Source: Acidovorax sp.
Lineage (GTDB): Bacteria > Pseudomonadota > Gammaproteobacteria > Burkholderiales > Burkholderiaceae_C
DNA: 64,000 nt
Assembly: GCF_021287135.1 (NCBI RefSeq)
Contig: NZ_JAJTBB010000070.1
Location: 4,990-68,989, forward strand
Direction: 5' to 3'
Shown here: positions 1 to 64,000 of the stretch, piece by piece
Position numbering within the stretch: the stretch's first letter is position 1
Layout: each line of letters opens with the position of its first letter
Notes under the pieces: model-generated
What the model was told of the DNA's origin: nothing
Databases searched by the model: none
The model's input: only the letters and a program-made list of their open reading frames with translations
Position numbers and translations under genes: made by a program

Positions 1-602
1 CCTTCCATTTCCACCGCCAGCACGTCGTGGCCGGCGGCTTGCAGCGTGCCGCGCAGGTGCAGGGCCTCGCTGGCGGCGCACACGAAGCGGTCGCCGCTGG
101 CCACCAGGCCCTCGTGCACGCGGGGGGCGGCTGACGTCGCCGGTACCTGGCCCCCCATCGAATTCAAGCCCAATTGGCCTTCAGCGCTTGCCAGATAAGC
201 GCGAGCAGCTCCTGAAAGCAGAGCAGACAGCGCCGCATCGCACGCAAACCGGCTGCGCGCATAGCCGGGCACTTCCCAGCGCGGAAACAAGGGCGACGCG
301 TCCATGTCGTGCTGCAGGTACTCGCTGGCCACGACCACGTCGCCCACTTGCACCCCCTCGCCCACGCCACCGGCCACGCCGGTGAAGACCATGCGCGCCA
401 CCCCAAACCGCTCGACAAGCGCCGTGGCCGTGGTGGCCGCCGCCACCTTGCCAATGCCGGAGAGCGCCAGCACCACGGGCCGCCCCTGCAGTTCGCCCCG
501 CCAGAAGGCGCGGCCCGCGTGCATCAGCCGCTGCGGGTGCGACAGGTGCTGGACCAGCGAGCTTTGCTCTTCCGGCAACGCACTCAGAATGGCGGTCGTC
601 AT
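1..602 (-). CDS. mtnN: 5'-methylthioadenosine/S-adenosylhomocysteine nucleosidase family protein (C-terminus cut by window edge)
   Basis: Hand translation of minus strand from ATG (comp. 602-600): MTTAILSALPEEQSSLVQHLSHPQRLMHAGRAFWRGELQGRPVVLALSGIGKVAAATTATALVERFGVARMVFTGVAGGV...VASGDRFV...LAVEMEG. This is an MTAN/PNP-fold pattern. The frame is open to the window edge, so it is absent from the ORF track. Confidence 0.75.
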   Translation of the reverse strand, partial: MTTAILSALPEEQSSLVQHLSHPQRLMHAGRAFWRGELQGRPVVLALSGIGKVAAATTATALVERFGVARMVFTGVAGGVGEGVQVGDVVVASEYLQHDMDASPLFPRWEVPGYARSRFACDAALSALLSGAARAYLASAEGQLGLNSMGGQVPATSAAPRVHEGLVASGDRFVCAASEALHLRGTLQAAGHDVLAVEME

Positions 603-680
603 GGATCTACAAGGGTCAATACTGGCACGGCACAGCCCCGCGGACGCCGCGCAAGGGCCGCCCCGCCGCGCTGGCGTCGT

Positions 681-742
681 CCCCCTTCCCGCCGTGCGCA
701 GCGCGGCGAGAGAAGGGGGAGGCCGCGAAGCGGCTCAGGGGG
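681..742. repeat. GC-rich nested hairpin element (family C) directly 3' of fadD
   Basis: cccccttc...gaaggggg outer stem with an inner ccgccg/cggcg stem, followed by gaggccgcgaagcggctcaggggg. Resembles the element at 57701-57737. No T-run. Confidence 0.45.
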
Positions 743-746
743 ATGC

Positions 747-2426
747 TCACTTCCTTTCGCGCAACTCACGCCGCAAGATCTTGCCCACCGGCGTCTTGGG
801 CAGTTCGGTGCGGAACTCGATCACCTTGGGCTGCTTGTAGCCCGTGAGTTCATGGCGGCAGAACTCCTTGACCTGCGCTTCGGTCAACGCCGGGTCTTTC
901 TTGACGATGACGAGCTTGACCGCTTCGCCGGTCTTCTCGTCCGGCACGCCCACCACCGCGCACTCGAGCACGCCGGGGCAATTGGCCACGACTTCCTCGA
1001 CCTCGTTGGGGTAGACGTTGAAGCCGCTGACCAGCACCATGTCCTTCTTGCGGTCCACGATCTTGAAGAAGCCGCGCTCGTCCACCACGCCGATGTCGCC
1101 CGACTTGAAGAACCCGTCCTCGGTCATGACCTTGGCGGTCTCGTCCGGACGCTGCCAGTAGCCGGCCATGACCTGGGGGCCCTTGATGGCGATCTCGCCC
1201 GCCTGGCCCGGCGTGGTCACCTCGTGGCCTTCGTCGTCCAGCAGCTTCATGAAGGTGCTGGGCAGCGGCACGCCGATGGTGCCGGTGTACTCGGTGCTGG
1301 TGGTCGGGTTGCAGCTGGCCGACGGGCTGGTCTCCGACAGGCCGTAGCCCTCGCAGATGGGGCAGCCGGTCTTTTCGAGCCAGAGCTTGGCCACGGCCCC
1401 TTGCACGGCCATGCCGCCGCCCACCGAGACCTTCAGGTTCTTCCAGTTGACGGTGTTGAAGTCGGGGTGGTTGGCCAGGCCGTTGAACAAGGTGTTCACC
1501 GCCGGGAAGCTGTGGAAGGTGTGCTTGGACAGCTCCTTGAGCACGGCGGGCAGGTCGCGCGGATTGGGGATCAGGATCGTCTTGCCGCCCGTGCGCATGC
1601 TGAGCATCATGTTCACGGTAAAGGCGAAGATGTGGTACAGCGGCAGCGCGCAGATGCTGGTGGGCTGCTCGCCCGCGGGCACCTTCTTCATCACCGGCTC
1701 GTTCCAGGCCTCGGACTGCAGCACGTTGGCAATGATGTTCCGGTGCAGCAGCACCGCGCCCTTGCTCACACCGGTGGTGCCGCCGGTGTATTGCAGCAGG
1801 GCGATGTCGTCGGGGCGGATGTCCGGCTTCTTGAACGCGCCGCGCGCACCCTGCGCCACGGCGTCGTTGAAGCGCACGGCGCCCGGCAGGTCGTAGGCCG
1901 GCACCATCTTCTTGACGTTGCGCACCACGTAGTTGACCAGCGCGCCCTTGAGCAGCCCCAGCTGGTCGCCCATGGCGCAGAGCACCACATGCTTGACGGG
2001 GGTGTGGGCCAGGCAGCTCTGCAGCGTGGTGGCGAAATTTTCGATGAGGACGATCGCCTTGGCGCCGGAGTCCTTGAGCTGGTGCTCCAGCTCGCGGGGC
2101 GTGTACAGCGGGTTGACGTTGACCACCACGAAGCCCGCACGCAGGACGGCGGCCACCGCCACCGGGTACTGCGGCACGTTGGGCATCATGATGGCCACGC
2201 GGTCCCCCTTGACCAGGCCCAGGCCCTGCAGGTACGCCGCGAAGGCGCGGCTGAGGGCATCGGTCTGGGCGTAGGTCACGTCCTTGCCCATGAAGCTGTA
2301 GGCCACACGGTCTGCGTACCGGGTGAAGGCCTCGTCCATCAAGGCCACCAGCGAGGGGTACTGCGACGGGTCAATGTCCGCGGGAACGCCTTGCGGATAG
2401 GCGGCCAGCCAGGGGCGGTCGGTCAT
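747..2426 (-). CDS. fadD: long-chain-fatty-acid--CoA ligase
   Basis: ORF 747..2615 trimmed to Met64 (MTDRPWLAAYPQGVP). AMP-binding signatures LLQYTGGTTGVSKGAVLLHRN and GYGLSETSP; C-terminal PKTPVGKILRRELR. Confidence 0.9.
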   Translation of the reverse strand: MTDRPWLAAYPQGVPADIDPSQYPSLVALMDEAFTRYADRVAYSFMGKDVTYAQTDALSRAFAAYLQGLGLVKGDRVAIMMPNVPQYPVAVAAVLRAGFVVVNVNPLYTPRELEHQLKDSGAKAIVLIENFATTLQSCLAHTPVKHVVLCAMGDQLGLLKGALVNYVVRNVKKMVPAYDLPGAVRFNDAVAQGARGAFKKPDIRPDDIALLQYTGGTTGVSKGAVLLHRNIIANVLQSEAWNEPVMKKVPAGEQPTSICALPLYHIFAFTVNMMLSMRTGGKTILIPNPRDLPAVLKELSKHTFHSFPAVNTLFNGLANHPDFNTVNWKNLKVSVGGGMAVQGAVAKLWLEKTGCPICEGYGLSETSPSASCNPTTSTEYTGTIGVPLPSTFMKLLDDEGHEVTTPGQAGEIAIKGPQVMAGYWQRPDETAKVMTEDGFFKSGDIGVVDERGFFKIVDRKKDMVLVSGFNVYPNEVEEVVANCPGVLECAVVGVPDEKTGEAVKLVIVKKDPALTEAQVKEFCRHELTGYKQPKVIEFRTELPKTPVGKILRRELRERK

Positions 2427-2607
2427 GGTGCGTGTCTCTCCAAATTCTTCTAGACGGAACGGAATCGAAATGGACTGCGGCGCGGTGGGGACCGCATTGT
2501 CCCCGCCGTCCGGCAGCCCCATGGTTGTAGTTTCCCCTAGGCGCCGCAGCGGTACGGCCGCAGCGCCATCTTTTTTTGTGGTTTTCCTGTGCGCGGCCGG
2601 AACGCGG

Positions 2608-4032
2608 TCATTCAATGGCCTTGCCGATGTCCTCGACCACCTTCTTGGCGTCGCCGAAGACCATCATGGTCTTGTCCATGTAGAACAGCTCGTTGTCCAG
2701 GCCTGCGTAGCCGGCCGCCATGGAGCGCTTGTTCACGATCACGGTCTTGGCCTTGTAGGCCTCCAGGATGGGCATGCCGTAGATGGGGCTGCCCTTGGTG
2801 TGCGCGGCGGGGTTCACCACGTCGTTGGCGCCCAGGATGATGGCCACGTCGGCCTGGCCGAACTCGCCGTTGATGTCCTCCATCTCGAAGACCTGGTCGT
2901 AGGGCACCTCGGCCTCGGCCAGCAGCACGTTCATGTGGCCCGGCATGCGGCCCGCCACGGGGTGGATGGCGTATTTGACGGTGATGCCCTTGTCCACCAG
3001 CTTTTGCGCCAGCTCTTTCACGGCGTGCTGGGCGCGCGCCACGGCCAGGCCGTAGCCCGGCACGATGACCACGGTCTCGGCATTGCCCAGCACGAAGGCC
3101 GCGTCGTCGGCGCTGCCGCTCTTGACGCTGCGCTGCACCTGGCTGGCGCCACCGGCGGCCGCGGCCTCGCCGCCAAAGCCGCCCAGGATCACGTTGAAGA
3201 ACGAGCGGTTCATGGCCTTGCACATGATGTAGCTCAGGATGGCGCCCGAGCTGCCCACCAGCGAGCCGGCAATGATCAGCATGCTGTTGTTGAGCGAGAA
3301 CCCGATGCCCGCGGCGGCCCAGCCCGAGTAGCTGTTGAGCATCGACACCACCACCGGCATGTCCGCGCCGCCGATGGGAATGATGATGAGCACGCCCAGC
3401 ACGAAGGACAGGGCCAGCATGGCGAAGAACGCCGTCCAGTTCTCGGTGGCCATGAACACCAGCCCCAGGCCCACGGTGGCCAGGCCCAGCACCAGGTTGA
3501 GCAGATGCTGCCCCGCGAACTGCACCGGCGCGCCCTGGAACAGGCGGAACTTGTACTTGCCCGAGAGCTTGCCGAAGGCGATGACCGAGCCGCTGAACGT
3601 GATGGCGCCGATGGCCGCGCCCAGGAACAGCTCCAGGCGGTTGCCCGCAGGGATGGGCTGGCCCTTGGCCACGATCTGGAACGCCCAGGGCTCGGCCACG
3701 GCGGCGATGGCGATGAACACGGCAGCCAGGCCGATCATGCTGTGCATGAACGCCACCAGCTCGGGCATCTTGGTCATCTCCACCCGGTGGGCCATGAAGG
3801 CGCCGGCCGCACCGCCCACCACCAGCGCGCCCAGCACGTACACCATGCCCTGCGCCTTGCCGCCTGACAGCTCCACGATGAGCGCCGACGTGGTCAGGAT
3901 GGCAATGGCCATGCCCGCCATGCCGAACACGTTGCCACGGATGGACGTGGTGGGATGCGACAGGCCCTTGAGCGCCTGGATGAAGCAGACGCTGGCGACC
4001 AGGTACAGCAGCGTGACGAGGTTCATGCTCAT
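2608..4032 (-). CDS. pntB: NAD(P) transhydrogenase subunit beta
   Basis: ORF trimmed to MSMNLVTLLYLVASVCFIQALKGLSHP. Polytopic N-half plus NADP(H) dIII domain (VIVPGYGLAVARAQH, GANDVVNPAA). ATGA overlap with pntAB. Confidence 0.93.
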   Translation of the reverse strand: MSMNLVTLLYLVASVCFIQALKGLSHPTTSIRGNVFGMAGMAIAILTTSALIVELSGGKAQGMVYVLGALVVGGAAGAFMAHRVEMTKMPELVAFMHSMIGLAAVFIAIAAVAEPWAFQIVAKGQPIPAGNRLELFLGAAIGAITFSGSVIAFGKLSGKYKFRLFQGAPVQFAGQHLLNLVLGLATVGLGLVFMATENWTAFFAMLALSFVLGVLIIIPIGGADMPVVVSMLNSYSGWAAAGIGFSLNNSMLIIAGSLVGSSGAILSYIMCKAMNRSFFNVILGGFGGEAAAAGGASQVQRSVKSGSADDAAFVLGNAETVVIVPGYGLAVARAQHAVKELAQKLVDKGITVKYAIHPVAGRMPGHMNVLLAEAEVPYDQVFEMEDINGEFGQADVAIILGANDVVNPAAHTKGSPIYGMPILEAYKAKTVIVNKRSMAAGYAGLDNELFYMDKTMMVFGDAKKVVEDIGKAIE

Positions 4033-4358
4033 GCCTGCTCTCCCCCGGCCTTGGGCGCTGCCGCCTTCCGGTCCTTCTTCTTGAACATCTCGAGCATGCG
4101 GCGGGTCACCAGGAAGCCGCCAAACACGTTCACCGCCGCCAGCGCCACGGCCAGCACCCCCATGCCCTTGCCCAGCGGGGTCTCGGTCAGGGCCGCCGCC
4201 AGCATGGCCCCCACGATCACGATGGCCGACACCGCGTTGGTCACCGCCATGAGCGGCGTGTGCAGGGCCGGCGTGACGTTCCACACCACGTGGTAACCCA
4301 CATAGATGGCCAGCACGAAGATGATCAGGTTGATGAGGGTGGGAGAGACGGCGTCCAT
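4029..4358 (-). CDS. pntAB: NAD(P) transhydrogenase subunit alpha part 2 (small membrane subunit)
   Basis: 109 aa: MDAVSPTLINLIIFVLAIYVGYHVVWNVTPALHTPLMAVTNAVSAIVIVGA. Typical split-PntA membrane piece. Confidence 0.9.
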   Translation of the reverse strand: MDAVSPTLINLIIFVLAIYVGYHVVWNVTPALHTPLMAVTNAVSAIVIVGAMLAAALTETPLGKGMGVLAVALAAVNVFGGFLVTRRMLEMFKKKDRKAAAPKAGGEQA

Positions 4359-4413
4359 GGGGTCCTTCGTTCAGCGGTAGTTTCAGGAAGACCAGCGGCT
4401 CACGCCCCGGCCA

Positions 4414-5181
4414 TCACTGGGGAAGCGGCAGCGGAAACGGCGGCAGGGCAAAGAAGCCGTCCACCATGCCCACGCTGGTGCGCGCGGCCTGCACCACCTT
4501 CTGGCTCCACTCCTGCACCGGCAGGCCCGCGCGGAGGAATTCCTCGTTGTTGCGGGGCTTGGGCCACAGCAGGCGCTGGTCCACGATGGCGTTCACATTG
4601 ATGTACGCCCCGCCTTCCGTGGCATAGCGGTAGTTCAGGTGGGTATAGGGCGTGTTGACGGTGGCATGGTGCTCGTCCAGCCAGCGCACCACGGCGGGGT
4701 GGTTCTTCTCGATCCATCCCTTGTTGTTGGCCCAGCGCTTGACCTGCAGGCAATCGATGCGCACGGGGCTGGCTTCCGCGGCGTCCACGACCCGCAGGTC
4801 GGGCTGCTGCTGGCACGCCCCCGTCCAGAGCGTGGGGCCTTGCCATTTGTTGGTGCGGTTGGTCTGCAGCAGCACCACGGCCAGCAGCTCCTTGTTGGCA
4901 CCGCGCAGCCCCACGGCCCGCGTCTGCAAGGGGAAACTGCCCGGCAGGGGCTGCAGCGGCAGCGCCTCGTTGGAGCTCCCCAGGTCTTCCCAGTCCGTGG
5001 ATGGCAGCACCAGCCGCGCACGCCCGGCGCCGTACTCCTCCGGCCCCGCCGGGATGGGGGCGCAGGCGCTGAGGCCCGCGGCCGCCACCGCCGCCGCCAG
5101 CAGCCAGGCCGCTGTGCGGCGCGGGCCGGCGCCTGGGAGTTGAGTCTTGTTCTTCTTCACGTTCTTGCCAATGGAATTCAT
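4414..5181 (-). CDS. predicted lipoprotein of unknown function embedded in the pnt operon
   Basis: 255 aa. Basic n-region, hydrophobic core and lipobox AAGLSAC. No family recognised. ATG overlaps the pntAA stop (ATGA at 5178-5181). Confidence 0.6.
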   Translation of the reverse strand: MNSIGKNVKKNKTQLPGAGPRRTAAWLLAAAVAAAGLSACAPIPAGPEEYGAGRARLVLPSTDWEDLGSSNEALPLQPLPGSFPLQTRAVGLRGANKELLAVVLLQTNRTNKWQGPTLWTGACQQQPDLRVVDAAEASPVRIDCLQVKRWANNKGWIEKNHPAVVRWLDEHHATVNTPYTHLNYRYATEGGAYINVNAIVDQRLLWPKPRNNEEFLRAGLPVQEWSQKVVQAARTSVGMVDGFFALPPFPLPLPQ

Positions 5182-6293
5182 GCGCGCTTTACCGTGCCTT
5201 CATGGGCCACGAGGCAAGCCGCAACGATGTCGTCCTGCAGGTCCATGTGCAAGGCACCGTCCTTGTTGATGATGAGTTTGAGAAAGTCCAGCACGTTGCG
5301 GGCATAGAGCGAGGAGGCGTCCGCCGCCACCAGGGCCGGCAGATTGGTTTCGCCGACCAGTGTCACCCCGTGCCGGACCACGGTCTTGCCGGCTTCGGTG
5401 AGCGGGCAATTGCCGCCCTGCGGCGCCGCAATGTCCACGATCACCGATCCGGGCTTCATGGACCGTACCATGTCTTCGGTGACCAGCACCGGCGCGGGCC
5501 GCCCGGGGATGAGCGCGGTGGTGATGACCACGTCGGCCTGCGCCACGCGCTTGGCCACTTCGGCCTTCTGGCGCTCCAGCCAGCTGGCGGGCATGGGCCG
5601 CGCGTAGCCGCCCACACCCTCGGCCGCCTCTTTTTCTTCCTGCGTTTCGTAGGGTACGTCGATGAACTTGGCGCCCAGCGACTCCACCTGCTCCTTCACG
5701 CTGGGCCGCACGTCTGAGGCTTCGATCACGGCCCCCAGCCGCTTGGCCGTGGCGATGGCCTGCAACCCCGCAACGCCCACGCCCAGGATCACCACGCGCG
5801 CCGCCTTCACGGTGCCGGCGGCCGTCATCAGCATGGGGAAGAAGCGCTGGTAGCGGTCGGCCGCGAGCATCACGGCCTTGTAGCCGGCGATGTTGGCCTG
5901 CGACGACAGTACGTCCATGCTTTGCGCCCGCGTGGTGCGGGGCGCGGCTTCGAGCGCATAGGCCGTGACCCCGGCCGCCGCCAGCCGCTGCAGCCCGGCC
6001 GCGTCAAAGGGGTTGAGCATGCCCACCAGCGTCGCGCCGGCGCGCAGGCGCACGGCCTCGGCGTCTTGCGGCGCGCGCACCTTGAGCACCAGGTCCGCCC
6101 CCCAGGCCCCGGCGGCATCGGTGATTTCCGCGCCGGCCGCCTCGTATGCGGCATCCGTCACGCTGGCGGCCACGCCCGCCCCGGACTCGATGCGCAAGGT
6201 GTGGCCCTGGGCCTTCAGCTTCTTGACCGTTTCCGGCGTCGCCGCGACCCGGGTTTCTCCCGCCATGGACTCCGCAGGCACACCAATCAGCAT
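5178..6293 (-). CDS. pntAA: NAD(P) transhydrogenase subunit alpha part 1 (dI, NAD(H)-binding)
   Basis: MLIGVPAESMAGETRVAATPETVKKLKAQGH. Alanine-dehydrogenase/PNT fold with Rossmann motif VVILGVGVAGLQAIATAKRLGA. Confidence 0.93.
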   Translation of the reverse strand: MLIGVPAESMAGETRVAATPETVKKLKAQGHTLRIESGAGVAASVTDAAYEAAGAEITDAAGAWGADLVLKVRAPQDAEAVRLRAGATLVGMLNPFDAAGLQRLAAAGVTAYALEAAPRTTRAQSMDVLSSQANIAGYKAVMLAADRYQRFFPMLMTAAGTVKAARVVILGVGVAGLQAIATAKRLGAVIEASDVRPSVKEQVESLGAKFIDVPYETQEEKEAAEGVGGYARPMPASWLERQKAEVAKRVAQADVVITTALIPGRPAPVLVTEDMVRSMKPGSVIVDIAAPQGGNCPLTEAGKTVVRHGVTLVGETNLPALVAADASSLYARNVLDFLKLIINKDGALHMDLQDDIVAACLVAHEGTVKRA

Positions 6294-6426
6294 GTCGTCT
6301 CCTCGAAGAGGGTCAGTGGAATTACTTAGTTACTGACCACGAGCTTACATGAAGAATTTCTCATGGCTGTCGCCTTTGTCTGATGTAGAGGGAACTCCCC
6401 AGGGCCCCGGCCGCACAGCGGCCCAT

Positions 6427-6458
6427 GAAAAAAGCCCGGCCGCTTGCGCGCCGGGCTT
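6427..6458 (-). terminator. rho-independent terminator downstream of fba
   Basis: Minus-strand read: aagcccggc-gcgcaagcg-gccgggctt followed by tttttt. 9-bp GC stem, about 35 nt after the fba stop. Confidence 0.75.
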
Positions 6459-6494
6459 GGAAGGCTTCCCGCACAGGACTTTCGGGACGCCGGG

Positions 6495-7559
6495 TCAGTT
6501 CACCACCTGGGCCAGCGTGCCCGATGCGTAGCGCTGCGCGACTTCCTGCAGGCTGTAACCCTTGATCTTCGCGCCCTGGCCTTCGCAGCCGAACTCCAGG
6601 TAGCGCTGCTTGCACACGGCCTTGGCGGCCTCGCGGGCGGGCTTGAGCCACTCGCGGGCGTCGAACTTGTCGGGGTTCTCGGCCAGGAACTTGCGCACCG
6701 CGCCGGTCATGGCCAGACGGATGTCGGTGTCGATGTTGATCTTGCGCACGCCGTACTTGATGGCTTCCTGGATTTCCTCGACGGGCACGCCGTAGGTTTC
6801 CTTCATCTTGCCGCCGTACTGGTTGATGATGGCCAGCAACTCCGCCGGCACGGAGGACGAGCCGTGCATCACCAGGTGGGTGTTGGGGATGCGGGCGTGG
6901 ATTTCCTTCACGCGGCTGATGGCCAGGATGTCGCCCGTGGGCTTGCGGCTGAACTTGTAGGCGCCGTGGCTGGTGCCGATGGCGATCGCCAGGGCGTCCA
7001 GCTGGGTGGCCTTCACGAAGGTGGCGGCTTCCTCGGGGTCGGTCAGCATCTGGCTGTGGTCGAGCTTGCCCACGGCGCCAATGCCGTCTTCCTCGCCCGC
7101 GTCGCCGGTCTCCAGGTTGCCCAGGCAGCCCAGCTCGCCCTCCACCGTCACGCCCACCTTGTGGGCCATGTCCACCACCTTGCGGGTCACGTCCACGTTG
7201 TAGTCGAAGCTCGACGGCGTCTTGCCGTCTTCCATCAGCGAGCCGTCCATCATCACCGAGCCAAAGCCCAGGTGGATCGCGCCTTCGCAGACCTTGGGCG
7301 ACGTGCCATGGTCCTGGTGCATCACGAGCGGGATGTGGGGATAGGCTTCCGCCGCCGCCTGGATCAGGTGCTTGATGAAGGGCTCGCCCGCATATTTGCG
7401 GGCACCGGCGCTGGCCTGCAGGATCACGGGGGCGCCCACCTCGTCGGCGGCTGCCATCACGGCCTGGACCTGCTCCAGGTTGTTGACGTTGAAAGCGGGG
7501 ATGCCGTAGCTGTTGGCAGCGGCATGGTCGAGCAGTTCGCGCATCGAAACGAGAGGCAT
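6495..7559 (-). CDS. fba: class II fructose-bisphosphate aldolase
   Basis: ORF trimmed to [30 protein letters not shown]. Motifs VMHQDHG and [10 protein letters not shown]. 354 aa. Confidence 0.93.
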
Positions 7560-7639
7560 GGTCGTAGGGTCCGTTGAAGGGTGGAAGAAGGCGCTGCCAG
7601 GCAGGCTCGGCGGTGGTAACCGCTTGGTAACCGGCAATT

Positions 7640-9022
7640 TTAACCGGCGGCTTCGGCCGGGGCGCCTGGCAAAACCAAGCGGTAGCAGGTGGTAAACGGC
7701 GCGGGCGCCGGGGCCGGGCCGAAGCCGCCGCCGTGCACCTCGGCCACCCGGCGCAGGATTTCATGGCCCAGGTGCAGGCTGTCCGCCGCCGGCCGGGCGC
7801 TGGCGCCGCCCGCGCCCTGGCGTGCGCCGCCGTCGTCGCACACCTGCAGCCAGGCGCCGCCGTCGCCCGACGGCGCCACCTGCACGGCAATGTGCGTGCC
7901 CTCGGGGGTGTGCTTGAGCGCGTTTTCCACCAGGTTGCGCGCAGCAATGTCCAGCAGCAGCGCATGTCCGGGCACCCAAAGTTCCGGGGGGGCGGTCACG
8001 GCGATATCGTCGCCGCGCTGCCACGCCGTCTGGGCATAGTCGGCGCACACCTGGCGGGCCACGGCGCACAGGTCCACGGGGGCCTTGGCTTCGTGGAGCT
8101 CGGCCCGGCTCGCGCGCGCCAGGGTCAGCAGCTGGTGGAGCACGTGCCCGGCCCGCAGCGCGTCCTGGCCAATGCGGTCGATGGCCTGCGCCCGCGCATC
8201 GGCGTCCAGCGGCCCGGCCAGGGCGCTGGCCTGCAGTGCGATGGACGACAGCGGCGTGCGCAGCTCATGGGCCACCTCGTTGGCCAGGCGGCGCTCGCGC
8301 ACGAGCGCCGCCTGCTGGCGGTCCAGCAGCGTGTTGATGGACGCAACGACCGACTGGAACTCGTTCCAGGCGTGGCGCGACGCCAGCCGCTGCGTGCTGG
8401 TCGGGTCCAGGGCGGCCACATCGGCCGACAGGGCATAGAGCGGGCGCAGGCCCCGCCACAGGGCCAGGCCCAGCGCCAGCGCCACCACGGGCAGCAGCCA
8501 CAGGCCCGGCTCGATCATCTGCTCGGCAATGTCTTCCGCCAGGTCATCGCGCTCGCGCAATTCCAGCAGCACCATGATCTTGCGCTGGCGGGCGGCGTCC
8601 CATTGGGAAAAACTGCGCCACGCGACCTGTTCGGGCCCCAGCACCAGGTCGGCGAAGCCCTCGGCCACGGTGAACGGCGGGGGCGCGGCCACCCCCCGCA
8701 GGGAAAGAACGCGGCCCTGGGCATCCCACTGCACCACGCTCAGCGACTGCTGGTAGTCATGGGACTTGAGCCAGGGCGTGGGCGCCTGGGGCGTGACCTG
8801 CGGCCCCTGCATGGACTCGGTGGCGCGCAGGTTCAGCAGCAGCGCCGCCACGCTGGCCAGGTGCCCGTCGGTCAGCTCATCCGCCTCGTGCACCCCGGTC
8901 TGGTAGCCAATGACCACGAAGCTGGCCCACACCAGCACCAGCACCCCCAACGTCCACAGCAGCAGCTGCCGGGTCAGCGACGGGCCGCGCGCAGCCGGGG
9001 GGCCGCCCTGGGCCGGAGTCAT
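7640..9022 (-). CDS. two-component sensor histidine kinase
   Basis: Two predicted TM segments. H-box [13 protein letters not shown] and HATPase region ([17 protein letters not shown]). ATGA overlap with the response-regulator gene. Confidence 0.85.
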
Positions 9023-9723
9023 GGCGCCACCGCCTGCGGCACAAAGTAGCCCACGCCGCGCATGGTCTGGATGCAGCCGCTGCCCAGCTTGCGGCGCAGG
9101 TGGTGGATGTGCACTTCCACCGCGTTGCTCTCGATGGCGGCATCCCAGCTGTACAGCCGCTCTTCGATCTGCTGGCGCGACAGCACCCGCCCGCGGGCCT
9201 CCAGCAGCACCAGCAGCACGGAGAACTCCCGCGGGGACATCTCGACCGGCTTGCCCTGCAGCCGCACCGTCCGGGTGGCCGGGTCCAGCTCGATGTCACC
9301 GTGGCGGATGGTGGGCGACGCGCGCCCCGCGGCCCGCCGCAGCAGCGCGCGCAGGCGTGCGTCCAGTTCGTCCACGTCGAACGGCTTGGTCAGGTAGTCG
9401 TCGGCGCCGAGATCCAGCCCCGCCACGCGCTGGTGCACCTGGTCCCGGGCGGTCACGATGAGCACGGGGGTGGCCGGATCCGGCAGGGCCGGGGGAGCGC
9501 CCGCTGCGGCCGCAGGGCTCAGGCGCAGCCGCCGCAGCAGTTCGCCGCCGTCACCGTCGGCCAGCCCCAGGTCGAGCAGCACCGCGTCAAAGCGCTCCGC
9601 CCGCAGCGCGCTCCAGGCGCCCGCCACGCCGTCACAGACGTCCACCGCATAGCCGCGTTGCTGGAGGTTGGTGCGCAGGCCGCTGGCAATGCCTGCATCG
9701 TCTTCGACCACGAGGATTCGCAT
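9019..9723 (-). CDS. OmpR-family response regulator
   Basis: MRILVVEDD receiver with LLDLGLADGDG, plus winged-helix output (VEVHIHHLRRKLG...IQTMRGVGY). Confidence 0.9.
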   Translation of the reverse strand: MRILVVEDDAGIASGLRTNLQQRGYAVDVCDGVAGAWSALRAERFDAVLLDLGLADGDGGELLRRLRLSPAAAAGAPPALPDPATPVLIVTARDQVHQRVAGLDLGADDYLTKPFDVDELDARLRALLRRAAGRASPTIRHGDIELDPATRTVRLQGKPVEMSPREFSVLLVLLEARGRVLSRQQIEERLYSWDAAIESNAVEVHIHHLRRKLGSGCIQTMRGVGYFVPQAVAP

Positions 9724-9805
9724 GGCGCCATTGTCGCAGCGCCCGCCGGGGCCGGACGAACGGGCGGCCCCGGCGCCATTAAGACCGTGTTAAGTAGCCC
9801 ACCCT

Positions 9806-10552
9806 ATGGTGGCGGGCATGTCTGCCACGCCCGAGCCGCCCCTGTTTCGCCGCCATGCCTTTCTTTTCTGGACGCTGGGGGCCCTGGCCTGCGTGCTGGC
9901 CTGGGACGCGGGCGGGCAGGACCTGGCCTGGGCGCAGCCCTTTGGCTCGGCCCAGGGCTTTCCCCTGCGGGACCAGTGGTTCTTCGTGCAGGTCATGCAC
10001 GAAGGCGCCCGCCGCCTGGGCTGGCTGCTCGTGCTGCTCCTGACGCTCAGCGTGTGGTGGCCCCTGGGATTCTTGCGGCGCCTGGACGCGGGCGAACGGG
10101 TCCAGATGGCCGTGAGCGCCCTGCTGGCCCTGGCCGTGGTCAGCATCACCAAGAACCTCAGTGCGACCAGTTGCCCGTGGGATCTGGCGCAGTTCGGCGG
10201 CGTGGCACGGCATGTCTCGCACTGGGCGCTGGGCGTGCTGGACGGCGGCAGCGGGCGCTGTTTCCCGGCGGGCCATGCGTCGGCCGGTTTTGCCTTTCTG
10301 GGCGGCTATTTCGCGCTGCGCCGCAAGGCGCCCCGCGCAGCGCGCTGGTGGCTGGCGGGTTCACTGCTGGCCGGCCTGGTACTGGGTGGCGCGCAACAGG
10401 TGCGCGGCGCCCACTTCATGAGCCACACACTGTGGACCGGCTGGCTGTGCTGGACCACCGGCTGGCTTTGCGATGTGGCGGCCCGGACCCTGCGCCCGCG
10501 CTTTGCCCTTCGAACCGCCCCCTCTGCCGAGGCGCCCCATGCTTCCGCTTGA
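9806..10552 (+). CDS. PAP2-superfamily membrane phosphatase (divergent first motif)
   Basis: Polytopic. Motifs KNLSATSCPWD / FPAGHAS / RGAHFMSH. The start could also be Met5 (9818). Confidence 0.7.
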   Translation: MVAGMSATPEPPLFRRHAFLFWTLGALACVLAWDAGGQDLAWAQPFGSAQGFPLRDQWFFVQVMHEGARRLGWLLVLLLTLSVWWPLGFLRRLDAGERVQMAVSALLALAVVSITKNLSATSCPWDLAQFGGVARHVSHWALGVLDGGSGRCFPAGHASAGFAFLGGYFALRRKAPRAARWWLAGSLLAGLVLGGAQQVRGAHFMSHTLWTGWLCWTTGWLCDVAARTLRPRFALRTAPSAEAPHASA

Positions 10553-11150
10553 CGTCGCGGTGTTTCACGCCCTCAACGCCGACGCCACCACGTGGCCCGG
10601 GGTGGTGGCGGCAGCGCGGTGGGCTTCTCAGCAACTGCCCATTGCCATGGGCGGCGCCCTCGTAGGCTGCCTGGTCGTGGGCAATGCCGCCCAGCGCCAC
10701 GCCGTCGCCCGGGTCCTGGCATCCATGGCGCTGGCCTGGCTGGGCGTGCAGCTGCTGCGGTACGCCGTGCCCGCACCGCGCCCGGCCCAGCTCGGGCTGG
10801 GCGTGCAGTGGATCGAGCACTCGGCGCGCGCGGGCTTTCCCAGCATGCACGCGGCGGGGGCCTTTGCGCTCGCAGCCAGCCTGCAGGCTTCCCGACCCGC
10901 GCGCTCCATCGCGCTGGCGGGGTGGGCGGGGGCCTTTGCGGTAGCGTGGAGCCGCCTGTGCCTGGGCGTCCACTTTCCGTCAGACGTCCTGGTCGGCATG
11001 CTGACCGGCGCCCTCAGCGCGGGCGTGGTGCATGCACTGAGCTTGCGGTGGGCCGGCGCGGAGCCCTTGCTGCCGCCTCGTGCGGCCGACGCGCACCCCG
11101 AGCCGCTGCAGCCGGCAGCGCCGTCGGTCAGCTGGCCACGCAAATTTTGA
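10539..11150 (+). CDS. PAP2-family phosphatase (canonical motifs)
   Basis: ORF trimmed to MLPLDVAVFHALN. Motifs RYAVPAPRP / FPSMHAA / SRLCLGVHFPSD (KX6RP-PSGH-SRX5HX3D pattern). Overlaps the upstream PAP2 gene by 14 nt. Confidence 0.75.
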   Translation: MLPLDVAVFHALNADATTWPGVVAAARWASQQLPIAMGGALVGCLVVGNAAQRHAVARVLASMALAWLGVQLLRYAVPAPRPAQLGLGVQWIEHSARAGFPSMHAAGAFALAASLQASRPARSIALAGWAGAFAVAWSRLCLGVHFPSDVLVGMLTGALSAGVVHALSLRWAGAEPLLPPRAADAHPEPLQPAAPSVSWPRKF

Positions 11151-12564
11151 GCATGTTCGTCCCGCCGGGCGCGCCCATGGGCTCGCCGCAGGTGATCGCG
11201 TAGACATCGCCCTTCTGCACGATGTTGCGGCTCTTGAGGTGGCCCTCGGCCTGCTCCAGGGCCGTGTCGCGGTCGGCGCTGGTGTCCATCAGCAGGGGGC
11301 GCACGTTGCGGTACATCGCCATCTTGCGCTGTGTCGCCACCTTGGGCGTCAGGGCATAGATGGGGATGTGGATGCGGTGGCGGCTCATCCACAGCGCCGT
11401 GGCGCCGCTGTCGGTCATCGCGACGATGGCCTTGGCGCCCAGGTGGTGGGCCGTGAACAGCGCGCCCATGGCGATGGACTGGTCGATGCGACCAAAGGTC
11501 TGGCCGGTGAAGTCGGCGTCCAGCTGGTGGTCTTCGGCCGCCTCGGCGGCGGCGCAGATGGTGGCCATCTCTTCCACGGTTTCCAGCGGGTAGCGGCCCG
11601 CGGCGGTCTCGGCGCTCAGCATCACCGCGTCGGTGCCGTCCAGCACGGCGTTGGCCACGTCGCTCACCTCGGCGCGCGTGGGCACGGGGTTGGTGATCAT
11701 GCTTTCCATCATCTGGGTGGCGGTGATGACCACCTTGTCCAGGTCGCGCGCCATGCGGATCATCTTCTTTTGCAGCGCGGGCACGGCGGCGTTGCCCACT
11801 TCCACGGCCAGGTCGCCGCGCGCGACCATGATGCCGTCGCTGACCCGCAGGATGGACTCCAGGTGCGGGATGGCCTCGGCGCGCTCGATCTTGGCGATCA
11901 GGCCGGGCTTGTGCCGGTGCTCGGACGCGGCCACGTTGCACAGCTGGCGCGCCATTTCCATGTCGGTGGCGTTCTTGGGGAAGCTCACCGCCACGTAGTC
12001 GGCCTGGAAGCTCATGGCCGTGCGGATGTCTTCCATGTCCTTGGCCGTGAGCGCGGGTGCGGTGAGCCCGCCGCCCTTCTTGTTGATGCCCTTGTTGTTG
12101 GACAGCTCGCCGCCCACCTTGACGGTGGTGTGCACAGCCTCGCCGCGCACGGCATCGACCGTGAGCACGATCAGGCCGTCGTTGAGCAGCAGGATGTCCC
12201 CCGCCTTCACGTCGCGCGGCAGCTCCTTGTAGTCCAGGCCTACGCCCTGGAGGTCGCCCAGTTCGGTGCGCGACGCATCCAGCACGAATTTCGCGCCGGG
12301 CTCCAGCAGCACCTTGCCCTGCTCGAACTTGCCCACGCGGATCTTGGGCCCCTGCAGGTCGGCCATGATGGCCACCTCGCGGCCCGCGCGCTGGGCGGCC
12401 TCGCGCACCGTGGCGGCGCGGTCGATGTGGTCCTGCGCCTTGCCGTGGCTGAAGTTCAGCCGGACCACGTTGACCCCTGCGCGGATCATGGCTTCCAGCA
12501 GCGCCGGATCGCTCGATGCGGGGCCCAGGGTGGCAACAATCTTCGTGGCGCGGCGCGTGGGCAT
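11128..12564 (-). CDS. pyk: pyruvate kinase
   Basis: ORF trimmed to MPTRRATKIVATLGPASSDP. Motifs NFSHG and MVARGDLAVE, plus a C-terminal regulatory domain. 478 aa. Confidence 0.93.
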   Translation of the reverse strand: MPTRRATKIVATLGPASSDPALLEAMIRAGVNVVRLNFSHGKAQDHIDRAATVREAAQRAGREVAIMADLQGPKIRVGKFEQGKVLLEPGAKFVLDASRTELGDLQGVGLDYKELPRDVKAGDILLLNDGLIVLTVDAVRGEAVHTTVKVGGELSNNKGINKKGGGLTAPALTAKDMEDIRTAMSFQADYVAVSFPKNATDMEMARQLCNVAASEHRHKPGLIAKIERAEAIPHLESILRVSDGIMVARGDLAVEVGNAAVPALQKKMIRMARDLDKVVITATQMMESMITNPVPTRAEVSDVANAVLDGTDAVMLSAETAAGRYPLETVEEMATICAAAEAAEDHQLDADFTGQTFGRIDQSIAMGALFTAHHLGAKAIVAMTDSGATALWMSRHRIHIPIYALTPKVATQRKMAMYRNVRPLLMDTSADRDTALEQAEGHLKSRNIVQKGDVYAITCGEPMGAPGGTNMLKICVAS

Positions 12565-12657
12565 GGGCTTGTCTCTTTCTCTCGTTCGGGGATGTAATCG
12601 AATTTCAATTCTCACACGAAGCGGTTACATGCCGGTTACCCGGCGTGGCCCTCGGCA

Positions 12658-13434
12658 TCACGACAACGCATGGGACAGCAGATGGGCCAGCAGGTGCGCC
12701 AACATCGCTGCCTCCAGGCCGTGGCGGGCATAGAGCCCGCCTGCGACCAGGCCGAACGCCGTGTTGCCCACCAGCACGAAGGCGACGACCGGCGCCGTGA
12801 GCACGCCCGCCATCGCCTGGGCCGCCGGCAGGTGGCCCAGCGCAAACAGCAGGGCGCTGAGCACCACCGCCCAGGCCACCAGCCCCCTACCGGGCCGGCC
12901 CTGCCCACGCTGCACCACGCGCCAGCCCAGCCACAGCAGCAGGCTCATCACGCCCCAGCGCATCAGCAGTTCCTCGGTGATGCCGCCGTACAGCAGCTTG
13001 ACGGCCAAGGGCATGGCGGCGGCGGGATCGGACGGGCGCAGGGCGGCCGGCGCCACCCAGGACAGTGCCCAGAGCCACGCCGCCCCCGCGATGCCGCCCG
13101 CAACGCCCGGCCGCCAAAGGCGCCGCACGGCGGGCCCCACGGGCGCCCCGCAGAGCCAGGCCGACACCGCCGGTGCCCCCAGGCTCACGCGCGGTGCGAG
13201 CACCGTGCCGACGGCGACGCACAGGGCGAGCAGCACGGCCGTCTGCGCACCACTGAGCAGCACCAGCGCCCACAGCGGCAGGGGCAAGAGGTCCGCATGG
13301 GCGCGCAGGGGCGGCAGCAGCGCCCCCACCACGGCCACCACCCCCGGCATGCCCAGCAGCCACAACACGGCCCCCAGGCGCCACCGGGAGGGCTGCAGCG
13401 CCTGGCCAGCGTGGCCGGAAGCGTTCCACACCAT
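12658..13434 (-). CDS. CPBP-family intramembrane glutamic endopeptidase (CAAX protease-like)
   Basis: Polytopic. Motifs EELLMRWG and FALGHLP. Confidence 0.75.
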   Translation of the reverse strand: MVWNASGHAGQALQPSRWRLGAVLWLLGMPGVVAVVGALLPPLRAHADLLPLPLWALVLLSGAQTAVLLALCVAVGTVLAPRVSLGAPAVSAWLCGAPVGPAVRRLWRPGVAGGIAGAAWLWALSWVAPAALRPSDPAAAMPLAVKLLYGGITEELLMRWGVMSLLLWLGWRVVQRGQGRPGRGLVAWAVVLSALLFALGHLPAAQAMAGVLTAPVVAFVLVGNTAFGLVAGGLYARHGLEAAMLAHLLAHLLSHALS

Positions 13435-13475
13435 GGGAGATAGACCGGGCGCTGCGTTCTGGCGCGTCTGCCGCT

Positions 13476-14873
13476 TCAGGCGCGCATGAGCGCTTCGATC
13501 TCGTCCGCCTTCACCGGCACGCCGCGCGTGATCAGTTCGCAGCCGGTTTCGGTCACGATGGCATCGTCCTCGATGCGAATGCCGATGTGGTGGAACGCCT
13601 CGGGCACGCCGTCGGCCGGTCGCACGTAGATGCCGGGTTCGATGGTGAGCACCATGCCCGGGCGCAGCACGCGGCTGGGGCGGTTGGTGATGGTCTCGCC
13701 GGACAGCGGGTCCTTGCGCTCGCTCACCTGCCCTACCTCGCCCGGCTCCACGTAGCTGCCGCAGTCGTGCACGTCCATGCCCAGCCAGTGGCCGGTGCGG
13801 TGCATGTAGAACTGGAAGTAGGCGCGCTTTTCAATCACGTCCTGCACGGTGCCGACCTTGTTCTTGTCGAGCAGGCCCAGGTCCAGCATGCCTTGCGCCA
13901 GCACGGCCACGGTGGCGTCGTGCGGGTCGTTGAAGCGCGCACCCGCCCGGGTGGCCGCCACGGCGGCGTCCTGGCTGGCCAGCACCAGGTCGTACAGCGC
14001 CCGCTGCGGCCCGGTGAAGGTGCCGTTGGCGGGGAAGGTGCGGGTGATGTCGCTGGCATAGCCGTCCAGCTCACAGCCCGCATCGATCAGCACCAGGTCG
14101 CCACTGCGCACCGGCGCCGCATCGGCGCGATAGTGCAGCACGCAGGCATTGGCGCCCGCGGCAACGATGGAGCTGTAGGCCGGGTACTGCGACCCCGCCT
14201 CGCGGAACGCGTGCAGCAGCTCCGCGTCCAGGTGGTATTCCCGCACGTCCTCGCCGGCGCGCAGCATGCGGGCCGAGCGCTGCATGGCGCGGATGTGCGC
14301 CTGGGCGCTGATGGCGGCGGCACGGCGCATGACGTCCTGCTCGTGCGCGTCCTTGAACAGCCGCATTTCGTCCAGCAGCGTGCACAGGTCGTTTTGCTCG
14401 GCCGGGCACAGCGCGCCAAAGCGCACCCGCGCCCGCACGGCGTTCAGCCAGCCTTCCACCCGCGCCGCCAGGCCCGGGTGCGTGGCAAAGGGGTACCACA
14501 CGCAGCGGGTGTTCTCCAGCAGGCGGGGCAGCCGGGCATCCAGGTCGGCGATGGAGTGCGCAACGTCCACGCCCAGCGCGCCGGGTGCTGTAGCGGGACC
14601 CAGCCGGTAGCCGTCCCAGATCTCGCGCTCCAGGTCCTTGGGCTGGCAAAACAGTGTGCTGCGGCCGTCCTGCGACAGCACCAGGCAGGCCCCAGGCTCC
14701 GTGAACCCGGTGAGGTAGTAGAAGTAGCTGTCGTGGCGGAACAGGAAGTCGGTGTCCCGGTTGCGCGGCTGTTCCGTAGCAGTGGGAACGACGGCGATGC
14801 CCCCGGGGCCCAGCTGGGCGGCAAGCCGGGCACGGCGTTGGGCATAGACGGAGGCGGGCACTGGGGTGTTCAT
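13476..14873 (-). CDS. pepP: Xaa-Pro aminopeptidase
   Basis: ORF trimmed to Met220 (MNTPVPASVYAQRRARLAAQL). M24 metal ligand motifs DLVLIDAGCELDGYASDITRTFP, HRTGHWLGMDVHD, TIEPGIY and IRIEDD. Confidence 0.9.
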   Translation of the reverse strand: MNTPVPASVYAQRRARLAAQLGPGGIAVVPTATEQPRNRDTDFLFRHDSYFYYLTGFTEPGACLVLSQDGRSTLFCQPKDLEREIWDGYRLGPATAPGALGVDVAHSIADLDARLPRLLENTRCVWYPFATHPGLAARVEGWLNAVRARVRFGALCPAEQNDLCTLLDEMRLFKDAHEQDVMRRAAAISAQAHIRAMQRSARMLRAGEDVREYHLDAELLHAFREAGSQYPAYSSIVAAGANACVLHYRADAAPVRSGDLVLIDAGCELDGYASDITRTFPANGTFTGPQRALYDLVLASQDAAVAATRAGARFNDPHDATVAVLAQGMLDLGLLDKNKVGTVQDVIEKRAYFQFYMHRTGHWLGMDVHDCGSYVEPGEVGQVSERKDPLSGETITNRPSRVLRPGMVLTIEPGIYVRPADGVPEAFHHIGIRIEDDAIVTETGCELITRGVPVKADEIEALMRA

Positions 14874-16045
14874 GAAGAGGTACCGCAAGGCGGGGTGGGA
14901 GTATTGAGTTCGGCCAGCCGCTCGGGCGTGCCGACGTCGGTCCATCGGCCGGTGTAGAGCTGTGCGCTGACACGGCCATTGTCCATCGCCCGCCGAAGCA
15001 GCGGGGCCAGCGGGGCTTTCACGCCGCCCGGGTTGCCGGGCGGAATGTCGCACCAGGGGGCCGAGAACAGCTCCGCGCGCAGCAGCGCGATGGTGCTGTA
15101 GGTAAAGCGCGGCACCGGGCTGCCGGCGGGCAGGTTCAGCGCCAGCCCGTCGGCCGACAGGCCAAAGTCGCCGCGCGGGTTGTGGGCGGGGTTGGGCACC
15201 AGCCACAGGTGGGCCAGGTGGCCGCTGGCGGCAAAGGTTTGCACCGCGGCGCTGTCGAACACGAAATCCGGCGCGAACACGTCGCCCGCCGCCAGCCAGA
15301 ACACCGGCCCCAGCTGCGGCAGCGCCCGTGCGATCCCCCCGGCAGTCTCCAGCGCGCCGCCAAAGTCCCGGCCTTCGTGGGAGTATGAAATTGATAGCTG
15401 CTTGCGCTTGTCCATCAAGGGCTGGAGGCCAAAAACATCTGAAAAATAGTCGCTGATCTGCTCGCCCAGCCAGGCGGTGTTGATCACCACCCGCTCCACC
15501 CCCGCCGTCTGCAAGGCCTGCAGATGCCACTGCAGCAGCGGCTGGCCTTGCACGGGCAGCAGGGGCTTGGGCGTGGTGTCGGTGAGCGGGCGCATGCGCT
15601 CGCCCCGGCCGGCGGCCAGGAGCAGCGCGGGGACCGGGCCCGGGGCTGCGGCGGGGCTTTCGGCCTGCGCCGGCAGCGCGCCCCGCTGCAGGCTGTGGCG
15701 GTGCACGGAGGTGGGCTCAAACAGCGCCAGCAGGGTGCCCAGCAGCGCCTGGGCCTTGCTGGAGTGGTCCGCGCTGAAGTTGCACACGTACACATCGAGC
15801 GTGACCGCGCGCTGCTCGGGCCAGGTGTGCACGCACAGGTGCGATTCCGCCAGCAGCACGGTGGCCGTGACGCCGCCCGGGCCGTGGGCCGATGCGGGGA
15901 ACTGGTGGAACAGCTGGCCCACGGGTTGCAGGCCGGCGGCGCGCACGGCCTCCACGCAGGCCTGGCCCAGCACTGCGGCGTCCAGCAGCCACGGGGCCGC
16001 GCAGCGGCAGCCTTGAAGATCGGCGGTGAGGTGCAGTCCTTGCAT
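14870..16045 (-). CDS. fusion protein: S-adenosylmethionine decarboxylase-like (pyruvoyl, class 1) N-domain + MurU-like sugar-1-phosphate nucleotidyltransferase C-domain
   Basis: ORF 14870..17134 trimmed to Met364 (MQGLHLTADLQGC). N-domain has VTATVLLAESHLCVHTWPEQRAVTLDVYVCNF (SpeH-type ESH processing motif). Linker is PAQAESPAAAPGPVP. C-domain has LLLAAGRGERMRPLTDTTPKPLLPVQGQPLL...ETAGG...YTGRWTDVGTPERL. No stop and no ATG/GTG lie between the domains. ATGA overlap with pepP. Confidence 0.8.
   Translation of the reverse strand: MQGLHLTADLQGCRCAAPWLLDAAVLGQACVEAVRAAGLQPVGQLFHQFPASAHGPGGVTATVLLAESHLCVHTWPEQRAVTLDVYVCNFSADHSSKAQALLGTLLALFEPTSVHRHSLQRGALPAQAESPAAAPGPVPALLLAAGRGERMRPLTDTTPKPLLPVQGQPLLQWHLQALQTAGVERVVINTAWLGEQISDYFSDVFGLQPLMDKRKQLSISYSHEGRDFGGALETAGGIARALPQLGPVFWLAAGDVFAPDFVFDSAAVQTFAASGHLAHLWLVPNPAHNPRGDFGLSADGLALNLPAGSPVPRFTYSTIALLRAELFSAPWCDIPPGNPGGVKAPLAPLLRRAMDNGRVSAQLYTGRWTDVGTPERLAELNTPTPPCGTSS
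15384..15447 (+). repeat. family A hairpin repeat, copy 1 (degenerate, inside the fusion CDS)
   Basis: tatgaaattgatagctgcttgcgcttgtccatcaagggctggaggccaaaaacatctgaaaaat. About 50 of 62 positions match copy 7 by hand alignment. Translated in frame on the minus strand as FSDVFGLQPLMDKRKQLSISY. Confidence 0.8.
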
Positions 16046-16102
16046 GGGGAGGGACTGTATTACACGCGGCAGCCGCACCAGGTGCGCTGCCACAATCGCG
16101 CC

Positions 16103-17083
16103 ATGCCCGCCCTTGCCCCCCGCAACGACAAAGCCGCCGCCACCTACGAAAAAGTTGTCGAGGGACTGGTTTTCACGCCCTTCCTGCACCTGCAGTTCCA
16201 CCTGCTGCCGCCGCTGCGCCTGGAGATTTCCAGCCGCAAGCGCGCGCCGCTGTACGTGGTGGGGACGGAGGGCTGGTGGATTCAGTGGGAGGACCAGGCC
16301 CCGATAGCGCTGGAAGCCGGCGACGTGGTGTTCCTGCCGCATGCGGGGCGCCACCAGGTCTTCACCGACCCGCAAGCCCCCCTTCAACCGTGGGAAACCC
16401 TGCTGTCGCACAAGCCCGTGCGCCACGGCTCGACCTACAACCTGACGGTGGGCGGCGATGCGGCACCGCTGGCCTGGACGGGCAGCTTCTACTGGACCGC
16501 CGATCTGGCAAGCCACCCGCTCGTCGCCGGCCTGCCGCCCGTGATGCGCATGAACCGGTCGAGCAACCCGACCTGGCTGCCCCTGATGGCCCAGGTGGTG
16601 CAATGGATCAGCGACATCCGCGCCGGCGGAAAGGGCGTGGGCATGACCCAGGCCATGACGGCCCTCCTGCAGCACCTGGTGCTCGAATGGCTGCAGGCGC
16701 CGGAGCGCGCCACGCCCGCTGCGTCGCTGGCCCCGGCGGCGGTGCGGGACCCGCGGCTCGCGCCGGCGCTGGAGGCGATCCACGCCCGCCCCGCCGAACC
16801 CTGGACGGCGACCCGCCTGGCTGCGCTGTGCCACCTCGGCCGCACCACGTTCACCCAGCGCTTCCAGGCCCAGATGCAGTGGCCGCCCATGCGGTATCTG
16901 GCGCGCTGGCGCGTGCATCTGGCCGAGCGCATGCTCAAGGAAAAGCGCCTGACGCTGCAGCAGGCGGCCGATGCCGTGGGCTATTCCACCGGCGCCATCC
17001 TCGCACGGGCGTACAAGCGTGAACGGGGCGTCGCGCCCACGCTGGAGGCCGGCGCCGAACAATCGGCTGCAAAAACGCGCTGA
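16103..17083 (+). CDS. AraC-family transcriptional regulator (cupin-type N-domain)
   Basis: ORF trimmed to Met194 (MPALAPRNDKAAATYEK). C-terminal HTH_18 region (WTATRLAALCHLGRTTFTQRFQAQMQWPPMRYLARWRVHLAERML...AVGYSTGAILARAYKRERG). Start lies 57 bp from the divergent fusion gene. Confidence 0.85.
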   Translation: MPALAPRNDKAAATYEKVVEGLVFTPFLHLQFHLLPPLRLEISSRKRAPLYVVGTEGWWIQWEDQAPIALEAGDVVFLPHAGRHQVFTDPQAPLQPWETLLSHKPVRHGSTYNLTVGGDAAPLAWTGSFYWTADLASHPLVAGLPPVMRMNRSSNPTWLPLMAQVVQWISDIRAGGKGVGMTQAMTALLQHLVLEWLQAPERATPAASLAPAAVRDPRLAPALEAIHARPAEPWTATRLAALCHLGRTTFTQRFQAQMQWPPMRYLARWRVHLAERMLKEKRLTLQQAADAVGYSTGAILARAYKRERGVAPTLEAGAEQSAAKTR

Positions 17084-17172
17084 ACAGCTGTCGCCACGGC
17101 GGCTGCCTTTCCGAAGAATCCACCACGGGCCCACAGCGGGCCCGTTTTGTTTTTCCTCGAAGGGGATTTCGC

Positions 17173-20013
17173 ATGACAGATACCCGTTGGGCCGCCCACA
17201 AACGGCGTGTGCTGGGCGCAGCCGCGCTGTGCCTGGGACTGGCCGCGGCCACAGCAGCCACCGCCGCCACCGATTGGCAGGCGGCCGGAACTTTCGCCGG
17301 CGCCCGCGCCCGCCATACCACCACGCAACTCAGTGACGGGCGCGTTCTCGTTGCCGGCGGGCAGGTTGGCTCCATGCCGCGCCCCACCACGCAGTTCTAT
17401 GACCCCGCCACCGGCCGCTGGAGCAACGGCCCCGACATGCCCGGCCCGCGCGCCGACCACACGGCCACACCGCTGCGCGACGGCACCGTGCTGTTCGCGG
17501 GCGGCATCAACGGCAGCGCATCGGTCACGGCCACCGCCACGTTCGACCCGCAAACCAACGCCTTCACCGATGCGGGCACCATGGCCGTGCGCCGCCGTCA
17601 GCACACCGCCACACTGCTGGCGGACGGACGCGTTCTGATCGCTGGCGGGCGCGGCACGAGCGGCCAGGAGGGCCTGAGATCGGCCGAGCTGTACGACCCC
17701 GCCACACGCACCTGGAGTGTTACAGGCCAGATGGGCGGCGCGGGCAAGCGCCAGCACACGGCCACGCTGCTGCAGGACGGGCGCGTGCTGGCCGTGGGCG
17801 GCATCGACAACGGCGAATCCACTACCGCCGCCGCTCTGCTGTACAGCCCCACAGACGGCACGTGGGCGGGCGCCGCGCCCCTGCCCACGCCGCGCCGCGA
17901 CCACACCGCCACGCTGCTGCCGGACGGCCGCGTGTTCGTCGCGGGCGGCTCGGACGGCACCGGCGCGCTGGCCTCCACGCTGCTGTACGACCCTGCCGCC
18001 GACACCTGGACCCCCGGCCCCACGCTGCAGACCGCACGCGAGCGCCATGCCGCCATCCTGTTGCCCGATGGCCGCGTGCTGCTGGCGGGCGGCGAGGCGG
18101 CGGGCACGCCCACCGCCGTGGTCGAGATCTACAACCCGGCCGCAGGCCTGTCGTCCGTCTTCGCGCCCCTGGCCGAGGCGCGCAGTGCGCTGGGCGCGCT
18201 GCTGCTGCATACCGGCGAGGTGCTGGTGACGGGCGGCGTGGGCGCGGTGGCGTCGCTGCAAAGCGCCGAGCGCCTGCGCTGGGACGTCTCCGCCAGCTTC
18301 AACGGCGCGCTGCCCGACACGCGCGTGCGGCCCGCCGCGACGCTGCTGCCCGGCGGCGACGTGCTGGTAACCGGCGGCAGCGCGGACAACAGCCAGGGCG
18401 GCGCGCGCGACAGCGCCTTTCGCTACCACCCGGCCACGGGCCAGTGGACAACCGCTGCCGCCATGCAGCAGCGCCGTTTCAAGCACACGGCCACGCTGCT
18501 GGGTGACGGGCGCGTGTTGGCCGTGGGCGGCCAGAACCCGACGGCGCCCGGCATCGCCAACGTCGAGATTTACGACAGCGCCGCCAACACCTGGACGGCG
18601 GTGGCCTCGCTGCAATATCCCCGCCACGGGCACACCGCCACCCTGCTGGCCAACGGCAACGTGCTGATCGCGGGCGGCAGCGACGGCACCGTCGGCTCGG
18701 CCGGGGTGGCCGAGGTGTTCAGCCCCGCCACCAGCACCTGGCAGCCGGTGGGTGCGCTGCAAAGCCCGCGCACCGGCCACACCGCCACGCTGCTGCCCGA
18801 CGGCCGCGTACTGGTGGCGGGCGGATCCGTGGGCAACCAGCCCACCGGCAGCGTGGAGATTTACCACCCCGCCACCGGCCAGTGGAGCGCCGGCCCGAGC
18901 CTGGCCGCCGCGCGCATCCAGCATACGGCCACGCTGCTGCCCGACGGCCGTGTGCTGGTAGCGGGCGGCGGCAACAACGTCAGTGCGCTCGCCAGCACTG
19001 AAATCTACGACCCCGCCACCAACACCTGGCAGGCCACCGGCGACCTGCAGGAAGGCCGCGCCTTCCATTCCGCCACGCTGCTGCCCGACGGGCGCGTGCT
19101 GGTCACGGGCGGCTACCTCAACGCGGTGATGCTGGCCTCCGCCGAAACCTACGATCCTGCGCGCGGCGTATGGGAGCCCGCCGGTGCCATGCCCATGGCC
19201 CGCTGGGCGCACACCGCCACCGTGCTGGCGAGCGGCCAGGTGCTCATCGCTGGCGGCGGCACCAGCAACGGCTCCGCCGCCACGGTGCTCTATGGCCGCA
19301 GCAACGACGTGCCGGGCGGCCGCCGCCCCGACGCCACCAGCGCCAGCCCCGTCCTGCTTGCCACGGGCGGAACGCTGCAACTGGACGGCCAGCGGTTCCT
19401 GAGCGACAGCGAAGGCAGCGGCGGCGCCACCAGCCAGTCGGCCACGCACGCGCCCCTGGTGCGGCTGCGCCGCCTGGACGACGGCGCGGAGTTCTGGCTG
19501 CCAGCGCAGCAGTCCAGCGCCACACAGTTCACGGCACGCCCGCGCGCCCCAGGTCTGCCCGCCGGCCCCTACCTGGCCACGCTGTTCACCGGCGGCATGG
19601 CATCGGCGGGCCTGCCAGTCACCCTGCTGGCGGGCGGCGCCCCCGGCGCACCCACCAACGTTACGGCCATGCCGGGCAATGCCCAAGTCACCGTATCGTG
19701 GCAGGCGCCCGCCACCGGCACCCCGCCCGCGAGCTACACCGTGACGGCCCAACCCGGCGGCGCCACGTGCACCGTGCTGGCGCCCGCAACGAGTTGCACC
19801 GTGACCGGCCTGACCAACGGCACGGTCTATACCTTCATCGTGACAGCCACCAACGCAGGGGGAAGCTCATCGGCCCCGCCCACGGGCGGCGTGGCGCCCG
19901 CGGGCGGCTCCGGCGGTGGCGTTCAAAGCGTGCCCACGCTTTCCGAATGGGGCGTGCTGCTGCTGGCTGCGCTGATGCTCCTGGCGGGCCTGCGCACGCG
20001 CCGCCTTGTTTGA
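17173..20013 (+). CDS. secreted Kelch-repeat protein (14 blades) with FN3 domain and IPTL-CTERM sorting tag
   Basis: Signal peptide MTDTRWAAHKRRVLGAAALCLGLAAATAATAA. 14 repeats of H(T/S)ATLLxDGRVLVAGG. FN3-like APTNVTAMPGNAQVTVSWQAP...GTVYTFIVTATNAGG. C-terminus VPTLSEWGVLLLAALMLLAGLRTRRLV. Confidence 0.85.
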   Translation: MTDTRWAAHKRRVLGAAALCLGLAAATAATAATDWQAAGTFAGARARHTTTQLSDGRVLVAGGQVGSMPRPTTQFYDPATGRWSNGPDMPGPRADHTATPLRDGTVLFAGGINGSASVTATATFDPQTNAFTDAGTMAVRRRQHTATLLADGRVLIAGGRGTSGQEGLRSAELYDPATRTWSVTGQMGGAGKRQHTATLLQDGRVLAVGGIDNGESTTAAALLYSPTDGTWAGAAPLPTPRRDHTATLLPDGRVFVAGGSDGTGALASTLLYDPAADTWTPGPTLQTARERHAAILLPDGRVLLAGGEAAGTPTAVVEIYNPAAGLSSVFAPLAEARSALGALLLHTGEVLVTGGVGAVASLQSAERLRWDVSASFNGALPDTRVRPAATLLPGGDVLVTGGSADNSQGGARDSAFRYHPATGQWTTAAAMQQRRFKHTATLLGDGRVLAVGGQNPTAPGIANVEIYDSAANTWTAVASLQYPRHGHTATLLANGNVLIAGGSDGTVGSAGVAEVFSPATSTWQPVGALQSPRTGHTATLLPDGRVLVAGGSVGNQPTGSVEIYHPATGQWSAGPSLAAARIQHTATLLPDGRVLVAGGGNNVSALASTEIYDPATNTWQATGDLQEGRAFHSATLLPDGRVLVTGGYLNAVMLASAETYDPARGVWEPAGAMPMARWAHTATVLASGQVLIAGGGTSNGSAATVLYGRSNDVPGGRRPDATSASPVLLATGGTLQLDGQRFLSDSEGSGGATSQSATHAPLVRLRRLDDGAEFWLPAQQSSATQFTARPRAPGLPAGPYLATLFTGGMASAGLPVTLLAGGAPGAPTNVTAMPGNAQVTVSWQAPATGTPPASYTVTAQPGGATCTVLAPATSCTVTGLTNGTVYTFIVTATNAGGSSSAPPTGGVAPAGGSGGGVQSVPTLSEWGVLLLAALMLLAGLRTRRLV

Positions 20014-20071
20014 TCACCAAAAAAATGAGCACCCAGCGCTTTATGGGAAAGCACTGGGGCTCCAAATCATC
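20014..20071 (+). repeat. family A hairpin repeat, copy 2
   Basis: tcaccaaaaaaatgagcaCCCAGCGCTTTatgggAAAGCACTGGGgctccaaatcatc. Fills the whole spacer between the Kelch stop and the next ATG. Confidence 0.7.
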
Positions 20072-20770
20072 ATGAAAAATCCACCGACATCCTCTGTCCC
20101 GCGCCTGGACATCTACGCCGGCATCCACAAGGGCCTGCGCGCCATGATGATGGACACCCTGTCCGCCGTCGGCCGCTGCGACGCCCGCGACAGCGCCGAA
20201 ATGCAGGACGTGTGCGAACGGGTCTTGGTGCTGTGCGACACCTGCGCCAGCCACCTCGAGCATGAAAACGAATTCATCCACCCCGCGATGGAGGCGTACC
20301 GGCCCGGTTCCACCGCACCGATCGCCGCCGACCACAAAGACCACCTGCACGCCATCGCAGAGCTGTGCGCCATGGCCCGCGCACTGCCCACGGGTACTGG
20401 GCCGGATCGGCAACAGGCCGTGACGGCGCTGTACCGCAAGCTGGCGCTGTTCGTGGCCGAGAACTTCGTCCACATGCACGCCGAGGAGGCCGAGCACAGC
20501 CCGGTGCTCTGGGCCAGCCACAGCGACGCCGAACTGCGCGCGCTGGAAGAGCGCATCGCCGCATCCCTCCCCCCGGCGCAGCACCTGCTGTTCATGCGCT
20601 GGATGATTCCGGCACTGCCCACCACCGAGCGCGCCGCCCTACTGGCCGGCCTGCGCGGGGCCGCACCGCGCCCTGCCTTCGACGCCGTGCTCGACACGGT
20701 ACGGCCGCACCTGAGCGCTGGTGATTGGGCTGCATTGAACACCGCACTGACCCAGGCTTCCTCTTCCTGA
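20072..20770 (+). CDS. hemerythrin-like (HHE cation-binding) domain protein
   Basis: ORF trimmed to Met23 (MKNPPTSSVPRLDIYAGIHKGLR). Spaced His/Glu motifs (HKGLR, HLEHENEFIHP, HKDHLH, HMHAEEAEH). The family call is tentative. Confidence 0.5.
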   Translation: MKNPPTSSVPRLDIYAGIHKGLRAMMMDTLSAVGRCDARDSAEMQDVCERVLVLCDTCASHLEHENEFIHPAMEAYRPGSTAPIAADHKDHLHAIAELCAMARALPTGTGPDRQQAVTALYRKLALFVAENFVHMHAEEAEHSPVLWASHSDAELRALEERIAASLPPAQHLLFMRWMIPALPTTERAALLAGLRGAAPRPAFDAVLDTVRPHLSAGDWAALNTALTQASSS

Positions 20771-20782
20771 TCCGTACAACCC

Positions 20783-22924
20783 ATGAAAAGTCGATACCGC
20801 ACTCCCCCCCTTCGCCTCGCATCATTTGTGCTGGCTGCGCCCCTCTTGCTGGCTGGCACGCAGGCGCTCGCGCTCACCTGCCCCCCGGGCCAGTGGCTGG
20901 CTGAGTACTTTCCCAACACCAAACTATCGGGCGCAGCGGTGCTCACGCGCTGCGAAGCCGGCCCCATCGATTACTACTGGATGACCGACAGCCCCGACCC
21001 ACGCCTGCCTGTGGATGCCTTCTCCGCGCGCTGGACGGCGAGCCTGCAGTTCCACGCCGGCACCGCCCGGTTCACGACCTACACCGACGACGGCGTGCGC
21101 CTGTTCGTGAACGGCAAGCGCATCATCAACCACTGGGCGCGCCATGGCATCACCGAGGACACGGCACAGCTCCCGCTGAGCGCTGGCACGCACACGGTGC
21201 GCATGGAGTACTACGAGGCCGGCGGCGAAGGCCTGGCGCAGCTGTTCATCCAGGGCGCGGCGCCCGCCGAGCCGCCGCCACCCCCTGCGCCACCGCGCAT
21301 TACCGGCTTCACCGCGCAACCGGCCACCATTGACGCGGGGGGCACCAGCATCCTCACCTGGAACACCGACAACGCGGTGGCCTGCACGGCCAGCAGCGCC
21401 GAGGACGCGGGCTGGAAAGGCGCCCAGTCGCCCAGCGGCAGTGCCAGCGTGAAGCCCGCAGCCACCGCCACCTATGGCCTGGCCTGCCGCAATGCGGCGG
21501 GCACCGCGGCCAGCGCGGCGGTATCGGTGACCGTTCGCGTCACCACGCCACCACCACCGCCCCCTCCGCCCGAAGACACCGGCGAACTCACCGCGACCGT
21601 GACGCCTTCGGGCGTTCGGCTGGCCTGGCCCGCGTCACCCCAGGGCCGCAAGTGGGTGAATGGCTACTACGCCGGCTGGTTCTGGGAGACGTATCCGCCC
21701 GAGGCTGTGGACATGGGCACCATGACGCACTTCGTCTTTGGCCGCTATGCGCCTGCGCTGGGCTCGCTGCCGGGCGGGCGCGCCGGCGACCTGCTGGAAG
21801 GCGCAGGCGGCGCGCACGCGCAGGTGGAGGACGCACTGATCGCCAAAGCGCATGCGGCGGGCGTGAAAGCCATCATGATGGTGGGCGGCGACAGCGATGG
21901 CCCGGGCTTCCTGGCCGCCACGGCCAACGCCACCGTGCGCGCGCGGTTCATCCAGAACATCCTGGACAAGGCCGTGCAGAAGAACTACGACGGCGTGGAC
22001 ATCGACTGGGAAGAAGACCTGGACACCCCCGCAGCCCGCGCCCAGGCCCTGGCCCTGCTGCGCGAACTGCGGGCGGCCTCGCAGCAGCGGCCCCGCTACC
22101 AGGCCCAGCCCCTGGAGATCAGCTGGCCCGGCTTCTGGGTGAACAAGAACGAACCGGACATCACGCCATGGCACGCCGAGGTGGCCGGCGCGGTGGACCG
22201 CTTCAACCTCATGACCTACAGCATGGCCGGCGACTGGGGCTGGCTGTCGTGGCACCACTCGCCGCTGTTCGGCGCGGACACCTACCACCCGACATCCATC
22301 GAATCCACCGTGCAGGCGTACCTGAACGCCGGGGTGCCCCGCTCCAAGCTGGGCATCGGCATCGGGCTGTACGGGGCTTACTACAACAGCCCCGTGACCG
22401 GCCCGCGCCAAAGCCTGGACGGCATGCAGGGCTGGATGAACAACGGCGACTGGGAGAACAACTTCCAGCGGCTGGTGAACGACAACGCATTCGGGCAGCC
22501 CGGCGCCGTCTACCACTGGGACGACGTGGCCCAGCAGAGCTACATCACCTACACCCAGCCGTGGCAGCGCGGCCCCGGCACGCCGGTGACCTACCTCAGC
22601 TATGAGGACGAACGCTCCATTGCCGCCAAGGGCCAGTGGGTGCGCGCACAAGGCCTGGGCGGCACGCTGGTCTGGACGGTGAACTATGGCTACCTGCCGC
22701 TGCAAAACGCCAACCCGCAGATGCAGGCCGTCAAGCAGTCGTTCATGGACGGATCCGCGCGCTACCGCATCTACCGCGACGGCGCCCCCATCGCCACCAC
22801 CGCCGACCCGCGCTACCTCGACCCCACACCGCCCAGCGGCAGCCATGGCTACCAGGTGAGCGTGGTGGACACGCAGGGGCAGGAGGGGCCGCGCTCCACC
22901 GCAGTGGTCGTTCAGGTTCCGTAA
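20783..22924 (+). CDS. secreted PA14-domain / glycoside hydrolase family 18 (chitinase-like) protein
   Basis: Signal peptide. PA14-like YFPNTKLSG...FTTYTDDGVRLFVNGKRIINHW...VRMEYYEAGGEGLAQLF. Pro-rich linkers and an Ig-like segment. GH18 catalytic motif YDGVDIDWEE (DxxDxDxE). C-terminal beta-sandwich-like tail. Confidence 0.8.
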   Translation: MKSRYRTPPLRLASFVLAAPLLLAGTQALALTCPPGQWLAEYFPNTKLSGAAVLTRCEAGPIDYYWMTDSPDPRLPVDAFSARWTASLQFHAGTARFTTYTDDGVRLFVNGKRIINHWARHGITEDTAQLPLSAGTHTVRMEYYEAGGEGLAQLFIQGAAPAEPPPPPAPPRITGFTAQPATIDAGGTSILTWNTDNAVACTASSAEDAGWKGAQSPSGSASVKPAATATYGLACRNAAGTAASAAVSVTVRVTTPPPPPPPPEDTGELTATVTPSGVRLAWPASPQGRKWVNGYYAGWFWETYPPEAVDMGTMTHFVFGRYAPALGSLPGGRAGDLLEGAGGAHAQVEDALIAKAHAAGVKAIMMVGGDSDGPGFLAATANATVRARFIQNILDKAVQKNYDGVDIDWEEDLDTPAARAQALALLRELRAASQQRPRYQAQPLEISWPGFWVNKNEPDITPWHAEVAGAVDRFNLMTYSMAGDWGWLSWHHSPLFGADTYHPTSIESTVQAYLNAGVPRSKLGIGIGLYGAYYNSPVTGPRQSLDGMQGWMNNGDWENNFQRLVNDNAFGQPGAVYHWDDVAQQSYITYTQPWQRGPGTPVTYLSYEDERSIAAKGQWVRAQGLGGTLVWTVNYGYLPLQNANPQMQAVKQSFMDGSARYRIYRDGAPIATTADPRYLDPTPPSGSHGYQVSVVDTQGQEGPRSTAVVVQVP

Positions 22925-22934
22925 GGCGCAGTCG

Positions 22935-22996
22935 CTATCAAAACAGTAGCTGCCAGCGCTTTATGGACAAGCGCTGGCGGCCAAAATCATTACAAA
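22935..22996 (+). repeat. family A hairpin repeat, copy 3
   Basis: ctatcaaaacagtagctGCCAGCGCTTtatggacAAGCGCTGGCggccaaaatcattacaaa. Perfect 10-bp stem. Confidence 0.8.
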
Positions 22997-23104
22997 CCGC
23001 ATCGAACATTCCCCATGCCAGCTGCGCGGTGCCCGGTGGCGCGCCGTGTCCACGGGGGGCGCCGGCGCGGGTGCAGGCCGAGGCCCCACGCGCCGGCCCG
23101 GCTC

Positions 23105-23158
23105 CTGATTCGATAGCTGCCAGCGCCGGCGGCGAAAGCGCTGCAACCGTTTTGAACC
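23105..23158 (+). repeat. family A hairpin repeat, copy 4 (degenerate)
   Basis: ctgattcgatagctgcCAGCGCcggcggcgaaaGCGCTGcaaccgttttgaacc. Shares the gatagctgc left flank and the gcgct core. Confidence 0.5.
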
Positions 23159-23330
23159 GCAACCCACCGCTGGTGCCCAGTGGCTGACCCGGCCCAAGGG
23201 GAGGGAATGCCGAAGCACGGTGTCCTGCGGACGGGAGAGCCGGTGCCGCAACATCCCGGCCCGGGGCCGGGGCCGCCCCGGTAAAATGCCGGGTTTCCCC
23301 CGTACCACCACCCTGACCCCCTCCTCCCCC

Positions 23331-25373
23331 ATGGCCGACACCCAGCAATCCCAACAGATGGCCAATGCAATCCGCGCATTGGCCATGGACGCCGTTCAAC
23401 AAGCCAATTCCGGCCACCCCGGCGCCCCCATGGGCATGGCCGACATGGCGGTCGGCCTGTGGGCGCGCCACCTCAAGCACAACCCCGCCAACCCCGGCTG
23501 GTTCGACCGCGACCGCTTCGTGCTGTCCAATGGCCACAGCTCGATGCTGATCTACTCGCTGCTGCACCTCACGGGCTACGACCTGCCCATCGGCGAGCTC
23601 AAGAACTTCCGCCAGCTGCACAGCAAGACCGCCGGCCACCCCGAGGTGGGCGTGACCCCCGGTGTGGAAACCACCACCGGCCCGCTGGGCCAGGGCATCA
23701 CCAACGCCGTGGGCTTTGCGCTGGCCGAGAAGCTGCTGGCTGCCGAGTTCAACCGCGAAGGCCATGCGGTGGTGGACCACCACACCTACGCCTTCCTGGG
23801 CGATGGCTGCCTGATGGAAGGCATCAGCCAGGAAGCCATCTCGCTGGCCGGCGCCTGGAAGCTGAACAAGCTGATCGCCCTGTACGACGACAACGGCATC
23901 TCCATCGACGGCCAGGTGGCCCCCTGGTTTGCCGACAACACGCCCCTGCGCTTCGTGGCCAGCGGCTGGAACGTGATCGGCCCCATCGACGGCCACGATG
24001 CCGACAAGGTGGCCGAGGCGATTGCCGAAGCCAAGAAGCAGACCGAGCGCCCCACCCTCATCGTGTGCAAGACGCACATCGGCAAGGGCAGCCCCAACCG
24101 CGCCAACACCTCCAAGGCCCACGGCGAGCCCCTGGGCGCGGAGGAAATCAAGCTCACCCGCGAAGCCCTGGGCTGGACGAGCGAGCCCTTCGTCATCCCG
24201 CAAGAGGTGTATGCCGCCTGGGACGCCAAGGCCAGCGGCCAGCAGGCCGAAGGCGCCTGGAACGAACGCTTTGCCGCCTACCAGGCCGCCTTCCCCGAGC
24301 TGGCCGCCGAATTCACGCGCCGCATGCGGGGCCAGCTGCCCGCCAACTTTGCGCAGGTGGCGGTGGACACCGTGGTGGCCGCCCACACCAAGGCCGAGAC
24401 CGTGGCCAGCCGCAAGGCCAGCCAGCTGGCGCTGGAAGCCTTCACCGCCGCGCTGCCCGAACTGATGGGCGGCAGCGCCGACCTGACGGGCTCCAACCTC
24501 ACCAACACCAAGAGCACGCCCAACCTGCGCTTTGACCTGCAAGGCGCGGTCGTCAAGAACGAAGCCGGCGTGGGCGGCCGCCACATCAACTACGGCGTGC
24601 GCGAGTTCGGCATGGCCGCCGTGATGAACGGCATTGCGCTGCACGGCGGCTTCATCCCCTACGGCGGCACGTTCCTCACCTTCAGCGACTACAGCCGCAA
24701 CGCCATCCGCATGGCGGCACTGATGAAGCAGCGCGTGATCCACGTGTTCACGCACGACTCCATCGGCCTGGGCGAAGACGGCCCCACGCACCAGTCCATC
24801 GAGCACGTGGCCAGCCTGCGCCTGATCCCCAACCTGGATGTGTGGCGCCCCGCCGACACGGCCGAAACCGCCGTGGCCTGGAGCGTGGCCCTGTCCAACA
24901 AGAACAAGCCCACCGTGCTGGCCCTGTCGCGCCAGAACCTGCCCTACGCGCCCAAGCGCGACCTGGGCGACATCTCGCGCGGCGCCTACGTGCTGTCCGA
25001 ACCCGCCGACGTGGGCCTCAAGAAGAAGGCCGTGGCCGTGATCATCGCCACCGGCTCGGAAGTGCAGCTGGCCCTCAAGGCCCAGCGCCTGCTGGCCGAC
25101 CGCAAGGTGCCGGTGCGCGTGGTCTCCATGCCCAGCACCACCACGTTTGACCGCGAAGACGTGAAGTACAAGAAGGCCGTGCTGCCCGCGGGCCTGCCCC
25201 GCGTGGCCGTGGAAATGGGTGCCACGGACGGCTGGTGGAAGTACGGCTGCGCCGCGGTGGTCGGCATCGACACCTACGGGGAGTCCGCACCCGCGCCAGT
25301 GCTGTTCAAGCACTTCGGCTTCACCGAAGAGAACGTCGCCGCCACGGTGCTCGCCGCCCTCAAGCGCAAGTGA
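23331..25373 (+). CDS. tkt: transketolase
   Basis: ORF trimmed to Met38 ([40 protein letters not shown]). TPP motif [13 protein letters not shown]. 680 aa. Confidence 0.95.
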
Positions 25374-25411
25374 TCTGCCAGGGGTCCCGCAGCGATGCGG
25401 GGCCCCTTTGA

Positions 25412-26449
<1,038 letters not shown>

Positions 26450-26620
26450 TCCCGGGGCCGGCCCGCGCCGGCTCCCCAGGCCTGCAGCGTGGTGGGCCAC
26501 CGGCGCCACCGTGCGCACGCTGCGGCCCCTTTTGCATGAAGATGAAGAAAGAAGCGCTCGGGTCCCACTGAACCAGCCCGCCAGGGCCTGCCAGCACGGC
26601 CCCGAGCAACTACCCTGTTC

Positions 26621-26659
26621 AAGCCGGTCGCCTGTCCCCAGGCACCGGCTTCTTTTTTT
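26621..26659 (+). terminator. rho-independent terminator downstream of gap
   Basis: AAGCCGGT-cgcctgtccccaggc-ACCGGCTT followed by cttttttt. Confidence 0.7.
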
Positions 26660-26677
26660 GGCGGCCCGGTGCGCCCT

Positions 26678-27844
26678 TTACACGGGCGCCGCAGGCGGCG
26701 CCGCCGCGCTCCCCGGAGCCGCCGTGGCCCCGCCGGCCGCAGCATCTGTCGCGGCCGTGCGCAGCGGCTCGGGCACGCTCGCCACGTGCACGGTCTGGGT
26801 CGGGAAGGCAAACTGCACGCCCCGGTCCCGGAACTCGCGCAACAGCGCCAGATTGATGGCCTGCTGGCGGTCCATGTAGACGTTGAAGCTCGCGTCCTCC
26901 ACGATGTACACCACCTCGTAGTCGAGCGAGCTGGCGCCGAACGCCTTGAAATGGGCGCGGTCAAAGCGCAGCTGCGGCAGGCCTTCAATGACGCGCCGCA
27001 CCACGTCCGGAATGGCCGCCACCTGCTCCGCGGGGGTATCGAAGGCCACGCCAAAGGTGAAGACGATGCGCCGCTCGCGCATGGGCCGGTAGTTGCTGAT
27101 GGTCTGCTTGAGCAAATCGGTGTTGGACATCACCACCTCTTCGCCCTGCAGGCTGCGGATGCGCGTGGTCTTGAGGCCGATCATCTGCACCGTGCCCGCC
27201 ACGTTGCCCACCACCACAAAATCGCCCACCTGGAACGGCTTGTCCACCGCAATGGCCAGCGACGCAAACAGGTCTCCCAGGATGTTCTGCACGGCCAGCG
27301 CTACGGCAATGCCCCCCACCCCCAGGCTGGCGATGAAGGCCGTGATGTTGACCCCCAGGTTCGACAGGATGGCCAGGAGGATCACGCTCCACAGCAGGGT
27401 GCGCAAGCCCCAGGACATCAACGTGGCCGAGGCGCCGACCTGCGTCATGCCGCTGGAGCCGTGGCGCGCGAGGTAGTGGCGCACGCCAATGCCGATGGCC
27501 CGCATGCCCCACAGGCCCATCTGCAGCGCCACCGCCACGAACCACAGCTGGCTCAGCCGGCTCTCCCACCGGCCCGGCAGGTCCAGAAAACTGGCGCCCA
27601 CCAGCAGCGCCACCACCAGCATCAGCAAGCGGCTGGTGCCCTCCAGCACATCCACCACCGTGGCCGCCACGCCGCTGTGCGACTGCCCGGCCCAATGGCG
27701 GGCGCGGTGGGTCAGCAAGCCCAGCACCAGCAGGATGACCGCATACGTCGCCACCGTGGCCACCAACGCGACCAGCAGGGTCCACAACGGAATCCCGAGA
27801 ACAAACGTCGAACGAATCCAGTCCAGGAAGGCGGAATCCTGCAT
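26678..27844 (-). CDS. mechanosensitive ion channel (MscS family)
   Basis: ORF trimmed to Met104 (MQDSAFLDWIRSTF). TM helices, then the MscS core GVGGIAVALAVQNILGDLFASLAIAVDKPFQVGDFVVVGNVAGTVQMIGLKTTRIRS. Confidence 0.88.
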   Translation of the reverse strand: MQDSAFLDWIRSTFVLGIPLWTLLVALVATVATYAVILLVLGLLTHRARHWAGQSHSGVAATVVDVLEGTSRLLMLVVALLVGASFLDLPGRWESRLSQLWFVAVALQMGLWGMRAIGIGVRHYLARHGSSGMTQVGASATLMSWGLRTLLWSVILLAILSNLGVNITAFIASLGVGGIAVALAVQNILGDLFASLAIAVDKPFQVGDFVVVGNVAGTVQMIGLKTTRIRSLQGEEVVMSNTDLLKQTISNYRPMRERRIVFTFGVAFDTPAEQVAAIPDVVRRVIEGLPQLRFDRAHFKAFGASSLDYEVVYIVEDASFNVYMDRQQAINLALLREFRDRGVQFAFPTQTVHVASVPEPLRTAATDAAAGGATAAPGSAAAPPAAPV

Positions 27845-28167
27845 GCGGCCAATACTCCTTGGGGTGCTTGGTGGGGTGGTAGGGTGGGTCCGCCCGGCCG
27901 AGCGACCGGGCTTTGCAAGCGTGCCACGGCCGCGCGGCGCGCGCCGTAGGACACCGCCGCGCAGGGCCGGGCACCTCGCCCCGGCAAACCTTCGTAAGAA
28001 CCCGCCCACCTCCAAACCCGGGCCGTGCCTACGCACGCTGCGGCGCCAGTGTTCCCACAATTCAGGCACCTTTGGAAAGCCCGCACCCCGGGCTTGCCCC
28101 TCGGGGCCGTGCCGCTTTGCGGCGGCACCACGCCCCGCCGATCCATTGCCCAAGGAGTGTTACCACC

Positions 28168-28545
28168 ATGCAACCGTCCGCCCCATTCCGCACCGCGGCC
28201 GCAGCCCTGGCGCTGGGCACGCTGGCCGCCTGCGCGTCCGCACCGGCCCCCACCGAGCAGATGGCATTGGCCCGCACCACCGTGACGCGTGTGGCGGCCG
28301 CCCCGGCCACTGCCGCCACGGCCCCCACCGATCTGCAACGTGCGCAGGAAAAGCTCATCCAGGCCGAGAAGGCCATGGCCCAGCAGGACTACCGCATGGC
28401 GCGGCGGCTGGCGGCCGAGGCCGAAGTGGATGCACGCGTCGCCGAAACCCGCACCGACGCCGCCCGCAATGCCACCAACCTCGCCCAGGTGCAGGACAGC
28501 ATCCGCGCCCTGCAGGAAGAGATCCAGCGCCGCTCGCCACGCTGA
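28168..28545 (+). CDS. DUF4398-type lipoprotein
   Basis: ORF trimmed to Met86 (MQPSAPFRTAAAALALGTLAACAS, lipobox LAAC). AAGGAG lies 10 nt upstream. Helical Q/A/R-rich body paralogous to the N-terminus of the next gene. Confidence 0.7.
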   Translation: MQPSAPFRTAAAALALGTLAACASAPAPTEQMALARTTVTRVAAAPATAATAPTDLQRAQEKLIQAEKAMAQQDYRMARRLAAEAEVDARVAETRTDAARNATNLAQVQDSIRALQEEIQRRSPR

Positions 28546-28619
28546 AGGCGCCACCCGCCGCTTTGCCCCCCGTGCACCTGCCCGCTGCCCGCCGGCAGGC
28601 ATTTCAAAGGAACACCGCC

Positions 28620-29540
28620 ATGCATTCCCTGATCCACCGAACCACCACCCTGTGCGCCAGCCTGATTGCCGTGGGCCTGCTGGCCGCCTGCGCCAGCACC
28701 CCGCCCTCCGCCGCGCTGGAGCAGGCCCGTGCGGCCGTGAGCGCCACGGCGGGAGACCCCGTCGTGAACCAGTACGCCCCCGTGGAACTCAAGGACGCCA
28801 CGGATGCGCTGGCCCGTGCCGAACGCCAGTGGGCGGACGACCGCGACGTGGCCGAGACGGACCACCTGTCCTACCTGGCCCGCCAGCGCGCCGAGATCGC
28901 GGCCAATGCGGCCCGGGCACGGCAGCTGGACGCCAGCATTCAGCAGGCGGGCAGCGAGGCCGACCGTATCCGCCTGCAGGCCCGCGCGCTGGAGGCCGAC
29001 CAGGCCCGGCTGCGCGCCCAGCAGGCCCAGGCGCAAGCGCTGAGCGCCGAGCAGCGCGCGGCGCAACAGCAGGCCGCGGCCCAGGCGGCGCAGGCCCAGG
29101 CTGCCGCCGCACAGGACCGCGTGCGGGCGCTGGAGGCGCAGCTGCGCGACATGGAGGCCCGGCAGACCGAACGCGGGCTGCTGGTAACGCTGGGCGATGT
29201 CCTGTTTGCCTTCAACAAGGCCGAACTCACGGCCCAGGCCGCGCCCCGGCTGGACAAGCTGGCCAGCTTTCTGCAGCAGTTCCCGGACCGCCGGCTGCTC
29301 ATCGAGGGGTACACGGACAGCGTGGGCTCGGACAGCTACAACCAGGATTTGTCGGACCGGCGCGCCCAATCAGTGCGCGACGCGCTGGTCCAGCGCGGCG
29401 TGAACAGCAACCGCATCACCGTGCGCGGCTACGGCAAGGCCTACCCGGTGGCGGACAACGCCTCGCCCGAAGGCCGCGCGATGAACCGCCGCGTGGAGAT
29501 CGTGATTGCCGACGAGCAGGGAACGCTGCGGGGGCGGTAG
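28620..29540 (+). CDS. OmpA-family lipoprotein with DUF4398-like N-domain and Q/A-rich coiled coil
   Basis: ORF trimmed to Met378 (MHSLIHRTTTLCASLIAVGLLAACAS). OmpA_C motifs FAFNKAELT...IEGYTDSVGSDSYNQDLSDRRAQSV...NRRVEIVI. Confidence 0.88.
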   Translation: MHSLIHRTTTLCASLIAVGLLAACASTPPSAALEQARAAVSATAGDPVVNQYAPVELKDATDALARAERQWADDRDVAETDHLSYLARQRAEIAANAARARQLDASIQQAGSEADRIRLQARALEADQARLRAQQAQAQALSAEQRAAQQQAAAQAAQAQAAAAQDRVRALEAQLRDMEARQTERGLLVTLGDVLFAFNKAELTAQAAPRLDKLASFLQQFPDRRLLIEGYTDSVGSDSYNQDLSDRRAQSVRDALVQRGVNSNRITVRGYGKAYPVADNASPEGRAMNRRVEIVIADEQGTLRGR

Positions 29541-29609
29541 CCACCGTCCCCGGGTCGCTCGCTCGGGCGGGCACTGCCGCGCCCTGCGCAGCCCTGCTGG
29601 GCAGGCCGC

Positions 29610-30635
29610 TCAGCCCTGCGGCGCAGCGTCTTCGAAGTTCTCGGTATCCACTTCGCTGGCGTTCTGCGCGTTGTAGCGGGGGCCCACCACCGTGCGTTCA
29701 TTGATCAGCGCGTTCAGGCGCGCCAGGGTGGCGGCGTCCAGCCGCACGTTCACGGCCCCCAGGTCGTCGTGCAGGTGCTCCACGCGCGTGGTGCCCGGGA
29801 TGGGAATGATGTGCTCGCCCCGGTGCAGCAGCCAGGCCAGCGCCAGCTGGGCGGGCGTGCAGCCCACGTCGCGCGCCACCTGCAGGTACCCGTCCAGCAG
29901 CTGCAGGTTGGCGGCATAGGCCTGCGGAGCAAAACGCGGCATGGCGCGGCGAATGTCCTTGGCATCCAGCGTGGCCACGTCGCGCAGCTCGCCGCACAGA
30001 AAGCCCCGCGCCACGGGGCTGAAGGCCACGAAGGCCACGCCCAGTGCGCGGCAGGCGTCCAGCACCGCGATCTCGGGGTTGCGCGTCCACAGCGAATATT
30101 CGGTCTGCACGGCGGCAATCGGATGCACCGCATGCGCACGGCGCAGCGTGGCGGCCGAAACCTCCGACAGACCGATGCTGCGGATCTTGCCTGCGCGCAC
30201 CAGGTCGGCCAGCGCGCCGACGCTGTCCTCGATGGGCACCTGCCGGTCCCAGCGGTGCAGGTAGTACAGGTCGATGACGTCCGTCTGCAGGCGGCGCAGG
30301 CTGTCCTCACAGGTCTGGCGCAGGGTCGCGGGGCGGCCGTCGATCACGCGCACCAGCTTGCCGTCGCCGTTCACGTCCACGCCCTGCATGCCGCATTTGC
30401 TGGCCAGGGTGAAGCGGTGGCGGTGCGGCTTCATCACGCGGCCCACCAGGGTTTCATTGGCGCCAAAGCCGTAGAGCGTGGCGGTGTCGAACAGCGTCAC
30501 GCCCGCATCGAGCGCGGCCAGCAGCACGCGCTCGCCCTGTTCGGGGCTGACGGGGGCGCCGTAGGCGTGGCTGAGGTTCATGCAGCCCAGGCCGATGGCG
30601 CTGACGGAAAAGGGGCCTAAGGTTCGGGTGTTCAT
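29610..30635 (-). CDS. aldo/keto reductase
   Basis: ORF trimmed to MNTRTLGPFSVSAIGLGCMNLSHAYG. AKR motifs LFDTATLYG and IDLYYLHRWD. ATGA overlap with the upstream gene. Confidence 0.88.
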   Translation of the reverse strand: MNTRTLGPFSVSAIGLGCMNLSHAYGAPVSPEQGERVLLAALDAGVTLFDTATLYGFGANETLVGRVMKPHRHRFTLASKCGMQGVDVNGDGKLVRVIDGRPATLRQTCEDSLRRLQTDVIDLYYLHRWDRQVPIEDSVGALADLVRAGKIRSIGLSEVSAATLRRAHAVHPIAAVQTEYSLWTRNPEIAVLDACRALGVAFVAFSPVARGFLCGELRDVATLDAKDIRRAMPRFAPQAYAANLQLLDGYLQVARDVGCTPAQLALAWLLHRGEHIIPIPGTTRVEHLHDDLGAVNVRLDAATLARLNALINERTVVGPRYNAQNASEVDTENFEDAAPQG

Positions 30636-31570
30636 GGCAAGGATTGTGCCGCGATGGCGCGGCCTGTGTGGCCCTGCGGGCGCCCCTGCGCCGCCGTCCA
30701 CTCCGGCAGGGGCGCGGCGCGGTGCAGCACGTCGTTGTGCAGCCACAGCGCACTGCGGCGCGCACGCGCGGCCACCACGTCCAGCGGCAGCTGCTGGTAG
30801 TCGTCGTTGAAGACCTCGAAGCTGTAGTCGCCCCGGTAGCCGATGCGGTCCAGCCGCAGCACCAGGTCGGCCAGCTGCTCGCTGTGCACGCCCTCGCCGG
30901 GAAACACGCGGAAGGTGCGGGCCGTGGTCATGCGGTCCTCGAACGTGGGGGTTTCGTTCCACATGAAGTCCGACAGCTGCACCAGGAAGATGCGCGCGGG
31001 GTCGATCTCGGCCAGCGCCGCCAGGGGCGTCTGGGCGGCAAAGATATGGAACGAGTCCAGCCCCACCCCCAGGTTGGGGCAGTCGGCGCGGCACACCACA
31101 TCCCAGCCGCTGGTGAACTCGTTGATGGTGCGGCCCCAGGAGAGGCCTTCGTAGGCCACGCGGATGCCGAACGGTATGGCCAGCATCGCGAGCTTGCGCA
31201 AGTCCCGCGCGATCGCGTCCCGGTCTTCCGTGGCGTGGCGCGAGGTGGACGAGCAGGCCAGCAGCACCCGGCTGCCGGTGGCCGCGCACATCTCCAGCAT
31301 GGCCTTGGCAATATCGACCTTGTAGTGGTGCAGGTGGCCGGACAGGCCTTCAAAGTCACGCAGCACCTGGAACCCCGTCGGGCGCATGCCGCTGGCGCGC
31401 ACGGCCTCGGCCGCGGCCGGCACGCCGCCGGGGTGGCCCACCAGGTCGCGCGCGCTCAGCATCACCTGGCTGAAGCCCGCGCGCCGCATGGCGTCCAGCT
31501 TGGCCTCCAGCGGGCCGGCCAGGGTGATGGTGTCCATGCCGTACCCGGCCAGGGCGCCTGCGCTCATCAT
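30632..31570 (-). CDS. sugar-phosphate isomerase/epimerase (TIM-barrel) protein, probable 3-dehydroshikimate dehydratase catalytic part
   Basis: ORF trimmed to Met52 (MMSAGALAGYGMDTITLAG), with GGAGG 5 nt upstream. Xylose-isomerase-like barrel (RVAYEGLSWG, GVGLDSFHIF, VQLSDF) resembling the N-domain of QuiC1-type enzymes. Confidence 0.65.
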   Translation of the reverse strand: MMSAGALAGYGMDTITLAGPLEAKLDAMRRAGFSQVMLSARDLVGHPGGVPAAAEAVRASGMRPTGFQVLRDFEGLSGHLHHYKVDIAKAMLEMCAATGSRVLLACSSTSRHATEDRDAIARDLRKLAMLAIPFGIRVAYEGLSWGRTINEFTSGWDVVCRADCPNLGVGLDSFHIFAAQTPLAALAEIDPARIFLVQLSDFMWNETPTFEDRMTTARTFRVFPGEGVHSEQLADLVLRLDRIGYRGDYSFEVFNDDYQQLPLDVVAARARRSALWLHNDVLHRAAPLPEWTAAQGRPQGHTGRAIAAQSLP

Positions 31571-31580
31571 CACGGCCTCC

Positions 31581-32462
31581 TCACGCATCCTGGTGCACCA
31601 GCTCAAAGGCCACCGACTCCAGCGCCGTGCGCGTGAGGGCGCCGCGGTCTTCAGGGTGCAGCCGGTGGGACTCCACGAACTCCACGCCGCGGGCCTTGAG
31701 GGCCGCCACGGCGGCGCCAACATCGGGGGTGCCGAACCCGATGCGCTGCAGGCACTCCGGCGTGGCGTCGTGCTCCAGGCCCGCGTCGGGCTCGATCAGC
31801 TGCCACAGGAAGCGCCCGCAGGGGCTGCGCATCAGCTTGCCCTTGGGCAGGATGCCAAAGCGTTCCTCGTCCGGCAGCAGCCGGAAGTCGAACATGTGCT
31901 CGTAGTAGGCGATCCAGTCCGCCGCGCGGTCGCAGCCGATGTACTGGACGACCCCGAAATACCCCAGGCCCGCCACGGCTGGCGGGTGCGGGTCCACCGT
32001 CGGGATGGGCGTGAAGTCGATGTCGTAGATGGAAAACTCCTGCCACCGGTCCACGAAATAGAAGCGGCTGGCACCCGGCCCGTGGATGGCCGGGATGTGC
32101 AGCTCCATGGCCTGCGCGTGGCTGGCCACGGCCCAGGCGCCCAGTTCCAGGCAGCGCCGGTGGGCCTGCAGCGCGTCCCGCACCCGCAGCGCCACGGCGG
32201 ACAGCACGGGATGGCCGTCCACCGTCGCGCTCACGCGGGCATCGTCGGGGTTGGCGTTCACCACCAAGTTCATGCTGCCCTGGCGGTACAGCGTGACTTC
32301 GCGCGAGCGGTGGCGCGCCACGGGGCGAAACCCCATGCGCTCGAGCACCTGGCCGAGCGCCTGCGGGCGGCTGGTGGCGTATTCGATGAACTCGATGCCC
32401 TCGATGCCCAGGCGGTTGGGCAGGTCGGGGACCTCTTCGCGGTGCGATGAATTCACGGGCAT
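31581..32462 (-). CDS. 4-hydroxyphenylpyruvate-dioxygenase-like (VOC superfamily) protein, resembles QuiC1 C-domain
   Basis: ORF trimmed to Met246 (MPVNSSHREEVPDLPNRLGIEGIEFIEYAT). Two glyoxalase/VOC-type repeats (GIEFIEY..., GYFGVVQYIG...). 293 aa. Confidence 0.65.
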   Translation of the reverse strand: MPVNSSHREEVPDLPNRLGIEGIEFIEYATSRPQALGQVLERMGFRPVARHRSREVTLYRQGSMNLVVNANPDDARVSATVDGHPVLSAVALRVRDALQAHRRCLELGAWAVASHAQAMELHIPAIHGPGASRFYFVDRWQEFSIYDIDFTPIPTVDPHPPAVAGLGYFGVVQYIGCDRAADWIAYYEHMFDFRLLPDEERFGILPKGKLMRSPCGRFLWQLIEPDAGLEHDATPECLQRIGFGTPDVGAAVAALKARGVEFVESHRLHPEDRGALTRTALESVAFELVHQDA

Positions 32463-32488
32463 TCCTTCCAAAGGGGCTTTGCTTTGCG

Positions 32489-33322
32489 TCAGGCGTCCAG
32501 GCGGGCCAGTGCCCGCAGCTGCTCGGGGGTGGCCACGGGCAGGCCGAAGTACTCCAGGTAGGCGGGGATCTGCTCGAACAGCATGTCCGAGCCCACCTGC
32601 ACGCGGCAGCCCCGCGCCTGCGCGGCCTGCAGGAAGGCGGTCATTTCGGCGCGCATCACCACCTCGCCGACGAAGGTGCCCGGCTGCAGGCGGTCCACGT
32701 CCAGCGGCAGGGGGTCGCCTTCGTGCATGCCCAGCGGCGTGGCGTTCACCACCAGTTCCATGCCGGCCGGGTCCCGCGTGCCGGTGGCCACGGCCAGGCC
32801 GGGGTAGCAGGCCTTCAGCCGCTGGGCCAGGCCGTCGGCCGAGGCGCTGTTCACGTCGAACAGCTGCAGCCGCGCCACGCCCGCCGCCGCCAGGGAGGCC
32901 GCGATGGCCGACCCCACGCCGCCCGTGCCCACCACCAGCGCACTCGCCCCCTGCAGCAGCAGGCCCTTGCGGCCCACGCCGCGCACAAAGCCCTCGCCAT
33001 CGAACAGATCGCCCTGCAAGCGGCCCTGCGCATCGCGCCGCACGGCGTTGCACGCGCCCGCAATGCGCACGGCCGGGCTCGCCTCGTCCAGCAAGGCCAC
33101 GGTCGTGACCTTGTGGGGCATGGTGATCAGCGCCCCCTGGATGTTGGCCAGGCGGAACACCGAGCGCAGCAGGTCCGGGTAGTCCTGCGCCTGGCACCCC
33201 ATGGGAACCACCACCGAATCGATGCCGGCGTGCTCGAAATAGGGGTTGTAGATCATCGGCGACTTGAACGTGAACGTGGGGTAGCCGATGTGGGCGATGA
33301 GGGAAGTCGTGCCGCGGATCAT
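32489..33322 (-). CDS. shikimate (quinate/shikimate) dehydrogenase family protein
   Basis: 277 aa. SDH N-domain (ITMPHK, CNAV) and Rossmann motif VVGTGGVGSAIAASL. Confidence 0.8.
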   Translation of the reverse strand: MIRGTTSLIAHIGYPTFTFKSPMIYNPYFEHAGIDSVVVPMGCQAQDYPDLLRSVFRLANIQGALITMPHKVTTVALLDEASPAVRIAGACNAVRRDAQGRLQGDLFDGEGFVRGVGRKGLLLQGASALVVGTGGVGSAIAASLAAAGVARLQLFDVNSASADGLAQRLKACYPGLAVATGTRDPAGMELVVNATPLGMHEGDPLPLDVDRLQPGTFVGEVVMRAEMTAFLQAAQARGCRVQVGSDMLFEQIPAYLEYFGLPVATPEQLRALARLDA

Positions 33323-33383
33323 GGATTGGCCAGAAGGGATCGGTGAAGGAGCGGCGCGGGCCGGGGCCCGCGCCGCAGCGGTG

Positions 33384-34388
33384 TCATTTGCGCAGCGAGT
33401 CCAGCGCGGCCTGCAGCTCCTTGACGGTGTCCGCGATGGGCGCGCCGTGCTTCTCGATCACGGGCTTCATGCGCTCGCGCAGCTTGGCGGTTTCCGCGGG
33501 CGAGAACTCGGTGATCTGCATGCCGGCCTTGCGCAGCTCGTCCACGCTGCCGCTGGCTTGCTCGCGCGTCAGCTGGCGCTGGAACTTGCCGGCCTCCACG
33601 GCGGCGTCCTGCAGCACCTTGCGCTCGGCGGCGTTCAGCCCGTCCCAGACCTTCTTGCTGAAGATGACGGACTGCGGGTTGTACTGGTGGTTGGTCAGCG
33701 TGAGGTACTTCTGCACCTCGGAGAACTTGTTGGCCTGGATGACGCTGATGGGGTTTTCCTGCCCGTCCACGGCCTTTTGCTCCAGCGCCGCATAGAGCTC
33801 GGGGAAGGCCAGGGGCGTCGGGTTGGCGTCCAGCGCCTTCACCCAGTCGATGTTGATCGGGTTGGGGATCACGCGCAGCTTCAGCCCCGCGATGTCCTCG
33901 ACCTTGGTGACGGGGCGGCGGCCGTTGGTCAGCTGGCGAAAACCCAGCTCCCAATAGGCCAGGCCCACGATGCCCTTGTCCTGCAGCTTCGCGTGCAGCT
34001 TCTGGCCGAAGGGGCCGTCCACCACGGCATCGGCCTCTTTCGCGTTGGCGAACATGAACGGGAAGTCGTAGACCACGAACTCCTTCACCTGGGCCGCGAG
34101 GATGCCCGAGTTCAGCACCACCATCTCGATGGTGCCGCCTTGCAGGGCGCTCACGTTGGCCGCGTCACCGCCCAGCGTGCCGCCCGGGAACACATTCACC
34201 TTCAGCTTGCCGCCGGAGCGTGCCGCCACGATCTCGGCAAACTTTTCCGCGCCGCTGGCCAGGGGGTGGCCCTTGGGGTTCTGCAAGGCGAGCTTGAACG
34301 ATCGCTCACGGAGGTCCTGCGCCGCGGCGAGGCCGACGGCGCCGACGGCCAGGGCGGCAATGAGGGTCTTGAGAAGAAGGCGTTTCAT
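33384..34388 (-). CDS. dctP: TRAP transporter substrate-binding protein (DctP family)
   Basis: Signal peptide MKRLLLKTLIAALAVGAVGLAAAQ. DctP-type body. 334 aa. Confidence 0.88.
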   Translation of the reverse strand: MKRLLLKTLIAALAVGAVGLAAAQDLRERSFKLALQNPKGHPLASGAEKFAEIVAARSGGKLKVNVFPGGTLGGDAANVSALQGGTIEMVVLNSGILAAQVKEFVVYDFPFMFANAKEADAVVDGPFGQKLHAKLQDKGIVGLAYWELGFRQLTNGRRPVTKVEDIAGLKLRVIPNPINIDWVKALDANPTPLAFPELYAALEQKAVDGQENPISVIQANKFSEVQKYLTLTNHQYNPQSVIFSKKVWDGLNAAERKVLQDAAVEAGKFQRQLTREQASGSVDELRKAGMQITEFSPAETAKLRERMKPVIEKHGAPIADTVKELQAALDSLRK

Positions 34389-34433
34389 GCGTTGTCTCCG
34401 GGGGTTGGAAATCGGGGGAAGCGGGGGGCAGCG

Positions 34434-35711
34434 TCAATAGAACCAGCGCGCGGGCACCATCACCAGCTGCGGGAAGGCGACCATCAGGAACATCACCACG
34501 AACTGCGCCACCATGAAGGGCATGACGCCGCGGGTGACTTCGTCCATGCTGACCTTGCCCACCCCAGCCACGGTATTGAGCACCGTGCCCACCGGGGGCG
34601 TGATCAGCCCGATGGCGTTGTTGATGATGAACAGCACCCCGAAGTACACCGGGTCGATGCCGGCCGCCTTGACCACCGGCATCAGCACCGGCGTGAGCAG
34701 CAGGATGGTGGGCGTCATGTCCAGCGCCGTGCCCACGACCATCACCAGCACCATGATCGCCAGCATCAGCACGCGGGGGTTGTCCAGCAGGGGCTGCAGC
34801 AGCACGACCACCTGCGCGGGCAGCTGGGCCACCGTGATGAGCCAGGCGGACACCATGGCCGCAGCCACCAGGAACATGACCACTGCGCTGGTCTTGCCCG
34901 CGCTGATGAACAGGCGGCGCAGGTCGCGCAGGCCGATTTCGCGGTACACCAGGGTGGACACGAGCAGCGCGTACACCGCGGCCACAACGGCCGCCTCGGT
35001 GGGCGTGAAGATGCCGAACTTCAGGCCGAACACCACGATCACCGGCAGCACGAGGGCCCACGTCGCCTGCCGCAGGGCCTGCAGCACCTCGGTGCGGGTC
35101 TTCCGGGGCGCGGGGGCCACCGGCTCGCGCCGTGCAATCCACCACCAGGTGCCCCACAGGGACACAGCCAGCAGCACGCCGGGGAAGATGCCTGCAAGGA
35201 ACAGCTTGGAGATGGAGACGTTGGCGGCCACGCCAAAGATCACGAAGCCGATGCTGGGGGGAATGACGGGCGCGATGATGCTGGCCGCCGAGATCAGCCC
35301 CGCGGAGCGGGCCCGGTCGTGCCCCGCGGCCACCATCATCGGGAGCAGCAAGGCGCCCAGGGCGGCGGCGTCCGCCACCGCCGAGCCGGACAGCGCGGCC
35401 ATGATCACGGCCGCGACGATGGCGACATAGCCCAGCCCACCCGGAATGTGCCCGACCAGGGCCATGGCGAACTGCACGATGCGGCGCGACAGGCCGCCGG
35501 CATTCATCAGTTCGCCCGCGAGCATGAAGAACGGCACGGCCAGCAGCGGAAAGCTGTCCGCCCCGTTGATGAGGTTCTGCGCCAGGATCTGCGCGTCAAA
35601 CAGGTCCAGGTGCCACATCAGCGCGGCGCCGCAGATCAGCAGGGAAAAGGCGATGGGGATGCCCAGCGCCATGGCGCCCAGCAGCGATCCGAGAAAAATG
35701 GCCAGTGTCAT
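34434..35711 (-). CDS. dctM: TRAP transporter large permease (DctM family)
   Basis: ORF trimmed to Met179 (MTLAIFLGSLLGAMALGIPIAFSLL). 425-aa polytopic protein. Confidence 0.9.
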   Translation of the reverse strand: MTLAIFLGSLLGAMALGIPIAFSLLICGAALMWHLDLFDAQILAQNLINGADSFPLLAVPFFMLAGELMNAGGLSRRIVQFAMALVGHIPGGLGYVAIVAAVIMAALSGSAVADAAALGALLLPMMVAAGHDRARSAGLISAASIIAPVIPPSIGFVIFGVAANVSISKLFLAGIFPGVLLAVSLWGTWWWIARREPVAPAPRKTRTEVLQALRQATWALVLPVIVVFGLKFGIFTPTEAAVVAAVYALLVSTLVYREIGLRDLRRLFISAGKTSAVVMFLVAAAMVSAWLITVAQLPAQVVVLLQPLLDNPRVLMLAIMVLVMVVGTALDMTPTILLLTPVLMPVVKAAGIDPVYFGVLFIINNAIGLITPPVGTVLNTVAGVGKVSMDEVTRGVMPFMVAQFVVMFLMVAFPQLVMVPARWFY

Positions 35712-35731
35712 GGGGAATCTCCGGTGCGGGC

Positions 35732-36268
35732 TCAGCGCGGATCCGCGCCGTCGGCATGGGGGCGCTCTTCGCTTTCCTGGAACATCTGCAACTCGTCCGC
35801 CGACAGTTCGCCCCGCAGCAGGCGCACCAGATCGCGCAACAGGATCAAGGCAGCCAGCACGGCGAACACCACACCGCAGGCATAGAACAGCGCCACCGGC
35901 ACCTCCATGACCGCGCTGGCCGTCTCCCGGTTGATTTGAGTCTGCTCCAGCGCACCGCGGAACACGAGCCAGCAGACCCCCAGCATGGCCACGTAGGACA
36001 GCCCCAGGCACAGCTTGCGGCCCAGCGGACCCAGGCGCCCCACCAGCATGTCGGAGCCCAGGTGTGCGCGCTCGTGCAGCGCCACGACGGCCCCAAGGAA
36101 AGTCAGCCACACGAACAGCCAGCGCGAGAGCTCTTCCGACACGCTGATGCCGGAATTGAATACATAGCGCAGCACCACGTTGCCGAACACGAGAACGACC
36201 ATCACAGCCAGCATGGCCGCGATCATCTGGTCGATCAGCCAGCACATGCGCGCAATCACTTGGTTCAT
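35732..36268 (-). CDS. dctQ: TRAP transporter small permease (DctQ family)
   Basis: 178 aa with 4 TM segments (MNQVIARMCWLIDQMIAAMLAVMVVLVFGNVVLRYVF). GGAGG lies 7 nt upstream. Confidence 0.85.
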   Translation of the reverse strand: MNQVIARMCWLIDQMIAAMLAVMVVLVFGNVVLRYVFNSGISVSEELSRWLFVWLTFLGAVVALHERAHLGSDMLVGRLGPLGRKLCLGLSYVAMLGVCWLVFRGALEQTQINRETASAVMEVPVALFYACGVVFAVLAALILLRDLVRLLRGELSADELQMFQESEERPHADGADPR

Positions 36269-36278
36269 GAAATTGCCT

Positions 36279-36301
36279 CCGGTTCGTAATGTACGAACTG
36301 G
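36279..36301. promoter_or_regulatory. candidate TetR operator palindrome upstream of dctQ
   Basis: ccGGTTCGTA-atg-TACGAACtgg. 9 of 10 arm positions are complementary. It abuts the dctQ RBS and lies between the TetR gene and the TRAP operon. Confidence 0.45.
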
Positions 36302-36358
36302 TTAGTTTCTACGCATTCGCGTTTTTCCCTATCTGCAGGGCAGCGCAGGTTCTACCAG

Positions 36359-37057
36359 TTATGCCGGGTTGGAATGGCGCACGAAGCGCAGCACCATGTC
36401 GACCACGCTTTGGCGGCGCACGGCCCGTTGGGCGGGCGTGAGGGTGCTGCGCTTGAAGATCATGTCGAACGTGTACTGGTTGGACACGTTGAAGAAGCTC
36501 AGGGCCGAGATGGAGGCATGGATATCGATGGCGTCCAGCCCCGCGCGGAACACCCCCTGCGCCACGCCCCGGTCGTAGAGGTCCTGGATGGCCTGGATGG
36601 CCGGAACGTTCAGCTCCTGGATCATCTTGCTGCGCGCCAGGTACTGGCCGCGCTGCATGTTCTCCGTCATCACCAGGCGGATGAAGTCCTGGTGGTCGAG
36701 GTGGTGGTCGAAGGTGAACCCCACGAGCGCGGCCATGGCCGCCTCGGGCGTCAGGTCTTCCAGGTGCAGCTGCGACTCGATGGCGCGCATGCGGCGGTAC
36801 GCCTCCTCCAGCACGGCGAGGTACAGACCTTCCTTGCTACCGAAGTAGTAGTAGATCATCCGCTTGCTGGTGTGGGTGGCGTCCGCGATCGCGTCAATGC
36901 GCGCTCCGTCCAGCCCCTTGGCGGCGAACTCGGCCGTGGCCACCTCCAGGATGCCGGCCATCGTGCGTTCGGGGTCGTTGGTGCGGGTGGTCGCACGCTT
37001 CGGCGACGACTTCCGCGCGCTGGCGCGCGTTGCTGGCCCATGTACCGTCTGGTTCAT
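36359..37057 (-). CDS. TetR/AcrR-family transcriptional regulator
   Basis: ORF trimmed to Met268 ([13 protein letters not shown]). HTH region [44 protein letters not shown]. Confidence 0.88.
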
Positions 37058-37168
37058 TCGTGAAGTATAGGCGGCACCTGGACGGCGCCCCGACCGGAAT
37101 GCACGGCGGAGCGGGCCTGGGGCAGGGGACGGCTGGAATTTCCAAGACAACCGGTCTAATATCGCGCC

Positions 37169-37807
37169 ATGGAGACATTGGCAGCCCGTGCCCCCCGCCG
37201 CGGTCGGCCGCCCCGCCCGCGGGCCGGCCTCGCGGACACGCGCGAGCTGCTCTTGCGTGCGGGGCTGGAGACCTTGACCGAGAAGGGCTTTGCCGCCGCC
37301 GGCCTCGAGACCATCCTGGTCCGCGCGGGCGTTCCCAAAGGGTCGTTCTACCATTACTTCGACAGCAAGGAAGCCTTCGGCCTGGCGCTCATCGCGCGCT
37401 ACGGCGACTTCTTCGCCCGCAAGCTGGACCGGCACCTCTGCAACCCGGCGCTGACGCCGCTGGCGCGGATGCACACCTTCGTGGACGACGCGAAGGCGGG
37501 CATGGCGCGCTTCGGCTACCGGCGCGGCTGCCTGATCGGCAACCTGGGACAGGAAATGGGCGCGCTGCCCGAGAGCTTTCGCGCGCAGCTGCAGGCCACG
37601 TTCGCCGACTGGCAGCGCCGCCTGGCCGCCTGCCTGGCCCAGGCACAGCAGGCCGGCGAGCTGGCCCCGGCCGTGGACGTGCAGCAGGTCGCGGCATTTT
37701 TCTGGATCGGCTGGGAGGGTGCGGTGCTGCGCTCCAAGCTCGAACAGAGCCCGGAGCCGCTGGACGTCTTTGCCCGCTTCTTCTTCGCCGGCTTCAACGC
37801 CCGGTAG
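37169..37807 (+). CDS. TetR/AcrR-family transcriptional regulator
   Basis: HTH region [43 protein letters not shown]. 212 aa. Confidence 0.88.
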
Positions 37808-37875
37808 CTCCGCCCTCGCCCTTCCTTCCCCATCCTTCCCCGCCGTTTCCGAACCCACCTGGAGAGACCCCGCAG

Positions 37876-38855
<980 letters not shown>

Positions 38856-38859
<4 letters not shown>

Positions 38860-39341
38860 CCGCCGCGCCGATGGAACCCGCATTCCAGGATCTCTACGCC
38901 GACCGGTTCAGCCACTGCTACGGCTGCGGCCGGCTCAACCCGCAGGGGCACCAGCTCAAGAGCCGCTGGAACGGCGACGACGAGACCGTGGCGCGCTACA
39001 CGCCCCGCCCCGAATACAGCGGCGGCGTGCCCGGCCATGTGTACGGCGGCCTCATTGCCTCGCTGCTCGACTGCCACGGCACCGCTTCGGCGGCCGCCTT
39101 TGCCCGGCGCGCCGAAGGCCCGGAAGCGGCCGGCGCTGCGGGCGTGCAGCCCCGCGGGCGGTACGTGACGGCCTCGCTCAAGGTGGACTTCAAGCGCCCC
39201 ACCCCCATGGGCACCGAGCTGCTCATCACCGGACGCCTGCGTGCCATCGAAGGCCGCAAGGTCTGGATCGACCTGGCGCTCAGCGCCGGCGGCGAGGTGT
39301 GCGCGCAGGCAGAGATGCTGGCGCTGCGCCTGCAGGAGTGA
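38856..39341 (+). CDS. PaaI-family (hotdog-fold) thioesterase
   Basis: ORF trimmed to Met99 ([25 protein letters not shown]). Motifs [12 protein letters not shown] and [14 protein letters not shown] overlap with acuI. Confidence 0.7.
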
Positions 39342-39379
39342 ACGGCCGCCACACCGGCTGCCCCATCGGCTGAAGGAAA

Positions 39380-40639
39380 ATGGCGCCCTCTCCTCGTGGG
39401 CTGCCCCGCACCATGGCCACCTCCCCTGCTTCTTCCTCCGCACCTCCTGACTCACCGCCCTCGCCGCCCTCGCACACGCCGCTGCGGCGCATTCCGCCCG
39501 CGATCTGGGTGCTGGGCCTGGTGAGCATGCTGATGGACATCTCCTCCGAGATGATCCACAGCCTGCTGCCGCTGTTCATGGTGGGCACCCTGGGCGCCAG
39601 CGCGCTCACGGTGGGCGTGATCGAAGGGCTGGCCGAATCCACGGCGCTGATCGTCAAGGTGTTTTCCGGCGCGTTGAGCGACTACCTGGGCAAGCGCAAG
39701 GGCCTGGCCGTGTTCGGCTACGCGCTGGGCGCGCTGACCAAGCCGCTGTTTGCGCTGGCGCCGGGCACCGGCATCGTGCTCACGGCACGGCTGCTCGACC
39801 GCGTGGGCAAGGGCGTGCGCGGCGCGCCGCGCGACGCGCTGGTGGCCGACATCGCGCCACCCGAGATGCGGGGCGCGGCCTTCGGCCTGCGGCAGTCGCT
39901 GGACACGGTGGGCGCCTTTCTCGGGCCGCTGCTGGCCGTGGGGCTGATGCTGTGGTGGGCCAACGATTTCCGCGCCGTGTTCTGGGTGGCGGTGATTCCC
40001 GGCCTGCTGGCCGTGGCGCTGCTGCTGTGGTGCGTGCGCGAGCCCGAGCGCGCCACCGGTGCGCCACGCACCAACCCGATCCGGCGCGACAACCTGCGGC
40101 GCTTGAGCGGCGCCTACTGGTGGGTGGTGGGCGTGGGTGCCGTCTTCACGCTGGCGCGCTTCAGCGAGGCCTTCCTCGTGCTGCGCGCGCAGCAAAGCGG
40201 CATCGCCGTGGCCCTGGTGCCGCTGGTGATGGTGGCCATGAACCTGGTGTACGCCGCATCGGCCTACCCGTTTGGCAAGCTGTCCGACCGCATGCAGCAC
40301 AAGACACTGCTGGCCTGGGGCCTGGTGGTGCTCATCGCGGCCGATCTGGTGCTGGCGGCGGACGGCCACTGGACCACCGTGCTGGCCGGCGTGGCGCTGT
40401 GGGGCGTGCACATGGGCATGACGCAGGGCCTGCTGGCCACCATGGTGGCGGACACGGCTCCGGCCGACCTGCGCGGCACAGCCTATGGCTTCTTCAACCT
40501 GGTGAGCGGCGTGGCCATGCTGCTGGCCAGTGTGGTGGCAGGGCTGCTGTGGGACCGGCTGGGCGCGTCGTTCACGTTCTACGCCGGGGCGGTTTTCAGC
40601 GTGCTGGCGCTGCTGGGGCTGTGGGCGAGGAAGTCCTGA
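39380..40639 (+). CDS. MFS transporter
   Basis: 12-TM pattern with motif LSDYLGKRKG and a second half. The true start may be an internal Met. Confidence 0.8.
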   Translation: MAPSPRGLPRTMATSPASSSAPPDSPPSPPSHTPLRRIPPAIWVLGLVSMLMDISSEMIHSLLPLFMVGTLGASALTVGVIEGLAESTALIVKVFSGALSDYLGKRKGLAVFGYALGALTKPLFALAPGTGIVLTARLLDRVGKGVRGAPRDALVADIAPPEMRGAAFGLRQSLDTVGAFLGPLLAVGLMLWWANDFRAVFWVAVIPGLLAVALLLWCVREPERATGAPRTNPIRRDNLRRLSGAYWWVVGVGAVFTLARFSEAFLVLRAQQSGIAVALVPLVMVAMNLVYAASAYPFGKLSDRMQHKTLLAWGLVVLIAADLVLAADGHWTTVLAGVALWGVHMGMTQGLLATMVADTAPADLRGTAYGFFNLVSGVAMLLASVVAGLLWDRLGASFTFYAGAVFSVLALLGLWARKS

Positions 40640-40649
40640 CGGACAGCAC

Positions 40650-41267
40650 TCACGCGGCAGCAGAGCCCTTCGCCGGAGGGCGTTTCGCCCACAGATCGAT
40701 GCGCTGGCCTGCCGCGCAGGCGGCGAGCAGTTCCGCAAACCGCGCCTCCCGGGTGGCGTCCCGCTTGGCAGACAGGACCCAGTGCAGCATGCTCTTGCGG
40801 TAGCTGGGCGGCGTGGATTCCTGAAAGAAGCGCCACGCGGCCTTGTTGCGCTGGAAGGCGCGCTGCAGGGGCGCCGGCAGCTCGGCCGCAGCCGGCTGCT
40901 CGTGCGAGTAGATGACCGACTTGTGGGCCTGGCGGTGCGCAAAGGCCGCCAGCCCCGCAGGCGTCATGCGGCCCGCTGCCTGCAGCTGCTCCACCTTGGC
41001 GATGTTGACCGCGCTCCAGATCGAGGAAGGCTTGCGCGGAGTGAAGCGGATCGAATACGTGTGCTCGTCAATGCGCCGCCGCACGCCGTCGATCCAGCCG
41101 AAGCACAGGGCTTCATCCACCGATTCCGACCAGCCCATGCTGGGGCGGCCCGAACCGACTTTGTGAAAGCCCACCAGCAGCTCCTGCGCGCTGGCCGCGT
41201 GGCGCTCCAGCCACCGGCGGAAGGCTTGCGGAGTGGCAAAGAAGGTAGGCGGGGTCTGCTGGGTCAT
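40650..41267 (-). CDS. YdeI/OmpD-associated family protein
   Basis: ORF trimmed to Met198 (MTQQTPPTFFATPQAFRRWLERHAASAQELLVGFHKVGSGRPSMGWSESVDEALCFGWIDG). Confidence 0.65.
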   Translation of the reverse strand: MTQQTPPTFFATPQAFRRWLERHAASAQELLVGFHKVGSGRPSMGWSESVDEALCFGWIDGVRRRIDEHTYSIRFTPRKPSSIWSAVNIAKVEQLQAAGRMTPAGLAAFAHRQAHKSVIYSHEQPAAAELPAPLQRAFQRNKAAWRFFQESTPPSYRKSMLHWVLSAKRDATREARFAELLAACAAGQRIDLWAKRPPAKGSAAA

Positions 41268-41331
41268 GGCGGTGCTGCAAGCCTGCTGTTGTCTTGCGTT
41301 TTCCGGCCGGCCGCAACTGCGGGTGCGCCGG

Positions 41332-42159
41332 TCAGCCCACCACCGCGTCGTGCGCTTGCTCGGCGCGGGGCCCCAGCGGCAGCACGCAAAGCGCCACCCC
41401 GTCGAGCGTGAGCACCAGCCCCAGCTGCCCGCCCACCTGCACCACGCCACCCACCGTGGCCGGGGCGAGCGCGGCATGCGGCGGCGCGTGTTGCACCGAG
41501 CGGTGCACCGCCTGCGCACTGACGGGCGGCTGGCGCAGCAGCCCCCAGAGGGCCTGCGGGTCCCGCGATTGCAGCGCCTGCAGGTACAGGCGCAGCACGC
41601 CAGGGTCGGGGCTTCGGGGTGCATCGCACCCATCGCCCTCACTGCCGTTGCGGGGGCCGTGTGCCGCCGACCGCAGACGCTGCAACGCGCGGCGCAGCTG
41701 CTGGCGGCTGGCCGCTTCGGTGCGACCACTGGCCTGCGCGAGTTCGGCATGGCTGGCGTCGAACACCGCATGCAGCAGCACCGCAGCGCCCTCCGCCGGC
41801 GCCACGCTCGCGGCCAGCCGCCGCAGCGCCCATGTGGCCTGCTGCGCCAGGGCCGCATCGGCCTCCGCCGAGGGGGCGGCCCTGCCGGCCGCGTCCCCCT
41901 GTGCCGCCTGGGCCGCTTCCGCCAGCCACTGCGCCATCCACTGGCGCCGCCGCAGCCGGTCGATGGCCAGGTTGCGCACCACTGTCAGCAGCCAGGCCTG
42001 CGCCGCATTGAGCGCCGGGGTTCGGGCCTCCAGCGCACGCACATATGCGTCCTGCACGGCGTCCTCGGCCTCGGCCGGGCCCAGCAGGCGCGTGGCGGCG
42101 CGCAGCAGGGTGCTGCGGCTGGCATTCATCAGCGCCATCCGGTGTTCATCGTTCTGCAT
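41332..42159 (-). CDS. ECF-type RNA polymerase sigma factor with C-terminal extension (SigJ/ECF41-like architecture)
   Basis: ORF trimmed to Met90. Region 2 is AEDAVQDAYVRAL...WLLTVVRNLAIDRLRRR. Region 4 is LLHAVFDASHAELAQASGRTEAASRQQLRRALQRL. An extra tail of about 90 aa follows. The start (MQNDEH vs MALMNAS) is uncertain. Confidence 0.75.
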   Translation of the reverse strand: MQNDEHRMALMNASRSTLLRAATRLLGPAEAEDAVQDAYVRALEARTPALNAAQAWLLTVVRNLAIDRLRRRQWMAQWLAEAAQAAQGDAAGRAAPSAEADAALAQQATWALRRLAASVAPAEGAAVLLHAVFDASHAELAQASGRTEAASRQQLRRALQRLRSAAHGPRNGSEGDGCDAPRSPDPGVLRLYLQALQSRDPQALWGLLRQPPVSAQAVHRSVQHAPPHAALAPATVGGVVQVGGQLGLVLTLDGVALCVLPLGPRAEQAHDAVVG

Positions 42160-42265
42160 CGCGGCATGGTGCCACAGGCGGGAGCCGACCGCACGTCGAC
42201 AGGGGAAGACCGGCAAGAAGTGATCGCGCCAGTCAACTTTCCCTGCGCCGTGCCGATAACCATGC

Positions 42266-42619
42266 ATGCAAATTGCCAGCACGACATCCACCACCGGCCA
42301 GATTTCTTCCTCCAGCGGCAGCAGCGACATCGCCAAGCTGCAAAAGCAGCTGCGCGAGCTGACCGAGGAACTCAAGGGCGTGGCCAGCTCCGACATGGAT
42401 GCCAAGGCCAAGCAACAGAAAGCCAAGGTGCTGCAGGCCCAGATTCAGATGGTGCAAGCCCAGATTACGGCGATACAGCGCGCGCAGCAGCAAGAGCAGC
42501 AACGGGCCCAGGCCGCAAAGGCCGAAGGCGCGGCGGCCAGCGCTGCGCAGCAGCAGAAGGCCTCGTCGGCGAAGCATCAACCCGCTGGGCTGGGCAACAA
42601 CGTCGATACCTACGCCTGA
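42266..42619 (+). CDS. FlxA-like family protein
   Basis: 117 aa. S/T-rich N-terminus, then IAKLQKQLRELTEELKGVASSDMDAKAKQQKAKVLQAQIQMVQAQITAIQ, ending in NVDTYA. High GC3. No obvious SD. Confidence 0.6.
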   Translation: MQIASTTSTTGQISSSSGSSDIAKLQKQLRELTEELKGVASSDMDAKAKQQKAKVLQAQIQMVQAQITAIQRAQQQEQQRAQAAKAEGAAASAAQQQKASSAKHQPAGLGNNVDTYA

Positions 42620-42796
42620 CCTGCGCCCACCGGGGTGGACGGCCGCTCGGCATGGGCTCCGAGGCGCGGCGCGCTGCCCGAGCATTGCCCCGGGGGCGGC
42701 GCGTGGCAGCGGGCTGGCGAGAGCGGGGCATGTCACGCGCGGTGCGGCTCGTTCGTCATGGCAGTCCTGTCACTCTCTGCAAGGACTTGCCGTCTT

Positions 42797-43399
42797 ATGG
42801 ACACGCCAGACAACCCCGCACTCCCTTCCGGGCCCAGCCCCAGCACCGAGCCCCGCACCTCGTACCTGGAAGAAAAAGCCTTCAAGGCCCGCACCCTGTT
42901 GGTCTTCGGCACCATCACCGACACCCTGGCCGCCGATGTGGCGCGGCGGCTGATTGCGCTGGATGCCGACAGCGCCGAACCCATCGACCTGCTGGTCAGC
43001 TCGCCCGGCGGGCATTTGGAATCGGGCGACACCCTGCACGACCTGGTGCGCTTCATCGCCGCGCCGGTCAACATGATTGGCACCGGCTGGGTGGGCAGCG
43101 CGGCCACGCACCTGTACCTGGCGGCGCCGCGTGAGCGGCGGGTGTGCCTGCCCAACACCCGCTTTCTAATCCACCAGCCCAGCGGCGGGGCCGGCGGCCC
43201 GGCCAGCGACATCGCCATCCAGGCCCGCGAGATCGTGAAGGCGCGCGAGCGCATTGCGCGCACCATCGCCCGCCAGACGGGCAAGCCGCTGGAGATGGTA
43301 CTGGCCGACATCGAACGCGACCGCTGGCTGTCGGCCGAAGAGGCGGTGGACTACGGGCTGGTGTCGCGCATCATCGAGCACAAGGCGCAGCTGCGATAA
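42797..43399 (+). CDS. ClpP-family serine protease homolog (orphan, divergent N-terminus)
   Basis: ORF trimmed to Met55 (MDTPDNPALPSG). ClpP-type triad context: GWVGSAAT (Ser), LIHQPSGG (His), IERDRWLSAEEAVDYGLV (Asp). Confidence 0.75.
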   Translation: MDTPDNPALPSGPSPSTEPRTSYLEEKAFKARTLLVFGTITDTLAADVARRLIALDADSAEPIDLLVSSPGGHLESGDTLHDLVRFIAAPVNMIGTGWVGSAATHLYLAAPRERRVCLPNTRFLIHQPSGGAGGPASDIAIQAREIVKARERIARTIARQTGKPLEMVLADIERDRWLSAEEAVDYGLVSRIIEHKAQLR

Positions 43400-43418
43400 G
43401 GATGTGACGCCCGATTTT

Positions 43419-43483
43419 CACTACTAAATTGATAGCTACTAGCGCTTTATGGGAAAGCGCTAGCAGCCAATTTGGCTTGAATC
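43419..43483 (+). repeat. family A hairpin repeat, copy 5
   Basis: cactactaaattgatagctaCTAGCGCTTTatgggAAAGCGCTAGcagccaatttggcttgaatc. Perfect 10-bp stem. Lies between convergent clpP-like and ligC. Confidence 0.8.
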
Positions 43484-44434
43484 TCAGCCGTTCAGCTGTT
43501 GCTCCAACTGGTTCAGCACCTGGTAGCACGGCAGCACCTGCGCCACGCTGGCGTTGGGCTCGCGGCCTTCCCGGATGGCGGCGAAGAACTCGCGGTCCTG
43601 CAGCTCGATGCCGTTCATCGACACATCCACCTGGCTCACGTCGATCTTCTCTTCCTTGCCGTTCACCAGATCGTCGTAGCGCGCGATGTAGGTGGCGGTG
43701 TCGCCGATGTAGCGGAAGAAGGTGCCCAGCGGGCCGTCGTTGTTGAAGCTCAAGGAGAGCGTGCAGATCGCGCCGTTGGCGGCCTTCAGCTGGATGCTCA
43801 TGTCCATGGCGATGCCCAGGTCCTTTTGGATGGGGCCCTGGATGGCGTTGGCTTTGACGATGGGGCTGCCGGCCTGGTAGGCGAACAGGTCCACCGTGTG
43901 GGCGGCGTGGTGCCACAGCAGGTGATCCGTCCAGCTGCGGGGCTGGCCCAGCGCGTTCATGTTGGTGCGGCGGAAGAAGTAGGTCTGCACATCCATCTGC
44001 TGGATGTTGAACTCGCCCGCAGTGATCTTCTTGTGCACGTACTGGTGGCTGGGGTTGAAGCGGCGCGTGTGGCCGCACATGGCCACCAGGCCGGTCTGCT
44101 TTTGCAGGGCGACGACCTTCTCGCCATCGGCCAGCACGTCGCACAGCGGGATCTCGACCTGCACGTGCTTGCCGGCTTCCATGCAGGCGATCGACTGGCT
44201 GGCGTGCATCTGCGTGGGCGTGCACAGGATCACGGCGTCCACTTCCTTGATGGCCAGGCTGTCGGCCAGGTCGGTGGTGACGTGCTTGATGCCGTACTTG
44301 TCGGCCACTTCCTGGGTCTTGGCCAGATCGCGGCTGATGAGGGAGACGACTTCGACGCCGTCGATATTCTTGATGCCGTCCAGGTGCTTGATGCCGAAGG
44401 CACCAGCGCCGGCGAGTGCGACTTTGATGGTCAT
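43484..44434 (-). CDS. ligC: 4-carboxy-2-hydroxymuconate-6-semialdehyde dehydrogenase (Gfo/Idh/MocA family)
   Basis: MTIKVALAGAGAFGIKHLDGIKNIDGVEVVSL. 316 aa. Sits in the lig/pmd gene context. Confidence 0.85.
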   Translation of the reverse strand: MTIKVALAGAGAFGIKHLDGIKNIDGVEVVSLISRDLAKTQEVADKYGIKHVTTDLADSLAIKEVDAVILCTPTQMHASQSIACMEAGKHVQVEIPLCDVLADGEKVVALQKQTGLVAMCGHTRRFNPSHQYVHKKITAGEFNIQQMDVQTYFFRRTNMNALGQPRSWTDHLLWHHAAHTVDLFAYQAGSPIVKANAIQGPIQKDLGIAMDMSIQLKAANGAICTLSLSFNNDGPLGTFFRYIGDTATYIARYDDLVNGKEEKIDVSQVDVSMNGIELQDREFFAAIREGREPNASVAQVLPCYQVLNQLEQQLNG

Positions 44435-44456
44435 GGTCGGTTGTTCCTTAGCTTAT

Positions 44457-46858
<2,402 letters not shown>

Positions 46859-46859
46859 G

Positions 46860-47543
46860 TCAATCGATGTACTTCAGCCCTGCGGCCGCCAGCGGCTCGC
46901 GCATCTTGTACATGTCCAGGCCCAGCACGCCGCTGGCCAGCTTGGCGCGCTTTTCGCCTTCAAAGCTCTCGCGCTTTTGCGCGGCTTCCAGCGTCTGCAC
47001 GGCGCGGGCGGCGGGCACGCAGACGATGCCATCGTCGTCGGCCACGATCACGTCGCCGGGAGAGACCAGCATGCCCGCGCAGACCACGGGGATGTTGACC
47101 GAGCCGATGGTGGCCTTGATGCAGCCCTTGCTGGAGATGCACTTGCTCCACACCGGGAAGTTCATCTCGTTGAGCGTCTTCACGTCGCGCACGCCCGCGT
47201 CGATGATGAGCGCCCGCGCGCCGCGCGCCTGGAAGGACGTGGCCAGCAGGTCGCCGAAGTAGCCGTCGGTGCACTCGGCCGTGATGGCAGCCACCACGAT
47301 GTCGCCGGGCTGGATCTGCTCGGCCACCACATGCATCATCCAGTTGTCGCCGGGGTGCAGCAGCACCGTCACGGCCGTGCCGCTGACCTGCACGCCCTTC
47401 TGGATGGGGCGCATGTAGGGCTTGAGCAGGCCCACGCGGCCCATGGCCTCGTGCACGGTGGCCGAGCCCAGGGCGCCCAGCCCGTCGGCGGCTGCGCGGT
47501 CGGCGCGGGTGATGTTGCGGTAGACAACGCCTAGTTCATACAT
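46860..47543 (-). CDS. ligK: 4-carboxy-4-hydroxy-2-oxoadipate aldolase / oxaloacetate decarboxylase (RraA-like fold)
   Basis: 227 aa. Motifs [22 protein letters not shown]...[21 protein letters not shown]...[27 protein letters not shown]. Confidence 0.88.
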
Positions 47544-47583
47544 GTCGGATGCTCCTGAAATTGAGGATGGGCGGGTGGCGCGC

Positions 47584-48948
47584 TCAGTGCGCGGACACCC
47601 CGCCGCGAACGGAAGGCCCGCCGCCGCCGTCCGGGTGCGAGGCCTGCTTGATGAGCAGCGCCGCCATGGCGATCAGGCCCGGCACGGCCACGACGGCGAA
47701 GATCTGGCTGAACCCCAGGTGCAGGGCCGATAGCTGCGCCACCAGGAACGAGCCCGCGATGCCGCCCAGGCGGCCCACGCCCAGCATCCAGGCCACGCCC
47801 GTGGCACGGCCGCTGGTGGGGTAGAAGGCCGCGGCCAGCGCCGGCATGGAGGACTGGGCCGTGTTCATGATGGTGCCGGCCACGAAGACCACCACCACCA
47901 GCGTGCCCACGTTGCCCGCGGCTTGGCCGATGGCGTAGATGGACACGGCCGTGAGCGCATAGCCCAGCGCGATGATGCGGTTGGCGTTGAAGCGGTCCAT
48001 GAGCCAGCCAAAGAACACGGCGCCCACGCCGCCCAGCGGGAACAGCGCGGAAATCAGCGTGGCGTGTTGCGGGGCCAGGCCCACCTCGGCAAACAGCACG
48101 GGCATCCAGTTGATGAGGGCATAGAACACCACCAGCCCCATGAAGTAGCCCACCCACAGCATGAGCGTGCCCACCCGGTACTCGGGCGAGAACACCACGC
48201 CCAGGCCCTGGCGCGCACCGGCATCAGGGCGTGTCTCGCTGAGCACGAAGCGCCGCACCTGGTCGGCCGATGCGGACACGCGCCGCAGGATGGCCTGCAC
48301 CCGCTCCACGGGGGCGTTGCGGCTGATCAGGTAGCGCACCGACTCGGGCAGCAGCACCAGCATCAGCACGCCCAGCGCCAGGGGCACGTAGCCGCCCAGC
48401 TCCAGCACGCTGCGCCAGCCCCAGTGCGGAATCATCCACGACGCCAGGAAGCCACCAAAGGCCGCGCCCAGCGGAAAGCCGCAGAACATGGCGTTGGTCA
48501 GCAGCGAGCGGCGCTGCTCGGGGCAGTATTCGCTGGTCAGCGTCACGGCCGTGGGCATGGCGGCGCCCAGGCCCACGCCAGTGATGAAGCGCAGCACGCT
48601 CAGCTCCGTCAGGTCGCGGCTGAAGGCCGATGCCAGGCAGGCCACGCCGAACAGCAGCACCGAGCCCGTCAGCACCCGCTTGCGGCCCAGCCGGTCGGCC
48701 AGCGGTCCCGCCAGCAGGGCCCCTGCGGCCAGGCCGAACAGGGCGGCGCTGAGCACCGGCGCCAGCGCCGGCTTGGTCACGCCCCACTCCTTGATGAGCG
48801 AGGGCGCGATGTAGCCGATGGCAGCGGTGTCAAAGCCGTCCAGCAATACCACCAGGAAGCACAGGGCAAAGGTGAGCCACTGCATGCCCGAGAAGCGGTT
48901 GCGGTTGAAGAAGGTCTGGACGTCCATGTCCTGGCCGGGGATCGCCAT
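47584..48948 (-). CDS. pcaK: MFS aromatic acid:H+ symporter (PcaK/PmdK-like)
   Basis: 12 TM segments. Motifs [17 protein letters not shown] and [13 protein letters not shown]. Confidence 0.8.
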
Positions 48949-49006
48949 GGCGTGTGTCTCCTGTTGTTATGAGGTCTTGGAGGGGTGATGGAAGGAACCC
49001 GGCGGC

Positions 49007-50041
49007 TCAGCGGCCCTGGCCGCGCAGGCGCGTGTCCAGACGCGAGAACACGCGGCGCGTGTTGGCTTCGTAGATCTGGTGCTTATCTTCGGCGCTCAGA
49101 ATCTTGCTGGCCTCGATGTAGCGCTTGGTGTCGTCGTAGTAGTTTCCGGTGGTGGGGTCGATGCCGCGCACCGCGCCGATCATCTCGCTGGCGAACAGCA
49201 CGTTCTTCACCGGGATCACGGTGTTCAGCAGGTCGATGCCGGGCTGGTGGTACACGCAGGTGTCGAAGAAGATGTTGTTCAGCAGGTGCTCTTCGAGCAG
49301 CGGCTTCTTCATCTCCTGCGCCAGGCCGCGGAAGCGCCCCCAGTGGTAGGGCACCGCGCCACCGCCGTGCGGGATCAAAAACTTGAGCGTGGGGAAGTCC
49401 TTGAACAAATCGCCCTGGATGCATTGCATGAAGGCCGTGGTGTCGGCGTTCAGGTAGTGCGCGCCGGTGGTGTGGAAGCACGCGTTGCAGCTGGTGCTCA
49501 CGTGGATCATGGCGGGCAGGTCGTACTCCACCATCTTTTCGTAGATGGGGTACCAGTGCTTGTCGGTCAGCGGCGGGCTGGTCCAGTGGCCGCCGGAGGG
49601 GTCGGGGTTCAGGTTGATGCCCACGGCGCCGTATTCCTTGACGCACTTTTCCAGCTCGGGGATGCAGGTGGCCGGGTCGACGCCGGGCGACTGCGGCAGC
49701 ATGGCCACAGGCACGAAGTGGTCGGGGAAGAGCTGCGAGACGCGAAAGCACAGCTCGTTGCAGATGGCCGCCCAGGTGCTGGACACGTTGAAATCGCCAA
49801 TGTGGTGGGCCATGAAGCTGGCGCGCGGGCTGAACAGCGTGATGTCGCTGCCGCGCTCCTTCATCAGGCGCAACTGGTTGGTCTCGATGGATTCGCGCAG
49901 CTCGTCGTCGCTGATCTTCAGGTCCGCCGCTTTGGGCATGGCGGCGGGGTCCTTGATGCCGGCGATCTGCGCGTTGCGCCAGTTCTCCAGCGCCTTGGGC
50001 GCCGTGGTGTAGTGGCCGTGGCAGTCGATGATGAGGCTCAT
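49007..50041 (-). CDS. ligJ: 4-oxalomesaconate hydratase (amidohydrolase_2)
   Basis: MSLIIDCHGHYTTAPKALENWRNAQ. 344 aa. Lig context. Confidence 0.85.
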   Translation of the reverse strand: MSLIIDCHGHYTTAPKALENWRNAQIAGIKDPAAMPKAADLKISDDELRESIETNQLRLMKERGSDITLFSPRASFMAHHIGDFNVSSTWAAICNELCFRVSQLFPDHFVPVAMLPQSPGVDPATCIPELEKCVKEYGAVGINLNPDPSGGHWTSPPLTDKHWYPIYEKMVEYDLPAMIHVSTSCNACFHTTGAHYLNADTTAFMQCIQGDLFKDFPTLKFLIPHGGGAVPYHWGRFRGLAQEMKKPLLEEHLLNNIFFDTCVYHQPGIDLLNTVIPVKNVLFASEMIGAVRGIDPTTGNYYDDTKRYIEASKILSAEDKHQIYEANTRRVFSRLDTRLRGQGR

Positions 50042-50077
50042 TTGTGTGCTCCTGGAAGGTGTTCTTGTGATGGTTGG

Positions 50078-50770
50078 TCAGACGGGTTCCATGCCCTGCT
50101 TGCGTTTGGCGTCTGCGGCAGCGGGAGAGGCCAGGTAGGCCAGCAGCGAACGCGCGGCATCCCCCTGCTGGGAATGCGCGCCCACGCCCGCTGAAAACGT
50201 CGTCGTGATCTGGATGGCCGGTGGCAGCGTGCCCGCGATCTGGATGCCCTGCACATGCAGCAGCTCGCTCAGTTGCTGAAAGCCCAGCGCCACGTCGCCC
50301 CGGGCCACCAGCGAGCCCACCGGCACGCCGGGGGGCGCTTGCACCATGCGCGGCGCAATCTGCCCGGCAATGCCCCAGCGCTCGAACAGCTTGCTCAGCG
50401 CCACGCCGCTGGGGCCGGTGGAGAGGCTGATGCTGGGCGCGGCCAGCACGGCATCGCGCACGGCGTCTTCGCTGGACAGGTCGGGCAGCGGCGCGCCGGC
50501 CGGCACGGCCACGGCCACGCCGGAGTGGACCCAGTCCACCTTGCTGCCGGGCACCAAATGGCCTGCGGCCATGAGCTTGTCGATGGCGTCGGACGCGAGG
50601 ATGACCACATCGAACACCTCGCCGGCCGCCACGCGCTTGGCCGCGTCCACGCCGCCCACCGATTCGATGGCTGCCTGCAGGCCTGCCTGCTGCGCAAACC
50701 CGGCGACCAAATCGGCCAGCACCTGGCGCGTGGCCATGGAGGAAATGCCGCGAAGGGCGGGCGTGGTCAT
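50078..50770 (-). CDS. signal-peptide-less periplasmic-binding-protein-fold (ModA/SBP_bac_11-like) protein, first gene of the lig operon
   Basis: ORF trimmed to Met33 (MTTPALRGISSMATRQVLADLVAGFAQQAG). Type 2 PBP-like segments (VVILASDAIDKLMAAGHL, VALGFQQLSE). No N-terminal hydrophobic leader. Confidence 0.6.
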   Translation of the reverse strand: MTTPALRGISSMATRQVLADLVAGFAQQAGLQAAIESVGGVDAAKRVAAGEVFDVVILASDAIDKLMAAGHLVPGSKVDWVHSGVAVAVPAGAPLPDLSSEDAVRDAVLAAPSISLSTGPSGVALSKLFERWGIAGQIAPRMVQAPPGVPVGSLVARGDVALGFQQLSELLHVQGIQIAGTLPPAIQITTTFSAGVGAHSQQGDAARSLLAYLASPAAADAKRKQGMEPV

Positions 50771-50940
50771 GGCGGTTTGTCTCCTGCGGGATGTCGTGTC
50801 CGGGCGGCGCAATGGCGCTTTTGCCCGGGTTTGTGGCGCGATTGTGGGCAGCCCGCGCCCCAACATAAAGACGGCCCCGGCACTACCAGATATATCATTC
50901 CTTGATCGTTGGTACGCAGCTATATCAGAGAACCTGGGCC

Positions 50941-51912
50941 ATGGACCTCAAGCAGATCGAATACTTTGTGCGCGTGGCCGAGTTGGGCAGCTTCACGCGC
51001 GCCTCAGTGGTGCTGGACATTGCCCAGCCGGCACTGAGCCGCCAGGTGCGCCTGTTGGAGGTGGAGCTGCGCCAGAACCTGCTGGTGCGCAACGGCCGCG
51101 GCGCCACCCCCACCGAGGCGGGCAAGCTGCTGCTGGAGCATGGGCGCGGCATCCTGCACCAGGTGGAGCGCGCGCGCGAGGAACTGGGCCGCGTGCGCGG
51201 CGCGCTGGCCGGGCGCGTGGCCATCGGCCTGCCGCCCAGCATTGCGAAGGTGCTCACGGTGCCGCTGACCCGCGCCTTCCGCGTGAAGCTGCCGGACGCG
51301 GCCCTGGCCATCAGCGAGGGGCTGTCGGTGGCCATGCGCGAATCGCTGACCACGGGCCTCCTGGACATTGCGCTGCTCTACAACACCACGCCGGCGCCGG
51401 GCATCGACACGACAGCGCTGCTGGAGGAAGACCTGTTCCTGGTGCAGCGCCGGGTGCCAGGCCAGAGCGAGGCAGAGGCCGGCGCCCTGGCCCGCACGCC
51501 CCTGCCGCTGGACGAGCTGCCGCGCTTTCCGCTGGTGATTCCCACCCGCCCCAACTCCATCCGCATGCTGGTGGAGTCGGAGTTGGCCGCACGCGGCAAG
51601 CGCCCGCAGATCAGCCTGGAGATCGATGGCGTGGCCGCCATCCTGGACCTGGTGGCCGACGGCGCGGGCTGTGCCGTGCTGCCTATGAACGCCGTCACCA
51701 CCTCGGGCAAGCCGGAGGTGTTCAGCACCCGGCCCATCCACGGCGCGAGCGACGACAGCGGTGACACCGGCGAGGGCGACGACGGCAACGCCCGGCTGCG
51801 CAGCAAGCTCTACATGGCTGTCAGTTCGCAGCGGCCGGCCACGCTGACGCAGCAAGCAATGGCGGAGTTGATTCGAACGACATTGATGGCGCTGTACAAG
51901 ACGCCGGGTTGA
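50941..51912 (+). CDS. LysR-family transcriptional regulator (divergent from lig operon)
   Basis: ORF trimmed to Met14 (MDLKQIEYFVRVAELGSFTRASVVLDIAQPALSRQVRLLE). The substrate-binding domain carries an acidic insertion (ASDDSGDTGEGDDGN). Confidence 0.88.
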   Translation: MDLKQIEYFVRVAELGSFTRASVVLDIAQPALSRQVRLLEVELRQNLLVRNGRGATPTEAGKLLLEHGRGILHQVERAREELGRVRGALAGRVAIGLPPSIAKVLTVPLTRAFRVKLPDAALAISEGLSVAMRESLTTGLLDIALLYNTTPAPGIDTTALLEEDLFLVQRRVPGQSEAEAGALARTPLPLDELPRFPLVIPTRPNSIRMLVESELAARGKRPQISLEIDGVAAILDLVADGAGCAVLPMNAVTTSGKPEVFSTRPIHGASDDSGDTGEGDDGNARLRSKLYMAVSSQRPATLTQQAMAELIRTTLMALYKTPG

Positions 51913-51948
51913 TGCTTGTTCACGGGGGTTTCGTGCAGCAGCGGCGGC

Positions 51949-51978
51949 GTCGGGTTACGCTGCGCTAACCCGACCTAC
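51949..51978. repeat. REP-like palindromic element
   Basis: GTCGGGTTAcgctgcgcTAACCCGACctac. 9-bp stem, with the shape of a classic proteobacterial REP. Confidence 0.55.
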
Positions 51979-52030
51979 AGGCCTGGCAAGGCGCCGCTCT
52001 CGTGTCAGGGGCTGACAGCGATTCGCAGGC

Positions 52031-52945
52031 TCAGCCTTTCGCGGACTTGACGGGCAAGCTGCCCAGCACCCGGTCCGCATAGTCCTGCCAGCGCGCGTCC
52101 TTCGGTAGATCGGCAAACACCCCGGCACGCGTCAGGTCGGCCACCCACTGCTGCTTGGCAGCGATGGCCGAGGCCATCAGCGGCTCCATGCCGGCCTCGT
52201 GCACCGTGTGGGCCGATTCGCGCATCTCCTCAGCGCGGCGCTGGCCGTGCTGCACCACGCGGCCGAAGAAGTAGCGGCCCTGTTCATGCCAGTCGATGGA
52301 GGGAAAGGTCTCGGCCAGCGTGGGCAGCACGTGGTCTTCCACACCGTAGTGGCGGGCCGTGGCGTAGCTCTCGACCACCAGCGCCTCCAGCCCCTTGATC
52401 ATGATGCTGCGGCACATCTTGATGGCGCTGGCCACGCCCAGTTGCTCGCTCACAGGCTGGGCATCCATGCCCCAGCCCGCCAGCACGGCCGCCAATGCGG
52501 TGGCCTGCGGCCCGCCCAGCAGCATGGGCACGCGGATGCCGTAGGGCGGCACCGAGGTCATGACGCCCGCCTCGACGTAGTGCGCGCCCCGCGCCTCAAT
52601 GAGCGCAGCGGCCTGCTGCTTGGTGCCGGGCGATGCGGAGTTCAGGTCCAGGAACACGGTGCCGGGGCGGATGTGCTGCGCGGCCTCCTGCGCCACGGCC
52701 AGCGTGTTCGATGCGGTGACGGCCGAGACGATGCCGTCGCAGCGCGCGCACAGCGCCTGCATGGATTCCACCGCCACCACGCCGGCCTGCGCGGCGTGCA
52801 TCCGCATGGCGTCGCGTTGCGCGGGGTCGGCCAGCTTCAGGTCCCACGCGGCGACGGAGGCCACGCCGGGCTGGACACGCAAGCCTGCGCTGAAGATCTT
52901 GCCCACCTCGCCATAGCCCACGAGGCCGATGTGTGTGATGTTCAT
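52031..52945 (-). CDS. NAD(P)-dependent oxidoreductase (6-phosphogluconate-dehydrogenase-like N-domain + DUF1932-like C-domain)
   Basis: ORF trimmed to Met30 (MNITHIGLVGYGEVGKIFSAGL). 304 aa. Confidence 0.7.
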   Translation of the reverse strand: MNITHIGLVGYGEVGKIFSAGLRVQPGVASVAAWDLKLADPAQRDAMRMHAAQAGVVAVESMQALCARCDGIVSAVTASNTLAVAQEAAQHIRPGTVFLDLNSASPGTKQQAAALIEARGAHYVEAGVMTSVPPYGIRVPMLLGGPQATALAAVLAGWGMDAQPVSEQLGVASAIKMCRSIMIKGLEALVVESYATARHYGVEDHVLPTLAETFPSIDWHEQGRYFFGRVVQHGQRRAEEMRESAHTVHEAGMEPLMASAIAAKQQWVADLTRAGVFADLPKDARWQDYADRVLGSLPVKSAKG

Positions 52946-52987
52946 TCGATGTTCCTTTCGTGCGGGTGAACGTTCGATGCACCTGAG

Positions 52988-53047
52988 CCGTTCGGGCTGA
53001 GCCTGTCGAAGCCTCGCGCAACGCTTCGACAAGCTCAGCGCGAACGG
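52988..53047. repeat. family B repeat, inverted pair forming a long palindrome
   Basis: ccgttcgggctgagcctgtcgaagc - 10 nt - gcttcgacaagctcagcgcgaacgg. The same 25-mer type also occurs at 57550 and 62196. Confidence 0.75.
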
Positions 53048-53108
53048 ATTTTTGCGGTTTGGACCCTTCTGGCACCAGCGTCCGGGGCATCGCTGGCTGC
53101 CGTGGGCT

Positions 53109-54086
53109 TCACTGCCTCGCGATCTTGCCCTTGGCGATCACGTCGCTCCAGCGGCGCACGTCGGCCGCCAGGTGCTCGCCCAGCTGCGCGGGGGTGCTGC
53201 CCTGGGCGTTGAGGTTCAGTTCCAGCAGGCGCTTTTTTACGTCGGGCTGGGCCAGCGCGGCCTGCACCTCGCGCGCAAGGCGCTCCACCACGGCGGCGGG
53301 CGTCTTGGCAGGCACGGCCAGGCCGTTCCACGACGTGACGTTGAAGCCCGCGAGCAGCCCGCCGCTTTCGCGCACCGTGGGCACGTCGGGCAGTTGGGGC
53401 GCCCGCTGCGCGCCCATCACGGCCAGGGGGCGCAGGGCCTTGGCGCCGATCTGCGGCATGAGGCCGCCCAGGATGTCGACCATCACGTCGATCTCGCCGC
53501 CCCGCAGCGCCGTGACGATGGGCGGCGTGCCGTTGAAGGGCACCACCTGCGCGTCGATGCCCGCCGTCACCTTGAACAGTTCGGCGGCCAGGTTCTGCGT
53601 GGTGCCGATCTGTGGTGTGCCGATGTTGAGCTGGCCCGGGTGGGCGCGCGCATACGCCAGCAGGTCGGCCAGTGTGCGAAAGCGACCACCCTCTTTCGCC
53701 ACTACGGCCAGGTCGAACGTGGCCAGCAGCGAGACGGGGGCAAAGTCCTTGAGCGTATCGAACGGCAGCGACCGGAACAGCGCCGCACTCACGGCCGTGC
53801 CGCTGCTGACCAGCAGCAGCGTGTGGCCGTCGGGCTCGGCGCGCGCCACCTGCTCGCCCGCCACCACGCCGCCCGCGCTGGGCTTGTTCTCGATGACCAC
53901 GCTCTGGCCCAGCGGGCCGGCGATCTTCTGGCCCACGGTGCGCGCCGTGATGTCGGCCGCGCCGCCTGCGGCATTGGGCACGACGATGCGCAGCGGGCGC
54001 GATGGAAAAGCGGCCTGCGCGCTGGCCGCACCGCCGAAGGATGCTGCCAGCCAGGCCAGGAGGGTTCTGCGGTGCACGGCCTGCAT
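53109..54086 (-). CDS. Bug-family (TctC-like) tripartite tricarboxylate transporter substrate-binding protein
   Basis: Signal peptide, then FPSRPLRIVVPNAAGGAADITAR...ENKPSAGG. 325 aa. Begins 8 nt after the ABC ATPase gene. Confidence 0.88.
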   Translation of the reverse strand: MQAVHRRTLLAWLAASFGGAASAQAAFPSRPLRIVVPNAAGGAADITARTVGQKIAGPLGQSVVIENKPSAGGVVAGEQVARAEPDGHTLLLVSSGTAVSAALFRSLPFDTLKDFAPVSLLATFDLAVVAKEGGRFRTLADLLAYARAHPGQLNIGTPQIGTTQNLAAELFKVTAGIDAQVVPFNGTPPIVTALRGGEIDVMVDILGGLMPQIGAKALRPLAVMGAQRAPQLPDVPTVRESGGLLAGFNVTSWNGLAVPAKTPAAVVERLAREVQAALAQPDVKKRLLELNLNAQGSTPAQLGEHLAADVRRWSDVIAKGKIARQ

Positions 54087-54094
54087 GGCAAACG

Positions 54095-54820
54095 CTACCG
54101 TGCCACGCCCAGCAGCCGGTCCAGCAGCTCGGGCTGGGCGCTGAGCTCAGCGGCGCTGCCGGTGTGCACCACGGTGCCCCGGTCCAGCACGGCGGCATGG
54201 TCCGAGATGGCCAGGATGGCCTGCGGATGCTGCTCCACGATGATGGCCGACAGGCCCTCCTCGCGCGTGATGCGGCGAATGGCACGCAGCAGCTCTTCCA
54301 CGATGATGGGCGCCAGGCCCTCGAGCGGCTCGTCCAGCAGCAGCAGGCGCGGGTTCAGCACCAGCGCGCGGCCCACGGCCAGCATTTGCTGCTCGCCACC
54401 GGACAGCTGCGTGCCCAGGTTGGTCTTGCGCTCGGCCAGGCGCGGGAACATTTCGTACACGCGCTCGGGCGTCCACTGCCGCGCGGTGGAGCCCTGGCGC
54501 GCCGGGCGCGCCACGGCCGTGAGGTTCTCGTGCACCGTGAGCGACTTGAAGATGTTGCGCTCTTGTGGCACCCAGCCGATGCCGGCCGCCGCGCGCTCGT
54601 GCGGCGGCAGCTTGTGCAGGGCCACACCGCCCAGGCTCACCGTGCCCGCGTGCTGGCGCGTGGCGCCGGCCAGGGTGTTGATGAGCGTGGTCTTACCCGT
54701 GCCGTTGCGGCCCAGCAGAGCCAGCGTGTCGCCTTCGGGCAGGGCCAGCGAAATGCCTTGCAGCACCACGGCCTCGCCATAGCCCGCGCTCAGGCCTTCG
54801 ATGCGCAGCAGCTCAGACAT
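54095..54820 (-). CDS. branched-chain-type ABC transporter ATP-binding protein (LivF-like)
   Basis: ORF trimmed to MSELLRIEGLSAGYG. Walker A GRNGTGKTT, signature LSGGEQQML, Walker B LLLLDEP. Confidence 0.9.
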   Translation of the reverse strand: MSELLRIEGLSAGYGEAVVLQGISLALPEGDTLALLGRNGTGKTTLINTLAGATRQHAGTVSLGGVALHKLPPHERAAAGIGWVPQERNIFKSLTVHENLTAVARPARQGSTARQWTPERVYEMFPRLAERKTNLGTQLSGGEQQMLAVGRALVLNPRLLLLDEPLEGLAPIIVEELLRAIRRITREEGLSAIIVEQHPQAILAISDHAAVLDRGTVVHTGSAAELSAQPELLDRLLGVAR

Positions 54821-55586
54821 GCGCGTCCTCCCCATGGCCCAGGTACACGGCTTTCACCTGCGCGTCGTTGGCGATGGTTTCGGGGTCGCCTTCGGTGAGC
54901 ACGGTGCCGTTGACCAGCACCGTCATGCGGTTGGCAAAACTGAAAACCAGGTCCATATCGTGTTCGATCAACAGCACCGACACATCGGCGGGCAAGGCGG
55001 CCACCGTCTGCAGCAGCTCCTCGCGCTCGCCTGCCGGCACACCGGCCACGGGCTCGTCCAGCAGCAGCACGCGCGGCTCGCAGGCCAGCGCAATGGCGAT
55101 CTCCAGCAGGCGGCGCTTGCCGTAGGCCAGCACGCGGGTTTCCTCGGCCATCACCGAGGTCAGGTGGAACTGCTCCAGCAGTTGTTCGCAGCGCTCGGTA
55201 ACGGCCTTGCGCGCGCCCAGCGGCTGCCACCACTTGCCGCCCAGGCCCTGGTGCTGCGAGACGGTGAGCGCCAGCGTCTCCAGCGGCGTGAGCGTGTCGA
55301 ACAGCTGGTTGATCTGGAAGGTGCGCACCATGCCGCGTTGCACGCGCTGGTGCGGCGCCAGGCGCGTGATGTCCTGGCCTTCGAGCGTGATGGAACCTTC
55401 GGTGGGCTCCAGCACGCCGGTCAGCAGGTTGATGAGCGTGGTCTTGCCCGCGCCGTTGGGGCCAATGAGCGCATGGCGCGCGCCCTTGTGCAGGTTCAGC
55501 GTGACGTTGTTGGTGGCCGTGATGCCGCCAAAACGCTTGACCAGGCCCTGCGCCGACAGCACGGTGGTGGAGTGGTTGGTGTTCAT
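54813..55586 (-). CDS. branched-chain-type ABC transporter ATP-binding protein (LivG-like)
   Basis: ORF trimmed to MNTNHSTTVLSAQGLVKRFGG. Walker A GPNGAGKTT, signature-like YGKRRLLEIA, Walker B LLLLDEP. Confidence 0.9.
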   Translation of the reverse strand: MNTNHSTTVLSAQGLVKRFGGITATNNVTLNLHKGARHALIGPNGAGKTTLINLLTGVLEPTEGSITLEGQDITRLAPHQRVQRGMVRTFQINQLFDTLTPLETLALTVSQHQGLGGKWWQPLGARKAVTERCEQLLEQFHLTSVMAEETRVLAYGKRRLLEIAIALACEPRVLLLDEPVAGVPAGEREELLQTVAALPADVSVLLIEHDMDLVFSFANRMTVLVNGTVLTEGDPETIANDAQVKAVYLGHGEDAHV

Positions 55587-55587
55587 G

Positions 55588-56586
55588 TCAGTGGCCTCCT
55601 GCGCTGGAGGCAGCGCCGGGCTTGCGCCCGGCGCCAAGCCAGGTCCAGGGGCGGAACAGGCGGTCGCGCCCCACCAGCACCAGCACCACCAGGAACAGGC
55701 CGACCCAGAAGGTCCAGTACTGCGGCGTGATCGACGAGATCACGTCCTGCAGCAGCTTGAAACCGATGGCGCCGAGGATGCCGCCGTACAGCCAGCCCAC
55801 GCCGCCAATCACCAGGATCAGCAACACGTCGGCGGAGCGGTGGAACTCAAACAGGTCGAGCGAGGCAAAGCCCGTGGTCTGCGTGAGCAGCGCGCCCGCA
55901 GCCCCGGCCAGCGCCGCAGCCAGCGTGTACACCTGCGCCAGCTTGGCCGTTACCGGGATGCCGATGGCCATGGCGCGCAGGCGGTTGTCGCGAATGGCCT
56001 TGAGCGTGGCACCAAACGGCGACTGCACGATGCGGCGCGCCAGCAGGAAGAACACCAGCAGCACGGTGAGCGAATACCACGCGGCCGTGCGGCCGTACAG
56101 GTCGAACTCGAACTTGCCGAGCAGCGGCCCGATCACCACGCCCTGCAAGCCGTCCGCCCCGCCGGTCAGCCAGTCGAGCTTGTTGGCCAGCTCCAGCATC
56201 ACCAGGCCCACGCCCAGCGTGACCATGAGCCGGGTGAGGTCAGTGCCGCGCAGGATGGTGAACGACGCCACCACGCCCAGCACCGTGGCCGCGCCCATGC
56301 CCACGGCCAGGCCTACCAGCGGGTCGGGCATCACATGCTTGGCAAACAGCGCGGCCGCGTAGCCACCCAGACCGAAGAAGGCCGCGTGGCCCAGCGAGAC
56401 GATGCCGGTGTAGCCCAGGATCAGGTCCAGCGAGAGGGCGAACAGCGCCACGATGGCGATCTCGTTGATGATGAGCGCATGGCTGGGCAGCGCGAGCGGC
56501 GCGGCGAAGGCCAGCAGCCAGAGCACGGGCTCCCACCAGCGGAAGCGCCGGGCCTGCAGCAAGGTGTTTTGCGCGTCCGCCATCAC
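55588..56586 (-). CDS. branched-chain-type ABC transporter permease (LivM-like)
   Basis: 332-aa polytopic protein. Motif LILGYTGIVSLGHAAFFGLGGY. Confidence 0.88.
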   Translation of the reverse strand: MMADAQNTLLQARRFRWWEPVLWLLAFAAPLALPSHALIINEIAIVALFALSLDLILGYTGIVSLGHAAFFGLGGYAAALFAKHVMPDPLVGLAVGMGAATVLGVVASFTILRGTDLTRLMVTLGVGLVMLELANKLDWLTGGADGLQGVVIGPLLGKFEFDLYGRTAAWYSLTVLLVFFLLARRIVQSPFGATLKAIRDNRLRAMAIGIPVTAKLAQVYTLAAALAGAAGALLTQTTGFASLDLFEFHRSADVLLILVIGGVGWLYGGILGAIGFKLLQDVISSITPQYWTFWVGLFLVVLVLVGRDRLFRPWTWLGAGRKPGAASSAGGH

Positions 56587-57455
56587 TTGCCCCCCTTGCG
56601 CACAAAGAGGCCCTGCGGGCGCCAGATGAGGATCAGGATCATGAGGCTGTACACGATGAAAGCGCCCAGCTTGGGGATGTAGTACTTGCCCGCCACGTCG
56701 GCAATGCCCAGCAGCAGCGCGGCCAGCAGCGGGCCGGTGATGGACGAGGTGCCGCCCACGGCCACCACGATCAAAAAGTAGATCATGAACTTGAGCGGGA
56801 AGCTCGGGTCGAGCCCCAGCACTTCAGCGCCCAGCGCACCGCCCAAGCCCGCCAGGCCGGAGCCAAAAGCGAAGGTGGACAGGAACACGATGTTCACGTT
56901 GATGCCCATGCCCGCGGCCACGCGCTGGTCGTCCACGCTGGCGCGCAGGCGGCTGCCGAAGCGGGTTTTGGTGAGCACGTACTGCAGGCCCACCGTCAGC
57001 GCCGCACACACCGCGATAATGAACAGTCGGTAGTGCCCCATGCCCAGCATGAAGGCGCCGCTGCCGATCTCGGTGCGGCCCTTGAGCCATTCGGGCAACT
57101 GCATGATCTGCTGCGTGGAACCCACGAAGTAGTCCACGCTGGCCACGGCCATGAACACCAGGCCGATGGAGAACAGCACCTGGTCCAGGTGGGGCTTGTG
57201 GTACAGCGGGCGGTACAGCGTGCGTTCCAGCACGCCGCCCAGCAGGGCCGTGCCCACAAAGGCAATCGGCAGGCAGACGAGAAAGGGCACATTCAGCCGC
57301 TGCATCAGCAGCACCGTGATGTACCCCCCCGCCATGGCAAAGGCGCCATGCGCGAGGTTGATGAAGTTCATCAGCCCCATGGTCACCGCCAGGCCCACCG
57401 CCAGGATGAACAGCAGCATGCCGTACGCCACGCCGTCGAAAAGAATGGTCAGCAT
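56583..57455 (-). CDS. branched-chain-type ABC transporter permease (LivH-like)
   Basis: 290 aa. MLTILFDGVAYGMLLFILAVGLAVTMGLMNFINLAHGAF. Confidence 0.88.
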   Translation of the reverse strand: MLTILFDGVAYGMLLFILAVGLAVTMGLMNFINLAHGAFAMAGGYITVLLMQRLNVPFLVCLPIAFVGTALLGGVLERTLYRPLYHKPHLDQVLFSIGLVFMAVASVDYFVGSTQQIMQLPEWLKGRTEIGSGAFMLGMGHYRLFIIAVCAALTVGLQYVLTKTRFGSRLRASVDDQRVAAGMGINVNIVFLSTFAFGSGLAGLGGALGAEVLGLDPSFPLKFMIYFLIVVAVGGTSSITGPLLAALLLGIADVAGKYYIPKLGAFIVYSLMILILIWRPQGLFVRKGGK

Positions 57456-57549
57456 GAAATCACTTCATTGAAGACATAAATGGACCACTGCGCTGGGGCT
57501 GTGGTAGTGCCGGGCCTACCGAGGCTGTGCGCTCAACAAACTCGCCCTG

Positions 57550-57574
57550 GCTTCGACAGGCTCAGCCCGAACGG
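57550..57574 (+). repeat. family B repeat, single copy
   Basis: gcttcgacaggctcagcccgaacgg, within the 282-bp gap between the binding-protein and permease genes. Confidence 0.7.
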
Positions 57575-57700
57575 TTGTGGGGGCCATGCAGGGATGCGCC
57601 ACACATGCAGCGCCCCGAATCAGAATCCCTCTCGCAGAAACTGGCGCGCCCCGAGGCCAGTGCCACCGTGGAACTGGCTCTGCCAGGCCACCGGTGGCGT

Positions 57701-57737
57701 CCCCCTGTAGGGGGAAGGCGCGCAGCGCCTCAGGGGG
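57701..57737. repeat. GC-rich double hairpin element (family C) directly 3' of the binding-protein gene
   Basis: CCCCCtgtaGGGGG aAGGCGCgcaGCGCCTcaggggg. Abuts the TAA stop at 57738-57740. Confidence 0.45.
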
Positions 57738-58925
57738 TTACTTCGTCTTCCCGGGATCCTTCACGTCCTTGATGACGTCGAACTCCACGTTGTACAGCTG
57801 GCCGTTCACGCGCTCGACCTTGCGCAGGTACACGTCCTGCACGATGTCGCGCGTCTGCGCGTCGATGAACACCTTGCCGCGCGGGCTCTCGAAGACCTGG
57901 CCCTTCATGGCGGCCAGCAGCGCGTCGCCACCGCCGGCGCCCTTGCTGGTCTTGAGCGCTTCATAGATCACGCGCATGCCGTCGTAGCCGCCCACAGCCA
58001 TGAAGTTGGGGCGCAGGCCCTTGTTGGCCTTCTCGAACGCTTCCACAAACTTCTTGTTCAGGGGAGAGGGGTGCGCGGCCGAGTAGTGGTGCGAGGTGAC
58101 CACGCCCAGGGCGCCGTCGCCCATGTCGTTGAGCTGGTCATCGTCCGTCACGTCGCCGGTGGCGATCAGCTTGATGCCGGCCTTGTCCATGCCGCGCTCC
58201 AGGAACTGCTTCATCACCGCGGCGCCCGCGCCCGAAGGCACGAAGACGAACAGCGCATCGGGCTTGGCGTCGCGCACCTTTTGCAGGAAGGGGGCGAAGT
58301 CGGGGTTGCGCAGCGGCACGCGCAGGGCTTCGGTCACCTGGCCGCCGTTGAACGTGAGGCGCTGGTTGAAGAACTTCTCGGCGTCGATGCCGGGGCCGTA
58401 GTCGCTCACCAGCGTGACCACCTTCTTGATGCCGTTCTTGGGCGCCCAGTCGGCCAGGGCCACGGACACCTGCGGCAGCGTGAAGCTGGTGCGCACCACG
58501 TAGGGCGAGGCTTCGGTGATGCTGGAAGTGGCAGCGGCCATCACCACCAGCGGCGTCTTGGACTGCGTGGCCAGCGGGGCGGTAGCCATGGCCGAGGGCG
58601 TGATGCCCATGCCGGCCAGCACGTTCACCTTTTCGTTGACGACCAGTTCCTGCGCGAGGCGGCGGGTCACATCGGGCAGGCTGGTGTCGTCCTTGACGAT
58701 GAGCTGCACTTTCTTGCCCGCCACCGTGTCGCCGTTCTGCGCCATGTACAGGCGCGCCGCGGCCTCGATCTGGCGGCCCGTGGTGGCCTGCTGGCCGGTC
58801 ATGGGCAGGATCAGGCCGATCTTGAACACGTTGCTGTCCTGGGCGGCCGCGGGCAGCGCGGCCAAGCCGCTTGCCAGGGTCAGGATCGCAGCCGCAGAGG
58901 CCCGCAGAAGATGGCGTTTTTGCAT
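57738..58925 (-). CDS. ABC transporter substrate-binding protein (Leu/Ile/Val-binding fold, family 4)
   Basis: Signal peptide MQKRHLLRASAAAILTLASGLAALPAAAQ, then FKIGLILPMTGQQATTGRQ. 395 aa. Confidence 0.88.
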   Translation of the reverse strand: MQKRHLLRASAAAILTLASGLAALPAAAQDSNVFKIGLILPMTGQQATTGRQIEAAARLYMAQNGDTVAGKKVQLIVKDDTSLPDVTRRLAQELVVNEKVNVLAGMGITPSAMATAPLATQSKTPLVVMAAATSSITEASPYVVRTSFTLPQVSVALADWAPKNGIKKVVTLVSDYGPGIDAEKFFNQRLTFNGGQVTEALRVPLRNPDFAPFLQKVRDAKPDALFVFVPSGAGAAVMKQFLERGMDKAGIKLIATGDVTDDDQLNDMGDGALGVVTSHHYSAAHPSPLNKKFVEAFEKANKGLRPNFMAVGGYDGMRVIYEALKTSKGAGGGDALLAAMKGQVFESPRGKVFIDAQTRDIVQDVYLRKVERVNGQLYNVEFDVIKDVKDPGKTK

Positions 58926-58947
58926 CGTTGTCTCCGGTGGAAATAAT

Positions 58948-58959
58948 CGTTGTATACAG
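58948..58959 (-). promoter_or_regulatory. candidate VanR (GntR-type) operator O1 upstream of the ABC binding-protein gene
   Basis: Minus-strand read CTGTATACAACG, identical over 12 nt to the motif upstream of vanA. Lies 23-34 nt upstream of the ATG. Confidence 0.5.
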
Positions 58960-59059
58960 GACGGTGGCGCAGTCTGGCGCGGCTCGCGTTATTGCACAAG
59001 AGCAAATTCGAGCATTCAGGTATCGATAAACAGCATACCTCCGCCCGCCCGGCCGCTCT

Positions 59060-59854
59060 TCAACGGATGAGTTGCACGCCCGGCAGGCCGCGCACATGGG
59101 GCGCCTGCCCGGCGGCCAGCAGGTTGCGGCGGGTGATGCGCGAATGCTCGCGCAGGATGGCCTCGGCCCGGCCGCCCTCGCGCCGTTCGATGGCATCGAT
59201 GGCTTGCCGGTGCTGGTCTTGCGCCACCACCAGCATGTCCCGCGCTTGGCGCGAATGCGCCTGCACCACCACAAAGGCCGAGGGCGACGCAAACGGCAGG
59301 CCCTTGACCCGCTCCAGCTCGCGCGCCACCACCTCGCTGCCCACCATGCGGCTGAGCAGCGCGTGGAACTGGGCATTGAGGTCCACATAGCGTGAGAAGC
59401 CCTCGTCGTCGAGCGTGGGCGGCGCGAGCGTGGCGTCGATGGCGTCCAGGCAGGCGTGCGCCTCCTGCAGCAGCTCGGGCGCCACGCCCCGTTCGGCCGC
59501 CAGGCGGGCGGCCAGCCCTTCCATGGTGCCGCGCAGTTCGATCGCGTCGGCCACATCGGTTTCCGAGAAGGTGCGCACGGCATAGCCGCCGCCGGGCAGG
59601 CGGTGCAGCAGGCCTTCCTGCTCCAGCCGCATCAGCGCGGCGCGAATGGGCGTGCGCGACACGCCCAGCGCCTCGACCAGGGCCAGCTCCGCCACCCGCG
59701 CGCCGCCCGGCAGGGCGCCGGCCAGGATCATCTCGCGCAGCCGCAGCTGCGCCTTGACGGACTGCGAGGCCCCGGCTTCGGCAGCAGCAGGCTGGGGCAA
59801 AGGCGGGGCGGTCAGGCGGTCTTCGGCAGCAGCAGGGGAAAGAGTGGCAGGCAT
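59060..59854 (-). CDS. vanR: GntR/FadR-family transcriptional regulator (VanR-like)
   Basis: ORF trimmed to Met11 (MPATLSPAAAE). wHTH region ELALVEALGVSRTPIRAALMRLEQEGLL plus an FCD domain. Divergent from vanAB. Confidence 0.8.
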   Translation of the reverse strand: MPATLSPAAAEDRLTAPPLPQPAAAEAGASQSVKAQLRLREMILAGALPGGARVAELALVEALGVSRTPIRAALMRLEQEGLLHRLPGGGYAVRTFSETDVADAIELRGTMEGLAARLAAERGVAPELLQEAHACLDAIDATLAPPTLDDEGFSRYVDLNAQFHALLSRMVGSEVVARELERVKGLPFASPSAFVVVQAHSRQARDMLVVAQDQHRQAIDAIERREGGRAEAILREHSRITRRNLLAAGQAPHVRGLPGVQLIR

Positions 59855-59863
59855 GGCGCTGAA

Positions 59864-59876
59864 ATGTATACACAAC
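59864..59876 (+). promoter_or_regulatory. candidate VanR operator O2 (autoregulatory position)
   Basis: aTGTATACAcaac, 10 nt upstream of the vanR ATG. Confidence 0.4.
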
Positions 59877-59969
59877 AAACCCAAAAAGCCAGTTTCGCAC
59901 GCCCAGCAGCCTGAAAAATCAATTACTTACAGGTATCTCATTCTTCAATAACTGCTTTGTCGTTTTTTT

Positions 59970-59981
59970 CTGTATACAACG
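59970..59981 (+). promoter_or_regulatory. candidate VanR operator O3 upstream of vanA
   Basis: CTGTATACAACG, 76 nt upstream of the vanA ATG, in an AT-rich promoter-like stretch. Confidence 0.5.
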
Positions 59982-60056
59982 CACAGCGGTTTCCCCACAA
60001 TCGCTCCAGCGGCGCAACCCCATTGCGCTCCATCCCACGACCTGGAGAGAGACAAC

Positions 60057-61115
60057 ATGTATCCCAAGAATGCCTGGTACGTAGCGTGCCTGCCCCATGA
60101 GATCAGCGACAAGCCGCTGGGCCGCACCGTCTGCGGCGAAAAGATCGTGTTCTACCGCCCCGCGCCCGACCAGGTCGCCGCGCTGGAAGACTTCTGCCCC
60201 CACCGCGGCGCGCCGCTGTCGCTGGGCCGCGTGTGCGGCGGCGAGCTGATGTGCGGCTACCACGGCCTGAAGGTGGGCTGCGACGGCAAGTCGGTCTCCA
60301 TGCCCGGCCAGCGCGTGCAGGGCTTTCCGCGGGCGCGCAGCTTTCCGGTGGTGGAGCGCTACGGCTTCATCTGGGTGTGGCCCGGCGATGCCGACCAGAC
60401 CGACCCAGCCACCATCCACCACCTGCCCTGGGCAGACAACCCCGAGTGGGCCTATGGCGGCGGGCTGTACCACATCGCCTGCGACTACCGGCTGATGATC
60501 GACAACCTGATGGACCTGACGCACGAGACCTATGTGCACTCCACCAGCATCGGCCAGAAGGAAATCGACGAGGTGCCCTGCAAGACCCGTGTGGAGGGCG
60601 ATGAGGTCATCACCAGCCGCTTCATGGACAACATCCAGCCGCCGCCCTTCTGGAAGATGGCGCTGCGCATGAACGGCCTGCCCGACGACCAGCCCGTGGA
60701 CCGCTGGCAGATCTGCCACTTCACGCCCCCCAGCCATGTGCTGATCGAGGTGGGCGTGGCGCTGGCGGGCCACGGCGGCTACGACGCGCCGGCGGACAAG
60801 AAGGCGTCGAGCATCGTGGTGGACTTCATCACGCCCGAGACGGAAACCTCCATCCACTACTTCTGGGGCATGGCGCGCAACTTCAAGCCGCAGGACCCGT
60901 CGCTCACCACGCAGATCCGCGAAGGCCAGGGCAAGATCTTTGCCGAAGACCAGGACATGCTGGAGCAGCAGCAAGAGAACCTGCTGCGCTACCCAGACCG
61001 CAAGCTGCTCATGCTGAACATCGACGCAGGCGGCGTGCAGTCGCGCAAGATCCTGGACCGCATCATCGCGGCCGAGCAGGCCGCCAAGGCCACCGCTGCA
61101 GGACAACCCGCATGA
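60057..61115 (+). CDS. vanA: vanillate O-demethylase oxygenase subunit (Rieske non-heme iron)
   Basis: MYPKNAWYVACLPHEI. Rieske motif CPHRGAPLS...CGYHG. Fe motif NLMDLTHETYVH. 352 aa. Confidence 0.9.
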   Translation: MYPKNAWYVACLPHEISDKPLGRTVCGEKIVFYRPAPDQVAALEDFCPHRGAPLSLGRVCGGELMCGYHGLKVGCDGKSVSMPGQRVQGFPRARSFPVVERYGFIWVWPGDADQTDPATIHHLPWADNPEWAYGGGLYHIACDYRLMIDNLMDLTHETYVHSTSIGQKEIDEVPCKTRVEGDEVITSRFMDNIQPPPFWKMALRMNGLPDDQPVDRWQICHFTPPSHVLIEVGVALAGHGGYDAPADKKASSIVVDFITPETETSIHYFWGMARNFKPQDPSLTTQIREGQGKIFAEDQDMLEQQQENLLRYPDRKLLMLNIDAGGVQSRKILDRIIAAEQAAKATAAGQPA

Positions 61116-62080
61116 CCGCGCAGGAGACCTTGCAGGTCCGCGTCGTCCAGAAGCGCACCGAGGCCGAGGGCATCGCCAGCTTCGAGCTGGCGCGGGTGGA
61201 CGGCGCGCCGCTGCCCCCGTTCAGCGCCGGCTCGCACATCGACGTGCACCTGCCCGGCGGGCTGACGCGGCAGTACTCGCTGTGCAACGCCTCGCACGAG
61301 TCGCACCGCTACCGCATCGCCGTGCTGCGCGACGCGGCCTCGCGCGGCGGTTCGGTGGCCATGCACGACAGCGTGCACGAGGGCGACCTGATCACCATCA
61401 GCACGCCGCGCAACCACTTTGCGCTGCACCCGGCCGAGCGCACCTTGCTGCTGGCGGGCGGCATTGGCGTCACGCCGCTCTTGTGCATGGCCGACCGCCT
61501 GGCGCGCACCGGCGCCCCGTTCGCGCTGCACTACTGCACGCGCTCGGCCGAGCGCACAGCGTTTGTGGAGGAGATCCGTGCGTCGTCCAGCATGGCGCCG
61601 CACGTGCACTTCCACCATGACGCGGGCGCGCCGGAGCAGAAGCTGGACCTGCCCGCCGTGCTAGCGCAGCCCGGCCCCGACGCGCGTCTGTACGTGTGCG
61701 GCCCGGCAGGCTTCATCGACTACGTGGTGAACACCGCCAAAGGCCTGGGCTGGCCGCAGGACCGCATTCACCTGGAGTACTTTGGAGCCCCGGCGCAGGA
61801 CACCTCGGGCGACCAGGGCTTTGAGGTGCGCATTGCCAGCACCGGCAAGACCTACGCCATTGCGCCCGATGTGTCGGTGGTGGAAGCGCTGCGCAAGGAG
61901 GGCATCGACATCCTGACCTCGTGCGAGCAAGGCGTGTGCGGCACCTGCATCACCCGCGTGCTGGAGGGCGAGGTGGACCATCGCGACATGTACCTGACGG
62001 ACGAGGAAAAGGCCGCCAACGAGCAGTTCATGCCCTGCTGCTCACGGGCGCGCAGCAAGCTGCTGGTGCTGGACCTGTAG
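61112..62080 (+). CDS. vanB: vanillate O-demethylase ferredoxin-reductase subunit
   Basis: FMN/NAD domain (RQYSLCN, LLAGGIGVTPL) plus plant-type 2Fe-2S motif CEQGVCGTCITRV. ATGA overlap with vanA. Confidence 0.9.
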   Translation: MTAQETLQVRVVQKRTEAEGIASFELARVDGAPLPPFSAGSHIDVHLPGGLTRQYSLCNASHESHRYRIAVLRDAASRGGSVAMHDSVHEGDLITISTPRNHFALHPAERTLLLAGGIGVTPLLCMADRLARTGAPFALHYCTRSAERTAFVEEIRASSSMAPHVHFHHDAGAPEQKLDLPAVLAQPGPDARLYVCGPAGFIDYVVNTAKGLGWPQDRIHLEYFGAPAQDTSGDQGFEVRIASTGKTYAIAPDVSVVEALRKEGIDILTSCEQGVCGTCITRVLEGEVDHRDMYLTDEEKAANEQFMPCCSRARSKLLVLDL

Positions 62081-62095
62081 GCGTTCGCAACAAGA

Positions 62096-62146
62096 AAAAG
62101 CCGCTGCAACGAGGGCGCTGCAACGAGGGCGCTGCAGCGGCTTTTC
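62096..62146 (+). terminator. rho-independent terminator downstream of vanB
   Basis: AAAAGCCGCTGCA...TGCAGCGGCTTTT followed by ct. The loop holds a tandem duplication of gcgctgcaacgaggg. Confidence 0.7.
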
Positions 62147-62195
62147 TATGACTTTGAGACCCGTGCGGGCTGCGCTTGTCGCAGCCCTGCGCAGC

Positions 62196-62220
62196 GCTTC
62201 GACAAGCTCAGCGTGAACGG
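62196..62220 (+). repeat. family B repeat, single copy
   Basis: gcttcgacaagctcagcgtgaacgg. Confidence 0.7.
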
Positions 62221-62244
62221 ATGCAAGGTATTTGCTTCAACCAA

Positions 62245-62311
62245 AAAACTATCAAATTGATAGCTGCTAGCGCTTATCCATCAAGCACTGGAGGCCAATT
62301 TCATCAAAAAC
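62245..62311 (+). repeat. family A hairpin repeat, copy 7
   Basis: aaaaactatcaaattgatagctgCTAGCGCTTatccatcAAGCACTGGaggccaatttcatcaaaaac. The loop is inverted relative to copies 2, 3, 5 and 6. Confidence 0.8.
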
Positions 62312-62315
62312 TCAC

Positions 62316-62669
62316 TCACTCACCCGCATCCGCGGCGCGGATGGTGTCGCGGCCGTTGCGGTCCTTGGCGCGGCCCAGGTCGGCGTCCAGGGCGCGGGCG
62401 AGCTTGTCCACGGCGGCGATGAAGGCATTGGCCATCTTGTCGGCCTCGCCCGTCACGGTGGTCGGCTGGCGGCCCGTGACGCGCGCTTCGATGCGGCAGC
62501 GCTTGTCGTTGGCACCGGACTTGCCGGCGTCCAGGTCGGTCAGGAACACTTCCAGCCGCGTGACGTGGTCCTGGAAGCGCGCCAGGCGGCTCTTGGCCTC
62601 GTCGGTGATCCACTGCGCGAGGGACTCCCCGCCCTGGATGTGGTCGTCGGTGTTCACTTGTACTTGCAT
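62316..62669 (-). CDS. HPF/RaiA-family ribosome-associated protein
   Basis: ORF trimmed to Met21 (MQVQVNTDDHIQGGESLAQWITDEAKSRLARFQDHVTRLEVFLTD). AAGGAG RBS. 117 aa. Confidence 0.65.
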   Translation of the reverse strand: MQVQVNTDDHIQGGESLAQWITDEAKSRLARFQDHVTRLEVFLTDLDAGKSGANDKRCRIEARVTGRQPTTVTGEADKMANAFIAAVDKLARALDADLGRAKDRNGRDTIRAADAGE

Positions 62670-62776
62670 GGTGGCTCCTTGTGAGTTGTCAAAACGGTGT
62701 GTGGGTTCAGCCCACCGCCATGATGGCACTGTGAAACATGACCTCGGTCAACACATGTCAAAGGATGTTCACTCAC

Positions 62777-64000
62777 TCACAGCTTGTCGAGGGCGACGGC
62801 CGGCGTCCAGGGGGCATCCGGGGGCAGCGTGCGGGCGGCAAGCAGCCGCTCCTGCAGTCGCGTGGCGGCCGCGTCGCCGGGCAGGCGCTCCAGCACACGG
62901 TCCAGCAGTGGCGCTGCCGCGTCCCAGTCGCGGGCCTGGAAGGCCGCCAGGGCGGCCCAGCTGGCCTCGCGCACTTCGGCGTCGCCGCACGGGGTGAACA
63001 CCCGCACCGGCTCGGTCTTGCCCTTGACGATCACGTCGTCCAGCGCCCGCAGCCCGGCGGCCTGCTCCGGCGGCAGCAGCGCGGCCGTGGCGCCCGACAG
63101 CAGGATGCCCGTGCCAAAGGCCTTGTTGGCCCCCTCCAGCCGGGCGGCCAGGTTGACTGCATCGCCAATGGCGGTGTACGAAAAGCGCTGCTCCGAGCCC
63201 ACGTTCCCCACCACCACCCGGCCGCTGTGCAGGCCGATGCGCATGTGGATGGGCGGCAGCCCGCGCGCACGCAGGTCGGTCACCAGCGGCTGCATGGCCT
63301 CCTGCATGGCCAGCGCCGCCTCCAGCGCGTGGGCGGCGTGCTGCGGGTCGGACAGCGGCGCGCCCCAGAACGCCATCACCGCGTCGCCGATGAACTTGTC
63401 CACGGTGCCGCCCGTGGCATGCACGATGGGCGTCATCGCGTTGAAATAGCCGGTGAGCACCTCCACCGTCTGTTCGGCGCTGAGCTGCTCGGACAGGGTG
63501 GTGAAGTTGGCCAGGTCGGTAAACATCACGGTCACCTCGCGCGCCTCGCCGCCCAGGCGCATCAGCTCGGGCTGCGCAATCAGGCGCGAGACCACGGCGG
63601 GCGGCACGTACTGCGCAAACATGGCCCGTGTCTGGCGCGCGCGCTGGCGCATGGTGGCGTAGCCCACCAGCGCCGCCGCGCCGTAGATGGCGATGGCGGC
63701 AGCAGCCGGCAGCAGCGGCGGCCACCACAGGCGCAGCTGCGCCACCAGCAGCCACGAGGCCGCGCCGATGGCCGCGACCACCGCCGCCGCCAGCGCGGCC
63801 GCGCCCGCGGGGTGCAGCCGGCGGTTGCTCCACAGCAGCAGGGGCAGCAGCAGCGCCGTGAGGGCCAGCGTCCAGCCCTCGGACACGCTGCGCAGCCCGC
63901 CGCCGCGCAGGTAGTTGTCCACCAGCGTGGCCTGCAGCTCCACCCCCGGGAACAGGCGCTCGCCCCCCACGGTGCCGAACGGCGAATTGAACAAGTCGGC
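62777..64000 (-). CDS. CHASE2-domain adenylate/guanylate cyclase (N-terminus beyond window)
   Basis: TM region, then class III cyclase motifs VTVMFTDLANFTTLSE, KFIGDAVMAFWGAP and YTAIGDAVNLAARLEG. The reading frame is open to the window edge. Confidence 0.85.
   Translation of the reverse strand, partial: ADLFNSPFGTVGGERLFPGVELQATLVDNYLRGGGLRSVSEGWTLALTALLLPLLLWSNRRLHPAGAAALAAAVVAAIGAASWLLVAQLRLWWPPLLPAAAAIAIYGAAALVGYATMRQRARQTRAMFAQYVPPAVVSRLIAQPELMRLGGEAREVTVMFTDLANFTTLSEQLSAEQTVEVLTGYFNAMTPIVHATGGTVDKFIGDAVMAFWGAPLSDPQHAAHALEAALAMQEAMQPLVTDLRARGLPPIHMRIGLHSGRVVVGNVGSEQRFSYTAIGDAVNLAARLEGANKAFGTGILLSGATAALLPPEQAAGLRALDDVIVKGKTEPVRVFTPCGDAEVREASWAALAAFQARDWDAAAPLLDRVLERLPGDAAATRLQERLLAARTLPPDAPWTPAVALDKL

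Follow-up and report, generated by a model that had tools for sequence, protein, structure and literature searches.

Gene organisation of the locus

In the window (the whole 64-kb stretch of DNA that was analysed) we have identified a gene that encodes a complete class 1b S-adenosylmethionine decarboxylase (AdoMetDC) at its N-terminus and, in the same frame, a second complete enzyme domain, as seen from the translation, HMM matches and a structural model. It is a single ORF of 391 codons on the minus strand, from the ATG at 16045 to the TGA at 14872-14870, and no stop codon occurs at the AdoMetDC/MurU junction in the 14870-16045 frame. The locus comprises the following features:

16103-17083, plus strand: divergent AraC-family regulator, 57 bp upstream (Cupin_6 and HTH_18; ATG at 16103)
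14870-16045, minus strand: fused ORF, AdoMetDC (SpeH/SpeD class 1b)-linker-MurU, 391 aa (ORF, translation, HMM matches, AlphaFold2)
15680-16045, minus strand: N-terminal pyruvoyl AdoMet decarboxylase domain, residues 1-122 (Pfam PF02675, E 4e-25)
15842-15847, minus strand: Glu67-Ser68 codons GAA TCG, predicted autoprocessing site (sequence; alignment to the ES site of T. maritima and A. aeolicus)
15629-15679, minus strand: Pro/Ala-rich linker, residues 123-139, ALPAQAESPAAAPGPVP (alignment to the split locus L002; pLDDT)
14900-15628, minus strand: C-terminal MurU-type sugar-1-phosphate nucleotidyltransferase domain, residues 140-382 (NF045761, 4Y7T, Foldseek)
15420-15450, no strand: approximate recombination breakpoint inside murU, relative to L002 (sliding-window identity, dS)
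14870-14873, minus strand: ATGA, stop of the fused gene overlapping the pepP start, translational coupling (sequence)
13476-14873, minus strand: pepP, Xaa-Pro aminopeptidase, conserved downstream neighbour (Pfam AMP_N and Peptidase_M24)

The first-pass annotation, made from the sequence, had described one polypeptide with no stop at the junction. The 391-aa ORF agrees with this, and both of its domain assignments were right, as AdoMet_dc, NTP_transferase and NTP_transf_3 all matched in the HMM scan. The peptides quoted there, the Glu-Ser site and the Pro/Ala linker are likewise present in the sequence, and the ATGA overlap with pepP (14873-14870) was placed correctly. The AlphaFold2 model of the fused protein has a mean pLDDT of 88 and two confident domains, with values below 50 in linker residues 125-131.

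An independent start for the MurU domain had been denied. The codons directly 5' of the transferase motif are indeed GTC CCC GCG CTG, with no ATG, and the next in-frame ATG is Met151, within the catalytic GxGxRMRPLT motif; a GTG does, however, lie in frame at codon 113. An internal start at this sole in-frame candidate, which has no obvious Shine-Dalgarno sequence and is situated inside the decarboxylase fold, is unlikely.

The downstream pepP follows the decarboxylase/murU pair in 59 related loci (tblastn). The gap of 57 bp to the divergent AraC gene had been reported correctly, but this neighbour is not conserved: transketolase, not AraC, is found upstream in A. carolinensis, and a 362-aa gene intervenes in Acidovorax sp. 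ACV01, where the AraC adjacency is not kept. The AraC-type gene was for that reason rejected as a dedicated regulator.

AdoMet decarboxylase domain

Pfam AdoMet_dc (PF02675) matched residues 5-122 over the full model, with 88.7 bits against a cut-off of 25 (E 4e-25), and the NCBIfam equivalog TIGR03330 (SAM_DCase_Bsu) scored 74.2 bits, 1.5 bits short of its cut-off of 75.65. Among PDB entries the domain matched AdoMetDC of A. aeolicus (2III, E 3e-12) and of T. maritima (1TLU). As the top 50 Foldseek matches for the two-domain model cover the transferase half only, support for the fold of the N-domain comes from these sequence matches to PDB entries. Residues E67-S68, H73, E77 and C88 align to E62-S63, H68, E72 and C83 of 1TLU, the numbers of the latter being counted off the alignment to the N-domain; the equivalents of His73, Glu77 and Cys88 in the solved enzymes are catalytic. 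E67, S68, H69, H73, E77 and C88 are invariant across 17 family members.

A Burkholderiaceae AdoMetDC-SpdSyn fusion that occupies the same chromosomal position beside tkt-gapdh has an AdoMetDC domain which aligns with the N-domain without gaps, at 54% identity. At the level of 50%-identity clusters, 15 of 16 relatives with a length of about 400 aa, truncated forms included, are AdoMet_dc and Spermine_synth fusions, and identity to the nearest long Burkholderiales relatives, which are Spermine_synth fusions, amounts to 49-59%. The stand-alone gene of Acidovorax is named S-adenosylmethionine decarboxylase at NCBI. Judged by its sequence, the N-domain is a member of a Burkholderiales AdoMetDC clade and of genuine AdoMetDC type.

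MurU domain

MurU is the N-acetylmuramate alpha-1-phosphate uridylyltransferase of the AmgK-MurU-MupP anabolic recycling pathway (PMC5371407). The NCBIfam equivalog NF045761 (MurU) matched residues 140-382 with 231.6 bits, below the cut-off of 250, and the Pfam NTP_transferase and NTP_transf_3 matches also begin at residue 140. The sub-threshold NF045761 score goes together with an extra stretch of about 20 residues (around 203-222), of low pLDDT and specific to this lineage, which Pseudomonas MurU does not have. The best PDB matches were 4Y7T (P. putida MurU, E 4e-48) and 8HHD (E 6e-46), against 7e-14 for the best other entry. In Foldseek, Pseudomonas MurU structures aligned with TM 0.85-0.88 at 44-47% identity, and other transferases showed identities of 24% at most; the best single values were TM 0.87 at 47% identity for 4Y7U and 45% identity for PaMurU (8HHD). 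The C-domain thus has the same fold as Pseudomonas MurU (4Y7T/4Y7U/8HHD), with 45-47% identity over the full length, and by these comparisons is MurU-type, far nearer to MurU than to any other nucleotidyltransferase.

The genomic setting differs: murU of Pseudomonas stands alone and adjoins amgK, whereas here the decarboxylase precedes it, either as a separate gene or within the same ORF. No APH/AmgK-like gene was found by Pfam next to the fused gene or among the 20 ORFs of the window, and a scan for HxDxHxxN-type motifs gave no AmgK candidate in the whole window or in 84 related loci, which agrees with the earlier remark that no kinase of this type adjoins the gene.

Split and fused forms in related genomes

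A comparison of orthologous loci, as proposed in the first-pass annotation, revealed a stop between the domains in the nearest relatives and separate genes as the norm. The closest relative (L002) is split into a 129-aa AdoMet_dc ORF and a murU 96% identical to that of the window, overlapping in ATGA; Acidovorax sp. ACV01 and A. carolinensis have a split overlapping pair with the pepP/Rce1-like/pyruvate-kinase synteny seen in the window. Two of the 84 related loci are fused. In 63, murU is a separate downstream gene, directly adjacent to the decarboxylase gene in 58 of them; the other 19 lack murU in the 3 kb downstream, one of them having it at a distance of about 4 kb, which leaves 18 of the 84 (from Rhodoferax, Hydrogenophaga and Ottowia) where speH occurs and no murU is found within 6 kb. 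The directly adjacent split genes overlap by 4 nt (NTGA) in 46 of 58 pairs and by 11 nt in four. A split, translationally coupled speH-murU pair is the usual state in Comamonadaceae (Acidovorax, Variovorax, Xenophilus and others), and the fusion turns out to be no special design but the merged form of this common 4-nt-overlapping pair.

The fused frame is neither accidental nor a single case: the AdoMetDC-MurU architecture is shared by at least 26 protein clusters at the 90% identity level. None of the 26 fused sequences has lost any of the ESH...H...E...C residues, while their linkers are hypervariable in length and sequence. In the tree of the C-domain the fused forms are scattered among split ones in at least eight (about 8-10) unrelated places, and the nearest relative is a split form for seven fused lineages, that of the window included. 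This distribution indicates that frame-changing indels at the overlap merged the ORFs repeatedly; it fits an easy merger of overlapping ORFs and, from the sequences, gives no sign of new coupled chemistry. One clade of eight clusters is fused throughout, its members being 77-91% identical to their nearest fused relatives, and one fused allele (the P0003 cluster; GenBank HRM00395.1, MGnify MGYP003605190866) is present on more than 40 independent contigs. Fused proteins are, on the evidence of this clade and this allele, viable. Annotation names only one half of them, either ‘MurNAc alpha-1-phosphate uridylyltransferase’ (IMG) or ‘S-adenosylmethionine decarboxylase’ (GenBank).

Junction and recombination

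In the alignment with L002, the window has 17 nt fewer over the ATGA overlap; besides this length difference the junction carries many substitutions, and no remnant of the ATGA is left. In this alignment the linker corresponds to the former stop/start overlap together with the N-terminal extension of stand-alone MurU. Third codon positions of the linker stay GC-rich. The exact fused protein had no match among 15 billion catalogued sequences, and, with no identical protein on record elsewhere, this particular junction rests on one assembly.

Sliding-window identity to L002 is 97-100% 3' of about position 15420, 83-90% across 15450-15650 and 70-90% in the decarboxylase part, and the C-domain and N-domain differ from L002 with dS values of 0.12 and 0.64, respectively. 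With dN/dS against relatives of 0.10-0.24 (N-domain) and 0.12-0.23 (C-domain), both halves are under purifying selection.

Known AdoMetDC fusions and the polyamine-independent system

Bacterial AdoMetDC-aminopropyltransferase (SpeD-SpeE) fusions, in which the alpha chain bears the second enzyme, are functional and members have been characterised, according to the relevant passages of PMC12803844, which cite Green et al. 2011 (Mol Microbiol 81:1109). The protein described here likewise begins with a class 1b AdoMetDC, whose alpha chain runs on at its C-terminus into a further complete enzyme, and the Burkholderiales members of that group are the closest long relatives of its N-domain (49-59%), one of them at the same locus beside tkt-gapdh. 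SpeD-SpeE fusions reportedly arose independently of one another, when neighbouring ORFs merged. A class 1b AdoMetDC also self-processes and works with an extended alpha chain in SpeD1-SpeD2 (AdoMetDC-ornithine decarboxylase) fusions (PMC10407285, Li et al. 2023), where, in contrast to the present case, the second domain is another pyruvoyl decarboxylase of the same pathway. The described AdoMetDC fusions all have an aminopropyltransferase or other polyamine enzyme as partner; what is new here is MurU in that place, in an otherwise known type of fusion protein. As MurU does not use decarboxylated AdoMet (dcAdoMet), there is no hand-over of substrate between the domains. Our literature search found no characterised protein with an AdoMetDC-nucleotidyltransferase fusion, in line with the earlier statement that this architecture is not known as a characterised enzyme, and the MurU/AmgK literature examined makes no mention of an AdoMetDC-MurU fusion.

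The decarboxylase has a likely partner of its own. A ‘polyamine-independent’ AdoMetDC system, described in passages of PMC11237479, consists of a class 1b AdoMetDC, a membrane-domain/SpdSyn-like fusion and DUF350, with DUF4178, amine oxidase and PspA or Band-7/SHOCT as further components; the passages of PMC12803844 and PMC11237479 concerned attribute it to Li et al. 2019 (Biochem J 476:2579) and report the acceptor of the SpdSyn-like enzyme as unknown. A membrane Spermine_synth-like gene and an amine oxidase were found within 6 kb of the decarboxylase in 12 related loci and in L088, and several Acidovorax genomes have the membrane SpdSyn-like gene at another locus, in a Band_7/SHOCT-DUF4178-DUF350 cluster. 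The Variovorax-type gene order is tkt, speH-murU-pepP, amine oxidase-SpdSyn-like-DUF350-DUF4178. Related genomes thus carry the cluster beside or near the decarboxylase gene, and the N-domain in the window is an orthologue of those decarboxylases. No aminopropyltransferase or SpdSyn-like cluster occurs within the 64-kb window, so that its presence in this organism is extrapolated from other Acidovorax genomes; the descriptions of the system in the PMC11237479 passages make no mention of a murU overlap or fusion. From gene content and neighbourhood, the membrane SpdSyn-like/DUF350/DUF4178/amine-oxidase cluster is the likely partner of the decarboxylase.

Origin and possible role of the fused protein

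We consider it probable that the fused gene is a merger of the adjacent, coupled speH/speD and murU genes ancestral to Comamonadaceae, and that its product is bifunctional with independent domains. In the ancestral state the stop of a class 1b speH/speD would have overlapped the murU start by 4 nt (ATGA). A frame-changing rearrangement at the junction in the lineage of the window, which left it a net 17 nt shorter than the closest split relative, would have removed the stop and joined the frames, and the old N-terminal extension of MurU would have become the disordered Pro/Ala linker. Self-cleavage of the proenzyme between Glu67 and Ser68 would divide it into beta and alpha chains of 67 and 324 residues. 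Ser68 would be converted to a pyruvoyl group that heads the alpha chain, and this chain would also carry the whole MurU domain; that the alpha chain would stay joined to MurU upon cleavage had been foreseen in the first-pass annotation. The decarboxylase is predicted to supply dcAdoMet to the membrane SpdSyn-like aminopropyltransferase of the DUF4178/DUF350/amine-oxidase cluster encoded elsewhere, and the MurU domain to form UDP-MurNAc from MurNAc-alpha-1-phosphate and UTP in the recycling of peptidoglycan. Fusion would lock in the 1:1 stoichiometry to which translational coupling had already come close; it is probably near-neutral, and we infer no metabolic coupling between the two domains. 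An earlier proposal, that decarboxylation is coupled to nucleotide-sugar formation, is not needed as an explanation, because the decarboxylase has its own likely partner and lacks a downstream murU in about a quarter of the related genomes.

A genuine functional coupling, with AdoMetDC and MurU in one pathway or complex and both coupling and repeated fusion under selection, is in our view unlikely. It could involve, for example, an orphan aminopropylation system whose target is an intermediate of MurNAc/peptidoglycan recycling or some other part of the envelope, or which is regulated together with it. Retention of the 4-nt overlap in 46 of 58 split pairs from several genera, at least eight independent fusions with one clade stably fused, and the Variovorax-type order, which puts murU inside the neighbourhood of the SpdSyn-like system, all agree with such a role; so do the association of the polyamine-independent system with envelope-stress (PspA/Band-7) genes and the acceptor reported as unknown. 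However, the speH-murU link is limited to one family, so that inherited synteny can explain it, 18 of the 84 loci have speH but lack murU within 6 kb, the recurrent fusion partner in the wider AdoMetDC clade is SpdSyn and not MurU, and overlapping ORFs fuse easily without selection. We also know of no chemistry that links dcAdoMet to a sugar-1-phosphate uridylyltransferase. There is only a slim chance that the overlap, the eight or more fusions and the fixed clade together mark selection for co-production or association, by which a polyamine-independent envelope system would meet MurNAc/peptidoglycan recycling in Comamonadaceae. Were that so, the fused proteins would be a Rosetta-stone clue to the aminopropyl acceptor, and functional coupling would offer the first testable lead to the substrate of a widespread AdoMetDC/SpdSyn-like membrane system, tied to cell-wall recycling.

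It is very unlikely that the N-domain, in the manner of the SpeDA/SpeDC enzymes, is no AdoMetDC but has been neofunctionalised into a pyruvoyl decarboxylase of L-arginine, L-ornithine or some other amino acid. AdoMetDC homologues have repeatedly turned into arginine or ornithine decarboxylases (PMC10407285), the TIGR03330 score is slightly under its cut-off, and no canonical soluble speE is present in the window or adjoining the gene. Yet all AdoMetDC catalytic residues are kept, the nearest long relatives (49-59% identical) carry Spermine_synth domains, which need dcAdoMet, and the decarboxylase co-occurs with, and often adjoins, a SpdSyn-like gene. Enzymatic activity is, moreover, reported for AdoMetDCs whose genomes encode the membrane SpdSyn-like fusion.

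An assembly or sequencing error at the junction, or a recent lesion inactivating one or both enzymes, is highly improbable: the protein is absent from the catalogued sequences, its closest relative is split and the region is a recombination mosaic, but a junction with many substitutions, 17 missing nucleotides and no remnant ATGA is unlike a single homopolymer error, third codon positions in the linker remain rich in GC, neither domain is damaged and both are conserved, and many independent fused alleles exist.

The likeliest reading, a merger of neighbouring genes, is of modest consequence and presents a clean natural case of coupled overlapping genes merging repeatedly into bifunctional proteins. 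The alpha chain of a self-cleaving pyruvoyl enzyme would, to judge from these sequences, tolerate a bulky, unrelated domain at its C-terminus. Against this reading stand the two NCBIfam equivalog scores, both slightly under their cut-offs, and the lack of a gene for AmgK, the usual partner of MurU, near the fused gene.

A deeper link is hinted at only by the tight and conserved coupling to murU. The family-wide speH-murU overlap and the eight or more fusions, tolerated or selected, could reflect a functional relationship and to that extent speak against merger by accident.

Structure of the fused gene

The class 1b AdoMetDC (SpeH) and MurU domains are encoded as a single polypeptide, as the first-pass annotation had claimed, with AdoMet_dc and then NTP_transferase matches in one frame and a Pro/Ala linker between them (residues 123-139). 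The gene and its divergent neighbour are as follows:

14870-16045, minus strand: fused AdoMetDC-MurU ORF of 391 codons (ATG at 16045, TGA at 14872-14870)
start at 16103, divergent: AraC-type gene (Cupin_6 + HTH_18), 57 bp 5' of the fused gene

Reading of the DNA revealed no stop codon at the junction, and the codons ahead of the transferase motif are GTC CCC GCG CTG, both in agreement with the earlier reading. The sole in-frame start-type codon 5' of the transferase is GTG at codon 113, within the decarboxylase domain, and the in-frame ATG that follows it (Met151) lies within the MurU catalytic motif. The reported overlap with pepP (ATGA at 14873-14870, in which the stop of the fused gene shares bases with the pepP start) and the 57-bp distance to the divergent regulator were likewise recovered. 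The divergent intergenic region (16046-16102) contains no recognisable Shine-Dalgarno sequence before the fused-gene ATG, which is preceded by ...CAGTCCCTCCCC-ATG; the start was fixed at ATG 16045 because the MQGLHLTADL N-terminus is conserved in all homologues.

An exact-sequence look-up returned no other record of the 391-aa protein. Both domain families are already known and annotated (the stand-alone Acidovorax gene is named S-adenosylmethionine decarboxylase at NCBI), database labels of fused proteins name one half only, and AdoMetDC fusion proteins formed by merger of neighbouring ORFs are of a known kind. Neither the AdoMetDC-MurU fusion nor the conserved speH-murU overlap was found in the searchable literature.

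Split and fused forms in relatives

About 26 clusters of fused proteins (368-440 aa, 60-83% identical) came up in the homologue search, together with many stand-alone MurUs (248-268 aa) from named Acidovorax species, which are nearer in the MurU part (85-96%). In the locus of the closest relative (L002, MurU 96% identical) a separate 129-aa AdoMet_dc gene lies directly 5' of murU, stop and start overlapping as ATGA; Acidovorax sp. ACV01 and A. carolinensis show the same split arrangement. Downstream, the window, ACV01 and A. carolinensis have in common pepP, a Rce1-like gene, pyruvate kinase, PAP2 and a two-component system. Alignment with L002 shows 17 nt fewer in the window across the overlap, which brings the two frames into register.

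One genome per GTDB species was scanned with the N-domain alignment as query, which confirmed at least 589 loci among the 600 candidates listed; the best 80 of these belong to Acidovorax, Paracidovorax, Variovorax, Rhodoferax, Xenophilus, Xylophilus, Ottowia, Hydrogenophaga and relatives. The fused state was seen in two of the 84 loci examined. murU follows as its own gene in 63 (directly adjoining the decarboxylase gene in 58); in the other 19, the 3 kb downstream contain no murU, and in one of these it lies about 4 kb away. Most adjoining pairs overlap, by 4 nt in 46 of 58 (40 ATGA, 5 GTGA, 1 TTGA) and by 11 nt in four, so that the usual state is a translationally coupled two-gene unit. With a 4-nt overlap, any frame-changing indel just 5' of the speH stop joins both ORFs.

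The SpdSyn-like membrane cluster

Genes for a ~515-aa membrane-domain/Spermine_synth-like protein, an amine oxidase, DUF350 and DUF4178 were identified within 6 kb in 12 related loci and in a further compared locus, L088, in the order tkt / speH-murU-pepP / oxidase-SpdSyn-like-DUF350-DUF4178. Where genera have no murU at the locus, this cluster directly adjoins speH. It is absent from the 64-kb window. The SpdSyn-like gene occurs in Acidovorax species at about 80% identity, and in Acidovorax sp. FHTAMBA it stands at a different locus, in a Band_7/SHOCT-DUF4178-DUF350-...-SpdSyn-like-oxidase cluster. There (L089 7988-10004, CP152407.1), a UPF0149/SEC-C protein and an N6_N4_Mtase-family methyltransferase are encoded between DUF350 and the SpdSyn-like gene, the methyltransferase gene overlapping the SpdSyn-like start by 4 nt. 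Class 1b AdoMetDCs associated with these membrane proteins are reportedly enzymatically active, and the aminopropyl acceptor is said to be unknown. These bacterial membrane/APT-like proteins were shown to make neither spermidine nor spermine, according to PMC12803844, which cites Li et al.

A coupling of activities had been suggested in the first-pass annotation. A real functional link between this orphan aminopropylation system and MurNAc recycling would fit the speH-murU overlap kept across genera, the recurrence of the fusion and the placement of murU within the neighbourhood of the system in Variovorax-type genomes, but we consider it unlikely, as the speH-murU link is restricted to one family, 18 loci keep speH but have no murU within 6 kb, and no chemistry is known to join the two reactions. 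The chance that the fusion helps to explain what the 'polyamine-independent' AdoMetDC system (class 1b AdoMetDC with the membrane cluster) does is small.

Decarboxylase and MurU domains

The HMM scan proposed by the first-pass annotation matched the full AdoMet_dc model and both NTP_transferase and NTP_transf_3. AdoMet_dc (PF02675) covers residues 5-122 (88.7 bits, E 4e-25; Pfam), and the Bacillus-type AdoMetDC equivalog TIGR03330 (NCBIfam) scores 74.2 bits, below its cut-off of 75.65. The N-domain aligns with the solved class 1b AdoMetDCs of Aquifex aeolicus (2III, E 3e-12) and Thermotoga maritima (1TLU), whose Glu-Ser processing site corresponds to Glu67-Ser68 of the fused protein. His73, Glu77 and Cys88 match the catalytic residues of these structures; all five positions are invariant across 17 family members.

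Searched in full with HMMER, a set of 1.84 billion representative proteins gave 473 N-domain relatives at E<=1e-10, the majority stand-alone (120-190 aa). Sixteen relatives are proteins of ~400 aa or truncated versions of such proteins: 15 of them combine AdoMet_dc with Spermine_synth (decarboxylase part 49-59% identical), and a single one is fused to MurU. AdoMetDC-SpdSyn fusions of this sort are common across Burkholderiales genomes (Casimicrobium, Cupriavidus, Burkholderiaceae MAGs). One from Burkholderiaceae (locus L086 6001-7254, GCA_047601745.1) is divergent from transketolase-GAPDH-PGK, the same position as that of the Comamonadaceae speH-murU, and its AdoMetDC part is 54% identical to the window N-domain in an ungapped alignment. 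The comparison suggests that Comamonadaceae speH descends from a locus of this type after the SpdSyn half was lost or replaced. AdoMetDC-derived arginine or ornithine decarboxylases have been described (PMC10407285); fusion to an enzyme consuming decarboxylated AdoMet argues that the present clade is a real AdoMetDC and not such a derivative, and we regard a neofunctionalised decarboxylase as very unlikely.

Three further proteins, P0168 (588 aa), P0162 (496 aa) and P0156 (558 aa), have the AdoMetDC domain (50-58% identical) fused to PAS + GGDEF (diguanylate cyclase), PAS alone, or TPR repeats. These are uncharacterised architectures with a pyruvoyl AdoMetDC domain inside signalling-type proteins.

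The transferase matches begin at residue 140 (Pfam). The MurU equivalog NF045761 (NCBIfam) covers residues 140-382 with 231.6 bits, below its 250 cut-off, probably because of a lineage-specific insertion relative to Pseudomonas MurU (residues ~203-222, window ~15380-15440; low pLDDT at 207-213). In one fused clade two insertions of far greater length (tens of residues) occur, here and after the ALETAGG motif; the fused homologues concerned are P0015, P0018, P0020, P0037, P0049 and P0061. The best structure matches of the C-domain are the MurUs of P. putida (4Y7T, E 4e-48) and P. aeruginosa (8HHD), far ahead of other nucleotidyltransferases. The AlphaFold2 model (31 homologues; mean pLDDT 88) comprises two confident domains and a linker with pLDDT <50 at residues 125-131; in Foldseek, its C-domain matches MurU structures with TM 0.85-0.88 and 44-47% identity, and other transferases with at most 24% identity.

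As the most likely mechanism, we infer that the fused proenzyme would cleave itself at Glu67/Ser68, yielding a 67-residue beta chain and a 324-residue pyruvoyl-bearing alpha chain that includes the linker and MurU, and that both would remain together, as in other class 1b enzymes. The two enzymes would then be active independently of each other, dcAdoMet passing to a SpdSyn-like membrane enzyme encoded elsewhere and MurU supplying UDP-MurNAc in the anabolic recycling route. The architecture is mechanically plausible because functional fusions in which the AdoMetDC alpha chain runs into a second enzyme are documented, namely AdoMetDC-aminopropyltransferase (PMC12803844) and SpeD1-SpeD2 (PMC10407285).

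Origin, persistence and selection

The MurU-domain tree (neighbour-joining, no support values) has fused forms at ten or more separate places among split forms. For seven fused lineages, the window included, the nearest MurU domain is that of a split gene, and the linkers of fused homologues are wholly different in length and sequence. Scattered places, split nearest relatives and differing linkers together point to numerous independent mergers, or perhaps to fissions. In one clade all eight clusters are fused (77-91% identity to the nearest fused relatives), and the P0003 fused allele (GenBank HRM00395.1, MGnify MGYP003605190866) was seen on over 40 contigs, which shows that the fused protein remains viable on evolutionary time scales. 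Processing and catalytic residues are kept in all fused proteins. Compared with six relatives, the window has dN/dS values of 0.10-0.24 in its decarboxylase part and 0.12-0.23 in its MurU part, and both halves are under purifying selection. That the window's own junction is an artefact or a product of decay is highly improbable.

Identity between window 14726-16060 and L002 is 97-100% from pepP to ~15420, 83-90% at 15450-15650 and 70-90% in the decarboxylase part, and dS is 0.64 in the N-domain against 0.12 in the MurU domain. Such a mosaic suggests a homologous-recombination breakpoint within murU; another Acidovorax lineage may have been the source of the fused 5' segment and of its differing upstream neighbour.

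In the 16103-25370 region of the window, relative to A. carolinensis, about 7 kb are inserted between the speH part and transketolase:

within 16103-25370: AraC-type regulator and hemerythrin-domain protein, in the insert
17173-20013: 946-aa Kelch-repeat/fn3 protein with IPTL-CTERM sorting signal, in the insert
20828-22924: PA14 + GH18 chitinase-like protein, in the insert
23220-25370: transketolase, beyond the insert
25415-26446: GAPDH, beyond transketolase

In A. carolinensis the transketolase gene lies directly 5' of speH.
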